Source: Chitinophaga pinensis
GTDB lineage: Bacteria; Bacteroidota; Bacteroidia; NS11-12g; UBA955
Assembly: GCA_945877575.1 (NCBI GenBank)
Contig: CAMDUE010000014.1
Span: forward strand, 5,375 to 69,374
Direction of reading: 5' to 3'
Length of the DNA stretch: 64,000 bases
In this document: piece by piece, positions 1-64,000 of the stretch
How the letters are laid out: every line of letters starts with the position of its first letter
How positions within the stretch are numbered: position 1 is the stretch's first letter
The notes under the pieces: model-generated
Databases searched by the model: none
Told to the model about the DNA's origin: nothing
Seen by the model: the letters and a program-made list of their open reading frames with translations, nothing else
Program-made: the position numbers and the translations under genes

Positions 1-3000
1 TTTAGTCATGGTATCCTTACAACCTGTAGAGTCTCCAGCTACATTTCTAAAGGTATAAACACCAGAGTCATTTTTGTAGTACAAATCACTTCCACCACCC
101 AATTGAATGTATGGATTGTTCGTTGAACCAACCGAAGTTCCACCGTATGGCGATCCACCAAAAATAGTCACTTTATTGGTAGTATCGTCATCACCTTTAT
201 TCCAATCCCAACGAGTTCTTGGCTCTAAATTCTTACCGTAACGATTTGCATCTTTCCAATAATCGTATTGGGTTGGGTTTTCTAATGGATTAGGATTCCA
301 GTAGTAATTCCAATCCCACTGACCATTATTCTGAGGGTCAACGTTGAAGTAACGATAATCTGGTGCAAACACCAAACTCTCACCTTGATCTTGACAAACA
401 ATAGAATCCGTAAACTTATCTTGTATCATCGCAAAACCTACGATGATGGGTTGTCCCCAAATAGCTTCACACTTTCCATTGTTTGAGGTCATACTCAAAC
501 TCATGATATGGAACCCTGAATATTCAGGAACAAAGCGATAAGCTCTAATCTTTTGTTTATTCGCTGGATTAGTCCAAGTATCTATGGGAGTAATCACAGA
601 ATCTCTGAAATGCAACACAAAAGTTGAATCTGGATCTGGAACATAATAGTATCTAATGTCTTTACCAAAACCGGTAGTATCAATACAACCATAAGCACCT
701 GTTTTAGGCTGACCAATAACTCCAGTATCATTCCAAATCATCTTGAAAATTTGAGCATCAGTCAAAGAGAATGGGTCAAATCCGCGATCTTCCAATTTCT
801 TCTTGATATTTTCCCAAACTTTGGAAACGTCAGCAGCCATGGTATACTTTCTGATTTCAGCAGTAATTATTGTATCTGGACCGCCATATACTTTAGCTTG
901 ACCATCATACCAATCATTTGAACATGCTCCCTGGTAAGGTCTTTCACGACCTCTGGTTTGAACAATGTAATTATAAATATACTTTTTATTCTGACCAGGT
1001 ACGTTCTTTTGATAATGGAAATAATCCTCTTGAATGAATGAATTCCAGCTTCTTGCATAGTATGGACCTGCATCACCAGTTGACAACATCCATCTCATTG
1101 ATTTCAAGTCACGGGTATTGGTCTTGTTAGCAGCGATTTCGCGCACAATGACCTCATCCCACTTACAAATCTTGCGGAATCCGCTTGGACCAGGAGTTGG
1201 CTTTACAATTTCAGATGCAGGATCTATCAATGGGAAACAAGCAAACTTATCATAGTAATGGGTATCTTGACACAACGGACGCTTACCATTATTACCATTC
1301 CACTTAGTCCATAAAGTAGCACCCGGAACTTTTTGAATTCCGTTACCCACTATAATACCAACAGTTACACACTGAGTCTTGGTATTACAAACTCCAGAGG
1401 CAGGATATTGCCAAGAGAATCTGCTTGGTACACTTCCGCTCAAGTTATAGGCTGTATTCCACCAAGGACCGGGAGGATTCAACGGACGTCCACCTGGGTT
1501 TAATCCATTCAATGGCACCCAACCATTTGGATTACAGAATGTATCGTAATTGATTTGAACCTCAGAAAATGAACATCCAGGTTTCAAATCACTCAATATA
1601 AACGTGACACCATAGGTTGGATTCGCAGCCCCTAAACACTCAACGGCGTCCTTAATCAATCCACTTCCAACACCACCAGCGTTTGCATGCAATAATGCCA
1701 ATTGCTTAACTGCTTCACTTTCACACTTCAACACATGGCAGGTATCTCTATGATTTAATTTCACCTGGTTACAAGATGGAATGCGTGAATAATACAGCTC
1801 TCTGAAACGGTTATAATTAATGAAATAATCAAAACCAGCCTTACCATTTGGAATGCGTTTGAAAGAATCAATGATGTTCAGTTTCTCTCCCTTTGCCCAA
1901 CGAATCTTCATCAAATTCCTTGGTAGTGTATCGGGTTTCAAGTATAGTGTAAATAGGTATTCAAAACTATCCGTTTTGCTCTTAATCAATATATTTGAAT
2001 TGGGCCTCATTAAAGTATCTGTCGGGCCCACAATCATTTGTTCTGAACCTTTGACACCAGCATAAATAGTATCCTTTGCTCCTAAACGAACCTTGATGTA
2101 ATCTTCCATGTAACGCTCAGCCGGACCCAATACCTTTTTCTCCAATCTCCATATTGGTTTCACTTTTGAACCAGTAGATTGATATGTGGCTGAGTCTTTT
2201 TCCCATCTACCAGTCCAAACACCCGTTGCCGGATTAAATGAATAATTTGGATTCCAAACAGGAGGGATAGCCATCAACGAATCAAAATAAACATAGAATA
2301 TAGAGTCCGCAAAAACAGGAACTCGCTTACACAATCCGTTGCTATCTATGAAAATCGCATCTTCCATCGGACTTCTCTTAAAGTCTGATAGCATCACTAA
2401 ATCCCAAGAGCGATAGTAGTGAAAAGGAATAGAGTCATGTGAATATGCACAGTTTACCGTAACGTTTTTATTTTTTACAACGTCAGTGGTACATTTCGAT
2501 CCAAAATTATCTCCGAAATCCCACAAGCGAACAACACAATAATTTTCCCTTTTCAATGGATCGTTTCCTCCAGCAGGCGAAACACCACCACTAGGTACAT
2601 ATACTGTAGAGTCACCACGGGTGTTTCTTTCTTTGCGCTTTGGCGCTTCCCAAATTTGAATAGGCTTCTTTGTCACGTTATTCCATTGGAAAGTATGTCC
2701 CAATGCAGTAGTACCATTCTTATAGAATGTACTATCATCATCGGTATAATCTTTATCGTTGTGATAGAACGTAGAATAGTTTCTAAATCCTACCGTATCC
2801 ATAACATCTTTCGGACACTGATATACCTGCCAATCAGGAATTCGGTCACCCATAATGTCAATGGTTGAATTAGGTCCTAATATAATAATGGTATCATAAA
2901 CTTCACGGTCACCACAAATTGGATGCTTGTATTGAAGTTTAACCAAAAACGGACCTAGACCAGAGAAATCGTGACTTGGCGACCAAGTTCTGTTGTTAAA

Positions 3001-4050
3001 ATTCTGAGGACCTGTATTAGGGTCACCAAAAGTCCATAATAAACCACTCGCTCCTGATGGAACTATATTGGTTCTAAAATCAATGGTTGGTTCAGAAATA
3101 CAGGTACTGTCTTTACTTGCTAATATGATTACATTAGAAGCAAAAACAGTTGCAGTTGCTGTCATAGAGAATGAATCTTTACAACCATCCTTGGTACGAA
3201 TAATCAATTTAGAATTGTAGACACCTTGTCCATAAAACCATTTTTTCAAGTCTGGACCCCATGTTTTGGAAGTAATATTTGGGTCTGCTTCCATCCAAAC
3301 GGTTCCGTCTCCCCAATACCACCATATTGAGTCAACCGCGTTAACACCAATACGAGAAACATTTTTCACCAACGCCAATACTGAATCACACTGAATAGGC
3401 TTATTACTTGTAAAGGCAGCTCCAATCTTTTCACGTACAAAAACTGCACCCACTAAATTTTGAGTATCAGTACATCCGTTTTTATCTATTGCCTCAACAA
3501 ACAAATCAAACGGACCTCCGCGTACGTCCTTAATTGAAAAACAAATTTTGTTTGGCAACACTGATGGTGGAAAGTCATAATCAAACAACTGTCCGTCAGA
3601 AACCAAATATTGCGTGCGAATCACAGGCGACCCACTTGGAGTTTCGGTGCTATCAATGAAACAGAACAAGTTGTTCTGAAAACATTGACTGTCCATAGTA
3701 ACAATACTCATTTTGATCTTTGGTTTATCCTTGATAACCAAGTTCACCGTGCTCGTACATTGCTGTCCATTTGACAAAGTAGTAATGTAAGTAGCTTTGG
3801 CATTGCCTGCCTTTGAAAATGCAAACGTAGCATTCTGAGGACCGTTGTTGGTAAAATCTGTACCTCCATCGTTGAATGTCCATTTGTGATTGCTACCTTG
3901 AGCACTTCCTACGAAAGTAATGGGTGCACCTACGCACAAACTACCGTCGAAAGTAATGTTACAAGTTTGAGCTGTCAGTTGAAACGCCGAAAAAACCGTC
4001 ACTACAAATAGTGACAGCCAGCCTTTCAGATTTGAGGAAAATCCTTTCAT
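1..4050 (-). CDS. Large Cys-rich PKD-domain surface protein, probable T9SS cargo; partial, runs off the left edge (>=1350 aa)
   Basis: Not in the ORF track because its stop lies outside the window. My translation from ATG 4050 gives MKGFSSNLKGWLSLFVVTVFSAFQLTA|QTC (signal peptide). PKD motifs WYWGDG, WTFGDP, WDFGD and GCTDT/GCKDS strands are present. The frame was open in the segments I translated and reads GCKDTMTK at position 1. Confidence 0.85.
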   Translation of the reverse strand, partial: MKGFSSNLKGWLSLFVVTVFSAFQLTAQTCNITFDGSLCVGAPITFVGSAQGSNHKWTFNDGGTDFTNNGPQNATFAFSKAGNAKATYITTLSNGQQCTSTVNLVIKDKPKIKMSIVTMDSQCFQNNLFCFIDSTETPSGSPVIRTQYLVSDGQLFDYDFPPSVLPNKICFSIKDVRGGPFDLFVEAIDKNGCTDTQNLVGAVFVREKIGAAFTSNKPIQCDSVLALVKNVSRIGVNAVDSIWWYWGDGTVWMEADPNITSKTWGPDLKKWFYGQGVYNSKLIIRTKDGCKDSFSMTATATVFASNVIILASKDSTCISEPTIDFRTNIVPSGASGLLWTFGDPNTGPQNFNNRTWSPSHDFSGLGPFLVKLQYKHPICGDREVYDTIIILGPNSTIDIMGDRIPDWQVYQCPKDVMDTVGFRNYSTFYHNDKDYTDDDSTFYKNGTTALGHTFQWNNVTKKPIQIWEAPKRKERNTRGDSTVYVPSGGVSPAGGNDPLKRENYCVVRLWDFGDNFGSKCTTDVVKNKNVTVNCAYSHDSIPFHYYRSWDLVMLSDFKRSPMEDAIFIDSNGLCKRVPVFADSIFYVYFDSLMAIPPVWNPNYSFNPATGVWTGRWEKDSATYQSTGSKVKPIWRLEKKVLGPAERYMEDYIKVRLGAKDTIYAGVKGSEQMIVGPTDTLMRPNSNILIKSKTDSFEYLFTLYLKPDTLPRNLMKIRWAKGEKLNIIDSFKRIPNGKAGFDYFINYNRFRELYYSRIPSCNQVKLNHRDTCHVLKCESEAVKQLALLHANAGGVGSGLIKDAVECLGAANPTYGVTFILSDLKPGCSFSEVQINYDTFCNPNGWVPLNGLNPGGRPLNPPGPWWNTAYNLSGSVPSRFSWQYPASGVCNTKTQCVTVGIIVGNGIQKVPGATLWTKWNGNNGKRPLCQDTHYYDKFACFPLIDPASEIVKPTPGPSGFRKICKWDEVIVREIAANKTNTRDLKSMRWMLSTGDAGPYYARSWNSFIQEDYFHYQKNVPGQNKKYIYNYIVQTRGRERPYQGACSNDWYDGQAKVYGGPDTIITAEIRKYTMAADVSKVWENIKKKLEDRGFDPFSLTDAQIFKMIWNDTGVIGQPKTGAYGCIDTTGFGKDIRYYYVPDPDSTFVLHFRDSVITPIDTWTNPANKQKIRAYRFVPEYSGFHIMSLSMTSNNGKCEAIWGQPIIVGFAMIQDKFTDSIVCQDQGESLVFAPDYRYFNVDPQNNGQWDWNYYWNPNPLENPTQYDYWKDANRYGKNLEPRTRWDWNKGDDDTTNKVTIFGGSPYGGTSVGSTNNPYIQLGGGSDLYYKNDSGVYTFRNVAGDSTGCKDTMTK

Positions 4051-4076
4051 AATTGAACGTTTTTCTGCTAAAATGT

Positions 4077-4084
4077 CAAAAATA
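4077..4084 (-). promoter_or_regulatory. Bacteroidota -7 promoter box (TATTTTTG) for the PKD gene
   Basis: Matches TAnnTTTG, 26 nt upstream of ATG 4050. Confidence 0.45.
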
Positions 4085-4152
4085 AACGATTTGCGCCGGA
4101 AACCCAAAGCACAAGCATCGTTTGTTTCAGTATATTTCTTCATTTTCATATT

Positions 4153-5001
4153 TTATCTAATTAAATTTAACACCCATTGGTCGCCTTCCGACACTTGCGT
4201 CTTTTTGTTTTTAGTCTTCAATATCACCTTATAAGTTCCTGCCGAACAAGGAATTCCCAAGTGATCTCCAGCCCATTTTCGATTCTTATCTGTGGTACCA
4301 AACACCTTCATTCCTGCACGATTTAAGACTACTATCTCAAGAAAATCTGAAGTATTTAATTCCACAAAAAACGAGTCGTTTATACCATCTCCGTTGGGCG
4401 TAAAAACATTTGGTTTGACATCATTATCCGCACCCCAATGTTCAGGCAAACCAAAGGTTTGAATTTCTTCTTTCTGTTTATCCATCAGATCATTTTTGAC
4501 ATTAATCCGACTTTCACTAATGCCCCGAACTGGAATATTTTCCTCAACATTTAGCGCCGAAAAATCATTTTCCGCCAATTCTTCTTCAACATCTTCCACC
4601 ATCACATCTACAGTAGGTTCACCAAATGTGTAATCAATGGTTTGAATAACACCTCTAATAGTATCTGAATAAACCTCCTGAGGAGCTACCAGTTTTTCAG
4701 GCATCAAAATTTCTTTAATTTCTTCTTTCTTTTCGGGGGATATTTTCACTTGTTTAAGTTCATCATCTCCCATCCATAAAACACCGCCAACCGAAATTCC
4801 AACTATAGCTGTAACACCTGCAATTTTCAATCCCAATGCACCACCCCAAAAAGTTGATGTGGATTGAGCCACTGCTTGTTGTGATACACCTGTAGTTAAC
4901 TGATTTTGAACAGCCTCCATCATTCCTGATGGAGCAGAAACTTGAGCATCACTCAATTTTGACCGAAATAATTCATCGATATGTTCCAAACCTTCAGTCA
5001 T
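4153..5001 (-). CDS. Putative anti-sigma factor with C-terminal T9SS type-B (gliding motility-associated, CHU_C-like) domain
   Basis: N-terminal IDELFRSKL...P...EAVQNQL anti-sigma-like segment, one TM helix and an acidic linker, then PNVFTPNGDGINDSF...GTY...LNLIR. Overlaps the end of the ECF sigma gene. Confidence 0.75.
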   Translation of the reverse strand: MTEGLEHIDELFRSKLSDAQVSAPSGMMEAVQNQLTTGVSQQAVAQSTSTFWGGALGLKIAGVTAIVGISVGGVLWMGDDELKQVKISPEKKEEIKEILMPEKLVAPQEVYSDTIRGVIQTIDYTFGEPTVDVMVEDVEEELAENDFSALNVEENIPVRGISESRINVKNDLMDKQKEEIQTFGLPEHWGADNDVKPNVFTPNGDGINDSFFVELNTSDFLEIVVLNRAGMKVFGTTDKNRKWAGDHLGIPCSAGTYKVILKTKNKKTQVSEGDQWVLNLIR

Positions 5002-5530
5002 TTTTCAATCGTTGTTGAAGCCATTTTCTGGCCTTAAAAAGTTGTGTTTTACTGGTACTCTCTGATATCCCCAAAGAACTTGCAATTTCTTGGTGAGTAA
5101 ATCCTTCAATTGCATACAAGTTAAAAACCGTTCTATAACCAAGTGGGAGCTTCGACAATAGTTTTAGTAGGTCGTTGGCTTGCAATTGATCCGCTGCAGT
5201 ATTGAACTGAACCTCTACAGATTCATTTGATTCCAAATCATCAAATAGTTTAGATTTATCCTTTCTTATAGCATCAAGACATTGATTCACTGTTATGCGC
5301 TTCATCCAGCCCTCAAATGAGCCTTCAAACCTGAAATCAGGTAACTTTTGAAAAATGCGTATGAGTGATTCTTGAAACATGTCCTTCGCTTGATCATCTG
5401 AAGATGCGTACCGACAACAAATGGCAAAAAGTTTGGATGAAAACAATTGATAAAGTTGATTTTGTGCCGATGGCAATCCATCGATACAACTCTTGATCAA
5501 CTCTTGTTCTTGTTCCGTACTCAATGACAT
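4994..5530 (-). CDS. ECF RNA polymerase sigma-70 factor
   Basis: Region 2 (DMFQESLIRIFQKL, FEGWMKRITVN) and region 4 (LPLGYRTVFNLYAIEGFTHQEIA...STSKTQLFKAR). Confidence 0.95.
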   Translation of the reverse strand: MSLSTEQEQELIKSCIDGLPSAQNQLYQLFSSKLFAICCRYASSDDQAKDMFQESLIRIFQKLPDFRFEGSFEGWMKRITVNQCLDAIRKDKSKLFDDLESNESVEVQFNTAADQLQANDLLKLLSKLPLGYRTVFNLYAIEGFTHQEIASSLGISESTSKTQLFKARKWLQQRLKND

Positions 5531-5561
5531 TTGATGAGTTCATTTCCTCAAATTTCCTTTA

Positions 5562-5588
5562 AGATGCGTATTCACTTCTCAAAGTTGT
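5562..5588 (-). promoter_or_regulatory. Candidate ECF autoregulatory promoter (CAAC-N16-GCATCT)
   Basis: Minus strand reads ACAACttttgagaagtgaatacGCATCT about 30 nt upstream of the sigma ATG. The AAC -35 element and spacing are typical of ECF promoters. Confidence 0.45.
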
Positions 5589-5598
5589 CTGAGATTGA

Positions 5599-6714
5599 TT
5601 AATTTTTTTTATCGAGCATCACTCGTACAATCTTAAATGTTGCGTCAGTAAAAAGCGCTTTCAAATGAGCATTTCGTTCAACTTCAAATAGACATTGCTC
5701 CAAAACTTGAACCAATTTTTCTATTTGCTCAACAGAAAATTGCAATTTTTTAAAGCTCTCAACAAACTCTCCTTCCCTGCCCTTCCATGTATTCAATTCA
5801 GGCACATAAGCTATCACCAAAACAGACCTCATTAAGGCCAAACCGTATGCTAAAAATGCTTTGATTCCTTCTTTCCCCAATGTTGACAACTCATCGGTCC
5901 AAGCATTGGCTTCAGCCGGTTTTACACGGTAACACATTCCCATCCAATTCCTCCACATCTCAAAATAAGGACTCTCAACACCCTGCATAAGATCTACAGC
6001 TACCCTAAAATCACCATCGGCCATTAATGCGATTCGCGTTGATTGATCTTCACTTAACTGAAAATCTGCAACCAAGTGATCTCTTAATTCTCCCATCTCA
6101 ATAGGAGGAATTCTCACCGATTGAGTTCGCGATAAAATAGTTCCCAAAACCTTCTCAGAACTCTCAGCTACCAGTAAAAACAACGTATTTAACGGCGGTT
6201 CCTCAATGATTTTCAGCAAGGTATTTCCAACATCCCCCAAAAACTCAGGAAGCCATAAAATCAGCACTTTATACTCTGATTCAAACGCCATCAAAGACAA
6301 GCTCTTGATAATTTCTCTGCATTCTGCAATGGGTATGTTTCCTTGCTTCTTCTCGGCCCCTAAATCTTTCATCCAAGTATTGTAATCAATATATGGATTT
6401 GACAGAAATGACTTCCTCCAAGTTTCCAGATTCTCGGATGCAATTTTTCCTTTATCTGAGGAAAACGGAAAACTGAAATGCAAATCAGGATGAGTCAATG
6501 TTTCATACTTTCTACATGAACTGCACTCTCCACAGGAATCATGCTCCAACCTATTTTTACAAGAAATAAATTGGGCGTATGCTACGGCTAAAGGCAACGA
6601 TCCGTGTCCTGATTTCCCCAAAAACAATTGTGCATGAGGAATTCTTCCAGCATTCACATTGCTTCTCAACTTATCTTTCAAAGTTCTATGCCCTATAATT
6701 TGAGAAAACTTCAA
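5599..6714 (-). CDS. holB: DNA polymerase III delta' subunit
   Basis: IPHAQLFLG, zinc motif C..CGECSSC, HPDLHF, LLKIIEEPP, TILSR. Confidence 0.92.
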   Translation of the reverse strand: MKFSQIIGHRTLKDKLRSNVNAGRIPHAQLFLGKSGHGSLPLAVAYAQFISCKNRLEHDSCGECSSCRKYETLTHPDLHFSFPFSSDKGKIASENLETWRKSFLSNPYIDYNTWMKDLGAEKKQGNIPIAECREIIKSLSLMAFESEYKVLILWLPEFLGDVGNTLLKIIEEPPLNTLFLLVAESSEKVLGTILSRTQSVRIPPIEMGELRDHLVADFQLSEDQSTRIALMADGDFRVAVDLMQGVESPYFEMWRNWMGMCYRVKPAEANAWTDELSTLGKEGIKAFLAYGLALMRSVLVIAYVPELNTWKGREGEFVESFKKLQFSVEQIEKLVQVLEQCLFEVERNAHLKALFTDATFKIVRVMLDKKN

Positions 6715-6734
6715 AAAATATATTTAGAAAAAAC

Positions 6735-7127
6735 CTACAGAAACCGTTTTATTTCCTCAGCTATTATAGCTAATTCTTCCTGAGTAGGGGTTAATTTGGG
6801 TTGAGTAAAATTGATGTCGCCCACATGATTTAAAGGCACCAAATGAATATGTGCATGTGGAACCTCCAAACCAATAACGGCTATACCCACTCTCTTGCAT
6901 GCAATAGCCTCCTTTACAGCGTGTGCAACAGGCTGTGTAAAAGCCCATAAGGCTGAAAGTTCAGTTGGCGTTAAATCATAAATATAATCAACTTCCTTTT
7001 TTGGGATGCACAAAACATGTCCCATAACCAAAGGCATGATATCTAAGAAGGCCAAATGATGATCATCTTCGTAGATTTTATGACAGGGTATTTCACCTGA
7101 AACAATTTTGGAGAAGATGGTGCTCAT
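6735..7127 (-). CDS. HIT family nucleotide hydrolase
   Basis: TIFSKIVSGEIP start and histidine triad HAHIH. Confidence 0.93.
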   Translation of the reverse strand: MSTIFSKIVSGEIPCHKIYEDDHHLAFLDIMPLVMGHVLCIPKKEVDYIYDLTPTELSALWAFTQPVAHAVKEAIACKRVGIAVIGLEVPHAHIHLVPLNHVGDINFTQPKLTPTQEELAIIAEEIKRFL

Positions 7128-7136
7128 AATCCCAAT

Positions 7137-7610
7137 TTAAATAGAGATATCTAATACTTCTAATTTCACAATACCTGCTGGTACTTGAATTTCAACAATA
7201 GCACCTTTTGCTTTACCCAGCAAACCAGATCCAATAGCACTTTTAACGGAAATTTTATTCTCTTTTAAATTGGCTTCAGTTTCTGACACTAGTTGATAGA
7301 CAGCCTCTTTTCCCACATTGTGGTTTTTCACTTTTACTTTACACAGAATGCATACTTTATCTGTGTTCAATTGGGAACTATCAATCACTCGTGCATTTGC
7401 AAGCAAATGATCCATTTGAGCAATCTTATCTTCTAAGTGACCCTGAGCTTCTTTCGCAGCATCATATTCTGCATTTTCAGATAAATCACCTTTATCTCTT
7501 GCTTCTGCAATTGCTTGAATAATTTTTGGACGCTCAACGTGCTTTAAATTGCTCAATTCAGCCTTTAAAGCATCTAATCCTTCACGTGTAAAATATTGTA
7601 CGTCACTCAT
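7137..7610 (-). CDS. greA: Transcription elongation factor GreA
   Basis: EARDKGDLSENAEYDAAKE and ISVKSAIGSGLLG motifs. Confidence 0.97.
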   Translation of the reverse strand: MSDVQYFTREGLDALKAELSNLKHVERPKIIQAIAEARDKGDLSENAEYDAAKEAQGHLEDKIAQMDHLLANARVIDSSQLNTDKVCILCKVKVKNHNVGKEAVYQLVSETEANLKENKISVKSAIGSGLLGKAKGAIVEIQVPAGIVKLEVLDISI

Positions 7611-7640
7611 GACAATTCTTTTAGTTCTATAGGGTTAATG

Positions 7641-7678
7641 AAAAAAAAAGTTGCACCAACAATTTCTGCTGATGCAAC
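7641..7678 (-). terminator. Intrinsic terminator between the PorV-like gene and greA, inside the probable greA leader
   Basis: Minus strand reads GTTGCATCAGCA-GAAAT-TGTTGGTGCAAC then T9: a 12-bp stem with two G-U pairs. Confidence 0.8.
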
Positions 7679-7683
7679 ATTTT

Positions 7684-7691
7684 CAAATATA
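7684..7691 (-). promoter_or_regulatory. -7 promoter box (TATATTTG) immediately upstream of the greA leader hairpin
   Basis: Exact TAnnTTTG, 5 nt before the hairpin. Confidence 0.55.
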
Positions 7692-7701
7692 ATAAAAAAT
7701 C

Positions 7702-8826
7702 TTAATCTTCTGATCCTAATCCAATACGAATTCCGAAAGAATGAACACCATTAAATGGATTTGTTGCGCGGTAATTGTAATCTAAAGAAACCACATTACC
7801 ATCTTTACCGTGCCAATCATAACTCAAACCAGCAAACGGACCAGTAAACGCCGATGGGCGGGTCTCCTCATTAAAAATACCCTCTTGATAGCAATATCCT
7901 CCGCGTAACATAATCATGTCTTTGTATGCATACTCCAAAGAAAGTGTTGTTTGGTTCGTAATGAAAGAGTGATTTGTAAAAGCAAATCCTACAGTCAAAC
8001 GATTATCATACAAACTTGGTACTTTATCTAATCTCAAATCATAAGAAGCAGCAATGTTCAATAATGCGGGCAACTTCACCACGTCTGTTTTTACTTGCAA
8101 GGTTTTCTCAAACGTTCCATTTTGCAAAGTAGCTTTGTAACTCAATCCATCTCCGCTGTAGCTCATGTCTGGACCTATATTCTTCACAGATACGCCAAAC
8201 TTGAAATCATTTCTTTTCAACTTCGAAGCATTTGCAAATAAAGTAGTGGTGTACTGAACACCTGCATCCAGAGCCAAACCCGATGCACTTGCATCTGGAA
8301 TACCTTCAGTCACCATTCGCGCTGTAATACCCGCCGAAATACTATTACTGAAACTCTTACCATAAGAAACGCCAATATTGGTCATATTCACTCGGTAAGT
8401 ACCAATACCACCATAAGGATTGTCTTCCGTAGTTGTTTGAATGGGTTGCACACCGAACTGCATAACTTGAACACCTAATGTCCCTGCAGTACCGTCTTCT
8501 CCCATTTTTACTGCAAAACCAAGATTATTGATTCCTATTCCAGAACCCATTAACCATTCTGTTCTTGCGAAAACCAATTCTGTTTTGTTGGTCATACGAT
8601 CCAAACCACCAACGTTCATAAACATCGCTTCTGAACCTCTAACACCGCCTGCACCTGACCAACCTAAACCACCTGAACGAGCCCAACCATTAATAGTCAA
8701 TTGCATCGCGCCTGCTTGTCCTTGTCTTTCAGGATTTCCAGCAAAAACTGAAGTAGCCATCAATCCTAAGCAAAGGGCAGAAAAACCAGACTTTATATGT
8801 GTTTTATTTAATTTCATTTTTGTCAA
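7702..8826 (-). CDS. PorV/PorQ-family outer-membrane beta-barrel
   Basis: Signal peptide, GQAGAMQLTINGWARSGGLG and AMFMNVGGL (PorV/FadL-like N-terminus), amphipathic strands, C-terminal HSFGIRIGL. Confidence 0.8.
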   Translation of the reverse strand: MTKMKLNKTHIKSGFSALCLGLMATSVFAGNPERQGQAGAMQLTINGWARSGGLGWSGAGGVRGSEAMFMNVGGLDRMTNKTELVFARTEWLMGSGIGINNLGFAVKMGEDGTAGTLGVQVMQFGVQPIQTTTEDNPYGGIGTYRVNMTNIGVSYGKSFSNSISAGITARMVTEGIPDASASGLALDAGVQYTTTLFANASKLKRNDFKFGVSVKNIGPDMSYSGDGLSYKATLQNGTFEKTLQVKTDVVKLPALLNIAASYDLRLDKVPSLYDNRLTVGFAFTNHSFITNQTTLSLEYAYKDMIMLRGGYCYQEGIFNEETRPSAFTGPFAGLSYDWHGKDGNVVSLDYNYRATNPFNGVHSFGIRIGLGSED

Positions 8827-8843
8827 TCTTAAACTTAAAACTA

Positions 8844-11800
8844 TTAATATGAATCCAAGTCAATGGCGTGCATGATTCCGTACCAACGAATCACTTTTTC
8901 ACCTAAACGAGGGGCTTTAACATGTATCAAATACAAACCGCTCGCAATAGGCACATTGTTCTGATTCTTCAAATCCCACTCCAAATAAGTCGCTTCATCA
9001 GCCTTTTTAATCTTACGAATGGTATTACCCGCCATATCAAAAATAGTAACTGTACACTCCGGAGGAAGATTGGTAATCTTTACACGTGAATCAATTGGAC
9101 TGTTCTCATATTTGCTGTATCCTCTGTAAGGATTAGGTACTACGTTTACCATATCCAAGTTCTTTGTACCTATCTTATCTGAAACCTTAGGTGCTATTTC
9201 AGCGCCATCAAATTCGTACATTGGGCGATCATTATTTCTAGTGTCACCAGTATTGAAAGTAGTATAAGCTTTAGAAACTCTTACGTTGATTGTAACTTCT
9301 GTTGGAGGAATACCATCTGTCATAGTAAATCCAGGAGCCAAATACGTTGGAATAACCCAATTCACCTGAGACAACAAACGAAACTTATCACTATTCGGGG
9401 GGCTCGCGCCAGCAGTGGTTGATTGCAATCCTTTACGGAATCTATCAAAGTAAGTATCTTCTGGACCATAGTATCTTTCTCCAATCACATTTCGAGTGAT
9501 ACCGTGTCTACCGGTTCCGAAAATATAAATGAAGTGTTTACCTCCAATGGCAGGATAATTTCCATTGTCGTTATAAACTGTTGATGTTGGATTCCAAATC
9601 ATGTCTCTACCGTTCTCACCTGGTAAATAACTATCCTCACCGAATCCAATGTTCAAACGCTCTCCAGTTTCCAAGTTGATAGCATAACCAGGAAACCAAC
9701 TCAAACCTTGACTACCTGCTTCATCAGCGAAGTTCTGATCTTTTGATGTTCCGAAACGCATATTGAACTTAGACATATTTCCTTCTGTTCCACTCTTTAC
9801 TTCGTCATCACCCATTTCCATTACTACGGCACGAGTCCATTTTGATTTATCTGGAGTAATAACCAGTTGGAAGCTGTTCAATTCAGGTAAAGGATTCTGC
9901 AACCAGGATGTATTACCGCTCCATGCAAAACCATACGTATTTTGTCCGGTAGCCGCACTGTAAGAAGCCCTAGCTGTCAATCCATAAGGTGCAATTCTTC
10001 CGTTCCAAATACGCTCGTAAGCTTGACTTGGATCCAAATAATTTCCATTGACCCCAATAAAGTCATGGGTATATGGGTCAAAAGGAGTAATACCTCTACC
10101 TGCGCTACCAGCTCTTATCCAGTTATTAAACCCTTGAGATGCATCATTATCAACAACCGCCGTTAACCATTGTTTACCATTATCAGCCCATTTAACATCC
10201 CAATTGATAAAGGAGTTGGTAGGGTCAGCAGTTACATCCTCTGAAGGGTTATACACCTGATTAATTTCAACGCTCAATCCCCAATCAGCCAATGTTTCTT
10301 TAGTAGCATTGTAGTTACCCGCACGTCCTTGAATGGTTTCAAAGCGAATTCCAATAGTTGTATCTGAAAAAATGGTATCATTTCCATTAATACTATCTTT
10401 TTTCACCAAGAACCAACCGGTATTCCTAGTCATAGAATCACGCAAACCAGTATTGTTAGAAGGCGTACGCTCTTTCAAAACCAATTCAAACTTGGCATTA
10501 GGTACTTTCAATGGGTCGATAACCTTAATATTCACAGGACCTGCACCACCCATATACTTAGGCTTCGCAACAAATCCAGTTCTAAGAATGTCTGCAACTG
10601 TACCTTCAGTAAATTCTAATGACATTCCACCGTTACCACGTCCACTGATTCGAGTCAAACTCGGACCTGAACCGTAAGAACTTTGAAGCTCAGTACCAAA
10701 GTTTTCAGGTTCAGTAGCATGCGGAGTAGCGCGATATACTTTAATATTTCTTCTACCAGCAAGGAATTGATTTGGATCTATTTGCATAGTGTCATCCGCC
10801 AAAATTGCATAACTCAATACCATGTAGTAATAGTTTCTAAAGTCTATCAATGAAGTATTCGCATTGGTAGCAAAAAGATCATTTTTGATGCTGAAAGAGT
10901 GTTGAACACCTTTATCAGAACCGTCTACTTTTTCTACTGGAACCATTTGTGACAACTTAGGATCAAACACTTTGTTAATGATTTGACCACGATTGTTCTT
11001 CATATCACACTGGAACATCAAACGCGCCTTATCAATGTTATCTAAGTCACCGGTATTCACCGTTGCATCTTTCAACTGGTAAATCAAATAACCTTCAAAT
11101 TTATAGGTCAAATCTTTGTTATTCGCATCCTTGTATTTTTCAGTGTAGTTTTCAACTTTATCGGAATTGGTATTCAAGAATTTCAAAACCAACTCTTCAT
11201 GTAGCTCTTGGATTTCAATATCTGGAGCATTAGGACCGTCCAAAATTTTGAAATTATTGTTAAACAATGTTTGTGCTTTATCTGAAGCCAACTTCAACAA
11301 CTGCAATGAACCAGCTGCACCTTGACAAGGCGCGCCTGCTCCACCACTGGTAGTTCTTGCCCAAACAACACCTACGGTAATTCTTTGAACTTGACCTGGA
11401 CGCAAAATAAATGGACCAGTTGATTGCAAGAAACGACGGTCAGCCGGACGGTTACCCGCGCTCTTCTCATCCCAACATTCACCGGGGAAATCAGGATCTG
11501 TTCCACCAGAGAACATATAATTAGTTTGACGGGTTCCACCAAAACCATTACCACCAAAGGTTACGTTTTGACCTTGCTTCCACTTACCTCTTAAGAAGTT
11601 ATAGAAACTATTTGGATTACCTCTATCAGGGTTTCCAGAAACTGGGTCAGAGTTATTATTGTAGTACATGAAGTGACTCATACCCATCTGATTGCCTGCA
11701 GTATCTGTAGGTCCTTCAAAATAATCTACACCTACTGTAGGTGGATTCAAGCCATAACCCAACACACCTTCGTCATCATCGTCACCATTGAAGCAATATC

Positions 11801-12740
11801 CCAAAGATCTTCCTACGTCACAACCTACATAGTCGTCAGAGTAGTTACCCAAGTCGGCATCTACCCATTGCCCCATGTAACAATCATTCACCGTTGTGAA
11901 ACCGCGGTTGATGATTTTAGTTGAGTAGAAAGTCATATTGTTAACCTCATCATTGGTAGCAAATGCAAATGCAGTGGTTTGACATTCAATACCAATGGGT
12001 TGACCTGATGATTCATTGTGCACATTACCTTTATCGTTATAAACCCACCAGATAAACATATCTGGTTGTCTGTCAACTCCGTTTTCAGTATTGGGTCTGC
12101 GTTCATCCAATACAGGATGTTCTCCGTCAAACGGATTATAAACTCCATCGTTATTCACCACTTTGTAAGGTGCCAGATAATCAGATTCAGCTCCCAATTT
12201 TACTGAACGGTCACTTCCACCGGGCCATTCTCTTATTCCCGCACTGATGTTGGTGTACTTTGAATTCTCAAAATCTTCCAACTCATCACGAGTCACCTTC
12301 CACATACGATCGTAAGACTTACATCGCAATGGATCAGTAGAAGCTGTAGTGGTATCTAATGGACCTGGCCAAAAGTCTACTCCAAACTGACGGTAAGTCA
12401 TGGCCGCCAACTTTAAGTTTCCTCCGTTGTCTTTACCTCCAATCCAGATTGCACCAGAAAACAAAGAGTGTTTTCTAACCGCATTCGGGTCATTTACTTT
12501 AGGCACTTCGTATTTTGGGTTATTTATATCCCACCACATATCACCGCCGTTCAACAATTTTGTACGAACGTTATTGATATCTAAGTCAGCAGACTGTGAA
12601 GCGGGCTCACAAGTGTTAGCCAATGAACCAGCACGCTTGCTAACTTTAAGAGTTGAACGACCATTGAAGTTTTCAATGGGTCTAGCAAACACCTGCGAAG
12701 CAATCGCAAATCCTAATGCTATAATTCCAAATTTTTTCAT
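8844..12740 (-). CDS. 1298-aa secreted protein with variant T9SS type-A C-terminal sorting domain
   Basis: Signal peptide. C-terminal VNVVPNPY...VTIFDMAGNTIRK...WDLKNQNNVPIASGLYLIHV. Confidence 0.8.
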   Translation of the reverse strand: MKKFGIIALGFAIASQVFARPIENFNGRSTLKVSKRAGSLANTCEPASQSADLDINNVRTKLLNGGDMWWDINNPKYEVPKVNDPNAVRKHSLFSGAIWIGGKDNGGNLKLAAMTYRQFGVDFWPGPLDTTTASTDPLRCKSYDRMWKVTRDELEDFENSKYTNISAGIREWPGGSDRSVKLGAESDYLAPYKVVNNDGVYNPFDGEHPVLDERRPNTENGVDRQPDMFIWWVYNDKGNVHNESSGQPIGIECQTTAFAFATNDEVNNMTFYSTKIINRGFTTVNDCYMGQWVDADLGNYSDDYVGCDVGRSLGYCFNGDDDDEGVLGYGLNPPTVGVDYFEGPTDTAGNQMGMSHFMYYNNNSDPVSGNPDRGNPNSFYNFLRGKWKQGQNVTFGGNGFGGTRQTNYMFSGGTDPDFPGECWDEKSAGNRPADRRFLQSTGPFILRPGQVQRITVGVVWARTTSGGAGAPCQGAAGSLQLLKLASDKAQTLFNNNFKILDGPNAPDIEIQELHEELVLKFLNTNSDKVENYTEKYKDANNKDLTYKFEGYLIYQLKDATVNTGDLDNIDKARLMFQCDMKNNRGQIINKVFDPKLSQMVPVEKVDGSDKGVQHSFSIKNDLFATNANTSLIDFRNYYYMVLSYAILADDTMQIDPNQFLAGRRNIKVYRATPHATEPENFGTELQSSYGSGPSLTRISGRGNGGMSLEFTEGTVADILRTGFVAKPKYMGGAGPVNIKVIDPLKVPNAKFELVLKERTPSNNTGLRDSMTRNTGWFLVKKDSINGNDTIFSDTTIGIRFETIQGRAGNYNATKETLADWGLSVEINQVYNPSEDVTADPTNSFINWDVKWADNGKQWLTAVVDNDASQGFNNWIRAGSAGRGITPFDPYTHDFIGVNGNYLDPSQAYERIWNGRIAPYGLTARASYSAATGQNTYGFAWSGNTSWLQNPLPELNSFQLVITPDKSKWTRAVVMEMGDDEVKSGTEGNMSKFNMRFGTSKDQNFADEAGSQGLSWFPGYAINLETGERLNIGFGEDSYLPGENGRDMIWNPTSTVYNDNGNYPAIGGKHFIYIFGTGRHGITRNVIGERYYGPEDTYFDRFRKGLQSTTAGASPPNSDKFRLLSQVNWVIPTYLAPGFTMTDGIPPTEVTINVRVSKAYTTFNTGDTRNNDRPMYEFDGAEIAPKVSDKIGTKNLDMVNVVPNPYRGYSKYENSPIDSRVKITNLPPECTVTIFDMAGNTIRKIKKADEATYLEWDLKNQNNVPIASGLYLIHVKAPRLGEKVIRWYGIMHAIDLDSY

Positions 12741-12762
12741 TTTCTAATTTCCCTTCCTAATT

Positions 12763-15700
12763 TTAATTCAAACTAAAACGAACACCCAAACGAATGGTTC
12801 TTGGGGCATTCCAGTTTCCTGTTTGAGAATTTAACAATAAACGATACAAATCGGTGTAAGACTGAGCATCAATTTGAGTTTTGATCAACAATTGTCCTTG
12901 AGGTGATGTCAAGAATCCATCATCGTTAGGTTGACCCGTGTATGGGAATACACCCAAAACATTCCAAGAGTTCAACACATTGTTCACCCAAAGGAAAGCA
13001 GTAAATCTCAAAGGATTCTTCGCATCTCCGCGGTTCAACTGGAACGCTTTAGAAATGTTGATGTCAAAGTTATACTGCCATGGCAATCTTGCACCAAACG
13101 GTACACCTTTGATCTGTGCACGATCTACAGCACCAATTTGCACTGGACGATTGGTTGGCGTATACGGCCCACCGCTGTAAGTATTTCCAATTACGTTGAA
13201 ACTGGTGAATTTGAAGATTTCTTTTCCAAAGAATACAGGTCCTTTATACAAATTCTTCTTATTCAAGTCTCTTCCTCCTCCCCACTCCCAAGTGGCGCTC
13301 ACTTTAAGGTTATGACGAATATCTAATTCACCCAAAGGAATCACGTTTCTTAAGTTAGGTTGGTTACTAGCAATCAAAGTTGCTTGAGAACTGATGTTTG
13401 ATCCAGTTCCATCGGCAAATTGCAACATGTAACTAGCTGATAAACTCATTGGTCCAATATCTCTGATACTAAAGTTACCTCTAAAACCAGTGATGGTAGC
13501 AAAGTCAATATTGCGGTAAGTAATGTAAGTCACTGGGTAACCTTGGTTGATTTGATACAAACCGAAATCATTTCTAATTTCAGAATAAGAAGCACTCAAC
13601 TCTAGACCCTTATCGCCTTTGCGTCCAAAGATTTGCTTGTATCCAACTTCATAGTCAGTTTTCAAACGAGAATTCAATGATCCGTTTGCCAAGGTAGAAC
13701 CTTGTCTAAATCTCAAATAGTAAATATCGTCAATAGTTACGAAAGAAGCTCCAGCATTCGGGCGCTGAGCCAAGATGTCATAACTTACGTAGAACGTTTT
13801 CTTCTTCGGTTCTAATGGGAAAGAGAACCAAATACGAGGCAATAGATTTACCGCAGGAGTGTAATCCACGAATGTCTTATCTGTAACTTCTTGCTTATTA
13901 TAGTCTACCAAGTAGGGCGCGATACGACCATTAGAAGTTTGGTTCGCCAATAATTCTGGGTTTTTCAATTCAGACCCATCAGCATTGTACCAACGATCTC
14001 CTTCACGGTATCCAATTACTTTAGTAGGTGATTGCATATCGTTTACATAAACATAAGCATCATCAGAGATATTGGTCGGATGATCAACATTCAAACCATT
14101 CAAATCTGCAACTTCCGCTTTGGTACGAACAGGATACAAACTGTAAGGATCTTTCAAAACAATCTGATTTGCATCGTAACGCTCCATACGAAGTCCCACA
14201 CGGAAAATCAAATCTTTAAACTGGAACTGGTCTTGCAACCAAGCTGCGATGTAAATGGGTTGGAAAGCTCCAATGGTTCTTCTGTCAGGATCATTCAAGA
14301 ATTGGTTGATTGAAGGTTTACCTCTCACAACGTTTCCAAGGTGATCGTAACCAAAATAATTTACATATCCGTTACCGTTGTTCAATAATTCATTGGCATT
14401 GAAATCTCTCAAGTCGAAATCACCAGGCTTGTAACTATTAACATTGATAAAGGTTTGCTCACTTACTAAATTACCATACACATCTCTTCCGCCTTGAGAA
14501 ATCAAACGATTTCTGAAAGAGCGGTCGAAATGAGATTGCTCAGATAAATTAACCAATCTATTGTAGCGAACAGTATCTGTGAAAACACCATTTTCATCGT
14601 ATGATAAAATTGGATTGGTTATGTCTAACTCTGTAATGTGTTTGTTCATCAACTGACCCATCAAAATCCAAAGTCCATTTGCATTCAAATTATATCCTCG
14701 GTTGATGTTTTGCTCATAATAGAATCCAGCTTGTAAGTCGTGAGGAGTTCTTTCGCGTCCACCCACAGTTTTAGGCTTCACTTGCATTTGTCCTAAAGCA
14801 AACAAAGAATATTTCTCAGTTGACGATTTACCCCAACCACCCACAGATGTTCCTGGAGTAGCCCAAAGTGAGTAAACATTATTAGGTTGGTAACCGTTCA
14901 ACAAACCTTGACCCATCAATACCTGAAGAGAATTGGTCAAGTTAAATCCACGATCTTGATAAAAATCAAACACATTTTGAGTGTAATTTGCTCGAACGCG
15001 ATTCAAATTACTTCTTTGGAAAGTCAAAAGTGTATCAGCATAACCAACATGCTCCCAATAATTTCTCAATTGTACTATATTGCCGTATTGGTCTTGAACT
15101 ACTCGTGGCTCCTTGTTTGGATTCTGTTGCTGATCATAGTTTGAGTAGGCAAAAATCTCTGTGGGGTAAGATTTAAATTCCCCGATGTACCCGTAATCAA
15201 AGAAATTACGACCGTGCTCCTCGTGTTGGTTGGTAGACCAAGCATTTTGATATTCAGCACGAATGGTGTAAAACGCATTCTTAATGGTACCTTCTTTATT
15301 TACTTTAAATTCTTGTCTGAATTGCAAGTATGAACGGAAAGTATGGTTATCACTGGTACCATTTTCATTGTAGTTCATGATAGCATTCGTAGCGTTTCTT
15401 CCACCACCATAAAAATAACTCGCAAAACCTGTCAAGTTGATGTACTTGTTAGGGTTAAACTCTAACTTACCAATGAAGTTTCCATTGTACTGTTGTGAAG
15501 TTGGACGTGCGGCCAATAAATCAAAATCAGACTCCTTTAAATAAGAAGCAGCATGAACAAACCCATTTGGCGTGAAAACCAAAGGATTTTTCTCAATCTC
15601 CGCTAATTTATCTTCCTTCAGAATATATACGCCAGTTCTTGTTGGACTTGGATCGTAATAAAAACCTACGTTTCCATTTAATGTGAAGCCCAATTTAACC

Positions 15701-16515
15701 AAAGATTCGGTCTTGCCGGCAAGGTTCTTTTTACGTTTAACCCATAGTGGACCAGATATAAACCCTTCCACGGTGTTGTATCCATAAGGGTCTAATCCAC
15801 TTGAAGTAATGCCCTCAAAAATGGTGATGAATTTTTCAGTTGCACTTTTTGAAGTATACGAGAACGCTCCACCGGTTAAGTCACCATACATAGCAGGAAT
15901 ACCGCCAATACTCACTGACAATTGGTCAACCCCTAAGTTAGGAACTGCACCGCCACCAATAACACGCATACCATCAACGAATGTTCCGTTACCATCGGCA
16001 CGCGTACCGCGAACTGAAATTCCTTGACGCGATTCTATAATAGCCGAGTTGGTAGCAGTTAATGCTCCTACACCTCTTCGGCCGCTATTGATCATATTTT
16101 TACCCGAAATATTGGATTCATTTTTCTCTAATGCTATTACACTTCCTTTAGAACGCGTGACAACATTAACGACCGACATAGAAGTGGTCATTGATACTTT
16201 TAGCGGTTCATTTAAACCACCGGTCAATTCAACATCTGGGTAAGTTTGTTTTGAAAAACCATTCTTGAAAACTTCAATTCTGTAAGTTCCAGGGTTCAAT
16301 GTTTGGAAGATAGCATTACCGTCGCTATCTGTTGTGTCTGATGCCTTCTCAATGTCATTCAAAAACAATTTCACCTCTACCCCACTCAACGACTTTCCAT
16401 CACCATCTTGCGTTTTAATACGAAAGTCAGCATAGTTCGTCTGTCCGAATGCGGTTGTGAAACCCATTAACAACACCGAAAACAATAACAATTTCAGTAG
16501 TTTATCCTTCATCAT
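12763..16515 (-). CDS. TonB-dependent-receptor-like outer-membrane protein with N-terminal carboxypeptidase-regulatory-like domain
   Basis: Signal MMKDKLL...AFG|Q, so the start is re-called to 16515 or 16512. GKSLSGVEV..TDSDGN..LNPGTYRI domain, plug motifs ISVRG, FVDG and GGIPAMYGD, and C-terminal NNVLN...PRTIRLGVRF. Confidence 0.85.
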   Translation of the reverse strand: MMKDKLLKLLLFSVLLMGFTTAFGQTNYADFRIKTQDGDGKSLSGVEVKLFLNDIEKASDTTDSDGNAIFQTLNPGTYRIEVFKNGFSKQTYPDVELTGGLNEPLKVSMTTSMSVVNVVTRSKGSVIALEKNESNISGKNMINSGRRGVGALTATNSAIIESRQGISVRGTRADGNGTFVDGMRVIGGGAVPNLGVDQLSVSIGGIPAMYGDLTGGAFSYTSKSATEKFITIFEGITSSGLDPYGYNTVEGFISGPLWVKRKKNLAGKTESLVKLGFTLNGNVGFYYDPSPTRTGVYILKEDKLAEIEKNPLVFTPNGFVHAASYLKESDFDLLAARPTSQQYNGNFIGKLEFNPNKYINLTGFASYFYGGGRNATNAIMNYNENGTSDNHTFRSYLQFRQEFKVNKEGTIKNAFYTIRAEYQNAWSTNQHEEHGRNFFDYGYIGEFKSYPTEIFAYSNYDQQQNPNKEPRVVQDQYGNIVQLRNYWEHVGYADTLLTFQRSNLNRVRANYTQNVFDFYQDRGFNLTNSLQVLMGQGLLNGYQPNNVYSLWATPGTSVGGWGKSSTEKYSLFALGQMQVKPKTVGGRERTPHDLQAGFYYEQNINRGYNLNANGLWILMGQLMNKHITELDITNPILSYDENGVFTDTVRYNRLVNLSEQSHFDRSFRNRLISQGGRDVYGNLVSEQTFINVNSYKPGDFDLRDFNANELLNNGNGYVNYFGYDHLGNVVRGKPSINQFLNDPDRRTIGAFQPIYIAAWLQDQFQFKDLIFRVGLRMERYDANQIVLKDPYSLYPVRTKAEVADLNGLNVDHPTNISDDAYVYVNDMQSPTKVIGYREGDRWYNADGSELKNPELLANQTSNGRIAPYLVDYNKQEVTDKTFVDYTPAVNLLPRIWFSFPLEPKKKTFYVSYDILAQRPNAGASFVTIDDIYYLRFRQGSTLANGSLNSRLKTDYEVGYKQIFGRKGDKGLELSASYSEIRNDFGLYQINQGYPVTYITYRNIDFATITGFRGNFSIRDIGPMSLSASYMLQFADGTGSNISSQATLIASNQPNLRNVIPLGELDIRHNLKVSATWEWGGGRDLNKKNLYKGPVFFGKEIFKFTSFNVIGNTYSGGPYTPTNRPVQIGAVDRAQIKGVPFGARLPWQYNFDINISKAFQLNRGDAKNPLRFTAFLWVNNVLNSWNVLGVFPYTGQPNDDGFLTSPQGQLLIKTQIDAQSYTDLYRLLLNSQTGNWNAPRTIRLGVRFSLN

Positions 16516-16682
16516 ATCAATTAATTCAACTATTTGCATTACTCGTGTTCAAAAAGTTACAACACTTTCACGGTTTAATCAGCAAGTTTATCGAAAAATC
16601 AAGGATTTATCAAGTTTATTTTGACGTACTTTTCTGTAAATAAAAAAAACAAAATGGAACCAATCGAGGAAAAACACCTCAA

Positions 16683-17618
16683 TCAAATATCAGTCAATAA
16701 TTTAGACAATAATACCTCTGATATATTTTGATAACTTTCTACACTCCAACCAGCAACATGTGGCGAAAACATTACATTACAGTTTTTACTTAGTTGCTGA
16801 AAATACTGTGACAATTCATTGTCTAACTTCATTGGAGGTTCTTGGGGGTATACATCTAACAATAGACCTCCTATTTTACCCCTTTCTAAAGAGCTATATA
16901 TCGATTGAATATCAATCACTTCGCCTCTTGAAGAATTGATTAAAACCACCCCTTCTTTGCACCCTTCAATGAACTCCTCGTTCACCCAATTTCGAGTTAA
17001 ATCAGTCAAGGGCACATGTAACGATATGACATCTGCATGACCAATCAATTCTGATATATTCACCTCCCGAACATACTCATTTCCTAAGCCTTGTTTGAAA
17101 CGATCATAAGCCAATATTTCAACATCAAAGCCACGCAATTTCCGAGCCAATGCTGACCCTGTAAATCCGTATCCAACAATGCCAACTACTTTGCCTTTTA
17201 ACTCAAATCCGCGATGCCCTTCCCTATCCCATACACCAGAAACTACTGAACTATGCGACAACAATAGTTTGTGTCTGAAGGCCAATAGCATTCCAATTAC
17301 ACGTTCCGCAACTGAATCGGCGTTTGCACCTGCTGCATGAAACAATTTGATTCCCCTCTCAGAGGCTGCTTTTTCATCAATATTGTCTACACCCGCTCCC
17401 GCTCTGCCAATCCATTTTACACTGGAAACACGACTAAAAAACGATTCACCTAAATGTAACTTACTTCTTACAATCAAACCATCAGGGCGCAAATCAATAC
17501 ATCTATCAGCAACCTGTACAACAGGAATACTCGGCTCATAGAAAACTTCGTGTCCCGCGGCAATTAAGCCACTTACCAACGATTCATACACATCATCGAT
17601 GATAAGAATTCGAGCCAT
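16683..17618 (-). CDS. D-isomer-specific 2-hydroxyacid dehydrogenase (SerA-like, no ACT domain)
   Basis: RAGAGVDNID, GIVGYGFTG, SLHVPLT, INSSRG, PHVAG. Confidence 0.88.
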   Translation of the reverse strand: MARILIIDDVYESLVSGLIAAGHEVFYEPSIPVVQVADRCIDLRPDGLIVRSKLHLGESFFSRVSSVKWIGRAGAGVDNIDEKAASERGIKLFHAAGANADSVAERVIGMLLAFRHKLLLSHSSVVSGVWDREGHRGFELKGKVVGIVGYGFTGSALARKLRGFDVEILAYDRFKQGLGNEYVREVNISELIGHADVISLHVPLTDLTRNWVNEEFIEGCKEGVVLINSSRGEVIDIQSIYSSLERGKIGGLLLDVYPQEPPMKLDNELSQYFQQLSKNCNVMFSPHVAGWSVESYQNISEVLLSKLLTDI

Positions 17619-19117
17619 TATCTTAATTTTTTACGATTGCGCGCCCAATTAGAAATTGTAGATCCCTGTGTGGGTTCAGCTACTGAGATATCAACTCCTT
17701 TTCTATTCTCCCAAAAATAGGCAGCGGCTGAAGTCAAATCTAATAATTCATCACTCACCAAACTAGCTTCGGCGTTAGGTTGAAAATAATTTTGAATGAA
17801 ATGCGTATTAAAATCCCCAGAAATAAAATTCGGATGATTCATAACAAATGTTCCAAATGGCAAGGTTGTTTGAATGCCCGTAATGATGTACTCTTCAATG
17901 GCACGCTTCATGCGCTCAATCGCTTCTTGACGGGTTGGCGCCCAAACCACCAACTTAGACAACATGTTGTCATAGTAAATGGGAATCTCCAAATGGGGCT
18001 CCATACAGTCATCAATGCGAATTCCAGGACCGGCGGGGATAACATAAGATTTTACCGTTCCAATATTGGGTAGAAACTGTTGGTAAGGATCTTCTGCACA
18101 CACTCTCAACTCTAGAGAATGCCCGTTAATGCTCAAATCCTCTTGTTTAAAAGGGAGTTTCTCTCCTTGTGCCACTAAAATTTGCAATTGAACCAAATCA
18201 AGACCTGTAATCATTTCAGTTACAGGGTGTTCCACTTGCAATCGGGTATTCATTTCAAGGAAATAGAAATCCTCGCCATCTCCCAACAAAAACTCAACGG
18301 TACCAGCTCCTGAATAATTACACGCTTTTGCCACATTCACTGCAGCCTCGCCCATTCTGTGGCGCATCTCAGGAGTTAAAACGGCGCTAGGTGCCTCTTC
18401 TACCAACTTTTGATGTCTTCTTTGGATGCTGCATTCTCTTTCAAATAAATGCACCACATTCCCATGGTTATCTGCTAAAATTTGAAATTCAATGTGCCTT
18501 GGATTGCCCACATATTTTTCTATAAATACACTGTCATCACCGAAGGCATTTCTGGCTTCATTTTGGGCGGTCACCAGAGATGAAAGAAACTCGTTTTCTT
18601 CATATACAGCCCTCATTCCCTTTCCACCACCACCGGCAGAAGCTTTTATTAAGACAGGGAAACCTATACTCTTAGCCACTTCTAAAGCAGCATCTACATC
18701 TTTAATGGCTTCATTAATCCCCGGAACCAAAGGAACCCCGTACTTTTCAACGGCTTGCTTAGAGGCAATTTTGCTGCCCATCATTTCCATCGCTTCGGCT
18801 GTGGGCCCAATTAAGATGAGACCCTCTTCTTTTAATCGTCGAGCAAAAACTGCATTCTCAGATAAAAACCCATAACCTGGATGTACTGCTTGAGCACCCG
18901 TAGATTTGCAAAGATCAATGATGGTTTCCATTTTCAAATAGCTTTCGCTGCTAGGTCCGGCGCCAATGCAATAAGCTTCATCAGCAAAGCGTACGTGCCT
19001 TGCTAATTGATCTGCCTCACTGTAAACAGCCACCGTTTTAATACCCATTTCCTTGCAGGTACGCATCACTCTGAGAGCAATTTCGCCGCGATTCGCTATA
19101 AGAACTTTAGAAATCAT
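17618..19117 (-). CDS. accC: Acetyl/propionyl-CoA carboxylase, biotin carboxylase subunit
   Basis: Start re-called to MISKVLIANRGEIA (ATG 19117). HPGYGFLSEN, GGGGKGMR, ERECSIQRRHQK, EMNTRLQVEH. Confidence 0.92.
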   Translation of the reverse strand: MISKVLIANRGEIALRVMRTCKEMGIKTVAVYSEADQLARHVRFADEAYCIGAGPSSESYLKMETIIDLCKSTGAQAVHPGYGFLSENAVFARRLKEEGLILIGPTAEAMEMMGSKIASKQAVEKYGVPLVPGINEAIKDVDAALEVAKSIGFPVLIKASAGGGGKGMRAVYEENEFLSSLVTAQNEARNAFGDDSVFIEKYVGNPRHIEFQILADNHGNVVHLFERECSIQRRHQKLVEEAPSAVLTPEMRHRMGEAAVNVAKACNYSGAGTVEFLLGDGEDFYFLEMNTRLQVEHPVTEMITGLDLVQLQILVAQGEKLPFKQEDLSINGHSLELRVCAEDPYQQFLPNIGTVKSYVIPAGPGIRIDDCMEPHLEIPIYYDNMLSKLVVWAPTRQEAIERMKRAIEEYIITGIQTTLPFGTFVMNHPNFISGDFNTHFIQNYFQPNAEASLVSDELLDLTSAAAYFWENRKGVDISVAEPTQGSTISNWARNRKKLR

Positions 19118-19128
19118 AAAATATAGAT

Positions 19129-19146
19129 TTACCTTCGCGAAGGTAA
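19129..19146. promoter_or_regulatory. Perfect 18-bp palindrome TTACCTTCGCGAAGGTAA carrying a -7-like box on each strand (divergent accC/ccmB promoter)
   Basis: The palindrome is read directly. TACCTTCG resembles the TAnnTT(T/C)G boxes elsewhere in the window. It fills most of the 34-bp intergenic gap. Confidence 0.65.
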
Positions 19147-19151
19147 TTAAG

Positions 19152-19811
19152 ATGAAGAGTATTGCCAAGGTATATTCGCTTATTCGATTTGAGCTGAAGC
19201 TTGATGCGAAAAAACCCGGAGTCATTGCCTCCGCAATACTTCAATTGTTTGTCACGGCATTGTTGAGCATGCTCAGTCAACCCAAGATAAACGCTTCCAC
19301 TTGGAATACCCTTTTTTGGATCACCCTTATATTAGGAAGCATAAATGCCGTATCCAAGAATTTTACCCTCATTTCCAAAGGCCGCTGGCTCTATCTAAAT
19401 CAGCTCTCATCACCTTTAGAAATGCTCTGGTCTAAAATCATATACGGGTGGTTAAACATGATTTTCCTCACTGCGGTAAACATGCTGATGTTTGCGTTTT
19501 TCATGGGAATTCCCGTGGAACACATTCTACCATATACTACATTGTTGCTTTTAGTTACCGGGGGAATTTCATCTGTTTTCACCTTCATAGGTGCCGTAGC
19601 AACCAAAGCAGAAGGAGCTGGATTTTTAGCTCCAGTTTTAAGTTTGCCTATTGTGCTTCCCTTTTTATTGGTTGGAATTAAAGCTTCGACAAAAGCCTTC
19701 AATCCTATATTGGTGAGCTCATTCAACACCGATACCTTACTAGTCTTATCTTTAGACGTTCTGGTATTGGTATTGATATCGGTTTTATTTACTTCCCTTT
19801 GGAAGGATTAG
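19152..19811 (+). CDS. ccmB: Heme exporter / cytochrome c maturation protein CcmB
   Basis: Start re-called to MKSIAKVYSLIRFELKLD. About six TM helices; GRWLYL..LSSP...SKI and LAPVLSLPIVLP motifs. Confidence 0.8.
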   Translation: MKSIAKVYSLIRFELKLDAKKPGVIASAILQLFVTALLSMLSQPKINASTWNTLFWITLILGSINAVSKNFTLISKGRWLYLNQLSSPLEMLWSKIIYGWLNMIFLTAVNMLMFAFFMGIPVEHILPYTTLLLLVTGGISSVFTFIGAVATKAEGAGFLAPVLSLPIVLPFLLVGIKASTKAFNPILVSSFNTDTLLVLSLDVLVLVLISVLFTSLWKD

Positions 19812-21900
19812 CCTTTGAACCAGCCTTCTTTACTACAGGTTTTTCTCCGTAAGTACACCATTGATAGAGAACTTCAGCAGCAACATCTAATGTTGCATCA
19901 GATTTATATCCTTTGAACCAAGCTGTTCTTTGAGTAGTTTTTGTTGAGTCACCAGAAACTTCAGACAAATCTACTGGCAACGCGTATAATGTATCACTCT
20001 TACCCACATACTTATTGTCACGGAATGCCTTATCTTGTTTTTTCAGCAACTCCTGTTGTTCCTTGTAAGATGCCAAATCTAACTTGTATGTAGTTGATTT
20101 TCTTGATTCTCCAATTTCTTTGGAACGCTTTTCAACTGCTTTAAAATAAGGCTCTTTGGAAACTAATTGCTTGCCCACTGCCGCAGCTAACTTATACCTT
20201 TGAGTTTCGTAATTGTCGTATTTCGCTGCAGGAATTTGATCAAAATCCAAATGGAAATCCAATTCTTTTTCTCCTCTTTCTACTAAATCGTAAGGATCAG
20301 GAACAATGACATCAGGTATTACACCATGCAACTGGGTTGTACCTCCATTGATTCTATAAAACTTTTGGATGGTTACTTTAACTTCCCCAAATCCACGCGG
20401 GAAAACCTCAGTTTTCTCGCCTCGTAATGGCACCATTGTTTGAACAGTACCTTTCCCAAAAGTACTCTTACTTCCAATGATTACGGCTCTTTTATAATCC
20501 TGAAGAGCCGCCGCTAAAATTTCTGATGCCGATGCACTGTAAGTATTCGTTAACACCACCAAAGGACCTTTATATTGCTGATTAGGATCTGGATCTTCTG
20601 CTTGTTGAATTCTTCCCTGAGGATCTTTCACTTGAACAACCGGACCGTTTTTGACAAACAATCCACTCATTTCAATTGCATCAGCCAAACTTCCACCTCC
20701 GTTATTCCTGAGATCTAAAACTATACCATCAACATTCAACTTTTTCAATTTTTCAATCTCATTGTGAACATCTCCAGCACAATTCCTGCCTCTTCCGCGG
20801 GCAGCAAAATCAGCGTAAAAACTAGGCAATTGAATCATTCCAAACTTCTTAGATTGGTACTCAAATACAAAACTGCGAGCGTAACTTTCTTCAATAACCA
20901 CCACATCGCGAATGATGGGTATAATCTTTATTTGTCCGTCTGGCTTTTTAACGGTCAATTTCACCACAGTTCCTTTTTTTCCTCTGATCAATTGAATGGC
21001 GTCATCCAATTTCATATCTACAACATCAACTGCTTCTTCATCAGATTGAGCAACTTTCAAAATCAAATCGCCTGCTTTTAAATCACCTTGCTTGTAACTA
21101 GCAGATCCTGGTACAATGCGCTCAACTTTAATGTAACCATCTCTTTCACTCAACGTAGCTCCAATACCTTCTAATTTTCCGGTCATGGAAATATCAAAAT
21201 TGTCTTTATCTGCCGGTGGAAAATAATTGGTGTGCGGGTCATAAATCTCAGCTAAAGTATTTCCGTAAAATGATAGCTGATCTGCACGGTCCATTTTCCT
21301 CCAACGTTTGAACCAATCTTGAACCAACTTTACCGTTTCACTTCTAGATTTAAGTTCAAGAGTATCGTATGACTTCGCTGAATCATTTTCCATCTTGCGA
21401 TACAACCGATCAACGGTTTGAAAACGAGACCACTTTGACCATTTTTCTTTCAATTCAGCATCGGTCTTTGACCAATTCTCTTCTTTCTCTTTTACCTCAT
21501 AACTTATCTTCTCCTGATAATTCAACGGTTTTGCCAAATCAGCAACCACCCAAGGTTCAATTTGATCCAATCGCTTCATCATGACACTCCAAACAGTATC
21601 AAAGAAATCAAACCTTCCAGCAGAAATTTGATCGTCAATAGATGTTTTGTATACTTCAAATCGTTTGATATCCTGAACAGTAAAAAATTGTTTATCACCA
21701 TCCACTCTGTCAAGCACATTTTGATACATCAACAATGAGAATTTATCATCCATTTTACGTGGTTGATAATGTTGACTATTCAAAGTGTAAACCAACCTCT
21801 TCAAAAGGGGCTCCTCTCCGTTAAAAGGTTTATTAGAACAAAAGCTAAGCACCACAATAGTGGCGGCAATGCTGCTCAAGGAAATCCATTTTCTCATCAT
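19789..21900 (-). CDS. prc: Carboxy-terminal processing protease (S41A, Prc/Tsp)
   Basis: YDPHTNY, LEGIGA PDZ segment, DLRNNGGG, SASASEI, TFGKGTVQ. Confidence 0.93.
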   Translation of the reverse strand: MMRKWISLSSIAATIVVLSFCSNKPFNGEEPLLKRLVYTLNSQHYQPRKMDDKFSLLMYQNVLDRVDGDKQFFTVQDIKRFEVYKTSIDDQISAGRFDFFDTVWSVMMKRLDQIEPWVVADLAKPLNYQEKISYEVKEKEENWSKTDAELKEKWSKWSRFQTVDRLYRKMENDSAKSYDTLELKSRSETVKLVQDWFKRWRKMDRADQLSFYGNTLAEIYDPHTNYFPPADKDNFDISMTGKLEGIGATLSERDGYIKVERIVPGSASYKQGDLKAGDLILKVAQSDEEAVDVVDMKLDDAIQLIRGKKGTVVKLTVKKPDGQIKIIPIIRDVVVIEESYARSFVFEYQSKKFGMIQLPSFYADFAARGRGRNCAGDVHNEIEKLKKLNVDGIVLDLRNNGGGSLADAIEMSGLFVKNGPVVQVKDPQGRIQQAEDPDPNQQYKGPLVVLTNTYSASASEILAAALQDYKRAVIIGSKSTFGKGTVQTMVPLRGEKTEVFPRGFGEVKVTIQKFYRINGGTTQLHGVIPDVIVPDPYDLVERGEKELDFHLDFDQIPAAKYDNYETQRYKLAAAVGKQLVSKEPYFKAVEKRSKEIGESRKSTTYKLDLASYKEQQELLKKQDKAFRDNKYVGKSDTLYALPVDLSEVSGDSTKTTQRTAWFKGYKSDATLDVAAEVLYQWCTYGEKPVVKKAGSKANPSKGK

Positions 21901-21903
21901 AAA

Positions 21904-23727
21904 TTATTTCGCATCAAATCTTTGCAAACCCAAGGTGTTGATTCCTTGATCAAAAATCAAATCTACAGGAATATTTGCAGTACTTAAAACTTGCAAATCT
22001 GTTTTCAAATCTGCAGGAACAGTTCCTCTGTCGGCCAACATTTTTTGTACGCCGGCAAGATCTCCATTGCCCTGTAACTGCAACAACTCAGAAGCCAATT
22101 TTTCAATGGCTAGTTTCATTGCATTTACATCTACTTCATAACCCTTGTTCGACTTTTTCACGCAACCATTTTTCATCAACGTATTAAACGTAATCATGTT
22201 GGCTTTCCCGTGTGCACTGGAAGCGCCGAACCTTACCGATCTGAATACGGATGCAACAAAGGTCACATAGTAATCATCCAATTTTCCGGGCAATTCGCCT
22301 TTTTCATAAAGTTTGGTAACCATGTAAAGTCCCAATACATCTGCTTTACACTCCTCAATGGCTGAATAAGTAGCTCCTAAGGCTTCTCTTACGGTTTTAT
22401 CCGGTTGATTTACCAAGTTCTTTACACCCAAACCGTGTGCCACCTCATGGAACATCACATTGTTGAAGAAAGCATCAAACTTGATGTTCTTGCGTTGATT
22501 TGCTACTATCAATTTCTCTGAAATAGGAACCACAATTTCCTCAAATTTGGCCTTCATGGTATTTTTTAACTGAGATCTGCGAGTGCCAAAGTACTGTTGT
22601 AAAACCTCGTCATTGGGCAAATTAACTGCTATAGTCTTGCTACCTGCGTTGCAATCTCCACCGTAATAGACCACATCAAATACCGCCAATGAACTCAATG
22701 GTTTCGATGGTTTTTCAAGTGGAGGATAACCAGGAACTTCAATGACTTTGGGGCCTCGATTCATAATAATATCCCCATTCTCCAAAAGAATAACAGATGA
22801 ATCAGATTCATCTCCCAACAACGGTTTATAAGGTGCATCTACAGGCAAACCCGCTTGAAGTTCCGGCAAATAACCAATAAGTCTGTCCAATTTTGCACCC
22901 CATTCGCGATCTCTAACCAAAACATAAGCCTCAAATGATGTCTTTGCACCCGCCAATTTATCTTCGTAATTTTCAATCGGGCCTATTACAACATCCAAAT
23001 GTGATTTCAATGCCAACCACTCAGCATCTGATCTGATGTAGTCATTGGTCATAACGGCTTGAGCCCTACCTTTTAAATAAACGGCAAAGGCAGAATCTTC
23101 TTTTTCTATTGCAGCGGCTGCTTTTTCCAATTCCTCCATGATAGAGATACACTCTTTTTGATATTCTATACTGAAATCTGCTATTTCCACTTCCTTTCCA
23201 TTTTTTAATGGAAACTTCTCCATTGGAGGCGGCATGTTCTGAGGATCTTTTTTCATCAATTCCTGCATTTCCTGCATGGTTCTAGCATTTCTCACTACCG
23301 TGTAGGGCGACAACACTCTAAATTTCACCCCTTCATCTACTTGGGAAACATCAAATCCTTCAGGATAAAAATTCACACCTACAGGCTTCACCCCTGCACC
23401 TTTTAAAAATGGAGCATCATCATTGAGTCGGTCCCAAGGTCCGTAATTAATCTCCATGAATTTTTTCAAATCTGGATCTTTGATTCCAGCCAAAGCCTTA
23501 GATTTCTCCATGTAAGATTGCTTCCAGAAAACTTCGTCGGCCTTCTGAGCCGCTTTCATCAAATGCACGAGACACTTTTTCTCTGCATCAGACAATAAAT
23601 TTGTATCGGTTTCAAGTTTAATTTCCTTGTAAATTGATAGTCTTTGTTTTAAAGGATAATCCTTCGCTACGGTTTGTGCGCTCAGCGACGTGCAAAATCC
23701 TAAAAATATAACAGCTAGTATTCTCAT
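21904..23727 (-). CDS. Secreted dipeptidyl-peptidase III-like zinc peptidase (M49, HEXXH type)
   Basis: Signal peptide; NYGPWDRL, IGPIENYED, NLPNDE, HEVAHGLG, EECKAD, RSVRFG. Confidence 0.85.
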   Translation of the reverse strand: MRILAVIFLGFCTSLSAQTVAKDYPLKQRLSIYKEIKLETDTNLLSDAEKKCLVHLMKAAQKADEVFWKQSYMEKSKALAGIKDPDLKKFMEINYGPWDRLNDDAPFLKGAGVKPVGVNFYPEGFDVSQVDEGVKFRVLSPYTVVRNARTMQEMQELMKKDPQNMPPPMEKFPLKNGKEVEIADFSIEYQKECISIMEELEKAAAAIEKEDSAFAVYLKGRAQAVMTNDYIRSDAEWLALKSHLDVVIGPIENYEDKLAGAKTSFEAYVLVRDREWGAKLDRLIGYLPELQAGLPVDAPYKPLLGDESDSSVILLENGDIIMNRGPKVIEVPGYPPLEKPSKPLSSLAVFDVVYYGGDCNAGSKTIAVNLPNDEVLQQYFGTRRSQLKNTMKAKFEEIVVPISEKLIVANQRKNIKFDAFFNNVMFHEVAHGLGVKNLVNQPDKTVREALGATYSAIEECKADVLGLYMVTKLYEKGELPGKLDDYYVTFVASVFRSVRFGASSAHGKANMITFNTLMKNGCVKKSNKGYEVDVNAMKLAIEKLASELLQLQGNGDLAGVQKMLADRGTVPADLKTDLQVLSTANIPVDLIFDQGINTLGLQRFDAK

Positions 23728-23874
23728 TAGATGAATTTTTGTTAAATCACAAAGTTAACCGATGGGGGCAGTAAAAAAAATCCATCCATTGAATTGCTGA
23801 AAATTAACGATGAAAATATCAAACCGAACGATTTTCGCATTAAGATGACAAAAATTAATTGCAACTTCGCGCCC

Positions 23875-24873
23875 TTGAAAAACGCTGTTCAACTGTCAGA
23901 AAATCTCCAAAACAAACTTTTTCCAGGGCTCTCAAACCAAGCCGGAAAAGTGCAAGTGGGTGAGCATCAATATCCCATGAGCGTCATGGAGCTCAACCAC
24001 CCTACAGGTAAATACGTCAACAAAATTCTCATCGCCATCTTTAACGCCTTTTCCCGCAAAGGAGTGATTCAAACAGTTGGAAATGCAAGCGCTCCTGGAC
24101 TAATCTTTCCTGAACTAGTTTCAAATATTGGAATAAATCAATTTGATACCGCCCAAAATAAATGTCCCATCATTTCAGTGAATATCTTAGGTTCGGAACA
24201 ATTTCCCGATTCTGTTACCGTTCAAGCTGAACCCTTCATGGTATTACAATTCAACCCCCTTTGGTCCAACACCAAAGAATATCTCTCTGAGATGAGTTCA
24301 AAATATAGGGTTCGCGCTCAAAAAGTTCTGACTGTAAGCAGCGAATTAACCAAAACAAAATTATCCGACTTGCCTTCAAATGAATGGATTGCCCCTTGCT
24401 CTGCTCTCCTTTACCAATCGCTCCAAGATAAAACCATTGCTATTGGAAAAAATCTGGCTGACCTGTTGCATTGCTATTCCAAAAGTTTAGGCCAGAATTT
24501 CCATGTTTTTGGCTACTACCACGAGGGTTCATTGGTGGGTTTTACTTCGTGCATCACAGATGAAAACAACCTTTTTGCCATGCATTTAGGCATGAAAAAA
24601 GGCGTAAACGAAGACTTAAAACTTTACCAAAGAATGCTCTTTGATTTGGTTGAATTTGGAATAGATAACCGAGCAAATAGCATCAACTTTGGCCGCACGG
24701 GCACTGAAATAAAAAGCTGTTTGGGTGCTAAACCAGTGGAAAATTCTTTTGTGGTTTTCACCCGTTCTAAATTCCTTCTTTCCCTCTTCAGAATCTACCT
24801 AAAGTACTTCCGTAACTCAAAATCATACACCGTTCGCGAACCTTTTAAATCAAAATCTAAAGTATTGGCTTAA
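23875..24873 (+). CDS. GNAT-fold (FemAB/Acetyltransf_6-like) protein
   Basis: EYLSEMSSKYRVR, GYYHEGSLVGF, LYQRMLFD, INFGRTGTEIKSCLGA. The start is uncertain; TTG 23875 follows a CAACTTCG box. Confidence 0.6.
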   Translation: MKNAVQLSENLQNKLFPGLSNQAGKVQVGEHQYPMSVMELNHPTGKYVNKILIAIFNAFSRKGVIQTVGNASAPGLIFPELVSNIGINQFDTAQNKCPIISVNILGSEQFPDSVTVQAEPFMVLQFNPLWSNTKEYLSEMSSKYRVRAQKVLTVSSELTKTKLSDLPSNEWIAPCSALLYQSLQDKTIAIGKNLADLLHCYSKSLGQNFHVFGYYHEGSLVGFTSCITDENNLFAMHLGMKKGVNEDLKLYQRMLFDLVEFGIDNRANSINFGRTGTEIKSCLGAKPVENSFVVFTRSKFLLSLFRIYLKYFRNSKSYTVREPFKSKSKVLA

Positions 24874-24882
24874 ATTAGACCC

Positions 24883-26058
24883 ATGAAGTGGTTTAATTTT
24901 ACCTCTATTTCTCTTTTTTTCGGGGGATGTTTTTTCGGTCCAACCTACGCTCAATTCAGCACCAACAAAGAGGGCAGCTTGTATTCATTTGAAAAAATCT
25001 CTCATGTCGAAAATACCAAAGTGAAAGATCAGTGCAAAACTGCCACCTGTTGGAGCTACTCCACACTTTCACTGATTGAATCTGATCTCATCCGCAAAAA
25101 CAAAGGAAATCACGACCTGAGCGAAATGTACATTGCTCGCTGTGCCTACGTTGAAAAAGCCATTACCTATGTAAGAATGAACGGAAAACACCAGTTTGAC
25201 GAGGGCGGAGAGGGACACGACATCAATTACATCATTTCCAAATACGGCATTGTTCCTGAAGAAATTTATACCGGATTGTTAAACGGCAAAATCCGCCACG
25301 ACCACTCCGAGCTGGTAGCCGTTTTAAAATCGGTGGTTGAAACCGTGTTAAAACAACCATCGGGTAAAATTGGTACCGAGTGGATTGGCGCCATCAATGG
25401 AATTTTAGATGCTTACCTCGGTAAAATCCCCACAGAATTTACCTACCGCGGCAAAAACTACAATCCCAAAACATTTGCAGAATCTTTAGAATTAGATCAA
25501 AATCAATATAAAATCTACACCAGCTTTACTCATCATCCTTTCTATCAATCTTTTGCTATTGAAGTCCCCGATAACTGGTCCATGCAAATGGCAGAAAACC
25601 TACCCTTAAACGAGATGACCCAAGCCGTAGATAAAGCCTTAAAAAAAGGAATTTCTGTAGCATGGGCAGCAGATGTAAGCGAAAAAGGCTTTAGCTTTAG
25701 AGATGGCATTGCACTTATTCCAATGCATGATTCACTCATCAAAAAAGAAGGACAAGACAACAAGCAATTCAACAATGCGGGCGCAGAAAGAAAAGGGAAT
25801 GCCTTTACCATCCCTTGCGAGCAAAAGTCGATTACCCAAGAGTCACGACAAGAAGCATTTGATCTTCAACAAACCACAGACGACCACGGAATGCACATTG
25901 TAGGACTTTACAAAGAAAAAAGCACAGGAATGGAATATTATTTGGTCAAAAATTCATGGGGAACCGTCAACAACCTAAATGGTTACATTTTTGTCAGCAA
26001 GCCCTACTTCCTTTACAAGACCATTTCAGTGATGATTCACCAAGAAGGTATAAAATAA
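24883..26058 (+). CDS. Aminopeptidase C / bleomycin-hydrolase-like cysteine peptidase (C1)
   Basis: Signal peptide; Q..TATCWSYS catalytic Cys, DDHGMHIVG His, VKNSWG Asn. Confidence 0.9.
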   Translation: MKWFNFTSISLFFGGCFFGPTYAQFSTNKEGSLYSFEKISHVENTKVKDQCKTATCWSYSTLSLIESDLIRKNKGNHDLSEMYIARCAYVEKAITYVRMNGKHQFDEGGEGHDINYIISKYGIVPEEIYTGLLNGKIRHDHSELVAVLKSVVETVLKQPSGKIGTEWIGAINGILDAYLGKIPTEFTYRGKNYNPKTFAESLELDQNQYKIYTSFTHHPFYQSFAIEVPDNWSMQMAENLPLNEMTQAVDKALKKGISVAWAADVSEKGFSFRDGIALIPMHDSLIKKEGQDNKQFNNAGAERKGNAFTIPCEQKSITQESRQEAFDLQQTTDDHGMHIVGLYKEKSTGMEYYLVKNSWGTVNNLNGYIFVSKPYFLYKTISVMIHQEGIK

Positions 26059-26089
26059 TTATGACTATTAAATCAATTATTTATTAACT

Positions 26090-26140
26090 ATTAATAATTG
26101 ATTAATAACACATTAGCATACATTTCAAACTCCATTAATA
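26090..26140 (+). promoter_or_regulatory. 11-bp-phased ATTAATA-like direct repeats, candidate Pho-box-type operator
   Basis: ATTAATA at 26090, 26101 and 26134 and ATTAGCA at 26112, upstream of the plcP-like gene. The region is very AT-rich, so chance is not excluded. Confidence 0.4.
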
Positions 26141-26174
26141 CCCAATTCTAATCAAAGTACTTTCTTCGAGGAGC

Positions 26175-27029
26175 ATGCAAAGCCCTCAAAGAAGAACTTT
26201 GGAAGTTTGCGTTTTAAGCGATCTTCACCTCGGAACATTCGGGTGCCACGCGCTCGAAATTGTAGACTATCTAAAATCTATACAACCCAAGATTCTCGTT
26301 CTCAATGGCGACATCATTGACATTTGGCAATTCAGAAAAAAATACTTTCCCGCAGCGCATATACAGGTAATTCGAGAAGTATTCAAATTGATGGAATTGG
26401 GAACCCATGTTTACTACATTACCGGAAACCATGACGAAGCCCTCAGAAAATACTCAGGCACCAAACTAGGAAATCTTACGCTTGACGATAAACTCGTTCT
26501 AGAGCTTGATGGTAAAAAAACATGGATCTTTCACGGCGATATCTTTGATGCCACCACACGAGGCAGTGCCAAAATCATTGCCAAACTCGGCGGACAAGGC
26601 TATGATTTGCTGATATGGTTGAATCATGTAACCAACAAACTACTTACTGCACTTGGCTATGAGAAACGAAGCTTCTCCAAAAAAATCAAGAACAGTGTCA
26701 AACAGGCTGTAAAATGGATTGGGGACTTCGAAGTAACTGCAGCTGAGTTAGCCATTGAAAATCAATTTGACTATGTGATATGTGGACACATCCACCAGCC
26801 TCAAAAAAGAGTCATCACAAAAAACGGCAAATCAACGACTTACCTTAATAGCGGCGATTGGTTAGAAAATCTAACGTCATTGGAATACCAAAAAGGCCAA
26901 TGGGAAATTTATTACCATCAGCAAAATGCATCCCAAAAAAGCCAAAGCACCATAGAAGCTTATCAAACACCAAAAGTACCTGATGTTCTAACCGAACAGG
27001 TTGCATTTTGGATTCAAAGTGCTCTTTAA
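26175..27029 (+). CDS. plcP: PlcP-like metallophosphoesterase (family often annotated UDP-2,3-diacylglucosamine hydrolase)
   Basis: SDLHLG, GDIID, GNHD (His, not the LpxH Arg), HGD, CGHIH, YLNSGDW, KNSVKQAV..I.DFE helix. Paired with a glycosyltransferase. Confidence 0.7.
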   Translation: MQSPQRRTLEVCVLSDLHLGTFGCHALEIVDYLKSIQPKILVLNGDIIDIWQFRKKYFPAAHIQVIREVFKLMELGTHVYYITGNHDEALRKYSGTKLGNLTLDDKLVLELDGKKTWIFHGDIFDATTRGSAKIIAKLGGQGYDLLIWLNHVTNKLLTALGYEKRSFSKKIKNSVKQAVKWIGDFEVTAAELAIENQFDYVICGHIHQPQKRVITKNGKSTTYLNSGDWLENLTSLEYQKGQWEIYYHQQNASQKSQSTIEAYQTPKVPDVLTEQVAFWIQSAL

Positions 27030-27038
27030 TTAAGCCAA

Positions 27039-28037
27039 ATGAAAATCTTATACTGCATCCAAGCTACAGGAAACGGTCACATCTCGCGTGCAATTGAGTT
27101 ACTTCCTCACCTATATAAATACGCGGAAGTTGATGTTTTTCTTAGCGGTGCAAATTCATCTTTGAGACCTGATTTACCCATCAAATATCGAAGTGCTGGA
27201 CTTTCATTGTTTTATCGCCCCGAGGGAAATTTAAATTGGTGGAAAATCATCAAACAATTAAACCCTTTCCGGCTTTTTAGAGATGCGCTAAACTTACCCG
27301 TTCAAAATTATGATCACGTCATCATTGATTATGAATTCATTGGAAGTCTTGCCTGTAAAATTAGGCGGAAACCCTTCCTCCACATCGGAAATCAGGCCAG
27401 TTTCGCATCCAAATTGATTCCACGTCCTCCGAAAAAACACCTAGCCTCAGAATGGGTGCTGAAAAACTATTGCTATTCCAAGTTTAACATTGGCTATCAC
27501 TACAAAAACTACGAAAAATGGATTCTTCCGCCAACCATCAAACAACACTTTTGGGATGCTGAGCCCACTGCGGGTGAGCACATTACCGTTTACCTTCCCC
27601 ACATTTCTAAACGAGAAATAAACCGCTACTTTTACGCTATCAGAGGGGTTGAATTTCATATTTTTCACCCTGAAGTTCAGAAAATTGAAATTGATTTCAA
27701 CATACAATGGCACCCTATTGAGGGATCGAAATTTGACCACGACCTCATACACTCCAAAGGTGTTATTACGGCTGCCGGCTTTCAAACTACTGCCGAGGCT
27801 TTGTTTCTGGGGAAACCTTTACTGGTTATTCCCATCCCCAAACAGTATGAACAATGGTGCAACGCCGAAGCCCTCAAAGAGTATGACGTTGAAGTTGTGA
27901 ATACACTGAATCTAGATTTTGAAAACACATTCAGAAAGTGGTATAAAAAATCTGAACCGCCAAAAAACAAACCTCTCTTTGTTAAGACCGAAGATATTGC
28001 GAATCGCATACTTACAGAGTTGCAAAGCATGCCCTAA
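27039..28037 (+). CDS. GT-B glycosyltransferase (MJ1255/GT28-like)
   Basis: [38 protein letters not shown]. Confidence 0.85.
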
Positions 28038-28069
28038 ACCACGTATCTTTGCCCCAATTTTTCAAAACC

Positions 28070-29179
28070 ATGATAATCGGGGTACCTAAAGAAATCAAGA
28101 ACAACGAAAACCGCGTTGCAGTAACTCCTGCTGGAGTAAGTGAATTTGTAAAACATGGACATAAAGTTTATGTTCAATCAACCGCCGGTCTAGGCAGTGG
28201 TTTCTCTGACGAGGAATACACCAAAGCCGGTGCTAATCTACTCCCAACCATTGAGGAAGTCTACGGCATCGCCGAAATGATTGTAAAGGTTAAGGAACCC
28301 ATTGAACAAGAATATTCTTTGATTCGTGCTGGACAATTATTGTTCACTTATTTCCATTTCGCTTCTTACGAGCCTTTGACCCATGCTATGATCAAAAGTG
28401 GAGCCATTTGCTTAGCTTATGAAACCGTTGAAGTTAACAGATCTTTGCCACTGCTCATCCCTATGAGCGAAGTTGCTGGTCGTATGAGTATCCAAGAAGG
28501 TGCTAAATACCTTGAAAAACCCATGGGCGGCCGCGGAATCCTTTTAGGAGGCGTACCAGGTGTTAAACCTGCAAACGTAGTAGTTCTAGGTGGCGGAATC
28601 GTAGGGACTCAAGCAGCCAAAATGGCCGCAGGCTTGGGTGCTGACGTAACCATCATGGATGTTAGTTTGAATCGCTTGCGTCAACTTGACGATATCATGC
28701 CAGCAAACGTTAAAACTCAATACAGCAACGATTACAACATTCGCGAAGCAGTAAAAACTGCAGACCTCGTAATTGGTGGCGTATTAATCCCAGGTGCTAA
28801 AGCTCCAAAATTGATCACCAAAGATATGCTTTCTACCATGCGTCCTGGTTCTGTCATTGTTGACGTTGCCATTGACCAAGGAGGCTGTTTTGAAACTTCA
28901 AAACCAACCACTCACGCTGAACCAACTTACGTAGTTGACGGAGTAGTACACTATTGCGTAGCAAACATGCCAGGTGCAGTTCCTTATACATCAACACTTG
29001 CATTAACCAACGCAACCCTTCCCTATGCCGTTCAACTAGCCAATAAAGGTTGGAAGCAAGCTTGCTCTGACAACGCTGACCTTCGCCTCGGGCTAAACGT
29101 AGTCGAAGGAAAAGTAGTTTACGAAGGTGTTAGCGAAGCATTTAACCTACCCTACACCCCTGTAAACGAGGTACTTTAA
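28070..29179 (+). CDS. ald: Alanine dehydrogenase
   Basis: Start re-called to [16 protein letters not shown], with a TATCTTTG box at 28044-28051. [31 protein letters not shown]. Confidence 0.97.
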
Positions 29180-29181
29180 TA

Positions 29182-29328
29182 GGTACCGGGTATCGGGTAT
29201 CGGGTATCGGGTACCGGGTACCGGGTACCGGGTATCGGGTACCGGGTACCGGGTATCGGGTATCGGGTATCGGGTATCGGGTACCGGGTATCGGGTATCG
29301 GGTGTTGGGTACCGGGCTTAGGGTTTCA
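29182..29328 (+). repeat. G-rich heptamer tandem array: (GGTAYCG)17 plus 4 trailing units, 3 of them degenerate
   Basis: Counted directly: 7 GGTACCG and 10 GGTATCG over 29182-29300, then GGTGTTG GGTACCG GGCTTAG GGTTTCA. Confidence 0.97.
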
Positions 29329-29340
29329 TGCAAAATGCTG

Positions 29341-29570
29341 TCACTAGACCCTAGTCACTCGTCCCTCGTCTCAAGTCACCAGTCCCTCGTCACCAGTCAC
29401 CAGTCACCAGCCCCTAGTCACTAGCCAACAGACTACGGACTATCGACTAAAGTCCAAGTACCAAGTACCATAGACCAGGTACCATAGACCATAGACCAGG
29501 TACCATAGACCATAGACCAGGTACCTGGTACATGTACCAAAGACTAAAGACCATGTCCCAAAGACTAAAT
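29341..29570 (+). repeat. C-rich degenerate heptamer array (TCACCAG-type grading into ACCATAG/ACCAGGT-type)
   Basis: Unbroken 7-nt register for 27 units (29341-29529), a 6-nt slip, then about 5 more units entering the next CDS. A 21-bp higher-order period spans 29467-29522. Confidence 0.9.
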
Positions 29571-30326
29571 TATAAAATATACGGAGAAGAGCATTCCAAA
29601 ACCATCATCATTTTGCATGGTGTTTTTGGAATGCTTGATAATTGGCACTTGGCGGCGAAAGCATTATCAGAAACTCATAAAGTAGTTACCTACGATGCTC
29701 GAAATCACGGTAAGTCATTTCATGATAAAGATTGTTCTTATCAGGCTATGTCAAATGATTTGCTTCACCTCATGGAAGAACTTAACATTGAAAATGCCTA
29801 TATTCTAGCTCATTCAATGGGTGGAAAAACCGCCATGCTTTTTGCAGATCAACATCCCCAGAAAGTAATTAAATTGATACCCGTTGATATTGCACCAAAA
29901 GCTTATCACGCAGGACATCTTGAGTACATTCAGGCTTTTAAAAGCATCGATTTTAGCAAAATTCAATCCCGTAAAGAGGCGGATGATGCGTTCCTGCCCT
30001 ATGCCCCTATCTTGGGTGTTAGGCAATTCTTGTTGAAAAACCTCGAAGTCAATCCATCTGGGGGATATCAACTTAAAATAAACATCAATGCCATTGAAAA
30101 TCATTATTACGACATCATTGGCGGATTGAATTTTCAGAATGTCTTCAACGGTGAGACCCACTTCATTTTGGGTGAAAAAAGTGGATACCTAAAAGAATCT
30201 GACAAACCCTACATTGAACAACATTTTCCACATTCCAATTATCACACCATCAGCAAAGCAGGACATTGGGTGCATGCTGACAACCCCGAAGAATTTCTGC
30301 AAGTGGTAAAAGCAATTATTGATTAA
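29532..30326 (+). CDS. Alpha/beta-fold hydrolase (YbfF/ABHD11-like esterase)
   Basis: LHGVFGMLDNW, DARNHGKS, AHSMGGK nucleophile, AGHWVHADNP. Alternative start at 29553 (MSQRLNY). Confidence 0.9.
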   Translation: MYQRLKTMSQRLNYKIYGEEHSKTIIILHGVFGMLDNWHLAAKALSETHKVVTYDARNHGKSFHDKDCSYQAMSNDLLHLMEELNIENAYILAHSMGGKTAMLFADQHPQKVIKLIPVDIAPKAYHAGHLEYIQAFKSIDFSKIQSRKEADDAFLPYAPILGVRQFLLKNLEVNPSGGYQLKININAIENHYYDIIGGLNFQNVFNGETHFILGEKSGYLKESDKPYIEQHFPHSNYHTISKAGHWVHADNPEEFLQVVKAIID

Positions 30327-30337
30327 CTTCGCCTTTC

Positions 30338-31126
30338 ATGAGAAATAAGTGGGTCCTTATTCTGCTTTTGTCGAGCTTCATAAACTTGAAGGCCCAAATG
30401 GGTTCGATTTCTGATTCTACTAGAAAGAAAAATGAAGAAAAAAGCTGGATCCTCATGCATGTCGCAGCAACCTATAGCGTGAATGCCGGTGATTGGGCCG
30501 ATAGATATCCTGCGTACACCGCTTTGCCGCTCAGACTGGAATATTACCACAAAAATAAATACACCCTAGGCACCGATTTTAGCTTCTATCTCGGCTCACA
30601 AGTAAACTCAGCCGGTATGTTTCCAGACATGACCGATGAAGATGGTGCACTTCGCGACAATAATGGTTATCCAGCCGTAGTTAGATATTACATGCGAGGT
30701 TGGTCTTCAAGAGCTTACGCCTTAAAAATCATTCCATTAAACCGCAATACCAAAAAAGAAGCCCGTTGGTCCATGCAATTGGGCGGCGGACTTGGATATA
30801 CCAGGCATTATACCAAATTCAATTTCGACTTGGACATGGTTCCTCAGTTGGAAGATGAATATTTGGGCGGCTATGACCGGCTCACCACTGGCACACAATT
30901 ATTTGAGCAAATTAGATTTCAATATTTGGATAATTCATCGGTTTCACTTTCTGCAGGATTTGAATTCCTTCAGGGATTCACCAAACACCAACGCGAATAT
31001 GATTTCACCACCCGAAGTCCACAAAATCAAGGTTACTTTGATTTAGGAATTGGTGCATTTATTGGGGTCATCATTCCCATTAAGCTCGGACAAACTTCGG
31101 CTTCAGAAGAATATTACATTGATTAA
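30338..31126 (+). CDS. Hypothetical outer-membrane beta-barrel protein
   Basis: Signal peptide LKA|Q and alternating aromatic/Gly-rich strands. Confidence 0.6.
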   Translation: MRNKWVLILLLSSFINLKAQMGSISDSTRKKNEEKSWILMHVAATYSVNAGDWADRYPAYTALPLRLEYYHKNKYTLGTDFSFYLGSQVNSAGMFPDMTDEDGALRDNNGYPAVVRYYMRGWSSRAYALKIIPLNRNTKKEARWSMQLGGGLGYTRHYTKFNFDLDMVPQLEDEYLGGYDRLTTGTQLFEQIRFQYLDNSSVSLSAGFEFLQGFTKHQREYDFTTRSPQNQGYFDLGIGAFIGVIIPIKLGQTSASEEYYID

Positions 31127-32404
31127 ATGATTCGGTGGATTTACAATATCCTCGCTCAAACTATAGATGCTGCACTGAACCTTACATCTTGGGTTTTCCC
31201 AAATGCCAAGGTTTCTAGAATGATCATAGGGCGAAAAACGAGCTTAATCAACATCCAAAATCTAGATTCTCCTCTTCCTAAAATTTGGTTTCACGCGGCT
31301 TCTTTGGGTGAGTTTGAAATGGCTTTGCCCTTGATTGAAACCTTAAACCCAGAGTACCACTGCTGCATCACCTTTTTCTCTCCTTCGGGGTATGAAAATG
31401 CCAAAATGCCGCTGAACTGCAGCAAGTATTACATCCAAAACGATAGCCCAAAGAAAGTAGCTCAATGGTTACTTCACTTGAATCCAAAGGCAGTCATTTT
31501 TGTGAAATACGAATTCTGGATCAATCACCTTCGGGCATTAAATCAGAATAACATCCCCTTCTTTTATTGGAATATCCTTCTCAGAAGAAACCATTTTTTA
31601 GGTTCTTTCTGGGGACGTGAATGGCGCTCAGAACTCAAAAATTGCAAGAAATTCTACGCCCAAAATTTGCAAACCTCGCAACTGCTTAATGAATGGCTCT
31701 CGCTGAACATAAATATAGAAACCATAGGCGATGCACGCTATTTAAGAGCTGCACAACTTCGTGATTCTGCCAGTGAAATTCCACAGGCTATAATAGATTT
31801 CTGCCAAAATTCAGATGTAATTATTCTCGGATCTTGTTGGGATGAAGAAGTGGAAGTACTTCGGGAAACTCTCTTAAAATTAGAATTTTCCAAATCATTT
31901 AGATACATTGTTGCACCCCACGACTTAAGCGAAACACGCATCCAAAAAATTCAAAAAACTCTTTCAAATTCTGACAACCACGTTTTTAGATTTTCAGAAA
32001 TCACAGAACCTTCGGCGGTTAATGTCCCCAGAAAAGAAAAAATAGAAATCGGCATTTTAGATTCCATGGGATGGCTCTCCAGAGTATATCATTGGTGTGA
32101 TTTGGCCTTGGTAGGGGGAGCATTTGGCGGCGGACTTCACAACATCATTGAGGCACAGGCGGCGGGTTGTTTTGTGCTTTTTGGACCTAAAACCGAAAAA
32201 TTCCCAGAGGCACAACAATCAGTGTATCAAGGAGTCGCATTACAGGGAGGTTCAATCTCTGAACTTACTGAAAAATTGATATCTGTTATGGCGAGAAGTG
32301 ATTTCCATGAATTACGGGGTCAAGTCAATGAGTATTTCAATGGCAATATAACGGCAATCAGTCAGGTAAAAAATGAAATTACTGCCCATATACTGACAAA
32401 CTGA
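31127..32404 (+). CDS. waaA: 3-deoxy-D-manno-octulosonic acid (Kdo) transferase
   Basis: [45 protein letters not shown]. Confidence 0.9.
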
Positions 32405-32454
32405 CAACTCAAACTGCTATAATTTCCGATTTTTTCAATTGGCACAGATTTCGT
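32393..32454 (+). promoter_or_regulatory. Candidate sigma54-type promoter (TGGCAC-N5-TCGT) with upstream CTGACAA direct repeat, for groESL
   Basis: TGGCAC at 32440-32445 with an imperfect -12 element at 32451-32454. CTGACAAACTGACAA at 32393-32407. No CIRCE seen. Confidence 0.45.
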
Positions 32455-32489
32455 TAAAACTGCAGCAGAAACAATACGAAAAAATCAAT

Positions 32490-32765
32490 ATGTCAGTTAA
32501 CATTAAACCTTTGGCAGATCGCGTTCTGATAGAACCGGTTGCCGCTGAGCAAACCACTGCGTCAGGTATCATTATTCCAGACACTGCAAAAGAAAAGCCA
32601 CAAAGAGGTAAAGTAATTGCTGTAGGAACAGGAAAGCCCGATGAACCCCTAACTGTAAAAGTTGGAGATACCGTTTTGTACGGCAAGTATGCGGGTACAG
32701 ATATCAGCTTAGAAGGTAAAGATTACCTCATCATGAGAGAAACAGACATTTTGGCAATCATCTAA
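32490..32765 (+). CDS. groES: Co-chaperonin GroES
   Basis: Start re-called to [12 protein letters not shown]; [15 protein letters not shown]. Confidence 0.97.
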
Positions 32766-32778
32766 TCATTAAAAGTAA

Positions 32779-34425
<1,647 letters not shown>

Positions 34426-34446
34426 TCATCTTAAATCGAACATTTC

Positions 34447-34483
34447 AAAGAGGCTGCCTCAAAAGGGCGGCCTCTTTTCGTTT
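34447..34483 (+). terminator. Intrinsic terminator of groESL
   Basis: AAAGAGGCTGCCT-CAAAA-GGGCGGCCTCTTT followed by TCGTTT. Confidence 0.85.
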
Positions 34484-34511
34484 AACCACAATTTGAACCT
34501 ATCTTTGCATA

Positions 34512-34925
34512 GTGCCAAGAACGATGGGAATAGACTTCGGGTTAAAAAGAACGGGAATCGCTGTAACTGATCCCCTCAATCTTTTTGCTCAACCCCTCAC
34601 AACCATTAGAACAGCTGATTTTCCTGTTTGGTTCAAAGATTATCTACAATATGAACCGGTTGATTGTGTAGTGGTTGGTATGCCCATCAGACTCACGGGT
34701 GAAGACACCCATTCTACGCAATCCGTGCGCGATTTCTTGCAATGGCTCAAAGAAAACTATCCGCAACTGAAAATTGAAACCATCGATGAACGTTTTAGCA
34801 GTCACGAAGCTCAAAATCAAATCATCGCCATGGGGAAATCTAAAAAAGACCGAAAAGATAAAGGCTTAATTGATACCGTTTCGGCAACCATCATTTTACA
34901 AACACACCTCCAAAGAATATCATGA
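34512..34925 (+). CDS. ruvX: YqgF/RuvX family nuclease (pre-16S rRNA processing)
   Basis: GIDFGLKRTGIAVTD, VVGMP, DERFSS, IDTVSATIILQ. TATCTTTG box 4 nt upstream. Confidence 0.93.
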   Translation: MPRTMGIDFGLKRTGIAVTDPLNLFAQPLTTIRTADFPVWFKDYLQYEPVDCVVVGMPIRLTGEDTHSTQSVRDFLQWLKENYPQLKIETIDERFSSHEAQNQIIAMGKSKKDRKDKGLIDTVSATIILQTHLQRIS

Positions 34926-35473
34926 TACTTCCAATTTATGCCTACGGACAACCTGTTTTGAGAAAAAAGGCCGAAGAAATTGATTTTAATGACCCTGAAT
35001 TAACCAAACTTATATCTGATATGTTTGATACCATGTATGATTCAAACGGCATCGGATTAGCGGCTCCACAAATCGGAAAATCAATCAGACTATTCATTGT
35101 TGACGGCTCAGAAATTGAAGACATTCATCCCGAAGGATTTAAGGAAGTATTCATCAATCCCACCATTTTGGAAGAATTTGGCACCGAATGGGAATTTGAA
35201 GAAGGTTGCTTAAGCATTCCAGACGTCCGCGCAAACGTTAAGCGCAAAGGTGAACTCAACATTCATTATTGGGATGCCAATTTCCAAGAACACACTAAAT
35301 CGTTCGATGGAATGGCAGCGAGAATCATCCAGCATGAATACGACCACATTGAAGGTATTCTATTCACCGATCGCATCAGCCCACTAAAAAGATCCATGCT
35401 TAAACGAAAAATGGATGGTATCACCCGCGGAATTACTCGCGCTGATTATAAAATGAAGTTTTATAAACGCTAA
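34922..35473 (+). CDS. def: Peptide deformylase
   Basis: GIGLAAPQIG, EGCLS, QHEYDH. Confidence 0.97.
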   Translation: MILPIYAYGQPVLRKKAEEIDFNDPELTKLISDMFDTMYDSNGIGLAAPQIGKSIRLFIVDGSEIEDIHPEGFKEVFINPTILEEFGTEWEFEEGCLSIPDVRANVKRKGELNIHYWDANFQEHTKSFDGMAARIIQHEYDHIEGILFTDRISPLKRSMLKRKMDGITRGITRADYKMKFYKR

Positions 35474-35482
35474 ATTGCGCAA

Positions 35483-36340
35483 ATGATTCATTATCTGAGA
35501 ATCATTCGCCCCATAAACCTCCTACTGACTATACTCACTCAGTGGCTTTTCTATTTATCGGCATCTCGTGTCAATGCCGGACTGAGTTTGTTTGATTTTT
35601 CCAATCTTCGATTTCCAGAAAGTATCACGGCTACTTTGGCCTGTGTTTTTGTTGCCGCAGGCGGATATGTGATCAACGATATCTTTGATATCGAAACAGA
35701 CAAAATAAATCGACCTGGCAAACGCATCGCCGTTGAAAGCACTTCAGTAAAGTCAATGAGAATCTATTACATAGCATTAACTTTAACTGGAATCTCTTTG
35801 GGCTTCATCACAGGCCTTGGCATGGGCATATTATCAACCGTTATAGCCGTACTTCTTTATTTTTATTCCAGCGATTTCAAAGCAGAATTCTTGATGGGAA
35901 ACCTTTTAGTCTCTTTGATGGCCGGAATGGTGGTTTATATTGCATCTAGAGGCGTGTACCTAGTCAATAAAGCCTATTTCGCAGAGTTTTCAAGTATTGC
36001 GTTTTTTATCACTTTTGCACGTGAACTCATCAAAGATTTGGAAGATTATGATGGTGACAAGGAACAAGGATATGAAACTTTTGCCATCAGCAGCGGCCGC
36101 GTAAAAACCAAGATTCTCTCAAGTCTTTTCATTGCGTGTAGTTTGGCATTACTCGTTTTAATTGGCCTAACGGGAAACGAAATAGAATATTGGATATTTA
36201 CAAGCACAATTCTTGCGCCTTTACACCTTTATCTGCTTTGGAAGATTTACATGTCCTCAGAGAAAAAACACTACAGCCATATTTCAAATTGGCTCAAATA
36301 TGCCATGTTTATTGGCCTTTTAGCTAGTTTGGTTAGTTAA
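35483..36340 (+). CDS. UbiA-superfamily prenyltransferase (DGGGP-synthase-like)
   Basis: IRPINL, GGYVINDIFDIETDKINRP, RELIKDLEDYDGD, multiple TM helices. Confidence 0.85.
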   Translation: MIHYLRIIRPINLLLTILTQWLFYLSASRVNAGLSLFDFSNLRFPESITATLACVFVAAGGYVINDIFDIETDKINRPGKRIAVESTSVKSMRIYYIALTLTGISLGFITGLGMGILSTVIAVLLYFYSSDFKAEFLMGNLLVSLMAGMVVYIASRGVYLVNKAYFAEFSSIAFFITFARELIKDLEDYDGDKEQGYETFAISSGRVKTKILSSLFIACSLALLVLIGLTGNEIEYWIFTSTILAPLHLYLLWKIYMSSEKKHYSHISNWLKYAMFIGLLASLVS

Positions 36341-36351
36341 ATACTGGCAAG

Positions 36352-36945
36352 TTAATTCTCAGAATCCTCCCCTTTAGATTCCTCCCAAGCCTTACTCACC
36401 TCTTCCAATTCCTTGTACCATTCAGCACCCATTTTTCGAATCAAGGGTTCCTTTAAAAACTCAAATACGCGCACATTCATCTCTGAACCTGCCTTGCATG
36501 CCGGATTGCAAATATCCCACTTGTGATAGTTGAGTGCGGTGTAATTTCCGTAGCGCTTCGCTCGAATGGGGTACAAATGACAACTTATAGGCTTCTTGAA
36601 TTCCGTTTCACCAGCTTCATAGGCCATCTCAAAGCTGCATTTTGCAATGCCACTCCCATCGTACTGCACAAATACGCATTCACCTGATTTTTGACACTCG
36701 GTTACCAATTCACCGTCAGGATCTCGAGTGTGAAAACCTTTTTCGGCCAAATATTCTAAGGCGTCAGAACGCATGTATTTCTTCACCGTAGGCAACACAT
36801 TCTCAATGATCTCCAATTCAGCGTGCAATAAGGGTGCTCCAGCATCACCTTCAATGCAACATGCACCTTTACAATGATCTAACTGACAAACAAACCGCTT
36901 ATCAAAAATATCTTCCGATAAAATGGCATCGCCTACAATGATCAT
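36352..36945 (-). CDS. DUF3109 family Cys-rich protein
   Basis: [43 protein letters not shown]. Confidence 0.8.
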
Positions 36946-37457
36946 GAATTTGGATTTAAGTACTTTTCAGGACCCAAATCCTCTAGTCGCTTTGCTTTTT
37001 CAAGTACCTCTGACTCCATTTCTTTTTTGAAAGCAATTACTTTATCTGAGATTTCCTCATCGTAAATGCCCAAGATTTGAGCTGCCAAGATACCTGCATT
37101 TTTTGCCCCATTGATAGCCACGGTTGCTACAGGCACTCCAGGAGGCATCTGAACAATGGAGTATAAACTATCAATGCCGCTCATGGTTTTTGATTGAACC
37201 GGTACACCAATTACGGGCAAATGAGTCATAGAAGCTACCATACCAGGTAGATGCGCTGCTCCGCCGGCACCAGCAATAATCACACAAATTCCGCGATCAG
37301 CTGCATGTTCAGCGTATTCAAATAAGCGTTCAGGAGTTCTGTGCGCCGAAACAATGGTGGTTTCGGTCTCCACTCCCAATTGATTTAAAATAGTGGTGGC
37401 TTCTTTCATGACCGGAAGGTCACTGTCAGAGCCCATGATTATTCCTACTTTTATCAT
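36942..37457 (-). CDS. purE: N5-CAIR mutase
   Basis: [39 protein letters not shown]. Confidence 0.97.
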
Positions 37458-37462
37458 TATTT

Positions 37463-38188
37463 TTATTCTGTTGGACGTAATTTAAAACCTAGAAAGGACA
37501 CTCCGATGTAGGCGAAATAGAACAAGGCAAAGCCGTAATTTCCAAAAACAATTAAGAAGACCACCGCAAAAGCCAAGACTAGGTATCTGAAAAGATTCAA
37601 TCCGTCTGTTTTATTGAATTTCAACGACAACATTGGGTAATCACTCACCATCATGTAACCCGCAATCAACGGCATATACAACCATACATAAAATTGATTC
37701 AACCATTCCAACTCAATGAAGCCGAAACGAAATTCAGCTAGACCTGAAACATCGTTAAACATGGCCCAAGAGCCCAAAACCAACCCGGTCAAAGGGGTGG
37801 GAATTCCCATGAAGTTCGTTTTTTGATTTTCACTTACGTTAAATACAGCCAAACGATAAGCAGCGGCTAGCGGAATTAACATCCAAACATAAGAATTGAT
37901 GCAAAAACCCGTTGGCGGACAAGCACCGCGCATCATCATGAAGTGTCTCCAAATCAATCCTGGTACTACCCCAAAAGATACCACATCGGCTAAACTATCC
38001 AATTGTTTTCCCAATTCACCGTCTACGCCTAAGGCGCGGGCTGCCATTCCATCAAAAAAATCCAAAATAGAAGCTAAAACCATCAATGCAAAAGCAATCA
38101 ATGGCTGATTCTGCATAACAAAAGTGATAGCCAACAATCCGCAGGCCAAATTGCCTAAGGTAATGAGATTTGGGATAGACTGCTTCAT
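37463..38188 (-). CDS. pssA: CDP-diacylglycerol--serine O-phosphatidyltransferase
   Basis: [19 protein letters not shown]...[30 protein letters not shown]. Confidence 0.9.
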
Positions 38189-38197
38189 ATTGCAAAA

Positions 38198-40120
38198 TTA
38201 GTTAAAAATATGCTGAACGTAGTTGACCGAAACTCCCCATGCATTCCATCTGTTGGCGGTTTTGGTTTGATCAAACGGAATTTTAGTTCCTTGATAGTAC
38301 CAATTGGTAGGCGATAAATCACTTTGATACTGAGCCCTAATTCCCAAACTAGTCATATTATCAATATAAAAATTGAACCCAACAGCACCCCCAACCAAAA
38401 AACCTGGATCAAGAACTATTACATCTTTCAATTCATTGTTTAACAATAAAATACTTTTGGATTGTGACTCCATTTTAAGGCGATTTTCATTATAACCTGA
38501 AAATCCGACCAAATCAAAAGAAAATCGGCCAAACTTTTTCTCAAATCCGCCTTGCAACAAAAGATTCCAATTGTTGTAATAAAAATTGGCGGAAGAATCA
38601 CTGCTTTGATTCAACCTGCCGTTTTTACCTTGTTCAGTCAAGGTGTAATTACCGGCAAGGCCAAACTTCCAAAATCCATTCGTAGCCATGATTTCGTGGT
38701 AGAAAAATTGCCTAGGTTGCACGTTAAACTTGCGACCCTCATTAGTGAACCAGTTTGAAACCTGATCTAGCTGCATATTCAAAACTCCCCATCCTGTAAG
38801 GCCCAAATGAATGCCCCACTCAGATTGTGTGGCTCTTTCTACTTCATTCGCAGATTCTAATTCCTCATTCAAGTCTTTTTGAAGTTTGGAATTTCGCTCA
38901 AAATTCACCACAGCAAAATCATATTTTGATTTTAAAGAATTGAGCTGGCTTTCCTTATCATTGAGATCGTAAATCACTATTCCTGGGGTAAAAGCCAATT
39001 TCATTTTCTGTATTTCATCTTCAGCTGTTGCACCGTAAAGTTGCTCGCTTCTATCCCAGTAAAAAATTCCCATGCTCACGGTTTTCAACGTGGAATCTTG
39101 AGATTTCAATCTATTCATCACGCTGTTAAAATTATACCAGCCGCAATCCACATCACTCGGAACATTCGAAATATGACAACGACCAAATTGGCCGAAGAAC
39201 TTAGATTCAGGATATTTATCCAACAAGTTTTTCATTCGCGAGTACATTTTACTCTCACGCCAATGAGGTTGATGAGCCGTTCTGCGCAAATCATTCCATT
39301 TAAAAACTTCGTCAATTCCTTCTTTGATGATTAAAAATTCTGAGTAATCTTCTTTTAACCATTCTTTGTAAACACTCGAGTTGCTGAATAAAGAATCATC
39401 AGTAATTAAAGAAGTAAAATCATCGCTCGTATATGAAAACCCGCCCGACTCCTCATCTTTTTCAATCGTTACGATGGTATCTACCAAAACCTCTTTTTGA
39501 TATTCTTGCAGACTATTGGTAAAATTTCGAGTCACGATATTCCTAAATGCATAAACTTTAGCTGCCAAAACCAACGGTAAACCACGTTTTTGTTCCATTT
39601 TTTGCAAAAAATCACTCATTCTTAAAGCAGACAGATCTTTAAAACGCTCCACATCTATTCCGTGAATTCGAATTCGGTCTTCCACCGGCAATTTCATATT
39701 CCAATCATGCAGTGAGTAGAACAACTTCATGTAAGCCGGCGAAGAAATTCCCTGCAAAGCTTGCAAAGCATAACCATCGTCTTCGGTGATGTATTTCTGC
39801 AAATAATAAGCCCTTGCAGGACTTAATTCGATGATATAATCTCTATAACCGCAATTTTCGTACAAAGCCCTCATGAATGAATATTCCATCAATGCGTTGG
39901 CTTCCACTTCCGAATGGTTCTCTCCACTCATAACCACCCTGCTTTCGCGGGCCTTCTCATAAAGCATCACCCATCCATCGCCCGTTGAAAACGAAGATGT
40001 TTTCATTTCCAAGGTTTTTTTCGGGGGAAGAACCTGCGCCTCCAATTCTAGGAACCCGAATAAACATCCACCGAAACTAAAAGCCAATAAAGCCAACTTT
40101 GAAATTAATTGATTTCTCAT
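38198..40120 (-). CDS. Erythromycin-esterase (EreA/ChaN-like) fold domain fused to a C-terminal beta-barrel
   Basis: Start re-called to MRNQLISK (ATG 40120, ATGA overlap), signal LEA|Q. Motifs GENH, IIE, HGIDVE, RE..M and GQFGRCH. The last ~210 aa are amphipathic strands ending WGVSVNY. Confidence 0.65.
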   Translation of the reverse strand: MRNQLISKLALLAFSFGGCLFGFLELEAQVLPPKKTLEMKTSSFSTGDGWVMLYEKARESRVVMSGENHSEVEANALMEYSFMRALYENCGYRDYIIELSPARAYYLQKYITEDDGYALQALQGISSPAYMKLFYSLHDWNMKLPVEDRIRIHGIDVERFKDLSALRMSDFLQKMEQKRGLPLVLAAKVYAFRNIVTRNFTNSLQEYQKEVLVDTIVTIEKDEESGGFSYTSDDFTSLITDDSLFSNSSVYKEWLKEDYSEFLIIKEGIDEVFKWNDLRRTAHQPHWRESKMYSRMKNLLDKYPESKFFGQFGRCHISNVPSDVDCGWYNFNSVMNRLKSQDSTLKTVSMGIFYWDRSEQLYGATAEDEIQKMKLAFTPGIVIYDLNDKESQLNSLKSKYDFAVVNFERNSKLQKDLNEELESANEVERATQSEWGIHLGLTGWGVLNMQLDQVSNWFTNEGRKFNVQPRQFFYHEIMATNGFWKFGLAGNYTLTEQGKNGRLNQSSDSSANFYYNNWNLLLQGGFEKKFGRFSFDLVGFSGYNENRLKMESQSKSILLLNNELKDVIVLDPGFLVGGAVGFNFYIDNMTSLGIRAQYQSDLSPTNWYYQGTKIPFDQTKTANRWNAWGVSVNYVQHIFN

Positions 40121-41796
40121 TTTGAGCTTCCTCCTTTCATCAAAACAATTCCGGCCGAAACCCGGTAGAACCAACCTCGCTGATTCAACGTCTCTGGAGC
40201 ATTTACCCATTCCTTTCCCGACTTAAACCGAGTGTCTGAAAAGTCAAATTGATACCCTCCTAAACCTCTAATATAAATCCTCCATATTTGAACGCTCGCA
40301 TCTACAGCCAATTGGTAGGTCGTGAACGGATTGGTTATTTTATCTACTTTATTGAAAGCATAAATTAGTCCAGCAGGTTTATTCAGAGACTTTTGGGCCA
40401 CTGTAACATTTCCAAAAGAAGAACCTTGATACATTCCTATTTGAAAAGGCTTTTCACGATTTGTTCCAATCGTAAATCCAACTTGACCAACCCAACTGCT
40501 CACATTTTCATTGGATTCTAAGAACTTGATTTGAGTGGTGCTAGCGTTATTCATTTGAAATCCAAAATCAACGGTACTCATCTTGTTGGGAGAAAACCAA
40601 TATTCCAAACCAAAGTTCGGTAGCCAACGGCCCTGATCAATTCCTGCATCATTCAAAGTAGTCAATGTTTGTCCCCACAAAGGCCTCATAGAAAACAAAC
40701 TTCCGCCAATACCCATGCCACTAAATTCAGTTTTATTAGCGCTTGAGTTTGACTCGTCGTACTCTTCCTCTTCGTACGCATAATCAACAGCAACGGCGGT
40801 ATCGATGGTCCAATTCTCAATCCAAGAACCAGAATCAATTAAAACTTCCCTTTTTGACAAAACAGGTTCCGCTGGATGAAAAATCTTGAAAATCTTTTGA
40901 TAAGAAAGTACCTCAAAACCGGGTTTTTGAGGCGAGAACGTATCGAAGTAATCCGTATTTGAACTAATCAGAATAATGTGATACCCTTTCCTATTCCATG
41001 AAAGCATATCAGAAACGATGCGCTTTTTTGCTTCATAAAACCTTAAAATACTCGAATTGAATTTTTCTTCATCTTCTCCCAATCTCCCAATATGATTCAA
41101 TAGGTCACGATATAAAATAGATGCATAAACAGGTTGAAGCCGCCTCAATTCGGGCATCCAATCTGACGAATCTACAGCCAAATGTCTAAGTGTATTAATT
41201 TGATCAAATGATACGCTTAAGTCACTGTATGGCTCATCTACCTCACTTGCTTCTTCATCTAAGCCATTTTTGTCATAAGTCAAATCCAAATGCTTGATTT
41301 CAGAGCGCAATGCCTGCACACCCAATAACATAGTGTCAGCTCCTGACAAGGCCGCATGCAGCAATCTGATCTCTTCTCTGGCTGTTTTAGTGCTTCTTTC
41401 TTGCGAATCATCCGGCAATAAAATGATCTTTCTGTTGCCGCCTTTCATCTCTCTTTTTACCCGATACAATTCCTTCATCCAATCCCATAATTCCGTATTC
41501 TCGGGATCAAAAAACAACAGCTGTTTATTGATTTGCACATACAATACTTCATCCGAATCGTTTTTTTGAATCACCGAATTAGCCCAAAATGCAGTCAATA
41601 CATCCAACCGAGTGTATACAACAACTGGCGTTTGCGATGTACTATCTTTCCAAAGTTCATTCAACACAGCCGAGACGTTGGCCTTGGGTGAGCAATCTGT
41701 GCAATTGGGTCTCACAATCACTTGCTCTATTTTTTGAGCCCTCAACGATGTCCACATCCCCAAAAGAGCCAAAAGCAACATTCTTATTTTCATCAA
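40117..41796 (-). CDS. Degenerate paralogue of the downstream gene: inactive-looking N-domain plus C-terminal beta-barrel
   Basis: Signal LRA|Q, segmental similarity to the neighbour without its catalytic motifs, acidic linker, barrel strands ending WFYRVSAGIVL. Confidence 0.55.
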   Translation of the reverse strand: MMKIRMLLLALLGMWTSLRAQKIEQVIVRPNCTDCSPKANVSAVLNELWKDSTSQTPVVVYTRLDVLTAFWANSVIQKNDSDEVLYVQINKQLLFFDPENTELWDWMKELYRVKREMKGGNRKIILLPDDSQERSTKTAREEIRLLHAALSGADTMLLGVQALRSEIKHLDLTYDKNGLDEEASEVDEPYSDLSVSFDQINTLRHLAVDSSDWMPELRRLQPVYASILYRDLLNHIGRLGEDEEKFNSSILRFYEAKKRIVSDMLSWNRKGYHIILISSNTDYFDTFSPQKPGFEVLSYQKIFKIFHPAEPVLSKREVLIDSGSWIENWTIDTAVAVDYAYEEEEYDESNSSANKTEFSGMGIGGSLFSMRPLWGQTLTTLNDAGIDQGRWLPNFGLEYWFSPNKMSTVDFGFQMNNASTTQIKFLESNENVSSWVGQVGFTIGTNREKPFQIGMYQGSSFGNVTVAQKSLNKPAGLIYAFNKVDKITNPFTTYQLAVDASVQIWRIYIRGLGGYQFDFSDTRFKSGKEWVNAPETLNQRGWFYRVSAGIVLMKGGSSK

Positions 41797-42680
41797 ACAA
41801 TATTTAAAACTTGTTCCTTAATCTGTTCTAATTTTTCTTTCATTCCTACAACCGCTTGCTGCATAGGAAAGAAATTACTTTTTACGCCCATGGTATTCAT
41901 TTCCCGGCCCATTTCTTGGGATATAAAATTCAATTTCCTCCCTTTGGGTTCCGATTTCAACGACTGTCTGAAAAAATCAATGTGCTGTCCCAGTCGCTGC
42001 TTCTCTTCGGCAATGTCGTATTTGTCTAAATAAATGAGAACTTCTTGCTCCAACCTATTCTGATCAATGGCATCTTGGGAAATGTGTTCCAAAACATTCC
42101 CATAAACTCGTTCTCTGATTGCTTCTCTTCTGTCGCCTTCATATCCCTCAACCACAAAAAGATCAGATTCGATGGAATTCAAAAACTCCGTCAATTTTTT
42201 GGCCGTGGCTTGTCCTTCGGTCTGTCTAAACTTGTCCAACTCTAGAGCGGCCATCTTGGTAACATCAATAATGTGCTGTTTGGTTTCTGAGGATATTTCT
42301 CTCTCGCCCATTCCAATCAAATCAGGCAACTTCAATATTTCCCGCATTGGATCGTGCAATTCAACACCCAACTCGTTCGATAAACTTTTAAGTGCGGTCA
42401 AATAATTTTGAGCCGCATCAAAATTGATCACTATTTCTTGGTTTTCGCTAGACGGTTTCAACCACTTTATTTGGTAGGTAACGGACAAAGTTCCCCTTTC
42501 TAAAAGCTCTGATAACATCCGCCGCATTGGCGCATCCAAGTCAGCAAAAACTCTGGGCAACCGAATATCCGCCTCCAAGTATTTGCCATTCAATGATTTA
42601 ATCTCACATGTGATCTTAACCGCCTCATTTTCAAATTGCGCCCTACCGAAACCGGTCATGCTCTTCATCGTTACTGTCAT
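41793..42680 (-). CDS. yicC: YicC/YloC family endoribonuclease
   Basis: MKSMTGFGRA, EIKSLNGKYLE, DIAEEKQRL, GRKLNFISQEMGREMNTMGVK, EQIKEQVLNI. A promoter box at 42698-42691 favours a start at 42680 or 42668. Confidence 0.92.
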   Translation of the reverse strand: MTVTMKSMTGFGRAQFENEAVKITCEIKSLNGKYLEADIRLPRVFADLDAPMRRMLSELLERGTLSVTYQIKWLKPSSENQEIVINFDAAQNYLTALKSLSNELGVELHDPMREILKLPDLIGMGEREISSETKQHIIDVTKMAALELDKFRQTEGQATAKKLTEFLNSIESDLFVVEGYEGDRREAIRERVYGNVLEHISQDAIDQNRLEQEVLIYLDKYDIAEEKQRLGQHIDFFRQSLKSEPKGRKLNFISQEMGREMNTMGVKSNFFPMQQAVVGMKEKLEQIKEQVLNIV

Positions 42681-42775
42681 AGGAATCATTCGAAATTATG
42701 CATTCCCATCGAATATATTCCACAGAATCAACGAATTTCACAGAAACTCCGTTCTTAATTGGTTAATTTTGTAGC

Positions 42776-43765
42776 ATGTTTGCTCGGACATTGTTTTTTT
42801 GGGGGATGCCCTTAGCGCTCACCTTCACCGCCTGCACCAACAACCCTAAATCTGTCGAACCTATTGAAACTCCAAAACTTCTTGCGGAAGTAAAATCAAA
42901 TTTCAGCGAAGACTCTGCCTATTCATACCTTCAGAAGCAGGTTTCATTTGGTTATAGAATTCCAGGTACTCCCGAACATTTAAATTGCGCCAACTGGTTA
43001 TTCAGTGAACTGCAGCGTCACGGAACCACAGCGCAAATCCAAAAAGGCAGCACAACCACCTTCGACGGTAAAAAAATACCGGTTTACAACGTCATAGGCA
43101 GCATAAATCCAGAAGCAAAAAAACGCATTTTATTTGCAGCACATTGGGATACTCGCCCTTTTGCAGATCAAGACCCCAACAATCAAACCCAACCCATTTA
43201 TGGAGCAAACGACGGTGCCAGCGGCGTTGGAGTTCTCCTTGAATTAGCCAGAATCCTCAAAAAACAACCCGCAGATAGTTCCATTGGAATAGATATCATT
43301 TTCTTCGACGCGGAAGATTGGGGCAAATCGGAAGTTGAAAACTCCTTCTGCTTAGGTAGTCAATATTGGGCAAAAAATCTTCACAAACCCAACTATACCG
43401 CCAATTTTGGCGTCCTCCTTGACATGGTAGGTGGTAAAAATGCTCAATTCCTGTGGGAAGGCAACAGCAACGAATGGGGTAATTTTGCGCTCTCACACAT
43501 TTGGACCATCGCTCAGGAACTGGGTCACTCAAACTACTTCCTAACACAAACTACGGGTGCAATCATTGATGATCATTTTTATGTTCATCAAGGCACCAAT
43601 ATCCCAATGATAGACATCATTGACTACAATTCTCAACGCGGTTTTCCTGAAACCTGGCATACCCTCAATGACAACATTGAAAACATCGACAAAAACACAC
43701 TCAAAGCAGTGGGTTCTACCCTTGAAAATCTCGTTCACACCCCCCCTACAAGCATACACTACTAA
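42776..43765 (+). CDS. M28-family lipoprotein, probable glutaminyl cyclase
   Basis: Lipobox FTAC; AHWDTR, GANDGASGV, DAEDWG, LDMVG, DDH, WHT. Confidence 0.8.
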   Translation: MFARTLFFWGMPLALTFTACTNNPKSVEPIETPKLLAEVKSNFSEDSAYSYLQKQVSFGYRIPGTPEHLNCANWLFSELQRHGTTAQIQKGSTTTFDGKKIPVYNVIGSINPEAKKRILFAAHWDTRPFADQDPNNQTQPIYGANDGASGVGVLLELARILKKQPADSSIGIDIIFFDAEDWGKSEVENSFCLGSQYWAKNLHKPNYTANFGVLLDMVGGKNAQFLWEGNSNEWGNFALSHIWTIAQELGHSNYFLTQTTGAIIDDHFYVHQGTNIPMIDIIDYNSQRGFPETWHTLNDNIENIDKNTLKAVGSTLENLVHTPPTSIHY

Positions 43766-44487
43766 TGAACGTTGATATTCTAGCCTTCGGTGCTCACCCA
43801 GACGATGTTGAATTATCGTGCAGTGGCACATTGATTAAAAGCATCAAAAGTGGCAAAACTGTTGGGTTAATCGATCTAACACGCGGCGAATTAGGCAGTC
43901 GAGGCACCGCCGAAATTCGCGATATAGAAGGCCAAAATAGCGCAAAAATCATGGGGGCCTCGTTTCGCAAGGCGCTCACTTTTCAAGATGGTTTTTTTGA
44001 AACCAACGAAGAAAGTTTGCTTAAAATCATTCAAATTATCAGAACCCATAAACCCGAAATAATATTAGCCAATACCCCTTCAGACAGACACCCTGACCAT
44101 GGTAGAGGTTCAGAATTGGTAAAAAGAGCTAGTTTTTTGGCCGGTTTGAATAAGATCCAAACCATTGGCGATAACGGTGAAGTGCAAAATCCACACAGAC
44201 CAAAATCCGTATTCTTTTATATCCAAGATAGACATCTTCAACCTGATTTTGTGGTTGACATTTCTGATGAATTCAATCAAAAAGCAAATTGTATCAAAGC
44301 CTTCAAGAGTCAATTTTATGACCCCAACAGCAATGAACCCGAAACACCCATCAGCAGTGAAGAGTTTTGGAATTTTATTGAAGGTCGTGCCCGTGAGTTT
44401 GGAAGGCCCATTTCTGCTAAATATGGCGAAGGCTTCATCTCCGAAAAAGGCCTTTTAGGAGTAAATCAACTGTTTGATATATTTTAA
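43765..44487 (+). CDS. bshB1: Bacillithiol biosynthesis deacetylase
   Basis: AFGAHPDDVEL, DLTRGELGSRG, DRHPDH, SQFYDPNSNEPETPIS. Confidence 0.9.
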   Translation: MNVDILAFGAHPDDVELSCSGTLIKSIKSGKTVGLIDLTRGELGSRGTAEIRDIEGQNSAKIMGASFRKALTFQDGFFETNEESLLKIIQIIRTHKPEIILANTPSDRHPDHGRGSELVKRASFLAGLNKIQTIGDNGEVQNPHRPKSVFFYIQDRHLQPDFVVDISDEFNQKANCIKAFKSQFYDPNSNEPETPISSEEFWNFIEGRAREFGRPISAKYGEGFISEKGLLGVNQLFDIF

Positions 44488-44515
44488 TTTAATATTCGTT
44501 TATTAACTTCGCTTT

Positions 44516-45874
44516 ATGCTCTCTCGATTTTTCTTTGCTCTTGCCCTTTTGATGAGCCCCTCAATTTGGGCACAAAAGATCAGTACAGAGAAATTAAGTA
44601 GAATAAAACCCATTGTCATTCAAGAGCACCCTACTGAAAAGGAAGACAACGTAATCTTCCTGCCCATGTACTTTTCGTCCTCCCACTTTTTAGATCCCAA
44701 CATCAAATTCACCGTACCAAAAGGCAAGGCCGTTATGAGTGTGCATTTGGTCTATACCCGTTTTCGAGTGGTGGATACCTTCGATCAGAGCAGTTTAAAT
44801 AAAAAGCGCTTTGATAATTTGTATAAAGTAGCTCCTCAATTGTTTGACAGCGACTCCATTGTTTGGAGAGTTTTTGAACAGAAAAAAGCCAAAACCGAAA
44901 AGGATGCACGCAGTATGTACCACGGATTTGTGATTTTTTTACGTGAGCCACCCAAAACTGAAGATGTAAGCAAAGAAATCAACCTATTGTATAGAATTTT
45001 GATGGATTTTAAGGATACAATCATTTCAGTTCCTGATCAGATTCTCTATAAAAAACGAAAGCGTTACGTAGAAACGGGTAGATATCTTCCGCGTAGCTAT
45101 GCAAAAATGAAAGAAGGCATTCGCTATGAAAGTAGGTCTATTTGGTTCAGAGAGCCTGAAACTCGCATGGTGATTGATAGCGTTCCAAGAAAAACCATCA
45201 AAGGATACAAGAAAAAAGTGGGAATGTACAACGGAAGTCTCCTCAGAAACACCCATGAATACGATGCACTTTCAAACAAAAAATATACTGGCAAATGGCT
45301 TGTTGTAGCTGATGTAACTGGATCCATGGCGCCGTTTAACGCACAGGTTTTAGCTTTTATCAGACAGAATCAAGACTTAAGGCAAAAATCGAACTTTTCC
45401 TTCTTCAATGACGGTGATGGTGCGCCACAAATGATCAAAAGAATAGGATCATCTGGGGGTATTTATACTTGCAAAAATAATCATTTCGACAGCATTTATA
45501 AAACCGTGACTTTAGCCATGAAAAACGGCAACGGCGGAGATATCCCCGAAAACAACATAGAAGCTGTTCTTGTTTCACTCAAAAAATGGGAAAATGTTGA
45601 CACTGTGCTCATGATTGCAGATGCTAAAGCCCCCATCAAAGATTATTCCCTCATTCAATATCTAAAAAAACCAGTGAGTATCTTACTGTGCGGCGATGTG
45701 AATGGAAACGTTCCCCTTGATTATTGGAATTTGGCCCTAAAAACCGGCGGCTCAATTTTGAGGTCAGACGGTGAAATCAGAAACCTAAAACGCATTAAAC
45801 TAGGAGATATTATTGAATTGGGAAAATACACCTACAAGTTGACTCCAATGGGCTTGATTCTTGTCAACGATTAA
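44516..45874 (+). CDS. Secreted protein with C-terminal vWA-like domain
   Basis: Signal IWA|Q, MIDAS-like DVTGSM, FFNDGD, GGDIPENNIEA, IAD, LALKTGGS. Confidence 0.65.
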   Translation: MLSRFFFALALLMSPSIWAQKISTEKLSRIKPIVIQEHPTEKEDNVIFLPMYFSSSHFLDPNIKFTVPKGKAVMSVHLVYTRFRVVDTFDQSSLNKKRFDNLYKVAPQLFDSDSIVWRVFEQKKAKTEKDARSMYHGFVIFLREPPKTEDVSKEINLLYRILMDFKDTIISVPDQILYKKRKRYVETGRYLPRSYAKMKEGIRYESRSIWFREPETRMVIDSVPRKTIKGYKKKVGMYNGSLLRNTHEYDALSNKKYTGKWLVVADVTGSMAPFNAQVLAFIRQNQDLRQKSNFSFFNDGDGAPQMIKRIGSSGGIYTCKNNHFDSIYKTVTLAMKNGNGGDIPENNIEAVLVSLKKWENVDTVLMIADAKAPIKDYSLIQYLKKPVSILLCGDVNGNVPLDYWNLALKTGGSILRSDGEIRNLKRIKLGDIIELGKYTYKLTPMGLILVND

Positions 45875-45939
45875 ATATTGCTTCTGACAATTGTAATAAA
45901 ATCGTAGTTTGAGCCGGTATCATTATCTAATTTTGCACC

Positions 45940-46953
45940 ATGATTGAAACCGATATCCTCATTATTGGTGCCGGACCAGTTGGCCTTTTCACCGTTTTCG
46001 AAGCGGGACTTCTAAAACTTCGTTGCCACATCATTGACGTGCTCCCTCAACCCGGCGGACAATTATCGGAAATTTATCCCAAGAAACCCATCTACGACAT
46101 CCCTGGCTTCCCTGAAGTGTTAGCCGGTGACTTGATTGATAATCTAATCAAACAAATTGAACCCTTTAAGCCTACCTACACCTTAGGCGAAAAAGCAGTA
46201 TCGATAGAAAAACACGATGATTTAAATTTCATTGTGACCACTGATTCTGGAAAGCAGCACAAAGCACCAAACATATTTATTGCCGGTGGCTTAGGAGTTT
46301 TTGAACCGCGTAAACCGCCCATTTCAAACATCAACGAACTCGAAAACAAGGGCGTTGATTACATGGTTCGCGACCCTGAAAAATACAGAAATAAAAACAT
46401 CGTGATTGCTGGTGGTGGTGACAGTGCCTTAGATTGGACCATTTTCCTGAAAGACGTAGCAAAATCTGTAACTATTGTTCATCGAAGCGGAGAATTTAGA
46501 GGCCACCTCGATTCCGTTCAAAAAGTCATTGATTCCAGCGAAAAAGGGGAGCTCACGCTTAAAACCTTCGCTGAAGTTACTTCGTTAAAACCAGACGAAA
46601 ACGGCAATTTAACTTCTGTAGGTTTGACCATCAAAGATCAACCCGACACCCTTTGGATTGACACAGATTACTTCTTGCCTTTGTTTGGACTATCACCCAA
46701 ATTGGGTCCCATTGCAGACTGGAAATTAAACATAGACAAAAACGCCATTGCAGTGAACACTATTGATTATTCCACGAACATTCCAGGAATTTATGCCGTG
46801 GGAGACATCAATACCTATGAAGGTAAATTAAAATTGATTCTTTGTGGATTCCATGAAACAACCATCGCTGTGCAAAGTGCTTTTAAACGCATTTATCCAG
46901 ACAAAAAATTGGTTCTGAAATACACCACTGTGAACGGAGTAAATGGTTTTTAA
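45940..46953 (+). CDS. Ferredoxin--NADP(+) reductase (TrxB-like, YumC type)
   Basis: IIGAGPVGL, GGQL..IYPKKPIYDIPG, GGGDSALDW, GDI..Y.GKLKLI. No CxxC. Confidence 0.88.
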   Translation: MIETDILIIGAGPVGLFTVFEAGLLKLRCHIIDVLPQPGGQLSEIYPKKPIYDIPGFPEVLAGDLIDNLIKQIEPFKPTYTLGEKAVSIEKHDDLNFIVTTDSGKQHKAPNIFIAGGLGVFEPRKPPISNINELENKGVDYMVRDPEKYRNKNIVIAGGGDSALDWTIFLKDVAKSVTIVHRSGEFRGHLDSVQKVIDSSEKGELTLKTFAEVTSLKPDENGNLTSVGLTIKDQPDTLWIDTDYFLPLFGLSPKLGPIADWKLNIDKNAIAVNTIDYSTNIPGIYAVGDINTYEGKLKLILCGFHETTIAVQSAFKRIYPDKKLVLKYTTVNGVNGF

Positions 46954-46959
46954 ATCCCT

Positions 46960-47604
46960 ATGATCAAACGCATTTTTAAATTCTTAATTACACTTTGGCT
47001 CATCAGTTTATTGCCTGTAATTCTGTATAAATGGATCAATCCACCGTTTACATTGATTCAGTGGTCTCAAAGTGACCTGCATACCTATGATGGAGAATGG
47101 CTGGACATAGAGCAAATTCCTGATCACTTCGAATTAGCTGCTTTGGCAGGTGAAGATCAGCTGTTTTTTGATCACAGCGGCTTTGACTTCAAGGCTATTT
47201 CCAACGCAGTCAAACACAATGCTCAAGGCAAACGCATCAGGGGTGGCAGCACCATTTCTCAGCAAACCGCAAAAAATGTCTTTTGTTGGGAGGGACGCAG
47301 TTACCTGAGAAAAGCCATTGAAGCATATTACACGCTTTGGATAGAATTAATCTGGGGCAAAAAAAGAATTTTGGAAGTTTATTTAAACGTCATTGAGATG
47401 GGTCGAGGTGCCTTTGGAATTGATGAAGCGGCCCATTACTATTACAATAAAAGCGGCACCGAGCTGAGTAGAAAACAAAGCATTGCCATTATTTCCATGC
47501 TTCCCTGTCCAAGAACTTGCGGCAAAAACCACCCACTTGCTCGCAGAAGACAATATCTCATTGATGTTGCCATGAGAAAGTACGGACTTAAACTTTCGTA
47601 TTAA
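46960..47604 (+). CDS. mtgA: Monofunctional peptidoglycan transglycosylase
   Basis: EDQLFFDHSGFD, RGGSTISQQTAKN, RKAIE, KKRILEVYLN. Confidence 0.93.
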   Translation: MIKRIFKFLITLWLISLLPVILYKWINPPFTLIQWSQSDLHTYDGEWLDIEQIPDHFELAALAGEDQLFFDHSGFDFKAISNAVKHNAQGKRIRGGSTISQQTAKNVFCWEGRSYLRKAIEAYYTLWIELIWGKKRILEVYLNVIEMGRGAFGIDEAAHYYYNKSGTELSRKQSIAIISMLPCPRTCGKNHPLARRRQYLIDVAMRKYGLKLSY

Positions 47605-47653
47605 TGTGATTTTTGTCATTTTATTTGTGGATTGAAATAATTAATTTTGCTTC

Positions 47654-48058
47654 ATGAGGTTCAAAAAATCATCTTCGTATTCGAACAAATGGTTTGCCTC
47701 AATGCTATTATTCGCTTTGTTTTTCCAAAGTTTGATACAACTTTTTCATATCATTCACTTTGAATTCAATAAAGATGAAATCATTAAAACCAGTTGCGTG
47801 CAGAGATACGCCGTAAAAAACTGTTGCCAAGGATCTTGCCACATAAATACTAAACTAAACGTCTCAAAAACATCAGAAGGCACAGAATCTGAAGTACAAC
47901 CTACCATTGTATTTCCCGAAGTTTTTTGCGAAAAACAATACAAAAAACAAATTCCATCAGATTTTTTTTCTGTGAGGTTGTTCACTTCAAAAAATGTTTA
48001 CTTCAAAACCAGTCTACTAAGCAATATAGACCCACCCCCACCTAAGTGTTTTTCTTGA
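47654..48058 (+). CDS. Small Cys-rich membrane-targeted leader protein ending in PPPP (DUF2946/CutF-like architecture)
   Basis: N-terminal hydrophobic segment, C-x8-CCxGxCH, C-terminal IDPPPPKCFS. First gene before mbnP; TAATTTTG box 4 nt upstream. Confidence 0.7.
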   Translation: MRFKKSSSYSNKWFASMLLFALFFQSLIQLFHIIHFEFNKDEIIKTSCVQRYAVKNCCQGSCHINTKLNVSKTSEGTESEVQPTIVFPEVFCEKQYKKQIPSDFFSVRLFTSKNVYFKTSLLSNIDPPPPKCFS

Positions 48059-48110
48059 TTTCGGATCCCCGCGCAATTGACGGGTCATTTAATTGCAATC
48101 TAAAACATTA
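48043..48110 (+). promoter_or_regulatory. Predicted RNA structure pairing the leader ORF's last codons with the mbnP initiation region
   Basis: TAA(G)TGTTTT 48043-52 pairs with AAAACATTA 48102-10; GATT 48057-60 with AATC 48097-100; GCAATTGA 48073-80 with TTAATTGC 48089-96. Confidence 0.5.
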
Positions 48111-48114
48111 AATC

Positions 48115-48894
48115 ATGAAAAACACCATTATTTGGTTGTCTCGTGCTACCCTTTGGGCAGCCTTGACCATTATCGCTTTACCATTGTTATTTTCTTCATG
48201 TACAGAAGAAGAAAAACCCAATAATTCTCCTAAAGTAGGAAACCTAACCATTGAAATTGATCATGTTTGGGGAATGGATCAAAAACCATTCCTCATGAAC
48301 ACCCCAATTGTACATCCTATGTCGGGCGATACCATGACCTTCAGTCTCATTAAATATTATTTATCAAACTTTGAGTTAATTAAGGCCGACGGCTCTTCCT
48401 ACAAAGTACCAAATTCCTACTTTTTAGTGAGCGAAACCGACAATAAAATTGAACTAAAAAATATCCCAATGGGTGAATATACCGCAGTAAATTTTTTAGT
48501 AGGTGTAGATAGCGCTGCCAACAACAGTGGTTTACAACAAGGAGCATTAAATCCATCAAACGGAATGTTTTGGAGTTGGTCAACTGGATACATTTTTATT
48601 CGAGTTGAGGGAACATCCCCGCAAGCTAAAAACAATACCTTTCTTTTTCATTTAGGAGGATACATTCCACCCTACAGTGCAATTCAAAAGAAAAACATGA
48701 TTCTTGGAGGAAACAGTGTTTCTATAAAGCCAGATGCAGCTCCCGTTTTACACATCAAAACCAATGTTGCCAGATTGTGGCATGGGCCTGTAAAACTAGC
48801 CGATGTAAGCGTAGTGCATAGCATCAGTGATTTATCTGTTTCAATGTCTGCGAACTTTCGTGACGGAATACTTTTTGACCATATTCATCAATAA
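48115..48894 (+). CDS. mbnP: MbnP-family copper-binding lipoprotein
   Basis: Lipobox FSSC; KYYLSNFEL, F.VGVDS..N, GMFWSWSTGYIF (WxW), FHLGG. Confidence 0.85.
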   Translation: MKNTIIWLSRATLWAALTIIALPLLFSSCTEEEKPNNSPKVGNLTIEIDHVWGMDQKPFLMNTPIVHPMSGDTMTFSLIKYYLSNFELIKADGSSYKVPNSYFLVSETDNKIELKNIPMGEYTAVNFLVGVDSAANNSGLQQGALNPSNGMFWSWSTGYIFIRVEGTSPQAKNNTFLFHLGGYIPPYSAIQKKNMILGGNSVSIKPDAAPVLHIKTNVARLWHGPVKLADVSVVHSISDLSVSMSANFRDGILFDHIHQ

Positions 48895-48897
48895 ATA

Positions 48898-49902
48898 ATG
48901 AATGCCCTATCGTTAAAAGGGTTAACTAACGGCAGAATATTACTTTTGGTTTTTATTCTGCCGTTAATTGAAACTAGTTGTCAAAAAAACGCTACTGATT
49001 CAGAATTTAAATTTCCCGCTGATTTCCCGTCAATACAATATAAAAATTTAGAAAATCAACTAACTCCACAAAAAATACATCTCGGAAGAGTCCTCTTTTA
49101 CGACCCCAATCTATCGTCTACCAGAACCATTTCATGCGGCAGTTGTCATGCCCAAGTACATGGATTTGCAGATCATAATCTACCTAAGAGTTTTGGCGTA
49201 CATAATCGCATAGGTATGAGAAATAGTCCGGCACTTCAAAATTTGGCTTGGAATACGCATTTTATGTGGGACGGAGGCATAACCCATCTTGATGTAATGC
49301 CCATTGCCCCCATTACCGATGTAAACGAAATGGATCTTCCTCTGGGAGAAGCTATAGAAAGAATAAGAGAGAACAAACAGTATCTTAATTTATTCAAAAA
49401 AGCATACGGTGACACCATCATAAACGAGAAAACCGTGCTCTTTGCTCTTTCTCAATTTATGCTAACGTTGGTCTCAGATCAAAGTAAATATGATGATGTT
49501 CGACGTGGAAAAACAAATTTCAATCAAATTGAATCCAAAGGCTACCAAGTCTTTAAAAATCATTGCGTTAAATGTCACTCTGAACCCCTACTAACAAACA
49601 ACCAAATGGAATACAACGGTTTGACAGTAAAATCAAAAGACTTGGGAAGATTTAGAATTACACAAACACTGAAAGATACCTTTCACTTTAAAGTCCCTAG
49701 TTTAAGAAATGTTGCTTTAACCTATCCTTACATGCATGATGGATCCTTTTCTAATTTAGATCAAGTATTGAAAGCCTATCAAACAAAATTTCAACTTGAA
49801 AATCATGACCTAGAAGCCCTGAGAGCTTTTTTAAATTCTCTAACTGACCATAAATTTATTTCCAATTTAAACCATGCAGAAATTCATCCCTTCAATCCAT
49901 AA
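48898..49902 (+). CDS. mbnH: Di-heme cytochrome c peroxidase-family protein (MbnH-like)
   Basis: LGRVLFYDPNLS, CGSCH, RNSPAL.N, FMWDG, CVKCH, FKVPSLRNV..T.PYMHDG. Adjacent to mbnP. Confidence 0.85.
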   Translation: MNALSLKGLTNGRILLLVFILPLIETSCQKNATDSEFKFPADFPSIQYKNLENQLTPQKIHLGRVLFYDPNLSSTRTISCGSCHAQVHGFADHNLPKSFGVHNRIGMRNSPALQNLAWNTHFMWDGGITHLDVMPIAPITDVNEMDLPLGEAIERIRENKQYLNLFKKAYGDTIINEKTVLFALSQFMLTLVSDQSKYDDVRRGKTNFNQIESKGYQVFKNHCVKCHSEPLLTNNQMEYNGLTVKSKDLGRFRITQTLKDTFHFKVPSLRNVALTYPYMHDGSFSNLDQVLKAYQTKFQLENHDLEALRAFLNSLTDHKFISNLNHAEIHPFNP

Positions 49903-50848
49903 ATCAATAATTATCATTTTTTTCACAGCTATAACAGCGACATTAAATGCCTGTGATATATGTGGCAGCGGACTTCGAGATGCTTCTTTTTCTATGGGAT
50001 ATTTACAAACCATTCCTTCTCATTTTTTGGGTGTTTGGGGAAACTCGCTCGGTTTCAATACCCAAACCGGATATTCCAATGGCACTAAATTCAACGTTTC
50101 TGACAGAATCCTTCAAACAGGCATTGTTTTTAACCAACAAATCAATCAAAAATTACAGATCAATTACCGTCAAGGCATCCAACAGATAAGTAGACACAAC
50201 GAAGACAATGAAAATAAAACCAATACCTATTCGGGTTTATCTGATTTAAGTGTGGCAGTAAATTACACACTAATTGACAGCCGAAAATTCGCCATAAAGA
50301 AAACCAAACAACTGGGTTTAACCTCGTTAAATGTGAAAATACCCAACGGACATTACCAATTGAGAGATGGGTATAAACGAATGCTACCCATGAATTTACA
50401 ACCCGGAAATGGCTCTTATGGAATAGGCGGTCAAGTACTTTATGGTATTTTCAAAAACGGATGGAATTGGAACATGCAACTTTCAGCCTTTTATAATTTT
50501 GAAAATGAACTGAAATACCAACAAGGAGACAATCAAATAATTCGTTCAGGAATTGGAAAAGCCTTCAGCTCTAAAAAAATTATATTCTTGCCTATGCTTG
50601 GATATCAATACCAACAATTTGGACCAGATTTAACCTACCGCGAAAGAGTAACAACTACTGGCGGCAATGTTCAAACCATCTTCATTCAACTGGAGTGGAT
50701 TAGACAAAACTTTTATGGTCGTTTCCAAGGAAACATCCCAGTGAAACAAACCCTTCCTGATTTTGCACCACAATCTACTAACCCAATCATGCTGACTTTG
50801 GGATGGTTGATTAACCAAAATTCAGAGGATATCAAGAGTTTTGATTAA
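49874..50848 (+). CDS. Outer-membrane barrel (MetA-pathway/transporter-like) with N-terminal CxxC
   Basis: Signal TLNA|CDICG; GLSDLSV, VKIPNG, LQPGNGS, Y.QGD; beta strands. Confidence 0.65.
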   Translation: MQKFIPSIHKSIIIIFFTAITATLNACDICGSGLRDASFSMGYLQTIPSHFLGVWGNSLGFNTQTGYSNGTKFNVSDRILQTGIVFNQQINQKLQINYRQGIQQISRHNEDNENKTNTYSGLSDLSVAVNYTLIDSRKFAIKKTKQLGLTSLNVKIPNGHYQLRDGYKRMLPMNLQPGNGSYGIGGQVLYGIFKNGWNWNMQLSAFYNFENELKYQQGDNQIIRSGIGKAFSSKKIIFLPMLGYQYQQFGPDLTYRERVTTTGGNVQTIFIQLEWIRQNFYGRFQGNIPVKQTLPDFAPQSTNPIMLTLGWLINQNSEDIKSFD

Positions 50849-50859
50849 TTTTGCAGAAT

Positions 50860-51420
50860 ATGGCAACGACTCAAGATATTTCTGTTGGGAATTTTATTCG
50901 CTATAACGGAGAATTAGTTCAAATCATTGAATGGCAACACCGTACTCCGGGTAACTTGCGCGCATTCTATCAAGCTAAAATGCGTCGTGTTAAAGACGGC
51001 AAATTAGCAGAAAACCGCTTCAGAAGTGGTGAATCTGTTGAAATAGTGCGTGTTGAAACCCATGAATTGCAGTATTTATATGAAGAGGGCGATGCCTATG
51101 TTTGCATGAATAATGAAACCTATGACCAAATTCCAGTGGCAAAACACCTGTTTGGCGAGGGAGCAAAATTCATGAAAGAGGGAGATACCGTGATGATCGC
51201 TTTCGAAAGCGAAACTCCAATTTCTGCTGAACCCCCAAACTATGCAATTTTGGAAATCACCTACACCGAACCTGGTGTTAAAGGCGATACCGCAACCAAT
51301 ACTCTTAAACAAGCCACAGTGGAAGGCGGTGCTACAGTGATGGTTCCTTTGTTTGTGGATACCGGGGAAAAAATCAGAATTGATACCCGCAACGGATCAT
51401 ACATGGAACGAGTGAAATAA
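50860..51420 (+). CDS. efp: Elongation factor P (TPGNLR loop variant)
   Basis: Start re-called to ATG 50860. QYLY, FMKEG, TEPGVKGDTA, VPLFV..GE.I.IDTR.G.Y.ERVK. Confidence 0.95.
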   Translation: MATTQDISVGNFIRYNGELVQIIEWQHRTPGNLRAFYQAKMRRVKDGKLAENRFRSGESVEIVRVETHELQYLYEEGDAYVCMNNETYDQIPVAKHLFGEGAKFMKEGDTVMIAFESETPISAEPPNYAILEITYTEPGVKGDTATNTLKQATVEGGATVMVPLFVDTGEKIRIDTRNGSYMERVK

Positions 51421-51428
51421 ACAAATTC

Positions 51429-52322
51429 ATGAAATTACTGTCCCCAGAAAAAGCGTTTCTCTCTCCCTCGGAAGAAGCTCTAACGCAACTAGAAAATTCC
51501 AAAATAGCCATACAACTTGTTCCTTACGAACATACCTCTAGTTATATTTCAGGTTCAAACTTAGGTCCTGAAGCCATCATTAATGCCAGCCACTTTGTGG
51601 AATTTTACGATGAAGAATTAGACCGTGAAACGTATAGAAATATTGGCTGCGCCACACTTGAACCTATAGATTTTGGAAATAGCGTTGATGAAGATGCCAT
51701 GAAAATCATCGAAAATCAAACCGATGAGCTTCTCAATCTAAATAAATTTGTAGTTTCTCTTGGCGCCGAACACACTGTAACTAACGGCTTTGTGCGCTCG
51801 CACCTCAAAAAATACCCAAACCTTTCGGTTATTCAAATTGATGCCCATTCAGATTTGCGCGAAGCCTATCAAGGAAATCCTTATTCACATGCTAGTGTGA
51901 TGGCCCGCATTCATGATATGAACGTCAATTTAGTACAAGTGGGTATTCGCGCTCAATGTATAGAAGAAAGCAACCTGATAAAGTCTTCTGATAACATTCA
52001 TACTTGGTATGCACACATGCTTGATGATCAAGACCAATGGATTGATGCTTGCATTGATAAACTTGGCGATCATGTTTATGTTACCATTGATGCTGATGGA
52101 TTTGATCCGTCAGTAGCTCCCGCAGTAGGTACTGCTGAACCCGGCGGATTGACATGGAAACAAGGAAATAAACTTCTTAAGCGCCTATGCGAACGCAAAA
52201 AAATAGTAGGTTTTGATATTGTTGAAATTGCTCCTCGTGAAATTGACCTCATTACAGAATTTACTATGGCAAAATTGTGTTACAAATTCTTGGGATACCT
52301 AGATACCAACAACCAAATTTAA
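51429..52322 (+). CDS. speB: Agmatinase (ureohydrolase family)
   Basis: PYE.TSSY..G...GP, GAEHTVT, DAHSDLR, SHASVM, DADGFDPS, GTAEPGG. Confidence 0.88.
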   Translation: MKLLSPEKAFLSPSEEALTQLENSKIAIQLVPYEHTSSYISGSNLGPEAIINASHFVEFYDEELDRETYRNIGCATLEPIDFGNSVDEDAMKIIENQTDELLNLNKFVVSLGAEHTVTNGFVRSHLKKYPNLSVIQIDAHSDLREAYQGNPYSHASVMARIHDMNVNLVQVGIRAQCIEESNLIKSSDNIHTWYAHMLDDQDQWIDACIDKLGDHVYVTIDADGFDPSVAPAVGTAEPGGLTWKQGNKLLKRLCERKKIVGFDIVEIAPREIDLITEFTMAKLCYKFLGYLDTNNQI

Positions 52323-52336
52323 CCCATTATCAAAGA

Positions 52337-53473
52337 ATGAACGAATCACCCCGTATTTACCTCGATAACGCCGCAACCACTCCTATTGATCCGGTAGTAG
52401 TAGATTCTATGGTAGAAGTAATGAAAAATCATTACGGAAACCCAAGTTCTACCCACGGACATGGTAGAAAAGTAAAAACACTCGTGGAAGAAAGTCGGGG
52501 TAAAGTCGCTTCATTGTTGAATTGCAAACCGTCTGAAATTTTTTTTACTTCTGGCGGCACCGAAGCTGATAACCTAGCCATACGTGGCTCAGTTGCTAAC
52601 TTAGGAATTGATACCATCATTTCATCGCCCATTGAACACCATGCTGTACTGCACACCGTAGAAGAATTGGCACATCAAGGTAAAGTTGAACTTAAAATGG
52701 TGAAGGTTCTTCCTGATGGCCACATTGACATGGAACATCTAAATCAACTTCTTAGTGAATCTGGTAAGTCTTTAGTGAGTCTAATGCACGCCAACAACGA
52801 AATTGGCAACCTGATAGATATTGAAGCGGTTGGTGAACTAGTGCATAAACATGGTGGTGTTTTCCATTGCGATACTGTTCAAACCATGGGACAATACACT
52901 TTTGATCTCAGCAAGAATTATGTTGATTTCATTTGCGGTGCAGCACATAAATTCAATGGCCCTAAAGGGGTTGGATTCATTTACATCAATAAATCAAATC
53001 ACATTTCTCCTCTGATTACAGGAGGGGCACAAGAACGCGAAATGCGCGGCGGAACCGAAAATGTGTACGGAATAGTAGGATTAGCAAAAGCTCTAGAACT
53101 TTCTTACGCCGAAGTTGATGCTAAAAAAGAAAAATTACAAGGCCTAAAAAGGCACATGATTCAACGTCTGAAATCTGAATTTCAAGACATCCAATTCAAT
53201 GGAGATGCCGAAGGGAATTGCCTCTATACCGTATTAAGCGTCTCTTTCCCTCCTACTGAAACCGGAAATTTACTTCTATTTAATTTGGACTTGGTTGGGA
53301 TCTCCTGTTCAGGTGGAAGCGCTTGTTCAAGCGGAGCCACTGGTGGAAGTCATGTAATAAACACCATCCGTCCAAACAACAATCGAACCACCGTCAGATT
53401 CAGTTTTGGTAAGTTCAATACCGTTGAAGACATTGATGTTACCATTGAAAAATTAAAAACTTGGTATAATTAA
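52337..53473 (+). CDS. iscS: Cysteine desulfurase (IscS/NifS group I)
   Basis: Start re-called to MNESPRIYLDNAATTP. GNPSS, FTSGGTE, AHKFNGPKGVG, RGGTEN, SGGSACSSG. Confidence 0.9.
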   Translation: MNESPRIYLDNAATTPIDPVVVDSMVEVMKNHYGNPSSTHGHGRKVKTLVEESRGKVASLLNCKPSEIFFTSGGTEADNLAIRGSVANLGIDTIISSPIEHHAVLHTVEELAHQGKVELKMVKVLPDGHIDMEHLNQLLSESGKSLVSLMHANNEIGNLIDIEAVGELVHKHGGVFHCDTVQTMGQYTFDLSKNYVDFICGAAHKFNGPKGVGFIYINKSNHISPLITGGAQEREMRGGTENVYGIVGLAKALELSYAEVDAKKEKLQGLKRHMIQRLKSEFQDIQFNGDAEGNCLYTVLSVSFPPTETGNLLLFNLDLVGISCSGGSACSSGATGGSHVINTIRPNNNRTTVRFSFGKFNTVEDIDVTIEKLKTWYN

Positions 53474-53474
53474 T

Positions 53475-53900
53475 ATGCCCTTGCTGTATATTACCCGAAA
53501 AGAGCATTTCAATGCCGCTCATCAACTGTGGAACCCACAAATCTCAGATGAAGATAATTTCACCCTTTTCGGTAAATGTGCCAATCCAAATTTCCATGGA
53601 CATAATTTTGATTTATACGTTTGCGTAAAAGGTCAACCAGACCCAGAAACAGGGCTTGTAATGGACCTAAAGAAGTTGAAAATCATTATTAGAGAGCAAG
53701 TAATTGATGATTTAGACCATCAAAATCTAAATTTAGATGTTTCTTGGCTCCAAGGTAAAATGCCCTCTATTGAGAATATTGCCGTGGCTATCTGGAATAG
53801 AATTTCACCTCACCTCCCTGCTGGTGTAGCTCTACATAAAATCACCCTTTGGGAAACACAAAATAATTTTGTGGAATACTTCGGCGATCAAGTTGTATAG
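53475..53900 (+). CDS. queD: 6-carboxytetrahydropterin / 6-pyruvoyl-tetrahydropterin synthase
   Basis: FNAAH, KCANPNFHGHN, DHQNLN, ENIA, LWET. Confidence 0.85.
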   Translation: MPLLYITRKEHFNAAHQLWNPQISDEDNFTLFGKCANPNFHGHNFDLYVCVKGQPDPETGLVMDLKKLKIIIREQVIDDLDHQNLNLDVSWLQGKMPSIENIAVAIWNRISPHLPAGVALHKITLWETQNNFVEYFGDQVV

Positions 53901-54345
53901 CAACAATTGACAAAATATTCAAAGCTAATATTAGAATGACCCAAAAAATATGGGCATTTAATTCATGATTCAAAACGGCAATATTGTTGTTTTTGAATGT
54001 AATATATTGGTACATTAATTTTAAACCAAGTACCACAATAAATACCGAAGATATCATCACAGAATAAACCTGAAATTTGATAAATCTGAACATGAAAATA
54101 GCGGCAAATGACAAACTACCAGACAAAATGAGTAGTATAAAATTCCACCAATAATGTTCAAAGGATAGTATTCCTGATTGTCCAGTAATTGACTCTCCAA
54201 AACTTGACCAAAAAAGAAAAATGGCCTGATATTCGGAGCCATCATTTACGTAGCCAAACTCCGCGTAAATTGGATTAACAACCAAAAGCAAACCACACAT
54301 GGCGAACGATATAAACAGAAATATGGTCTGAATTCGCTGTATCAT
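53842..54345 (-). CDS. DUF4293-like membrane protein
   Basis: MIQRIQTIFL start, AIFMFR...Q, four TM helices. Confidence 0.7.
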   Translation of the reverse strand: MIQRIQTIFLFISFAMCGLLLVVNPIYAEFGYVNDGSEYQAIFLFWSSFGESITGQSGILSFEHYWWNFILLILSGSLSFAAIFMFRFIKFQVYSVMISSVFIVVLGLKLMYQYITFKNNNIAVLNHELNAHIFWVILILALNILSIVAIQLDRRSIPQNYFVFPKG

Positions 54346-55527
54346 CTATTGTAAATTATTACATTTCAAGATAATTCGTATAACTGTTTTGTCAAATGCA
54401 TGACTTTCTTTAACGAAAATCTGCCCTTTGTGGTAATCTTCCACAATTCGCTTTGCAAGTGATAACCCTAAACCCCAACCCCGTTTTTTAGTTGTAAAAC
54501 CTGGCTTAAAAATATCTTTCGTTTGATTTCTTGGGATACCTTTTCCGTTGTCAATAACATCTATAAAAGCCAAATTATTCCTACAATTTACTTCAACCCT
54601 CAAACTTCCTTTCCCCTCCATGGCATCAACACTATTTTTTACAACATTCTCAATTACCCAGTTAAATAAATTCACGTTAATGTTCACCATAACCGGCTTA
54701 GGATATAATTTCCATTGAAAATTTACTGAGTTGCTGATTCGATTTGATAAATACTTCAACGAGGTTTCTAATACTATATTAACATTTGCAATTTCCAAAA
54801 CGGGTGTTGAACCAATTTTTGAAAATCTCTCGGTTATGATTTGCAACCGATCAATGTCTTTTTTCATTTCATCGGCGGCATTGTCAGGAATGATATCATT
54901 TTCTATGCATTCAACCCAACCCATTAAACTACTTATTGGCGTACCCAATTGATGCGCTGTTTCCTTTGCCAAACCCACCCAAACTTGATTTTGCTCACTT
55001 CTGGTTGAAAACGAAAATGCCGAATAACTCACAAATACAAACAATGCAACAATGGCCAAAACTACATACGGATAATATTCTAGTTGCCTCAATACAGAAC
55101 TCTTCCCATAATATACCCGAAATACTGTGTTTTCATCAATGGGAATCAAAATAGGATCATGTTCTGCAGCAAACTCAGCAATCTTCTCTTTTAATGTAGA
55201 TTCAGATATGATTTGTTCTTTTTCTGTTAAATTGATGTATTGAATAATTCTATCTGATTCCGAAACTAAAATAGCTGGAATGGTTTCATTTGACTGAACA
55301 ATCTTCAAATGAAATCCTAAATCGCCTTCGCTATTGGGGTCAGACAATACTCTTTCAGCATCAGCCCAAATTTCCATTTTTTTGGTTTCCTCTACCGCAA
55401 TCTTTTGAACCAATCTTTGAGATAAAAACAAGGTTAAAATACTGATCAATACTGCTAGTAAAAGGAGAATCACTTTAATAAAGCGACGCAACTCATAGGC
55501 ATTAATATTTTTAAACGTGTTAATCAC
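54346..55527 (-). CDS. Sensor histidine kinase (no adjacent response regulator)
   Basis: Two TM helices; ETAHQLGTP H-box, ENVVKNSVDAM, DNGKGI, FKPGFTTK, GWGLGLS. Confidence 0.93.
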   Translation of the reverse strand: MINTFKNINAYELRRFIKVILLLLAVLISILTLFLSQRLVQKIAVEETKKMEIWADAERVLSDPNSEGDLGFHLKIVQSNETIPAILVSESDRIIQYINLTEKEQIISESTLKEKIAEFAAEHDPILIPIDENTVFRVYYGKSSVLRQLEYYPYVVLAIVALFVFVSYSAFSFSTRSEQNQVWVGLAKETAHQLGTPISSLMGWVECIENDIIPDNAADEMKKDIDRLQIITERFSKIGSTPVLEIANVNIVLETSLKYLSNRISNSVNFQWKLYPKPVMVNINVNLFNWVIENVVKNSVDAMEGKGSLRVEVNCRNNLAFIDVIDNGKGIPRNQTKDIFKPGFTTKKRGWGLGLSLAKRIVEDYHKGQIFVKESHAFDKTVIRIILKCNNLQ

Positions 55528-57470
55528 TGATGCTTAAGATAATCCCACAATATTTCTAAATCACGCCATACCTCATAATCTTTAGCGTACAAGTGATTTA
55601 CATCAGCTTCAAATTCTGAACCAGTCCAAACTCCTGCTGAACTAATTACTCCAGGTTTCAAAACGGGCAATTTTTCAGCGCTCAATTGTCCGTGATAACT
55701 TACCCAAGTCATTTTACCTAAAAGCACTTTGGGTATGTATCCAAAAACATATCTCCAACGTGAAGATCTAAACAACGGATATCCCAAAGCTATAGTTGAC
55801 CTTATAATCAACAATACTATCCCTAAAACATCAAAGATTCGCTTCCGACGAAGCATATGATATTCAGACAATTGATATTTTACTTCAAGAGTAAACAGTT
55901 CTCCAGGCTCGTTCTTTGAATCTGATCCAATGATAAACTCACTACTTTCAGGAGCAATTTTAAGCTGAACCTGCTCCTTTGAAAAACCAGACATAGAGTC
56001 CATAATTCTAGAAGCTGATACATCTTTACCGCTAAAAATGATAGAATTTGCTCGGTAAATCTCTACCAACTCATCCAATTGATTAAAACTTCCTAAAAAT
56101 CCGGCCTGCCTATCGACGTTGGGTGTAACGGCACCTAAATAAACATGCGGAACACCGCTCTTATTTAATAAGTCTGTAATGCGCTCTACTTCATTGTTAC
56201 CACCAACCACAAGAATTCTTTTCTCTGTTTTTTTGCCCTGGCTGCCTTTCCATCCCAACAAATCTGCAAAAACTCGAATCATCAACATACCTCCAACTGC
56301 CCAGGCCGAACCCAATCCCAAAATAGCCCTAGAAAACTGCCATTCCTTGGGATAAAATCCATAAATCGCAAACATCAATATACTTCCAATCAATGCTCCT
56401 CGAAACAATCTGTATGGCTTGTAGGGACGATCATATCCGCCCGAAACGTAAACAGCAACCATTGCCACCAAAGCATAAATTGGAATATGAGCCAGATAAT
56501 ATTCATCTGGGTAAAATCCACGTACAAATTTGTGATAGAGCTCCCAATATTTGGCTATTCCATAAAACCCTAAGTAAATGATAATGAAATCAATAGCCGG
56601 AAAAAGCACTTTAGAAACACTCTGAAAAATCAATGCTACAGAAGCCCTTAAATAAATGGCAATTTGTATCCAAAACGAAAACCAACCTGCCATCCGTTTG
56701 GAATAGTGCTTTTTTGCAAAAAGTACCATGGCGTTGTAAAATACTTTTACATAATTGACAGATTTTTTCTTGGTACTTTCACCCTTATAGTGAATGATGG
56801 TAGTATCAGCAAAATAAACATTCTTATACCCACCCAATATGATTCGGTAAGACAAATCAATGTCTTCACCATACATGAAGAATTGTTCGTCTAAAAGCCC
56901 AACTTTTTCGAGCATTTCACCTCTCATCATCATAAAAGCGCCGGCCAAAATTTCCACTTCATGGGTTTCAAATTCAGACAAATACTTCATGTGGTAACGA
57001 CCAAAATATTTAGATTTCGGAAACAAAGAAGCCAAACCCGTCATCTTAAAAAATGCCACTGAAGGTGTTGGAAGGCCGCGCTTACTTTCTGGTAAAAATT
57101 GACCTTTTCCATCAATCATTCGAACTCCAAGTCCGCCAACGCTTGGGTTTGCATCTAAATAGTCAATGCACTTTACGAATGTATCTTCTTGAAGAACCGT
57201 ATCTGGGTTTAATAACAAAGAATATTTCGCATTACTCTGCCTCAGAGCCTGATTATTAGCCCTTGAAAAACCGACATTCTCATGGTTTTCGATCAATTTC
57301 ACCCAAGGAAATTTCTCCTTTACCATTTCAATGCTCCCGTCAACGCTGTTGTTATCAACCACCCATGTTTCTACAGTCAAGCCTTTTGAAGCAACCTCTA
57401 CGCTCAATAATACTTGTTCTAAGAAGTGCTTAACATTATAATTTACGATGACTACGGAAAGTTGATTCAT
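55524..57470 (-). CDS. GT2 glycosyltransferase with TM region and CoA-binding/sugar-transferase-like C-terminus
   Basis: SVVIVNYN, VDNNSVDGS, NVGFSRANN, LLNPD, FFMYGEDID, HYKGESTKK, KRIFD. Confidence 0.88.
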   Translation of the reverse strand: MNQLSVVIVNYNVKHFLEQVLLSVEVASKGLTVETWVVDNNSVDGSIEMVKEKFPWVKLIENHENVGFSRANNQALRQSNAKYSLLLNPDTVLQEDTFVKCIDYLDANPSVGGLGVRMIDGKGQFLPESKRGLPTPSVAFFKMTGLASLFPKSKYFGRYHMKYLSEFETHEVEILAGAFMMMRGEMLEKVGLLDEQFFMYGEDIDLSYRIILGGYKNVYFADTTIIHYKGESTKKKSVNYVKVFYNAMVLFAKKHYSKRMAGWFSFWIQIAIYLRASVALIFQSVSKVLFPAIDFIIIYLGFYGIAKYWELYHKFVRGFYPDEYYLAHIPIYALVAMVAVYVSGGYDRPYKPYRLFRGALIGSILMFAIYGFYPKEWQFSRAILGLGSAWAVGGMLMIRVFADLLGWKGSQGKKTEKRILVVGGNNEVERITDLLNKSGVPHVYLGAVTPNVDRQAGFLGSFNQLDELVEIYRANSIIFSGKDVSASRIMDSMSGFSKEQVQLKIAPESSEFIIGSDSKNEPGELFTLEVKYQLSEYHMLRRKRIFDVLGIVLLIIRSTIALGYPLFRSSRWRYVFGYIPKVLLGKMTWVSYHGQLSAEKLPVLKPGVISSAGVWTGSEFEADVNHLYAKDYEVWRDLEILWDYLKHQ

Positions 57471-57482
57471 GATTAACAGAGA

Positions 57483-58094
57483 TTATACAGAATAATGAGT
57501 GCGTTGCAGTAAGCTCCTACCTAATGTGATTTCATCTACATATTCTAATTCTCCACCTACCGATATTCCGCGAGCTATACTGCTCACCGGTACTTCAAAT
57601 TCTTGCAATTTTTTAGCAATGTAGTACATTGTAGTATCACCTTCCACTGTTGCACTTAACGCCAAAATAACCTCAGATATTCCACCTTGGGTACTTGAAA
57701 TACGTTCAAATAAAGATTGCAGATTTAAATCTGATGGACCTACTCCGTCCATGGGAGAAATCAACCCACCTAAAACATGGTATTCCCCTTTGAATTGCGA
57801 TGTAGCCTCTATGGCCATCAAGTCACTAAAATCTTCCACTACACAGATTACTTCTTTCTGTCTCTGAGGATCAGAACAAATACTGCAATACTCAAAATCA
57901 CTTACTGTTCCGCAATTATTGCAAAACTTTAAATCGGTTTTTAGTCGCAAAATTCTTTCAGATATGGAAGCTACTTCTAACTCAGGTCTCTTTAACAAAT
58001 ACATCGCCATTCGCAAGGCAGTTCGCTTGCCAATTCCGGGAAATGAGGATAAAGCATCAACCGCTTTTTCAACAATATCGGATGTAAATTGCAT
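57483..58094 (-). CDS. recR: Recombination mediator RecR
   Basis: PGIGKRTALR, C4 zinc finger, ICVVE, YHVLGG.ISP, EGDTT, LEYVDEITL. Confidence 0.97.
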   Translation of the reverse strand: MQFTSDIVEKAVDALSSFPGIGKRTALRMAMYLLKRPELEVASISERILRLKTDLKFCNNCGTVSDFEYCSICSDPQRQKEVICVVEDFSDLMAIEATSQFKGEYHVLGGLISPMDGVGPSDLNLQSLFERISSTQGGISEVILALSATVEGDTTMYYIAKKLQEFEVPVSSIARGISVGGELEYVDEITLGRSLLQRTHYSV

Positions 58095-58099
58095 TCGTG

Positions 58100-58140
58100 C
58101 GAATTTAAGTCAAACTAAAGGTTATTTGTAACTAACTTTG
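58100..58140. promoter_or_regulatory. Divergent -7 boxes for recR (TAAATTCG, minus, 58107-58100) and panD (TAACTTTG, plus, 58133-58140)
   Basis: Motif matches 5 and 6 nt upstream of the respective ATGs. Confidence 0.6.
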
Positions 58141-58146
58141 CGCCAA

Positions 58147-58494
58147 ATGTATATTGAAGTCCTACAAGCTAAAATACACAATGTTCGCCTGACCCAAACC
58201 GAACTAAACTACACTGGGAGTATCACCATTGATATGAATTTGGTTGATGCCGCAGGAATGATCCCCAATCAAAAAGTATTGATTGTAAACAACAACAACG
58301 GCGAACGCTTTGAAACCTACATCATTGAAGGTGAAAGAGGAAGCGGCATTATTGGACTCAACGGTGCAGCTGCTAGAAAAGGACAAGTAGGTGACGAACT
58401 CATCATAATGACTTTTGTTTCAATGTCTATTGAAGAGGCAAAAAAACACCAACCCAACAACATCTTCCCTGATCGCAACAACCAATTGATCTAA
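58147..58494 (+). CDS. panD: Aspartate 1-decarboxylase
   Basis: AKIH, YTG|SITID autocleavage site, NGERFETY, NGAAAR. Confidence 0.96.
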   Translation: MYIEVLQAKIHNVRLTQTELNYTGSITIDMNLVDAAGMIPNQKVLIVNNNNGERFETYIIEGERGSGIIGLNGAAARKGQVGDELIIMTFVSMSIEEAKKHQPNNIFPDRNNQLI

Positions 58495-59474
58495 TGAAAA
58501 TTAGCAAACACCTGTTTACTCGAGCTTTAATGATCATTTTTGCCATTGGAGTTTTTGTATACATTGGTGTTGAAACTAATTGGGTCGAAACTTGGAAAGC
58601 CGTCAAATCTGCAAACTACCTGTATATCCTGCTGGCAATTATCCTTATGACCACCGCCCATTACTTGAGAGGTGCTCGTTGGGATCAACTTAGCAGAGCC
58701 GCCGGATATCCCATCAATCATAGACGCGCTTTTTATTCAGTCATGTCTGGCTATCTAGTGAACGTGGCTACCTCTAGAGGTGGCGAAGTGGTTCGTTGCG
58801 CACTAACTGCAAAAAGCGAAAAAGCCCCTATCGAAACCTTAGTTGGAACCGTCATCACTGAACGAATCATTGATTTGGTGATCATGCTTTTCATGGCCGC
58901 ATTGGCCTTGATGTTACAGTTTGATGTACTCTATCAATTTGCTGAACCTTATGTGATTAAGCCCTTATTTAACAATGGCGCTTACATTTTGTTAGCCCTC
59001 ATTCTTACTGCAACGGCTCTTTATTTTTGGAGAAAATTCACCGCGAAAAAAGACAAAAAAGAAGGCGGACTCATTCAAAAATTATTGCACGGCATCAACA
59101 GCGCATTCGAACTCGAAAATAAGGCCAAATTTATTTCCTATTCATTTGCCATTTGGTTTGCCTATTGGGTATCCCTATATTTCCAATTACAGGCACTTGA
59201 AATGACCCATCACTTCACATTGTTCAACGCTCTAGCTATTCTTATTTTTTCTTCATTAGGAGTAATCATTCCCGTACCGGGCGGCGCAGGCGTTTGGTAT
59301 TCCATTGCCTACGGACTCACACTCGTTTATGGACTTCCACAGGAATCTGCCAAAACCTTTGGTATTTTCACTGTGGCCTTTTCCAATATTTTCCACCTCC
59401 TTTTAGGCGGTATTTCCTACGGATTGCTTTTCTTTGAAATGCAATCCAATGAAAAATCAGAATCCAGCATCTAA
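58494..59474 (+). CDS. Lysylphosphatidylglycerol-synthase TM / flippase-like membrane protein
   Basis: LRGARW, GYLVN...RGGEVVR, GTVITERIID, PVPGGAG. Confidence 0.85.
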   Translation: MKISKHLFTRALMIIFAIGVFVYIGVETNWVETWKAVKSANYLYILLAIILMTTAHYLRGARWDQLSRAAGYPINHRRAFYSVMSGYLVNVATSRGGEVVRCALTAKSEKAPIETLVGTVITERIIDLVIMLFMAALALMLQFDVLYQFAEPYVIKPLFNNGAYILLALILTATALYFWRKFTAKKDKKEGGLIQKLLHGINSAFELENKAKFISYSFAIWFAYWVSLYFQLQALEMTHHFTLFNALAILIFSSLGVIIPVPGGAGVWYSIAYGLTLVYGLPQESAKTFGIFTVAFSNIFHLLLGGISYGLLFFEMQSNEKSESSI

Positions 59475-59946
59475 AATTTGGTCAAATGACCAAATTGTCT
59501 CTAAAGTAAACGAAATCAAATCGCAAGGTAAATCCATCGTCTTTACCAACGGATGTTTCGACATTATTCATGCTGGCCATGTAAAATACCTTGCCGAAAC
59601 CGCTGAACTTGCTGACTTTCTTATTGTTGCTGTCAATTCTGACGAGTCCGTCAAGCGCATGGAAAAATCTCCTGCAAGGCCCCTCCAGAATGAATTTTCA
59701 CGCTCCCATGTCATGGCGTCTTTTGCATTTGTAGATGCTGTAATCATTTTCAACGAAGACACTCCCAAAGAAGTCATAGAAATCATCACCCCTAACATCC
59801 TAGTTAAAGGCGGCGACTACACCCTTGAAAATATTGTTGGAGCCCATTGGGTCATTCAAAACGGTGGGCAAGTAAAGACCATTGATTTCCTTCCCGGATA
59901 CTCTACCAGCGCCATTGAACAGAAAATTCTACTCTCGCATAAATGA
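59449..59946 (+). CDS. rfaE2: D-glycero-beta-D-manno-heptose 1-phosphate adenylyltransferase
   Basis: VFTNGCFDIIHAGH, NSDESV, FNEDTP, LVKGGDY, STS. Confidence 0.9.
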   Translation: MKNQNPASKIWSNDQIVSKVNEIKSQGKSIVFTNGCFDIIHAGHVKYLAETAELADFLIVAVNSDESVKRMEKSPARPLQNEFSRSHVMASFAFVDAVIIFNEDTPKEVIEIITPNILVKGGDYTLENIVGAHWVIQNGGQVKTIDFLPGYSTSAIEQKILLSHK

Positions 59947-61058
59947 CCGTTCTGCTCGGAATCATTCTTCTTTTACCCTACTTCTTTTTCTGGGGGATAG
60001 TTTTACGCTCAACCTCAAAAAAAGATCCATCCGAGCCTAACATTCACCACCTACCTGAAATCACGATTATTTGCTCTATCCGAAACGAGGAACTTTTACT
60101 TCCCCAGTTCTTAAATAAATTAATTTCTCTTGAAAATTCACAACCCAATTCATTGTATTTCATCCTAATTGATGACCAATCCACCGACCACACACCCATT
60201 TTATTGAGTAAATTCTTGCTTTCTATTAACTTCTCTGATCGAGTTACCCTACTCAAAACTTCCCCCGAAAACTCAGGAAAAAAACAAGCCTTAAATTTAG
60301 CATTTCGCGAAGCTAAAACCGAATGGGCTTATGTAACTGATGCCGATTGTTTGACCAGTTGGAAATCCATTAAATTCTTGATACAAGCTGCTAAAAGTCA
60401 ATCTAAAGCGGTGTTTGGACCCGTAATTTACACCTCAAAAAATACGTTTCTTCAGGTCTATCAAGTACTTGAAAATTCTGCTCTAATGATGTTGGGCAGC
60501 TTCCAATCTGCCAGAAAAAATAAAACCATGGGCAATGCCGCCAATATGTTGGTGCACGTCAACAGCTTCAATAAAATCAATCCTTTTAATTCAAATTTAC
60601 ACGTAGCTGGAGGTGATGATATTTTCTTAATTGAAGCATTTACCCTCTCGGGGCTGCAAGTTGAAACCGTATCAAATCCTGAAGCGTCTGTTTATACCCC
60701 AGTACTTGAAACTTGGCGAGAACTATGGCATCAGCGAATAAGATGGGCTCAGAAATCGCGCTTCCAGACCAAAAGAAATACGCAAAATTCGCAAATCTTA
60801 ATGGTTCTATTTTTTATTCTACTTTGGACAATCACCGTTCTATTTATCAACTTTGCCCATTATGTGGAGTTGGCAACGATGTGGGGAACAAAAATCATTT
60901 TTGATATCTATTTATTGGAAAAAATCAACAGATTTTACCATCAAAAATCCTCTATTGGATACAAAATGGCTTCATCGGTATTTCAAACTATCTTCATTCC
61001 TCTTATTGCCGTTGCTCAATTTTTTAGCAAGGTTCACTGGAAAGATCGCAGTTATTAG
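59943..61058 (+). CDS. GT2 family glycosyltransferase
   Basis: RNEE, DDQSTD, GKK.AL, TDADC, GGDD, QRIRW, WKDR end. Confidence 0.88.
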   Translation: MTVLLGIILLLPYFFFWGIVLRSTSKKDPSEPNIHHLPEITIICSIRNEELLLPQFLNKLISLENSQPNSLYFILIDDQSTDHTPILLSKFLLSINFSDRVTLLKTSPENSGKKQALNLAFREAKTEWAYVTDADCLTSWKSIKFLIQAAKSQSKAVFGPVIYTSKNTFLQVYQVLENSALMMLGSFQSARKNKTMGNAANMLVHVNSFNKINPFNSNLHVAGGDDIFLIEAFTLSGLQVETVSNPEASVYTPVLETWRELWHQRIRWAQKSRFQTKRNTQNSQILMVLFFILLWTITVLFINFAHYVELATMWGTKIIFDIYLLEKINRFYHQKSSIGYKMASSVFQTIFIPLIAVAQFFSKVHWKDRSY

Positions 61059-63438
61059 CCTGTTTTTCTCTTCTACCCATTCTTTGGGAGCCCAGTTCTT
61101 CGATTCAGTATCTAGCTCAAAATGGCCCAGTCCATATTCAGGAGACACCCAATTCTTTATAAGAAGCAATCAACTTATCATCTCAAATTTCAATCTCTCT
61201 GACAAGGGTGATTTTCAATTAAACATCAACACTCCTCTCCAGAACTCATCCCATTTTTACGTGAGATTTGATTTAGAACTCAAAATAAATACTTCCACTA
61301 CCAATTCTATCCGGTTCGGATTCATTGATACTTATGGCAATACTCAATTCCTAAAATTAGGAAACACCCAAGACCGGTGGGAAGCCTTCACTTCCAAATT
61401 GGCAACGCCATTGAATACTGGAATGAATCAAGAATTCGCGGCATCTTCATTCAACGGAAGCATTCAATTGAGGCTAAATTCAGATTCATTATTTGTGACT
61501 ACTTACCATTCCTCAACCCAACTTATCACCGAACTTAAAATGCCCTTGTATTTGGAAAACATTCAACAATTCTTCATCGGTATTCAACAATCTGGCAAAA
61601 CCGCCTTTCAATCACATCGTATTTCCAATATCACTATTGATACTCCCAAAAAGCAGAGATTTTCCCCCGTCAATATCAAGCAACTGAACCAAAACGAACT
61701 TAGTATTTCAGGCTCACATCTATTAAAATTCAACTCAGGATCAATAAAAATCAACCAAAAATATCGATCCCATTCTTTGAATCCCGACCTAAAATCATTG
61801 ACTATCCAAATAGGGAAATCAGACTCCTTTGATCTAAACATTCAATTGGATTCATTATTCACCATCTGGAATGAAGAATTAGAGCCGCTGTTAATGTTCA
61901 TTAAAATAAAACAGATCACCCCCATACAAAGAACTGATATTGTCATATCAGAAATCATGTCAGTGCCCCAGCCCTCCTTAAATCGCTTTCCAACAACAGA
62001 ATACATAGAGCTCTACAACAATTCAAATCATTACAAGAAAGCCAATGAAATAAGATTGATATACAACAACAAAGCGGTTGTAATTCCCGATAGCCTATTT
62101 CCACCCAATCAGCCTGTATTGCTGGTTCCTATGACTGAATTAAATACTTGGCGCATTTGGTCATTGAATAAATTTCAAACAACAAGCAACATTTGGGGTA
62201 TTCCAAACTTCCCCAATCTAATCAACGCTGAAGGTATACTGTTATTAAAATCCCAAAACGGACTGCTTCTAGATTCGGTCAATTACCAAGTCAGTATGCA
62301 CACTGAATTTGCTTTAAACGGAGGTTTTTCATACGAGGCCAATAATCTAAACCCTTTATCCAATAACAGCAAATGGAAAACTGCCTCTTACAACGGTGGA
62401 AGTCCAGCAGCAATCAATGGTACTTTCAACAAACTCTTTCCCGTAGAAATTGAGGAACACTATTTACTCAATGATAATTCCATCGCATTTAAATTAAATA
62501 TTCATCATCAATTGATTGAAGATGTTTCCATCAATTCAAAATCAATAAGCCTTAACAATAAGAATGCTTCCCAAAATGCCCACTTTGAAATAAACCCCCA
62601 AATTCCAAAACTAAACTCAACATTGACCTTCAACGAAATTTATGTGAAATCTGCTTCAAATACCGACTTCATTGAAATTTATAATCCCAATGAATATCCT
62701 GTACTCCTAGAGTATTTTGATTTATTGATATACGACAATGACCATTTCATCAAACAAATTATATCGCTAAAAAACGAAAAAAGGAAAGTAATTATGCCCT
62801 ATGAATATCTTGTACTGTGTGAGAATATTTATTCATTGATTCACCAATTCCATTTTGCCCATATTCCCTCACTAGTAAGTATTGATCACTTTCCAAACTT
62901 AATTCAAGAGGGAGCGCATTTGGCTTTGGTAAATCAAATAAATGGAATCACCGACGAATGCAGCTATGGACAAATAAAGCCCGTTAACCGAATCATTGAA
63001 AAAGATGCCTCCTTGGAAAAATCACATCCTCTTTTACTTTCAAACGACCCATATAATTGGTTAGACTGTGTTTCTGAACTAGGTAGCAGTCCCACAGCAT
63101 CCAATTCACTGATGTTGAATCAACAAATCCAAAATAGAAAATGGACAACCATTCTAAATAAGAGACTGTTAAAGAACCCTTATGAGTATTACACTATATC
63201 TGTAGAACTCAACATTCCTGAGTTAGGGTGCTTATTGAGCATCAACCTATATACAATTTGGGGGGAGAAAATAAGTTCTGTTTGTGATTATACTGCCATA
63301 CCCTCAAAAGGGGTGATTCAATGGCCGTTAATTGATTCCAATAAAGAATTATTGAAGGGAAATTATATTGTTACCTTTGAAATCCTAAACCCAAAAAAAG
63401 GCATCAAATCGGAACACCACAGAATCAGCCTCTTATAA
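61012..63438 (+). CDS. Divergent secreted lamin-tail-domain protein, possibly T9SS cargo
   Basis: Two LTD-like motifs (IVISEIM...EYIELYN; FNEIY...DFIEIYN) and a degenerate CTD-like end (INLYTIWGE...W...GNYIV). The start is uncertain; TTG 61012 yields a signal peptide ending LGA|Q. Confidence 0.6.
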   Translation: MLNFLARFTGKIAVISLFFSSTHSLGAQFFDSVSSSKWPSPYSGDTQFFIRSNQLIISNFNLSDKGDFQLNINTPLQNSSHFYVRFDLELKINTSTTNSIRFGFIDTYGNTQFLKLGNTQDRWEAFTSKLATPLNTGMNQEFAASSFNGSIQLRLNSDSLFVTTYHSSTQLITELKMPLYLENIQQFFIGIQQSGKTAFQSHRISNITIDTPKKQRFSPVNIKQLNQNELSISGSHLLKFNSGSIKINQKYRSHSLNPDLKSLTIQIGKSDSFDLNIQLDSLFTIWNEELEPLLMFIKIKQITPIQRTDIVISEIMSVPQPSLNRFPTTEYIELYNNSNHYKKANEIRLIYNNKAVVIPDSLFPPNQPVLLVPMTELNTWRIWSLNKFQTTSNIWGIPNFPNLINAEGILLLKSQNGLLLDSVNYQVSMHTEFALNGGFSYEANNLNPLSNNSKWKTASYNGGSPAAINGTFNKLFPVEIEEHYLLNDNSIAFKLNIHHQLIEDVSINSKSISLNNKNASQNAHFEINPQIPKLNSTLTFNEIYVKSASNTDFIEIYNPNEYPVLLEYFDLLIYDNDHFIKQIISLKNEKRKVIMPYEYLVLCENIYSLIHQFHFAHIPSLVSIDHFPNLIQEGAHLALVNQINGITDECSYGQIKPVNRIIEKDASLEKSHPLLLSNDPYNWLDCVSELGSSPTASNSLMLNQQIQNRKWTTILNKRLLKNPYEYYTISVELNIPELGCLLSINLYTIWGEKISSVCDYTAIPSKGVIQWPLIDSNKELLKGNYIVTFEILNPKKGIKSEHHRISLL

Positions 63439-63442
63439 TTTC

Positions 63443-64000
63443 ATGCAAATTCACCATTTTTCACGTCACCTTTTATTACAAGAACTATCTAATATTTGTT
63501 CCAAAGATGAAATTACAAGCGTTTCACTGTGGTTTGAAGAGGCAATTCAAAATGGAATTACCCCTGACAAACTTGAAAATCACTTGAAACGCTTAAAGGA
63601 AGGAGAACCTGTTCAACTCGTTTTTGGATACACGTACTTTTACAAAAACAAGTTCCGAGTAAATTCCCATACCTTGATTCCAAGGCCGGAGACCGAAGAA
63701 CTCGTAGATTTAATCTTAAAACAATTCCCCGTAAATAACGCTCAAAATACGAATCTAAAGATACTTGACATTGGAACCGGCAGTGGTTGCATTGCTTTGA
63801 GCCTCATTAAGGAACGTCCAACATGGAGGGCTACAGGAATTGATATAAGCTCTGAGGCCTTAGAAATTGCCAATCAAAATGCTCTTGATTTAGATGTATT
63901 AGATAGGTTTAAATCTAAGGAGTTAGACTTTTTAAAAGACGATATCAACTTTTCAGAATTTGACATCATTATTTCAAATCCGCCCTACATCCCAATGATC
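63443..64000 (+). CDS. prmC: Release-factor glutamine methyltransferase; partial, runs off the right edge
   Basis: Not in the ORF track. My translation gives GEPVQL..G, TLIPRPETEELV, ILDIGTGSGCIA and ISNPPYI. Confidence 0.93.
   Translation, partial: MQIHHFSRHLLLQELSNICSKDEITSVSLWFEEAIQNGITPDKLENHLKRLKEGEPVQLVFGYTYFYKNKFRVNSHTLIPRPETEELVDLILKQFPVNNAQNTNLKILDIGTGSGCIALSLIKERPTWRATGIDISSEALEIANQNALDLDVLDRFKSKELDFLKDDINFSEFDIIISNPPYIPMI

Follow-up and report, generated by a model that had tools for sequence, protein, structure and literature searches.

A proline-ending upstream ORF as a candidate metal-sensing leader of an mbnP-like operon in Chitinophaga pinensis

Why should an operon of apparent copper-binding or uptake genes in Chitinophaga pinensis be headed by a 134-aa ORF that matches no Pfam or NCBIfam family at E<=0.1? 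We analysed this ORF and its surroundings in a window of 64,000 nucleotides (assembly GCA_945877575.1, contig CAMDUE010000014.1). An earlier note on the same DNA had described a leader with an N-terminal hydrophobic segment, a Cys cluster and the ending DPPPPKCFS before the stop, and the sequence bears out all three. On balance, our analysis favours the view that the ORF is a cis-acting sensor-leader, a metal-sensing and ribosome-pausing switch comparable to CutF and CruR, and not an ordinary structural gene. The relevant features, all on the forward strand, are as follows:

47654..48058, + strand: leader ORF, 134 aa (ORF list)
47678..47767, + strand: codons of the N-terminal hydrophobic helix, residues about 9-38 (AlphaFold2 and hydropathy)
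47795..47842, + strand: Cys cluster C48-x8-C57C58-Q-G-S-C62-H63 (sequence)
47843..48031, + strand: spacer, residues 64-126, conserved in length, not in sequence
48032..48043, + strand: four Pro codons CCA CCC CCA CCT, residues 127-130 (sequence)
48046..48061, + strand: left arm of the predicted stem, comprising the last four leader codons, the TGA stop (48056-48058) and 3 nt (MFE fold, pair probabilities)
48073..48096, + strand: predicted inner 8-bp hairpin, 48073-48080 with 48089-48096, loop 48081-48088 (CGGGTCAT) (fold)
48110..48125, + strand: right arm of the predicted stem, with the mbnP ATG (48115-48117) and the next eight bases (48118-48125) (unpaired probabilities)
48115..48894, + strand: mbnP-like gene (Pfam MbnP, PF20243, 3.1e-50, 171 bits versus a cut-off of 27)
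48898..49902, + strand: mbnH-like di-haem MauG/CCP enzyme (Pfam CCP_MauG, 8.8e-48)
49874..50848, + strand: putative outer-membrane barrel or channel, CDIC at residues 27-30

The leader contains a single hydrophobic segment, whose best 19-residue Kyte-Doolittle window spans residues 16-34 (mean 1.87), and a net charge of +4 at its N-terminus, ahead of the helix. Following the positive-inside rule, we read this helix as a probable signal-anchor or uncleaved signal with the N-terminus inside. AlphaFold2, run with an alignment of 61 family sequences (A1), modelled helices at residues 9-38 (block pLDDT about 93), 40-47 and 61-68 and left residues 69-118 without secondary structure (block pLDDT 52-63). 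The Cys cluster is a putative sensor of metal or of disulfide formation, and the PPPP stretch, which stands in the context D-PPPP-K four codons ahead of the stop, is a putative ribosome pause site. Both the leader and mbnP are partly covered by contigs of the RNA library, and none of these contigs spans the junction between the two.

The mbnP identity proposed earlier was confirmed by the Pfam score, and its product includes a hydrophobic N-terminal stretch that ends in LLFSSC and carries WSW at residues 153-155, corresponding to the WxW that forms the conserved site of the kynurenine precursor (PMC11951088). Under the stricter equivalog TIGR04052 it reached 50.9 bits, below the cut-off of 140. 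The start of the next gene lies 4 nt on from the mbnP stop codon, with 3 nt between them, and its product carries two CxxCH motifs (residues 80 and 223). Its earlier designation as mbnH holds for the enzyme class, a di-haem CCP/MauG enzyme. The score against TIGR04039 (MbnH family) was 190 bits, under the cut-off of 362.85, and it is best named an MbnH-like MauG/CCP enzyme. The barrel gene overlaps the mbnH-like gene by 29 nt and has no Pfam or NCBIfam match. Its nearest Atlas clusters are annotated as Bacteroidota 'transporter', with Phenol_MetA_deg in 13% of the members of the first cluster, which serves as a lead only, and genes of the same CDxCG kind stand directly after the leader in other loci, as judged by eye from their N-termini. 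An efp gene sits directly behind the operon; EF-P may leave polyproline alone only a brief pause, which we counted against a switch.

Is such a leader peculiar to this genome? Judged by sequence comparison, it is a member of a large, unnamed Bacteroidota family of upstream ORFs with a Cys motif and a PP ending. A phmmer search with the window leader returned 187 representatives at E<=1e-3, and of 401 Bacteroidota genomes sampled, 143 contained a match to the family profile, frequently with several copies per genome. Alignment A1 has invariant columns at C48, C58, C62, P128 and P129, so that the family motif is an invariant C-x9-C-x3-C, with C58-x3-C62 (CxxxC) present in 61/61 aligned members, and each member has one N-terminal hydrophobic helix. 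Of 153 proteins, 138 passed the filters and supplied the statistics on the PP, the spacing and the tail. In these, the distance from the last Cys to the PP has a median of 67 residues (interquartile range 66-69, 5-95% 64-72), and the PP stands 1-9 residues (median 3) from the stop, which verifies the Pro-rich end anticipated for homologues. The residue ahead of the PP is H in 57, P in 33, Q in 18, R in 13 and K in 12 of the 138, and the second residue ahead is mostly F (62 of 138).

[quoted passage not shown] Among the 52 downstream proteins scanned were 19 MbnP, 14 TonB-receptor plug, 3 YtkA and 2 SCO1 domains. The leader family thus occurs in cis upstream of genes for MbnP, TonB receptors or Cys-motif barrels, the position that the earlier note had suggested checking.

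How could the leader act on mbnP? Folding of 48030-48130 gave -22.5 kcal/mol (z = -3.96 against dinucleotide shuffles, with 0/200 shuffles as stable), and the larger region 47990-48170 gave z = -2.42, with 4/200 shuffles equally stable. In the predicted structure 15 pairs form between 48046-48061 and 48110-48125, interrupted by a single T.T mismatch, with a duplex energy of -16.0 kcal/mol; the probability is 0.93-1.0 for fourteen of them and 0.70 for the end pair. In the right arm, 14/16 positions have an unpaired probability of at most 0.1, the others being 48110 (0.28) and the mismatched T48116 (1.0), and the leader TGA stop itself pairs with 48113-48115. The left arm is therefore paired as first supposed, but its partner is the segment including the ATG and not the A-rich stretch 48097-48110; that register was rejected, with a duplex energy of -6.0 kcal/mol and a pair probability of 0. 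The 8-bp inner hairpin postulated before was recovered by the fold.

Compared with the closest relative (L021), the inner hairpin shows two double-sided changes that keep pairing (A-U to U-G and U-A to A-U), one single-sided change (G-U to G-C) and none that breaks a pair, as read from alignment A4 and the fold of locus L002 with only two distinct sequences compared. The outer stem shows no double-sided covariation against L021, because the right arm is identical in this only distinct close relative. The covariation sought for the stem was thus seen, within these two sequences, in the inner hairpin and not in the outer stem. The left arm of L021 differs at several bases, yet it pairs even better, with 18 left-right pairs.

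We then calculated the energy needed to open positions -15 to +12 of the downstream start with and without a ribosome footprint held single-stranded, taking as its midpoint the second Pro in the last PP pair. A footprint at the leader PP lowered the opening cost of the mbnP start from 12.6 to 5.9 kcal/mol, and the drop was 6.0-6.1 kcal/mol when 70 nt of upstream context were added, while a mock footprint 36 nt upstream gave -0.1. The drop seen in the window was reached by only 3 of 371 ordinary same-strand junctions of the same genome. The proposal that a paused ribosome covers the left arm and frees the mbnP start thus agrees with a modelled drop of about 6 kcal/mol. A ribosome terminating at the leader stop opened the stem equally well in the model (5.9 kcal/mol), so that the RNA data are equally compatible with a regulated pause and with plain translational coupling.

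Across the family, the drop was at least 3 kcal/mol at 19/49 loci versus 19/371 background junctions and at least 5 kcal/mol at 10/49 versus 6/371. After grouping into 38 clusters at 45% identity, 11/38 reached at least 3 and 7/38 at least 5 kcal/mol (Mann-Whitney p = 2e-6), compared to 1/38 clusters with the mock footprint, and the difference persisted in length-matched bins (25-60 nt, p = 0.0009; 61-100 nt, p = 0.007), all of these p-values overstating the significance because relatives are not independent. The expectation of a stem across homologues therefore held for a part of the family only: 27/38 clusters stayed under 3 kcal/mol, and the stem is not a family constant. Six of the nine MbnP loci of the same genus or family (L003, L004, L005, L008, L009 and L010), all with spacers of 147-219 nt, had a drop of about 0. 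By simple counting of left-right pairs in the MFE fold the difference was modest, with at least 7 pairs in 49% of the family versus 27% of the background (p = 0.01).

Initiation in Bacteroidota does not rely on Shine-Dalgarno pairing. In the mechanism we favour, the resting mRNA would be held by the 15-bp stem joining the leader end to the mbnP initiation region, and mbnP initiation would be inefficient because the ATG lies in the stem and such pairing is not available as a guide. A ribosome pausing on D-PPPP-K would melt the left arm through its footprint and helicase and expose the mbnP start; a longer pause would give more mbnP and, by coupling, likewise more of the mbnH-like and barrel products. 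With the Pro codons in the peptidyl-transferase centre, the CxxxC cluster would be 67 residues back, which we infer to be about the length spanning the exit tunnel and the Sec/YidC channel. Periplasmic metal binding or disulfide formation could then alter how strongly the nascent chain is pulled and with it the length of the pause. Most likely, copper would shorten the pause and turn the operon down, as in CruR, since the genes under control resemble genes for copper binding or uptake; this direction is a guess. What the analysis shows is the anatomy, the conservation across the family, the cis context, the fixed spacer and a predicted RNA switch; stalling, topology and the identity of the metal are proposals.

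Could the ORF instead encode a stable, membrane-anchored periplasmic Cys protein that acts in trans? Such a protein might, for instance, deliver copper as a chaperone, take part in thiol redox exchange or serve as a signalling subunit, with MbnP, TonB receptors and barrels as its partners. The PP end would then mediate protein contacts or sorting, and the stem would provide no more than ordinary translational coupling to maintain subunit ratios. The well-conserved and confidently modelled N-terminal third would suit this, as would the constant company of extracytoplasmic metal genes, the equal opening of the stem by a terminating ribosome and the lack of a strong switch signal at most loci. 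Set against these points, the roughly 50 residues between Cys and PP are unconserved and predicted as coil, yet nearly fixed in length, a pattern unusual in a binding protein but characteristic of a ruler. Behind the PP there is only a short, unconserved tail, and a C-terminal end of the I[FW][HQ]PP type is found again ahead of RND pumps in an unrelated family. Moreover, the published account of CutF reports action in cis for the proteobacterial analogues and rapid degradation of CutF once it is secreted (PMC9973294). We therefore consider a trans-acting protein unlikely.

We regard as more improbable still that the leader controls transcription, with a ribosome paused at the PP blocking Rho or a terminator and its release ending transcription before mbnP. 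CruR, which works through Rho over a 162-nt spacer (PMC9426467), is a precedent, many family loci have 140-220 nt spacers without a start-masking stem, and no role has been assigned to the inner hairpin, whose loop is conserved. In the window, however, the spacer is only 56 nt, stem and hairpin fill most of the surrounding region, inspection of the spacer revealed no C-rich unstructured tract, 47300-51200 yielded no terminator-like site on the + strand, and masking of the start codon is strong. Similarly little probability attaches to an absence of regulation, in which a conserved small protein would be followed by a stem that is an A/T-rich by-product, the leader end ...TTTTTCTTGA mirroring the mbnP start ATCATGAAAAA. 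The window is AT-rich (GC 39.5%), as is the genome, 19% of ordinary junctions have at least 10 left-right pairs in the MFE fold, and the right arm is fixed by its coding of M-K-N-T and identical in the relative. Against a by-product stand the stability relative to shuffled sequences, the rarity of the mask effect among ordinary junctions, its family-wide enrichment over background and mock footprint, and the altered but better-pairing left arm of L021.

Beyond the single locus, the sensor-leader reading can be extended to the phylum, an idea that we hold only tentatively. The family might be an independently evolved, phylum-wide transmembrane metal sensor working during its own synthesis, in which the 67-residue 'ruler' would set the periplasmic CxxxC just outside tunnel and translocon while the ribosome decodes an arrest motif specific to Bacteroidota (I-F-H-P-P, here D-PPPP-K), and the pause would unmask start codons of copper-uptake genes in organisms without Shine-Dalgarno-guided initiation. 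If this is true, Bacteroidota would control copper post-transcriptionally mainly through this family, which has matches in about a third of the sampled genomes, and the I[FW][HQ]PP ending in unrelated families would be a new lineage-specific arrest motif.

Within Bacteroidota, DUF6660 (PF20365) and DUF6769 (PF20558) resemble the leader as small, N-terminally hydrophobic, Cys- or His-rich proteins that stand in cis before metal genes and share a PP end (IWQPPKI and GLRAPPV, respectively), and their loci showed a predicted start-unmasking drop of at least 5 kcal/mol in 5/12 cases. They differ in their CSPFCxCxCCG motif or His-rich sequence, in their neighbours, which are CzcA/CusA-type RND pumps or HlyD-type adaptors, in the Cys-to-PP distance of DUF6660 (about 41 versus 67 residues) and in being rarer (28/151 and 4/151 genomes versus 143/401). 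Comparison with hhalign matched only the C-terminal I[FW][HQ]PP stretch of DUF6660 (55% probability), and a profile comparison with DUF6769 gave 22% probability with only the C-terminal motif in common. The force-sensitive arrest peptides SecM, VemP and MifM and the RAPP peptides ApdA/ApdP also combine a C-terminal arrest motif with a membrane-targeted leader whose pause remodels the mRNA at the next start (PMC9973294). They serve as monitors of the secretion machinery and stand ahead of sec or yidC genes, whereas the leader family precedes metal genes and carries a putative Cys sensor.

CruR (Bp2923 of Bordetella pertussis, DUF2946/PF11162) is likewise encoded by an upstream ORF and combines a Cys motif with an xxPP arrest motif at its C-terminus; its arrest was shown in vitro (PMC12992588). 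Its CXXC-RAPP spacing is described as conserved and functionally important (PMC9426467), and a fixed Cys-to-Pro spacing is common to both, with 45 intervening residues in CruR and 67 here, counted from the last Cys to the first Pro of the last PP pair. CruR heads a copper-uptake operon with a TonB-dependent transporter, and a TonB plug follows the leader at 14/52 family loci. The same report describes CruR as acting independently of signal peptide and EF-P (PMC9426467). The window leader lacks an R-A/G-P-P (RAPP/RGPP) motif, having D-PPPP-K instead, and its spacer is shorter and its predicted target is translation initiation. The PF11162 profile matched 0/61 leader-family members at E<=1 and nothing in the whole source genome, while 2/14 control genomes matched; in the Atlas, DUF2946-named clusters appeared only at 0.90, which we treat as a lead. 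We read the leader as a functional analogue of CutF and CruR with no detected sequence relationship.

A close likeness also exists to CutF of Rhodobacter capsulatus (cutFOG, DUF2946-type; PMC9973294, preprint 10.1101/2025.02.05.636593). Both are small exported or membrane-targeted products encoded first in an operon, with a CxxxC motif, a polyproline run near the stop, and a short spacer with a stem, here a predicted one, that hides the initiation site of the next gene; the proposed trigger is in both cases metal on the periplasmic part of the nascent chain during Pro decoding. The leader passes the four rule-based filters for CutF-like proteins given in the 2023 study (PMC9973294), namely size (134 aa), N-terminal helix (judged here from hydropathy and AlphaFold2), Pro (PPPP starting 8 residues from the end) and downstream gene (mbnP 56 nt downstream on the same strand), and a CutF-mode masking structure is predicted in the window, a 15-bp stem over the ATG with a mask effect of 6.0-6.7 kcal/mol. 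Öztürk et al. 2023 report 5,334 CutF-like proteins, 19% of them from Bacteroidota and with TonB-like genes among the most frequent neighbours (PMC9973294), and this list may already include the leader family. The earlier statement that this version lacks characterisation is thus right in that our literature search found no experiment on a Bacteroidota CutF-like member, but such proteins have been listed. Its description as a Bacteroidota analogue with a different Cys motif also needs adjustment: the CutF/CruR anatomy extends phylum-wide, and the Cys motif is less different than first thought, because the spacing of C58-x3-C62 equals that of CutF C41xxxC45. For CutF, the same text reports that the Pro motif alone gave no arrest of LepB fusions in E. 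coli (PMC9973294). The leader family differs from CutF in a third invariant Cys, C48, in its Pro context (I-F-H-P-P in the family, D-PPPP-K here) and in a stem that hides the start codon itself and not, as in CutF, a Shine-Dalgarno sequence. Moreover, CutF controls a detoxifying oxidase, whereas the genes here (MbnP, MbnH-like enzyme and barrel) are apparently for copper binding or uptake, and the sign of control may therefore be opposite.

The feature upstream of mbnP is real and belongs to a compact gene row, all on the same strand, running from the leader through mbnP, a MauG/CCP gene and a 324-aa gene to efp:

47654..48058, + strand: leader ORF of 134 aa, from the ORF list
48115..48894, + strand: mbnP, after a 56-nt spacer
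48898..49902, + strand: di-haem MauG/CCP gene, MbnH-like, 3 nt after mbnP, with two CxxCH motifs
49874..50848, + strand: 324-aa gene, overlapping the di-haem gene by 29 nt, without Pfam or NCBIfam match
50851..51420, + strand: efp (elongation factor P), 2 nt after the 324-aa gene

With 171 bits in Pfam (cut-off 27), mbnP is securely assigned at the profile level, and the WxW motif of the product lies at residues 153–155. According to the available text of PMC11951088, the copper site of MbnP is formed by a kynurenine that lies in WxW. The di-haem gene scored 190 bits against the MbnH equivalog profile, which is below the cut-off of 362.85, and it is therefore named MbnH-like rather than MbnH. 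The nearest Atlas clusters of the 324-aa product are Bacteroidota ‘transporter’ clusters, with Phenol_MetA_deg in 13% of the members of the first, which we treat as a lead only. This product is outer-membrane barrel-like and carries a C-D/E-x-C-G motif soon after its N-terminal hydrophobic segment. Similar barrel-like genes, mostly without a Pfam family, occur in the related loci L007, L011, L013, L017, L019, L020, L035, L053 and L057, and barrel-like C-D/E-x-C-G genes take the place of MbnP directly 3′ of the leader in nine or ten loci. The gene adjoining the last gene of the operon, efp, encodes the factor that relieves polyproline pauses. The order of operon and then efp recurs in L021, L022 and L023, which are probably records of the same genus, and is absent from the examined flanks of L024–L029. 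Control by CutF, the copper-linked arrest leader of Rhodobacter capsulatus, depends on EF-P, as stated in the available text of the cutF preprint (10.1101/2025.02.05.636593). A functional link drawn from the adjacency of efp in the window was rejected because this adjacency is seen only in same-genus loci; it probably reflects synteny.

The leader protein has the features described in the earlier note: one hydrophobic segment (N-terminus +4), a Cys cluster (C48-x8-C57C58-QGS-C62-H), PPPP at residues 127–130 and the ending DPPPPKCFS before the stop. A phmmer search with the leader against 1.84 billion representatives returned 187 proteins at E≤1e-3. As a single query, the leader protein found a match in 23 of 61 close relatives; a family profile from a 61-sequence alignment had matches in 143 of the 401 Bacteroidota genomes sampled phylum-wide, frequently two or three per genome. 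C48, C58, C62 and PP are invariant in this alignment, its 61 members gave no match to DUF2946 and none to a plausible family of Pfam or NCBIfam, and the PF11162 profile had no match in the window's own genome. The family is large and without a name. Its anatomy was determined from 138 of 153 stored proteins (100–170 aa, with the Cys signature and PP within the last 16 residues). In these, PP lies 1–9 residues before the stop (median 3) and is preceded by H (57), P (33), Q (18), R (13) or K (12), with mostly F one position earlier, and a median of 67 residues (interquartile range 66–69, 5–95% 64–72) separates the last Cys from PP. The commonest ending is I-F-H-P-P-x(2–4)-stop, and the window's small subfamily ends in I-D-P-P-P-P-K-x-F-S-stop. 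Between the Cys and PP motifs the 61 aligned sequences are not conserved; AlphaFold2, run on the family alignment, predicted helices at 9–38, 40–47 and 61–68 with good confidence and coil at residues 69–118 of the leader (block pLDDT 52–63). In the profile search, several genomes had two same-strand copies 2.1–4.4 kb apart, most of them 3.4–4.4 kb (for example the genome:contig matches G154:C20, G402:C26, G110:C12, G081:C1 and G398:C1), as if in a tandem array where every copy heads a separate gene.

An ORF with the family signature was present in 58 of the 59 fetched loci; L030, a weak archaeal match without such an ORF, was left out. After removal of four duplicates, a same-strand downstream ORF was found in 53 of 54 loci, and the 52 downstream proteins (window excluded) included 19 MbnP, 14 TonB-receptor plug, three YtkA-like, two SCO1 and two AraC-type proteins. 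The two loci whose spacers measure 473 and 641 nt are probably the source of the SCO1 matches. Judged from N-termini read by eye, a further ten or so downstream proteins start with a CDxCG motif like that of the window's third gene and lack a Pfam family. From the downstream ORFs and the identities of their products we conclude that the family accompanies extracytoplasmic genes, mostly linked to copper, and lies upstream of them in cis.

At the junction of leader and mbnP, the following RNA elements are predicted:

48046..48061, + strand: left arm of a long-range stem, comprising the final codons of the leader, its TGA stop and 3 nt beyond
48110..48125, + strand: right arm, including the mbnP ATG
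48073..48080 with 48089..48096, + strand: 8-bp inner hairpin
48081..48088, + strand: loop of the inner hairpin, CGGGTCAT

The long-range stem has 15 pairs and one T.T mismatch, with pair probabilities of 0.93–1.0 in 14 pairs and 0.70 at the end pair, and a duplex energy of −16.0 kcal/mol. The earlier note had placed the pairing between 48043–48060 and 48097–48110, which is the wrong register (duplex −6.0 versus −16.0 kcal/mol, pair probability 0), whereas the inner hairpin it described is present. The predicted fold of 48030–48130 is more stable than shuffled sequence (z = −3.96, equalled by 0 of 200 shuffles); in a 181-nt context z is −2.42 and 4 of 200 shuffles fold as well. Rfam gave no match at E≤1 in 47500–48300. 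An intrinsic terminator in the spacer was rejected, as the + strand has no terminator-like site there, and so was a repeated genomic element: a 9-mer of arm and loop is found at seven places in the genome whose contexts are unrelated.

Only one distinct close locus is available for comparison, L021 (also fetched as L002), with a leader 59% identical and the architecture preserved (18 left-right pairs). Its left arm shows several base differences, one of which converts the T.T mismatch of the window to an A-U pair. Coding for M-K-N-T fixes the right arm, which is the same in both, and the outer stem therefore lacks double-sided covariation in this one distinct relative. A metagenome scan added a single near-identical locus, L077, without new variation in the stem. 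Between the two sequences compared, two pairs of the inner hairpin have changed on both sides and a third on one side, and no pair is broken, which weakly supports the hairpin; its loop is identical. The hairpin may serve as a junction element or a protein site, or it may pause transcription.

Two further elements lie upstream of the leader:

47605..47619, + strand: TGTGAy-N4-rTCAT element between mtgA and the leader, common to the window, L021 and L022 (L022 aligned only as far as this element)
47642..47649, + strand: candidate −7 box, TAATTTTG in the window and TAAATTTG in L021, ending 4 nt before the leader ATG

TAATTTTG resembles the Bacteroidota −7 promoter box, TAnnTTTG. Short contigs from four freshwater or lake metatranscriptome runs, in which DNA carry-over is possible, cover 47580–47860 and 48160–48765, and none of these RNA-library contigs spans 47860–48160. 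A leaderless transcript from the leader ATG was not supported, as one contig begins 5′ of the suspected −7 box, at 47580.

We modelled a ribosome on the Pro codons as a 31-nt footprint kept single-stranded and calculated the resulting drop in the energy needed to open −15 to +12 of the downstream start. Of the 54 loci, 49 were tested (one lacked a downstream ORF and four had spacers above 230 nt); as background we took every same-strand pair of neighbouring ORFs in the window's genome with a spacer of 25–230 nt (371 pairs), with the footprint four codons before the stop.

Ribosome-mask test in family loci, in clusters at 45% identity and in the background
Median drop: family 2.1 kcal/mol; background 0.02 kcal/mol
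Drop of at least 3 kcal/mol: family 19/49; clusters 11/38; background 19/371
Drop of at least 5 kcal/mol: family 10/49; clusters 7/38; background 6/371

The clusters differ from the background with a Mann-Whitney p of 2e-6, which is overstated because relatives are not independent. In spacer-matched bins, with p-values overstated by kinship in the same way, the difference was seen at 25–60 nt (p = 0.0009), 61–100 nt (p = 0.007) and 141–230 nt (p = 0.006) and was not sustained at 101–140 nt (p = 0.10). When a mock footprint was placed 36 nt upstream, 1 of 38 clusters gave a signal. A cruder count of left-right pairs in the minimum-free-energy fold differed modestly (at least seven pairs in 49% versus 27% of the background, p = 0.01). 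The window ranks with the clearest of the family's predicted start-codon switches: as anticipated in the earlier note, a ribosome on PPPP is predicted to free the mbnP start, with a drop of 6.7 kcal/mol (12.6 to 5.9), or 6.0–6.1 with longer upstream context, against −0.1 for the mock footprint, and only 3 of 371 background junctions equal the drop in the window. Several results argue against a universal switch. Of the 38 clusters, 27 stay below 3 kcal/mol; the drop is about zero in six of nine same-genus or same-family MbnP loci (L003, L004, L005, L008, L009 and L010, with 147–219-nt spacers); and in the model a merely terminating ribosome opens the stem equally (5.9 kcal/mol).

On balance, we lean slightly towards a cis-acting, pause-dependent translational switch. 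The stem would hold the mbnP start closed, and a ribosome held on D-PPPP-K would cover 8–11 nt of the 16-nt left arm, as counted from the coordinates with an assumed reach of 15 nt past the P site, and so open the start. The length of the pause would be set by the fate of the CxxxC cluster 67 residues back. The exit tunnel and the translocon together span roughly 67 residues, and the cluster may have just arrived in the periplasm during the pause. The same has been proposed for CutF in the available text of the preprint (10.1101/2025.02.05.636593). Copper might shorten the pause and turn the operon off, as in CruR of Bordetella pertussis; this direction is a guess, which we favour since the genes under control resemble uptake or binding genes.

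The Atlas also pointed, at the level of a lead, to two Bacteroidota families of similar build, both with PP-ending leaders that precede RND metal-efflux genes. DUF6660 (28 of 151 genomes) has CSPFCxCxCCG, ends in IWQPPKI and precedes CzcA/CusA-type pumps, and DUF6769 (4 of 151 genomes) is His-rich, ends in GLRAPPV and precedes an HlyD-type adaptor in locus L061. Homology to the window's family was not established for either (hhalign 55%, C-terminal 30 columns only, and 22%, C-terminal motif only, respectively). Among their loci (L065–L076 and L061–L062), 5 of the 12 with spacers of at most 230 nt showed a mask drop that reached 5 kcal/mol or more, whereas the mock footprint gave −1.2 to 0.7. 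That leaders with no other relationship repeatedly end in [I][F/W][H/Q]PP argues for selection of this ending by the ribosome rather than by a protein partner. In DUF6660 the distance from Cys to PP is about 41 residues compared with 67 in the window's family, a difference which may separate cytoplasmic from periplasmic sensing.

To our knowledge, metal-sensing arrest leaders have been demonstrated in two Proteobacteria only, with CutF and CruR. Co-translational metal sensing would, if our reading is true, reach a second phylum, one in which initiation works differently, a new arrest motif could be tried on Bacteroidota ribosomes, and the control of MbnP/MbnH-type copper proteins and many TonB receptors in Flavobacteriia and relatives would be explained. 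With its 56-nt spacer, 15-bp stem over the ATG and PPPP, the window is one of the cleanest test cases. The earlier note knew of no characterisation of this version; the literature available to us likewise held no experiment on a Bacteroidota member, but Bacteroidota CutF-like proteins had already been counted by Öztürk et al. 2023, whose 5,334 rule-defined CutF-like proteins were 19% Bacteroidota, with TonB-like neighbours among the commonest (PMC9973294). The leader ORF conforms to these rules as given in the available text, and the family may be among the 29 published CutF-like clusters. ‘MbnP’ is absent from the main text of that paper, whose supplement may list the family. A survey of RAPP/RGPP motifs (EMBO J 2025) reports, in its available text, no Cu-related upstream ORFs with that motif in Bacteroidota (PMC12992588), which fits the different motif of the family. 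In CruR the spacing between CXXC and RAPP is 45 residues, and is conserved and functionally important according to the available text of PMC9426467. If our reading holds, 67 versus 45 residues would be a natural ‘ruler’ that tells periplasmic from cytoplasmic sensing. The family shares the anatomy of CruR: the sensor is conserved, the spacer is constant in length and free in sequence, and a Pro motif lies by the stop. We read the leader, without detectable homology, as a functional analogue of CutF and CruR.
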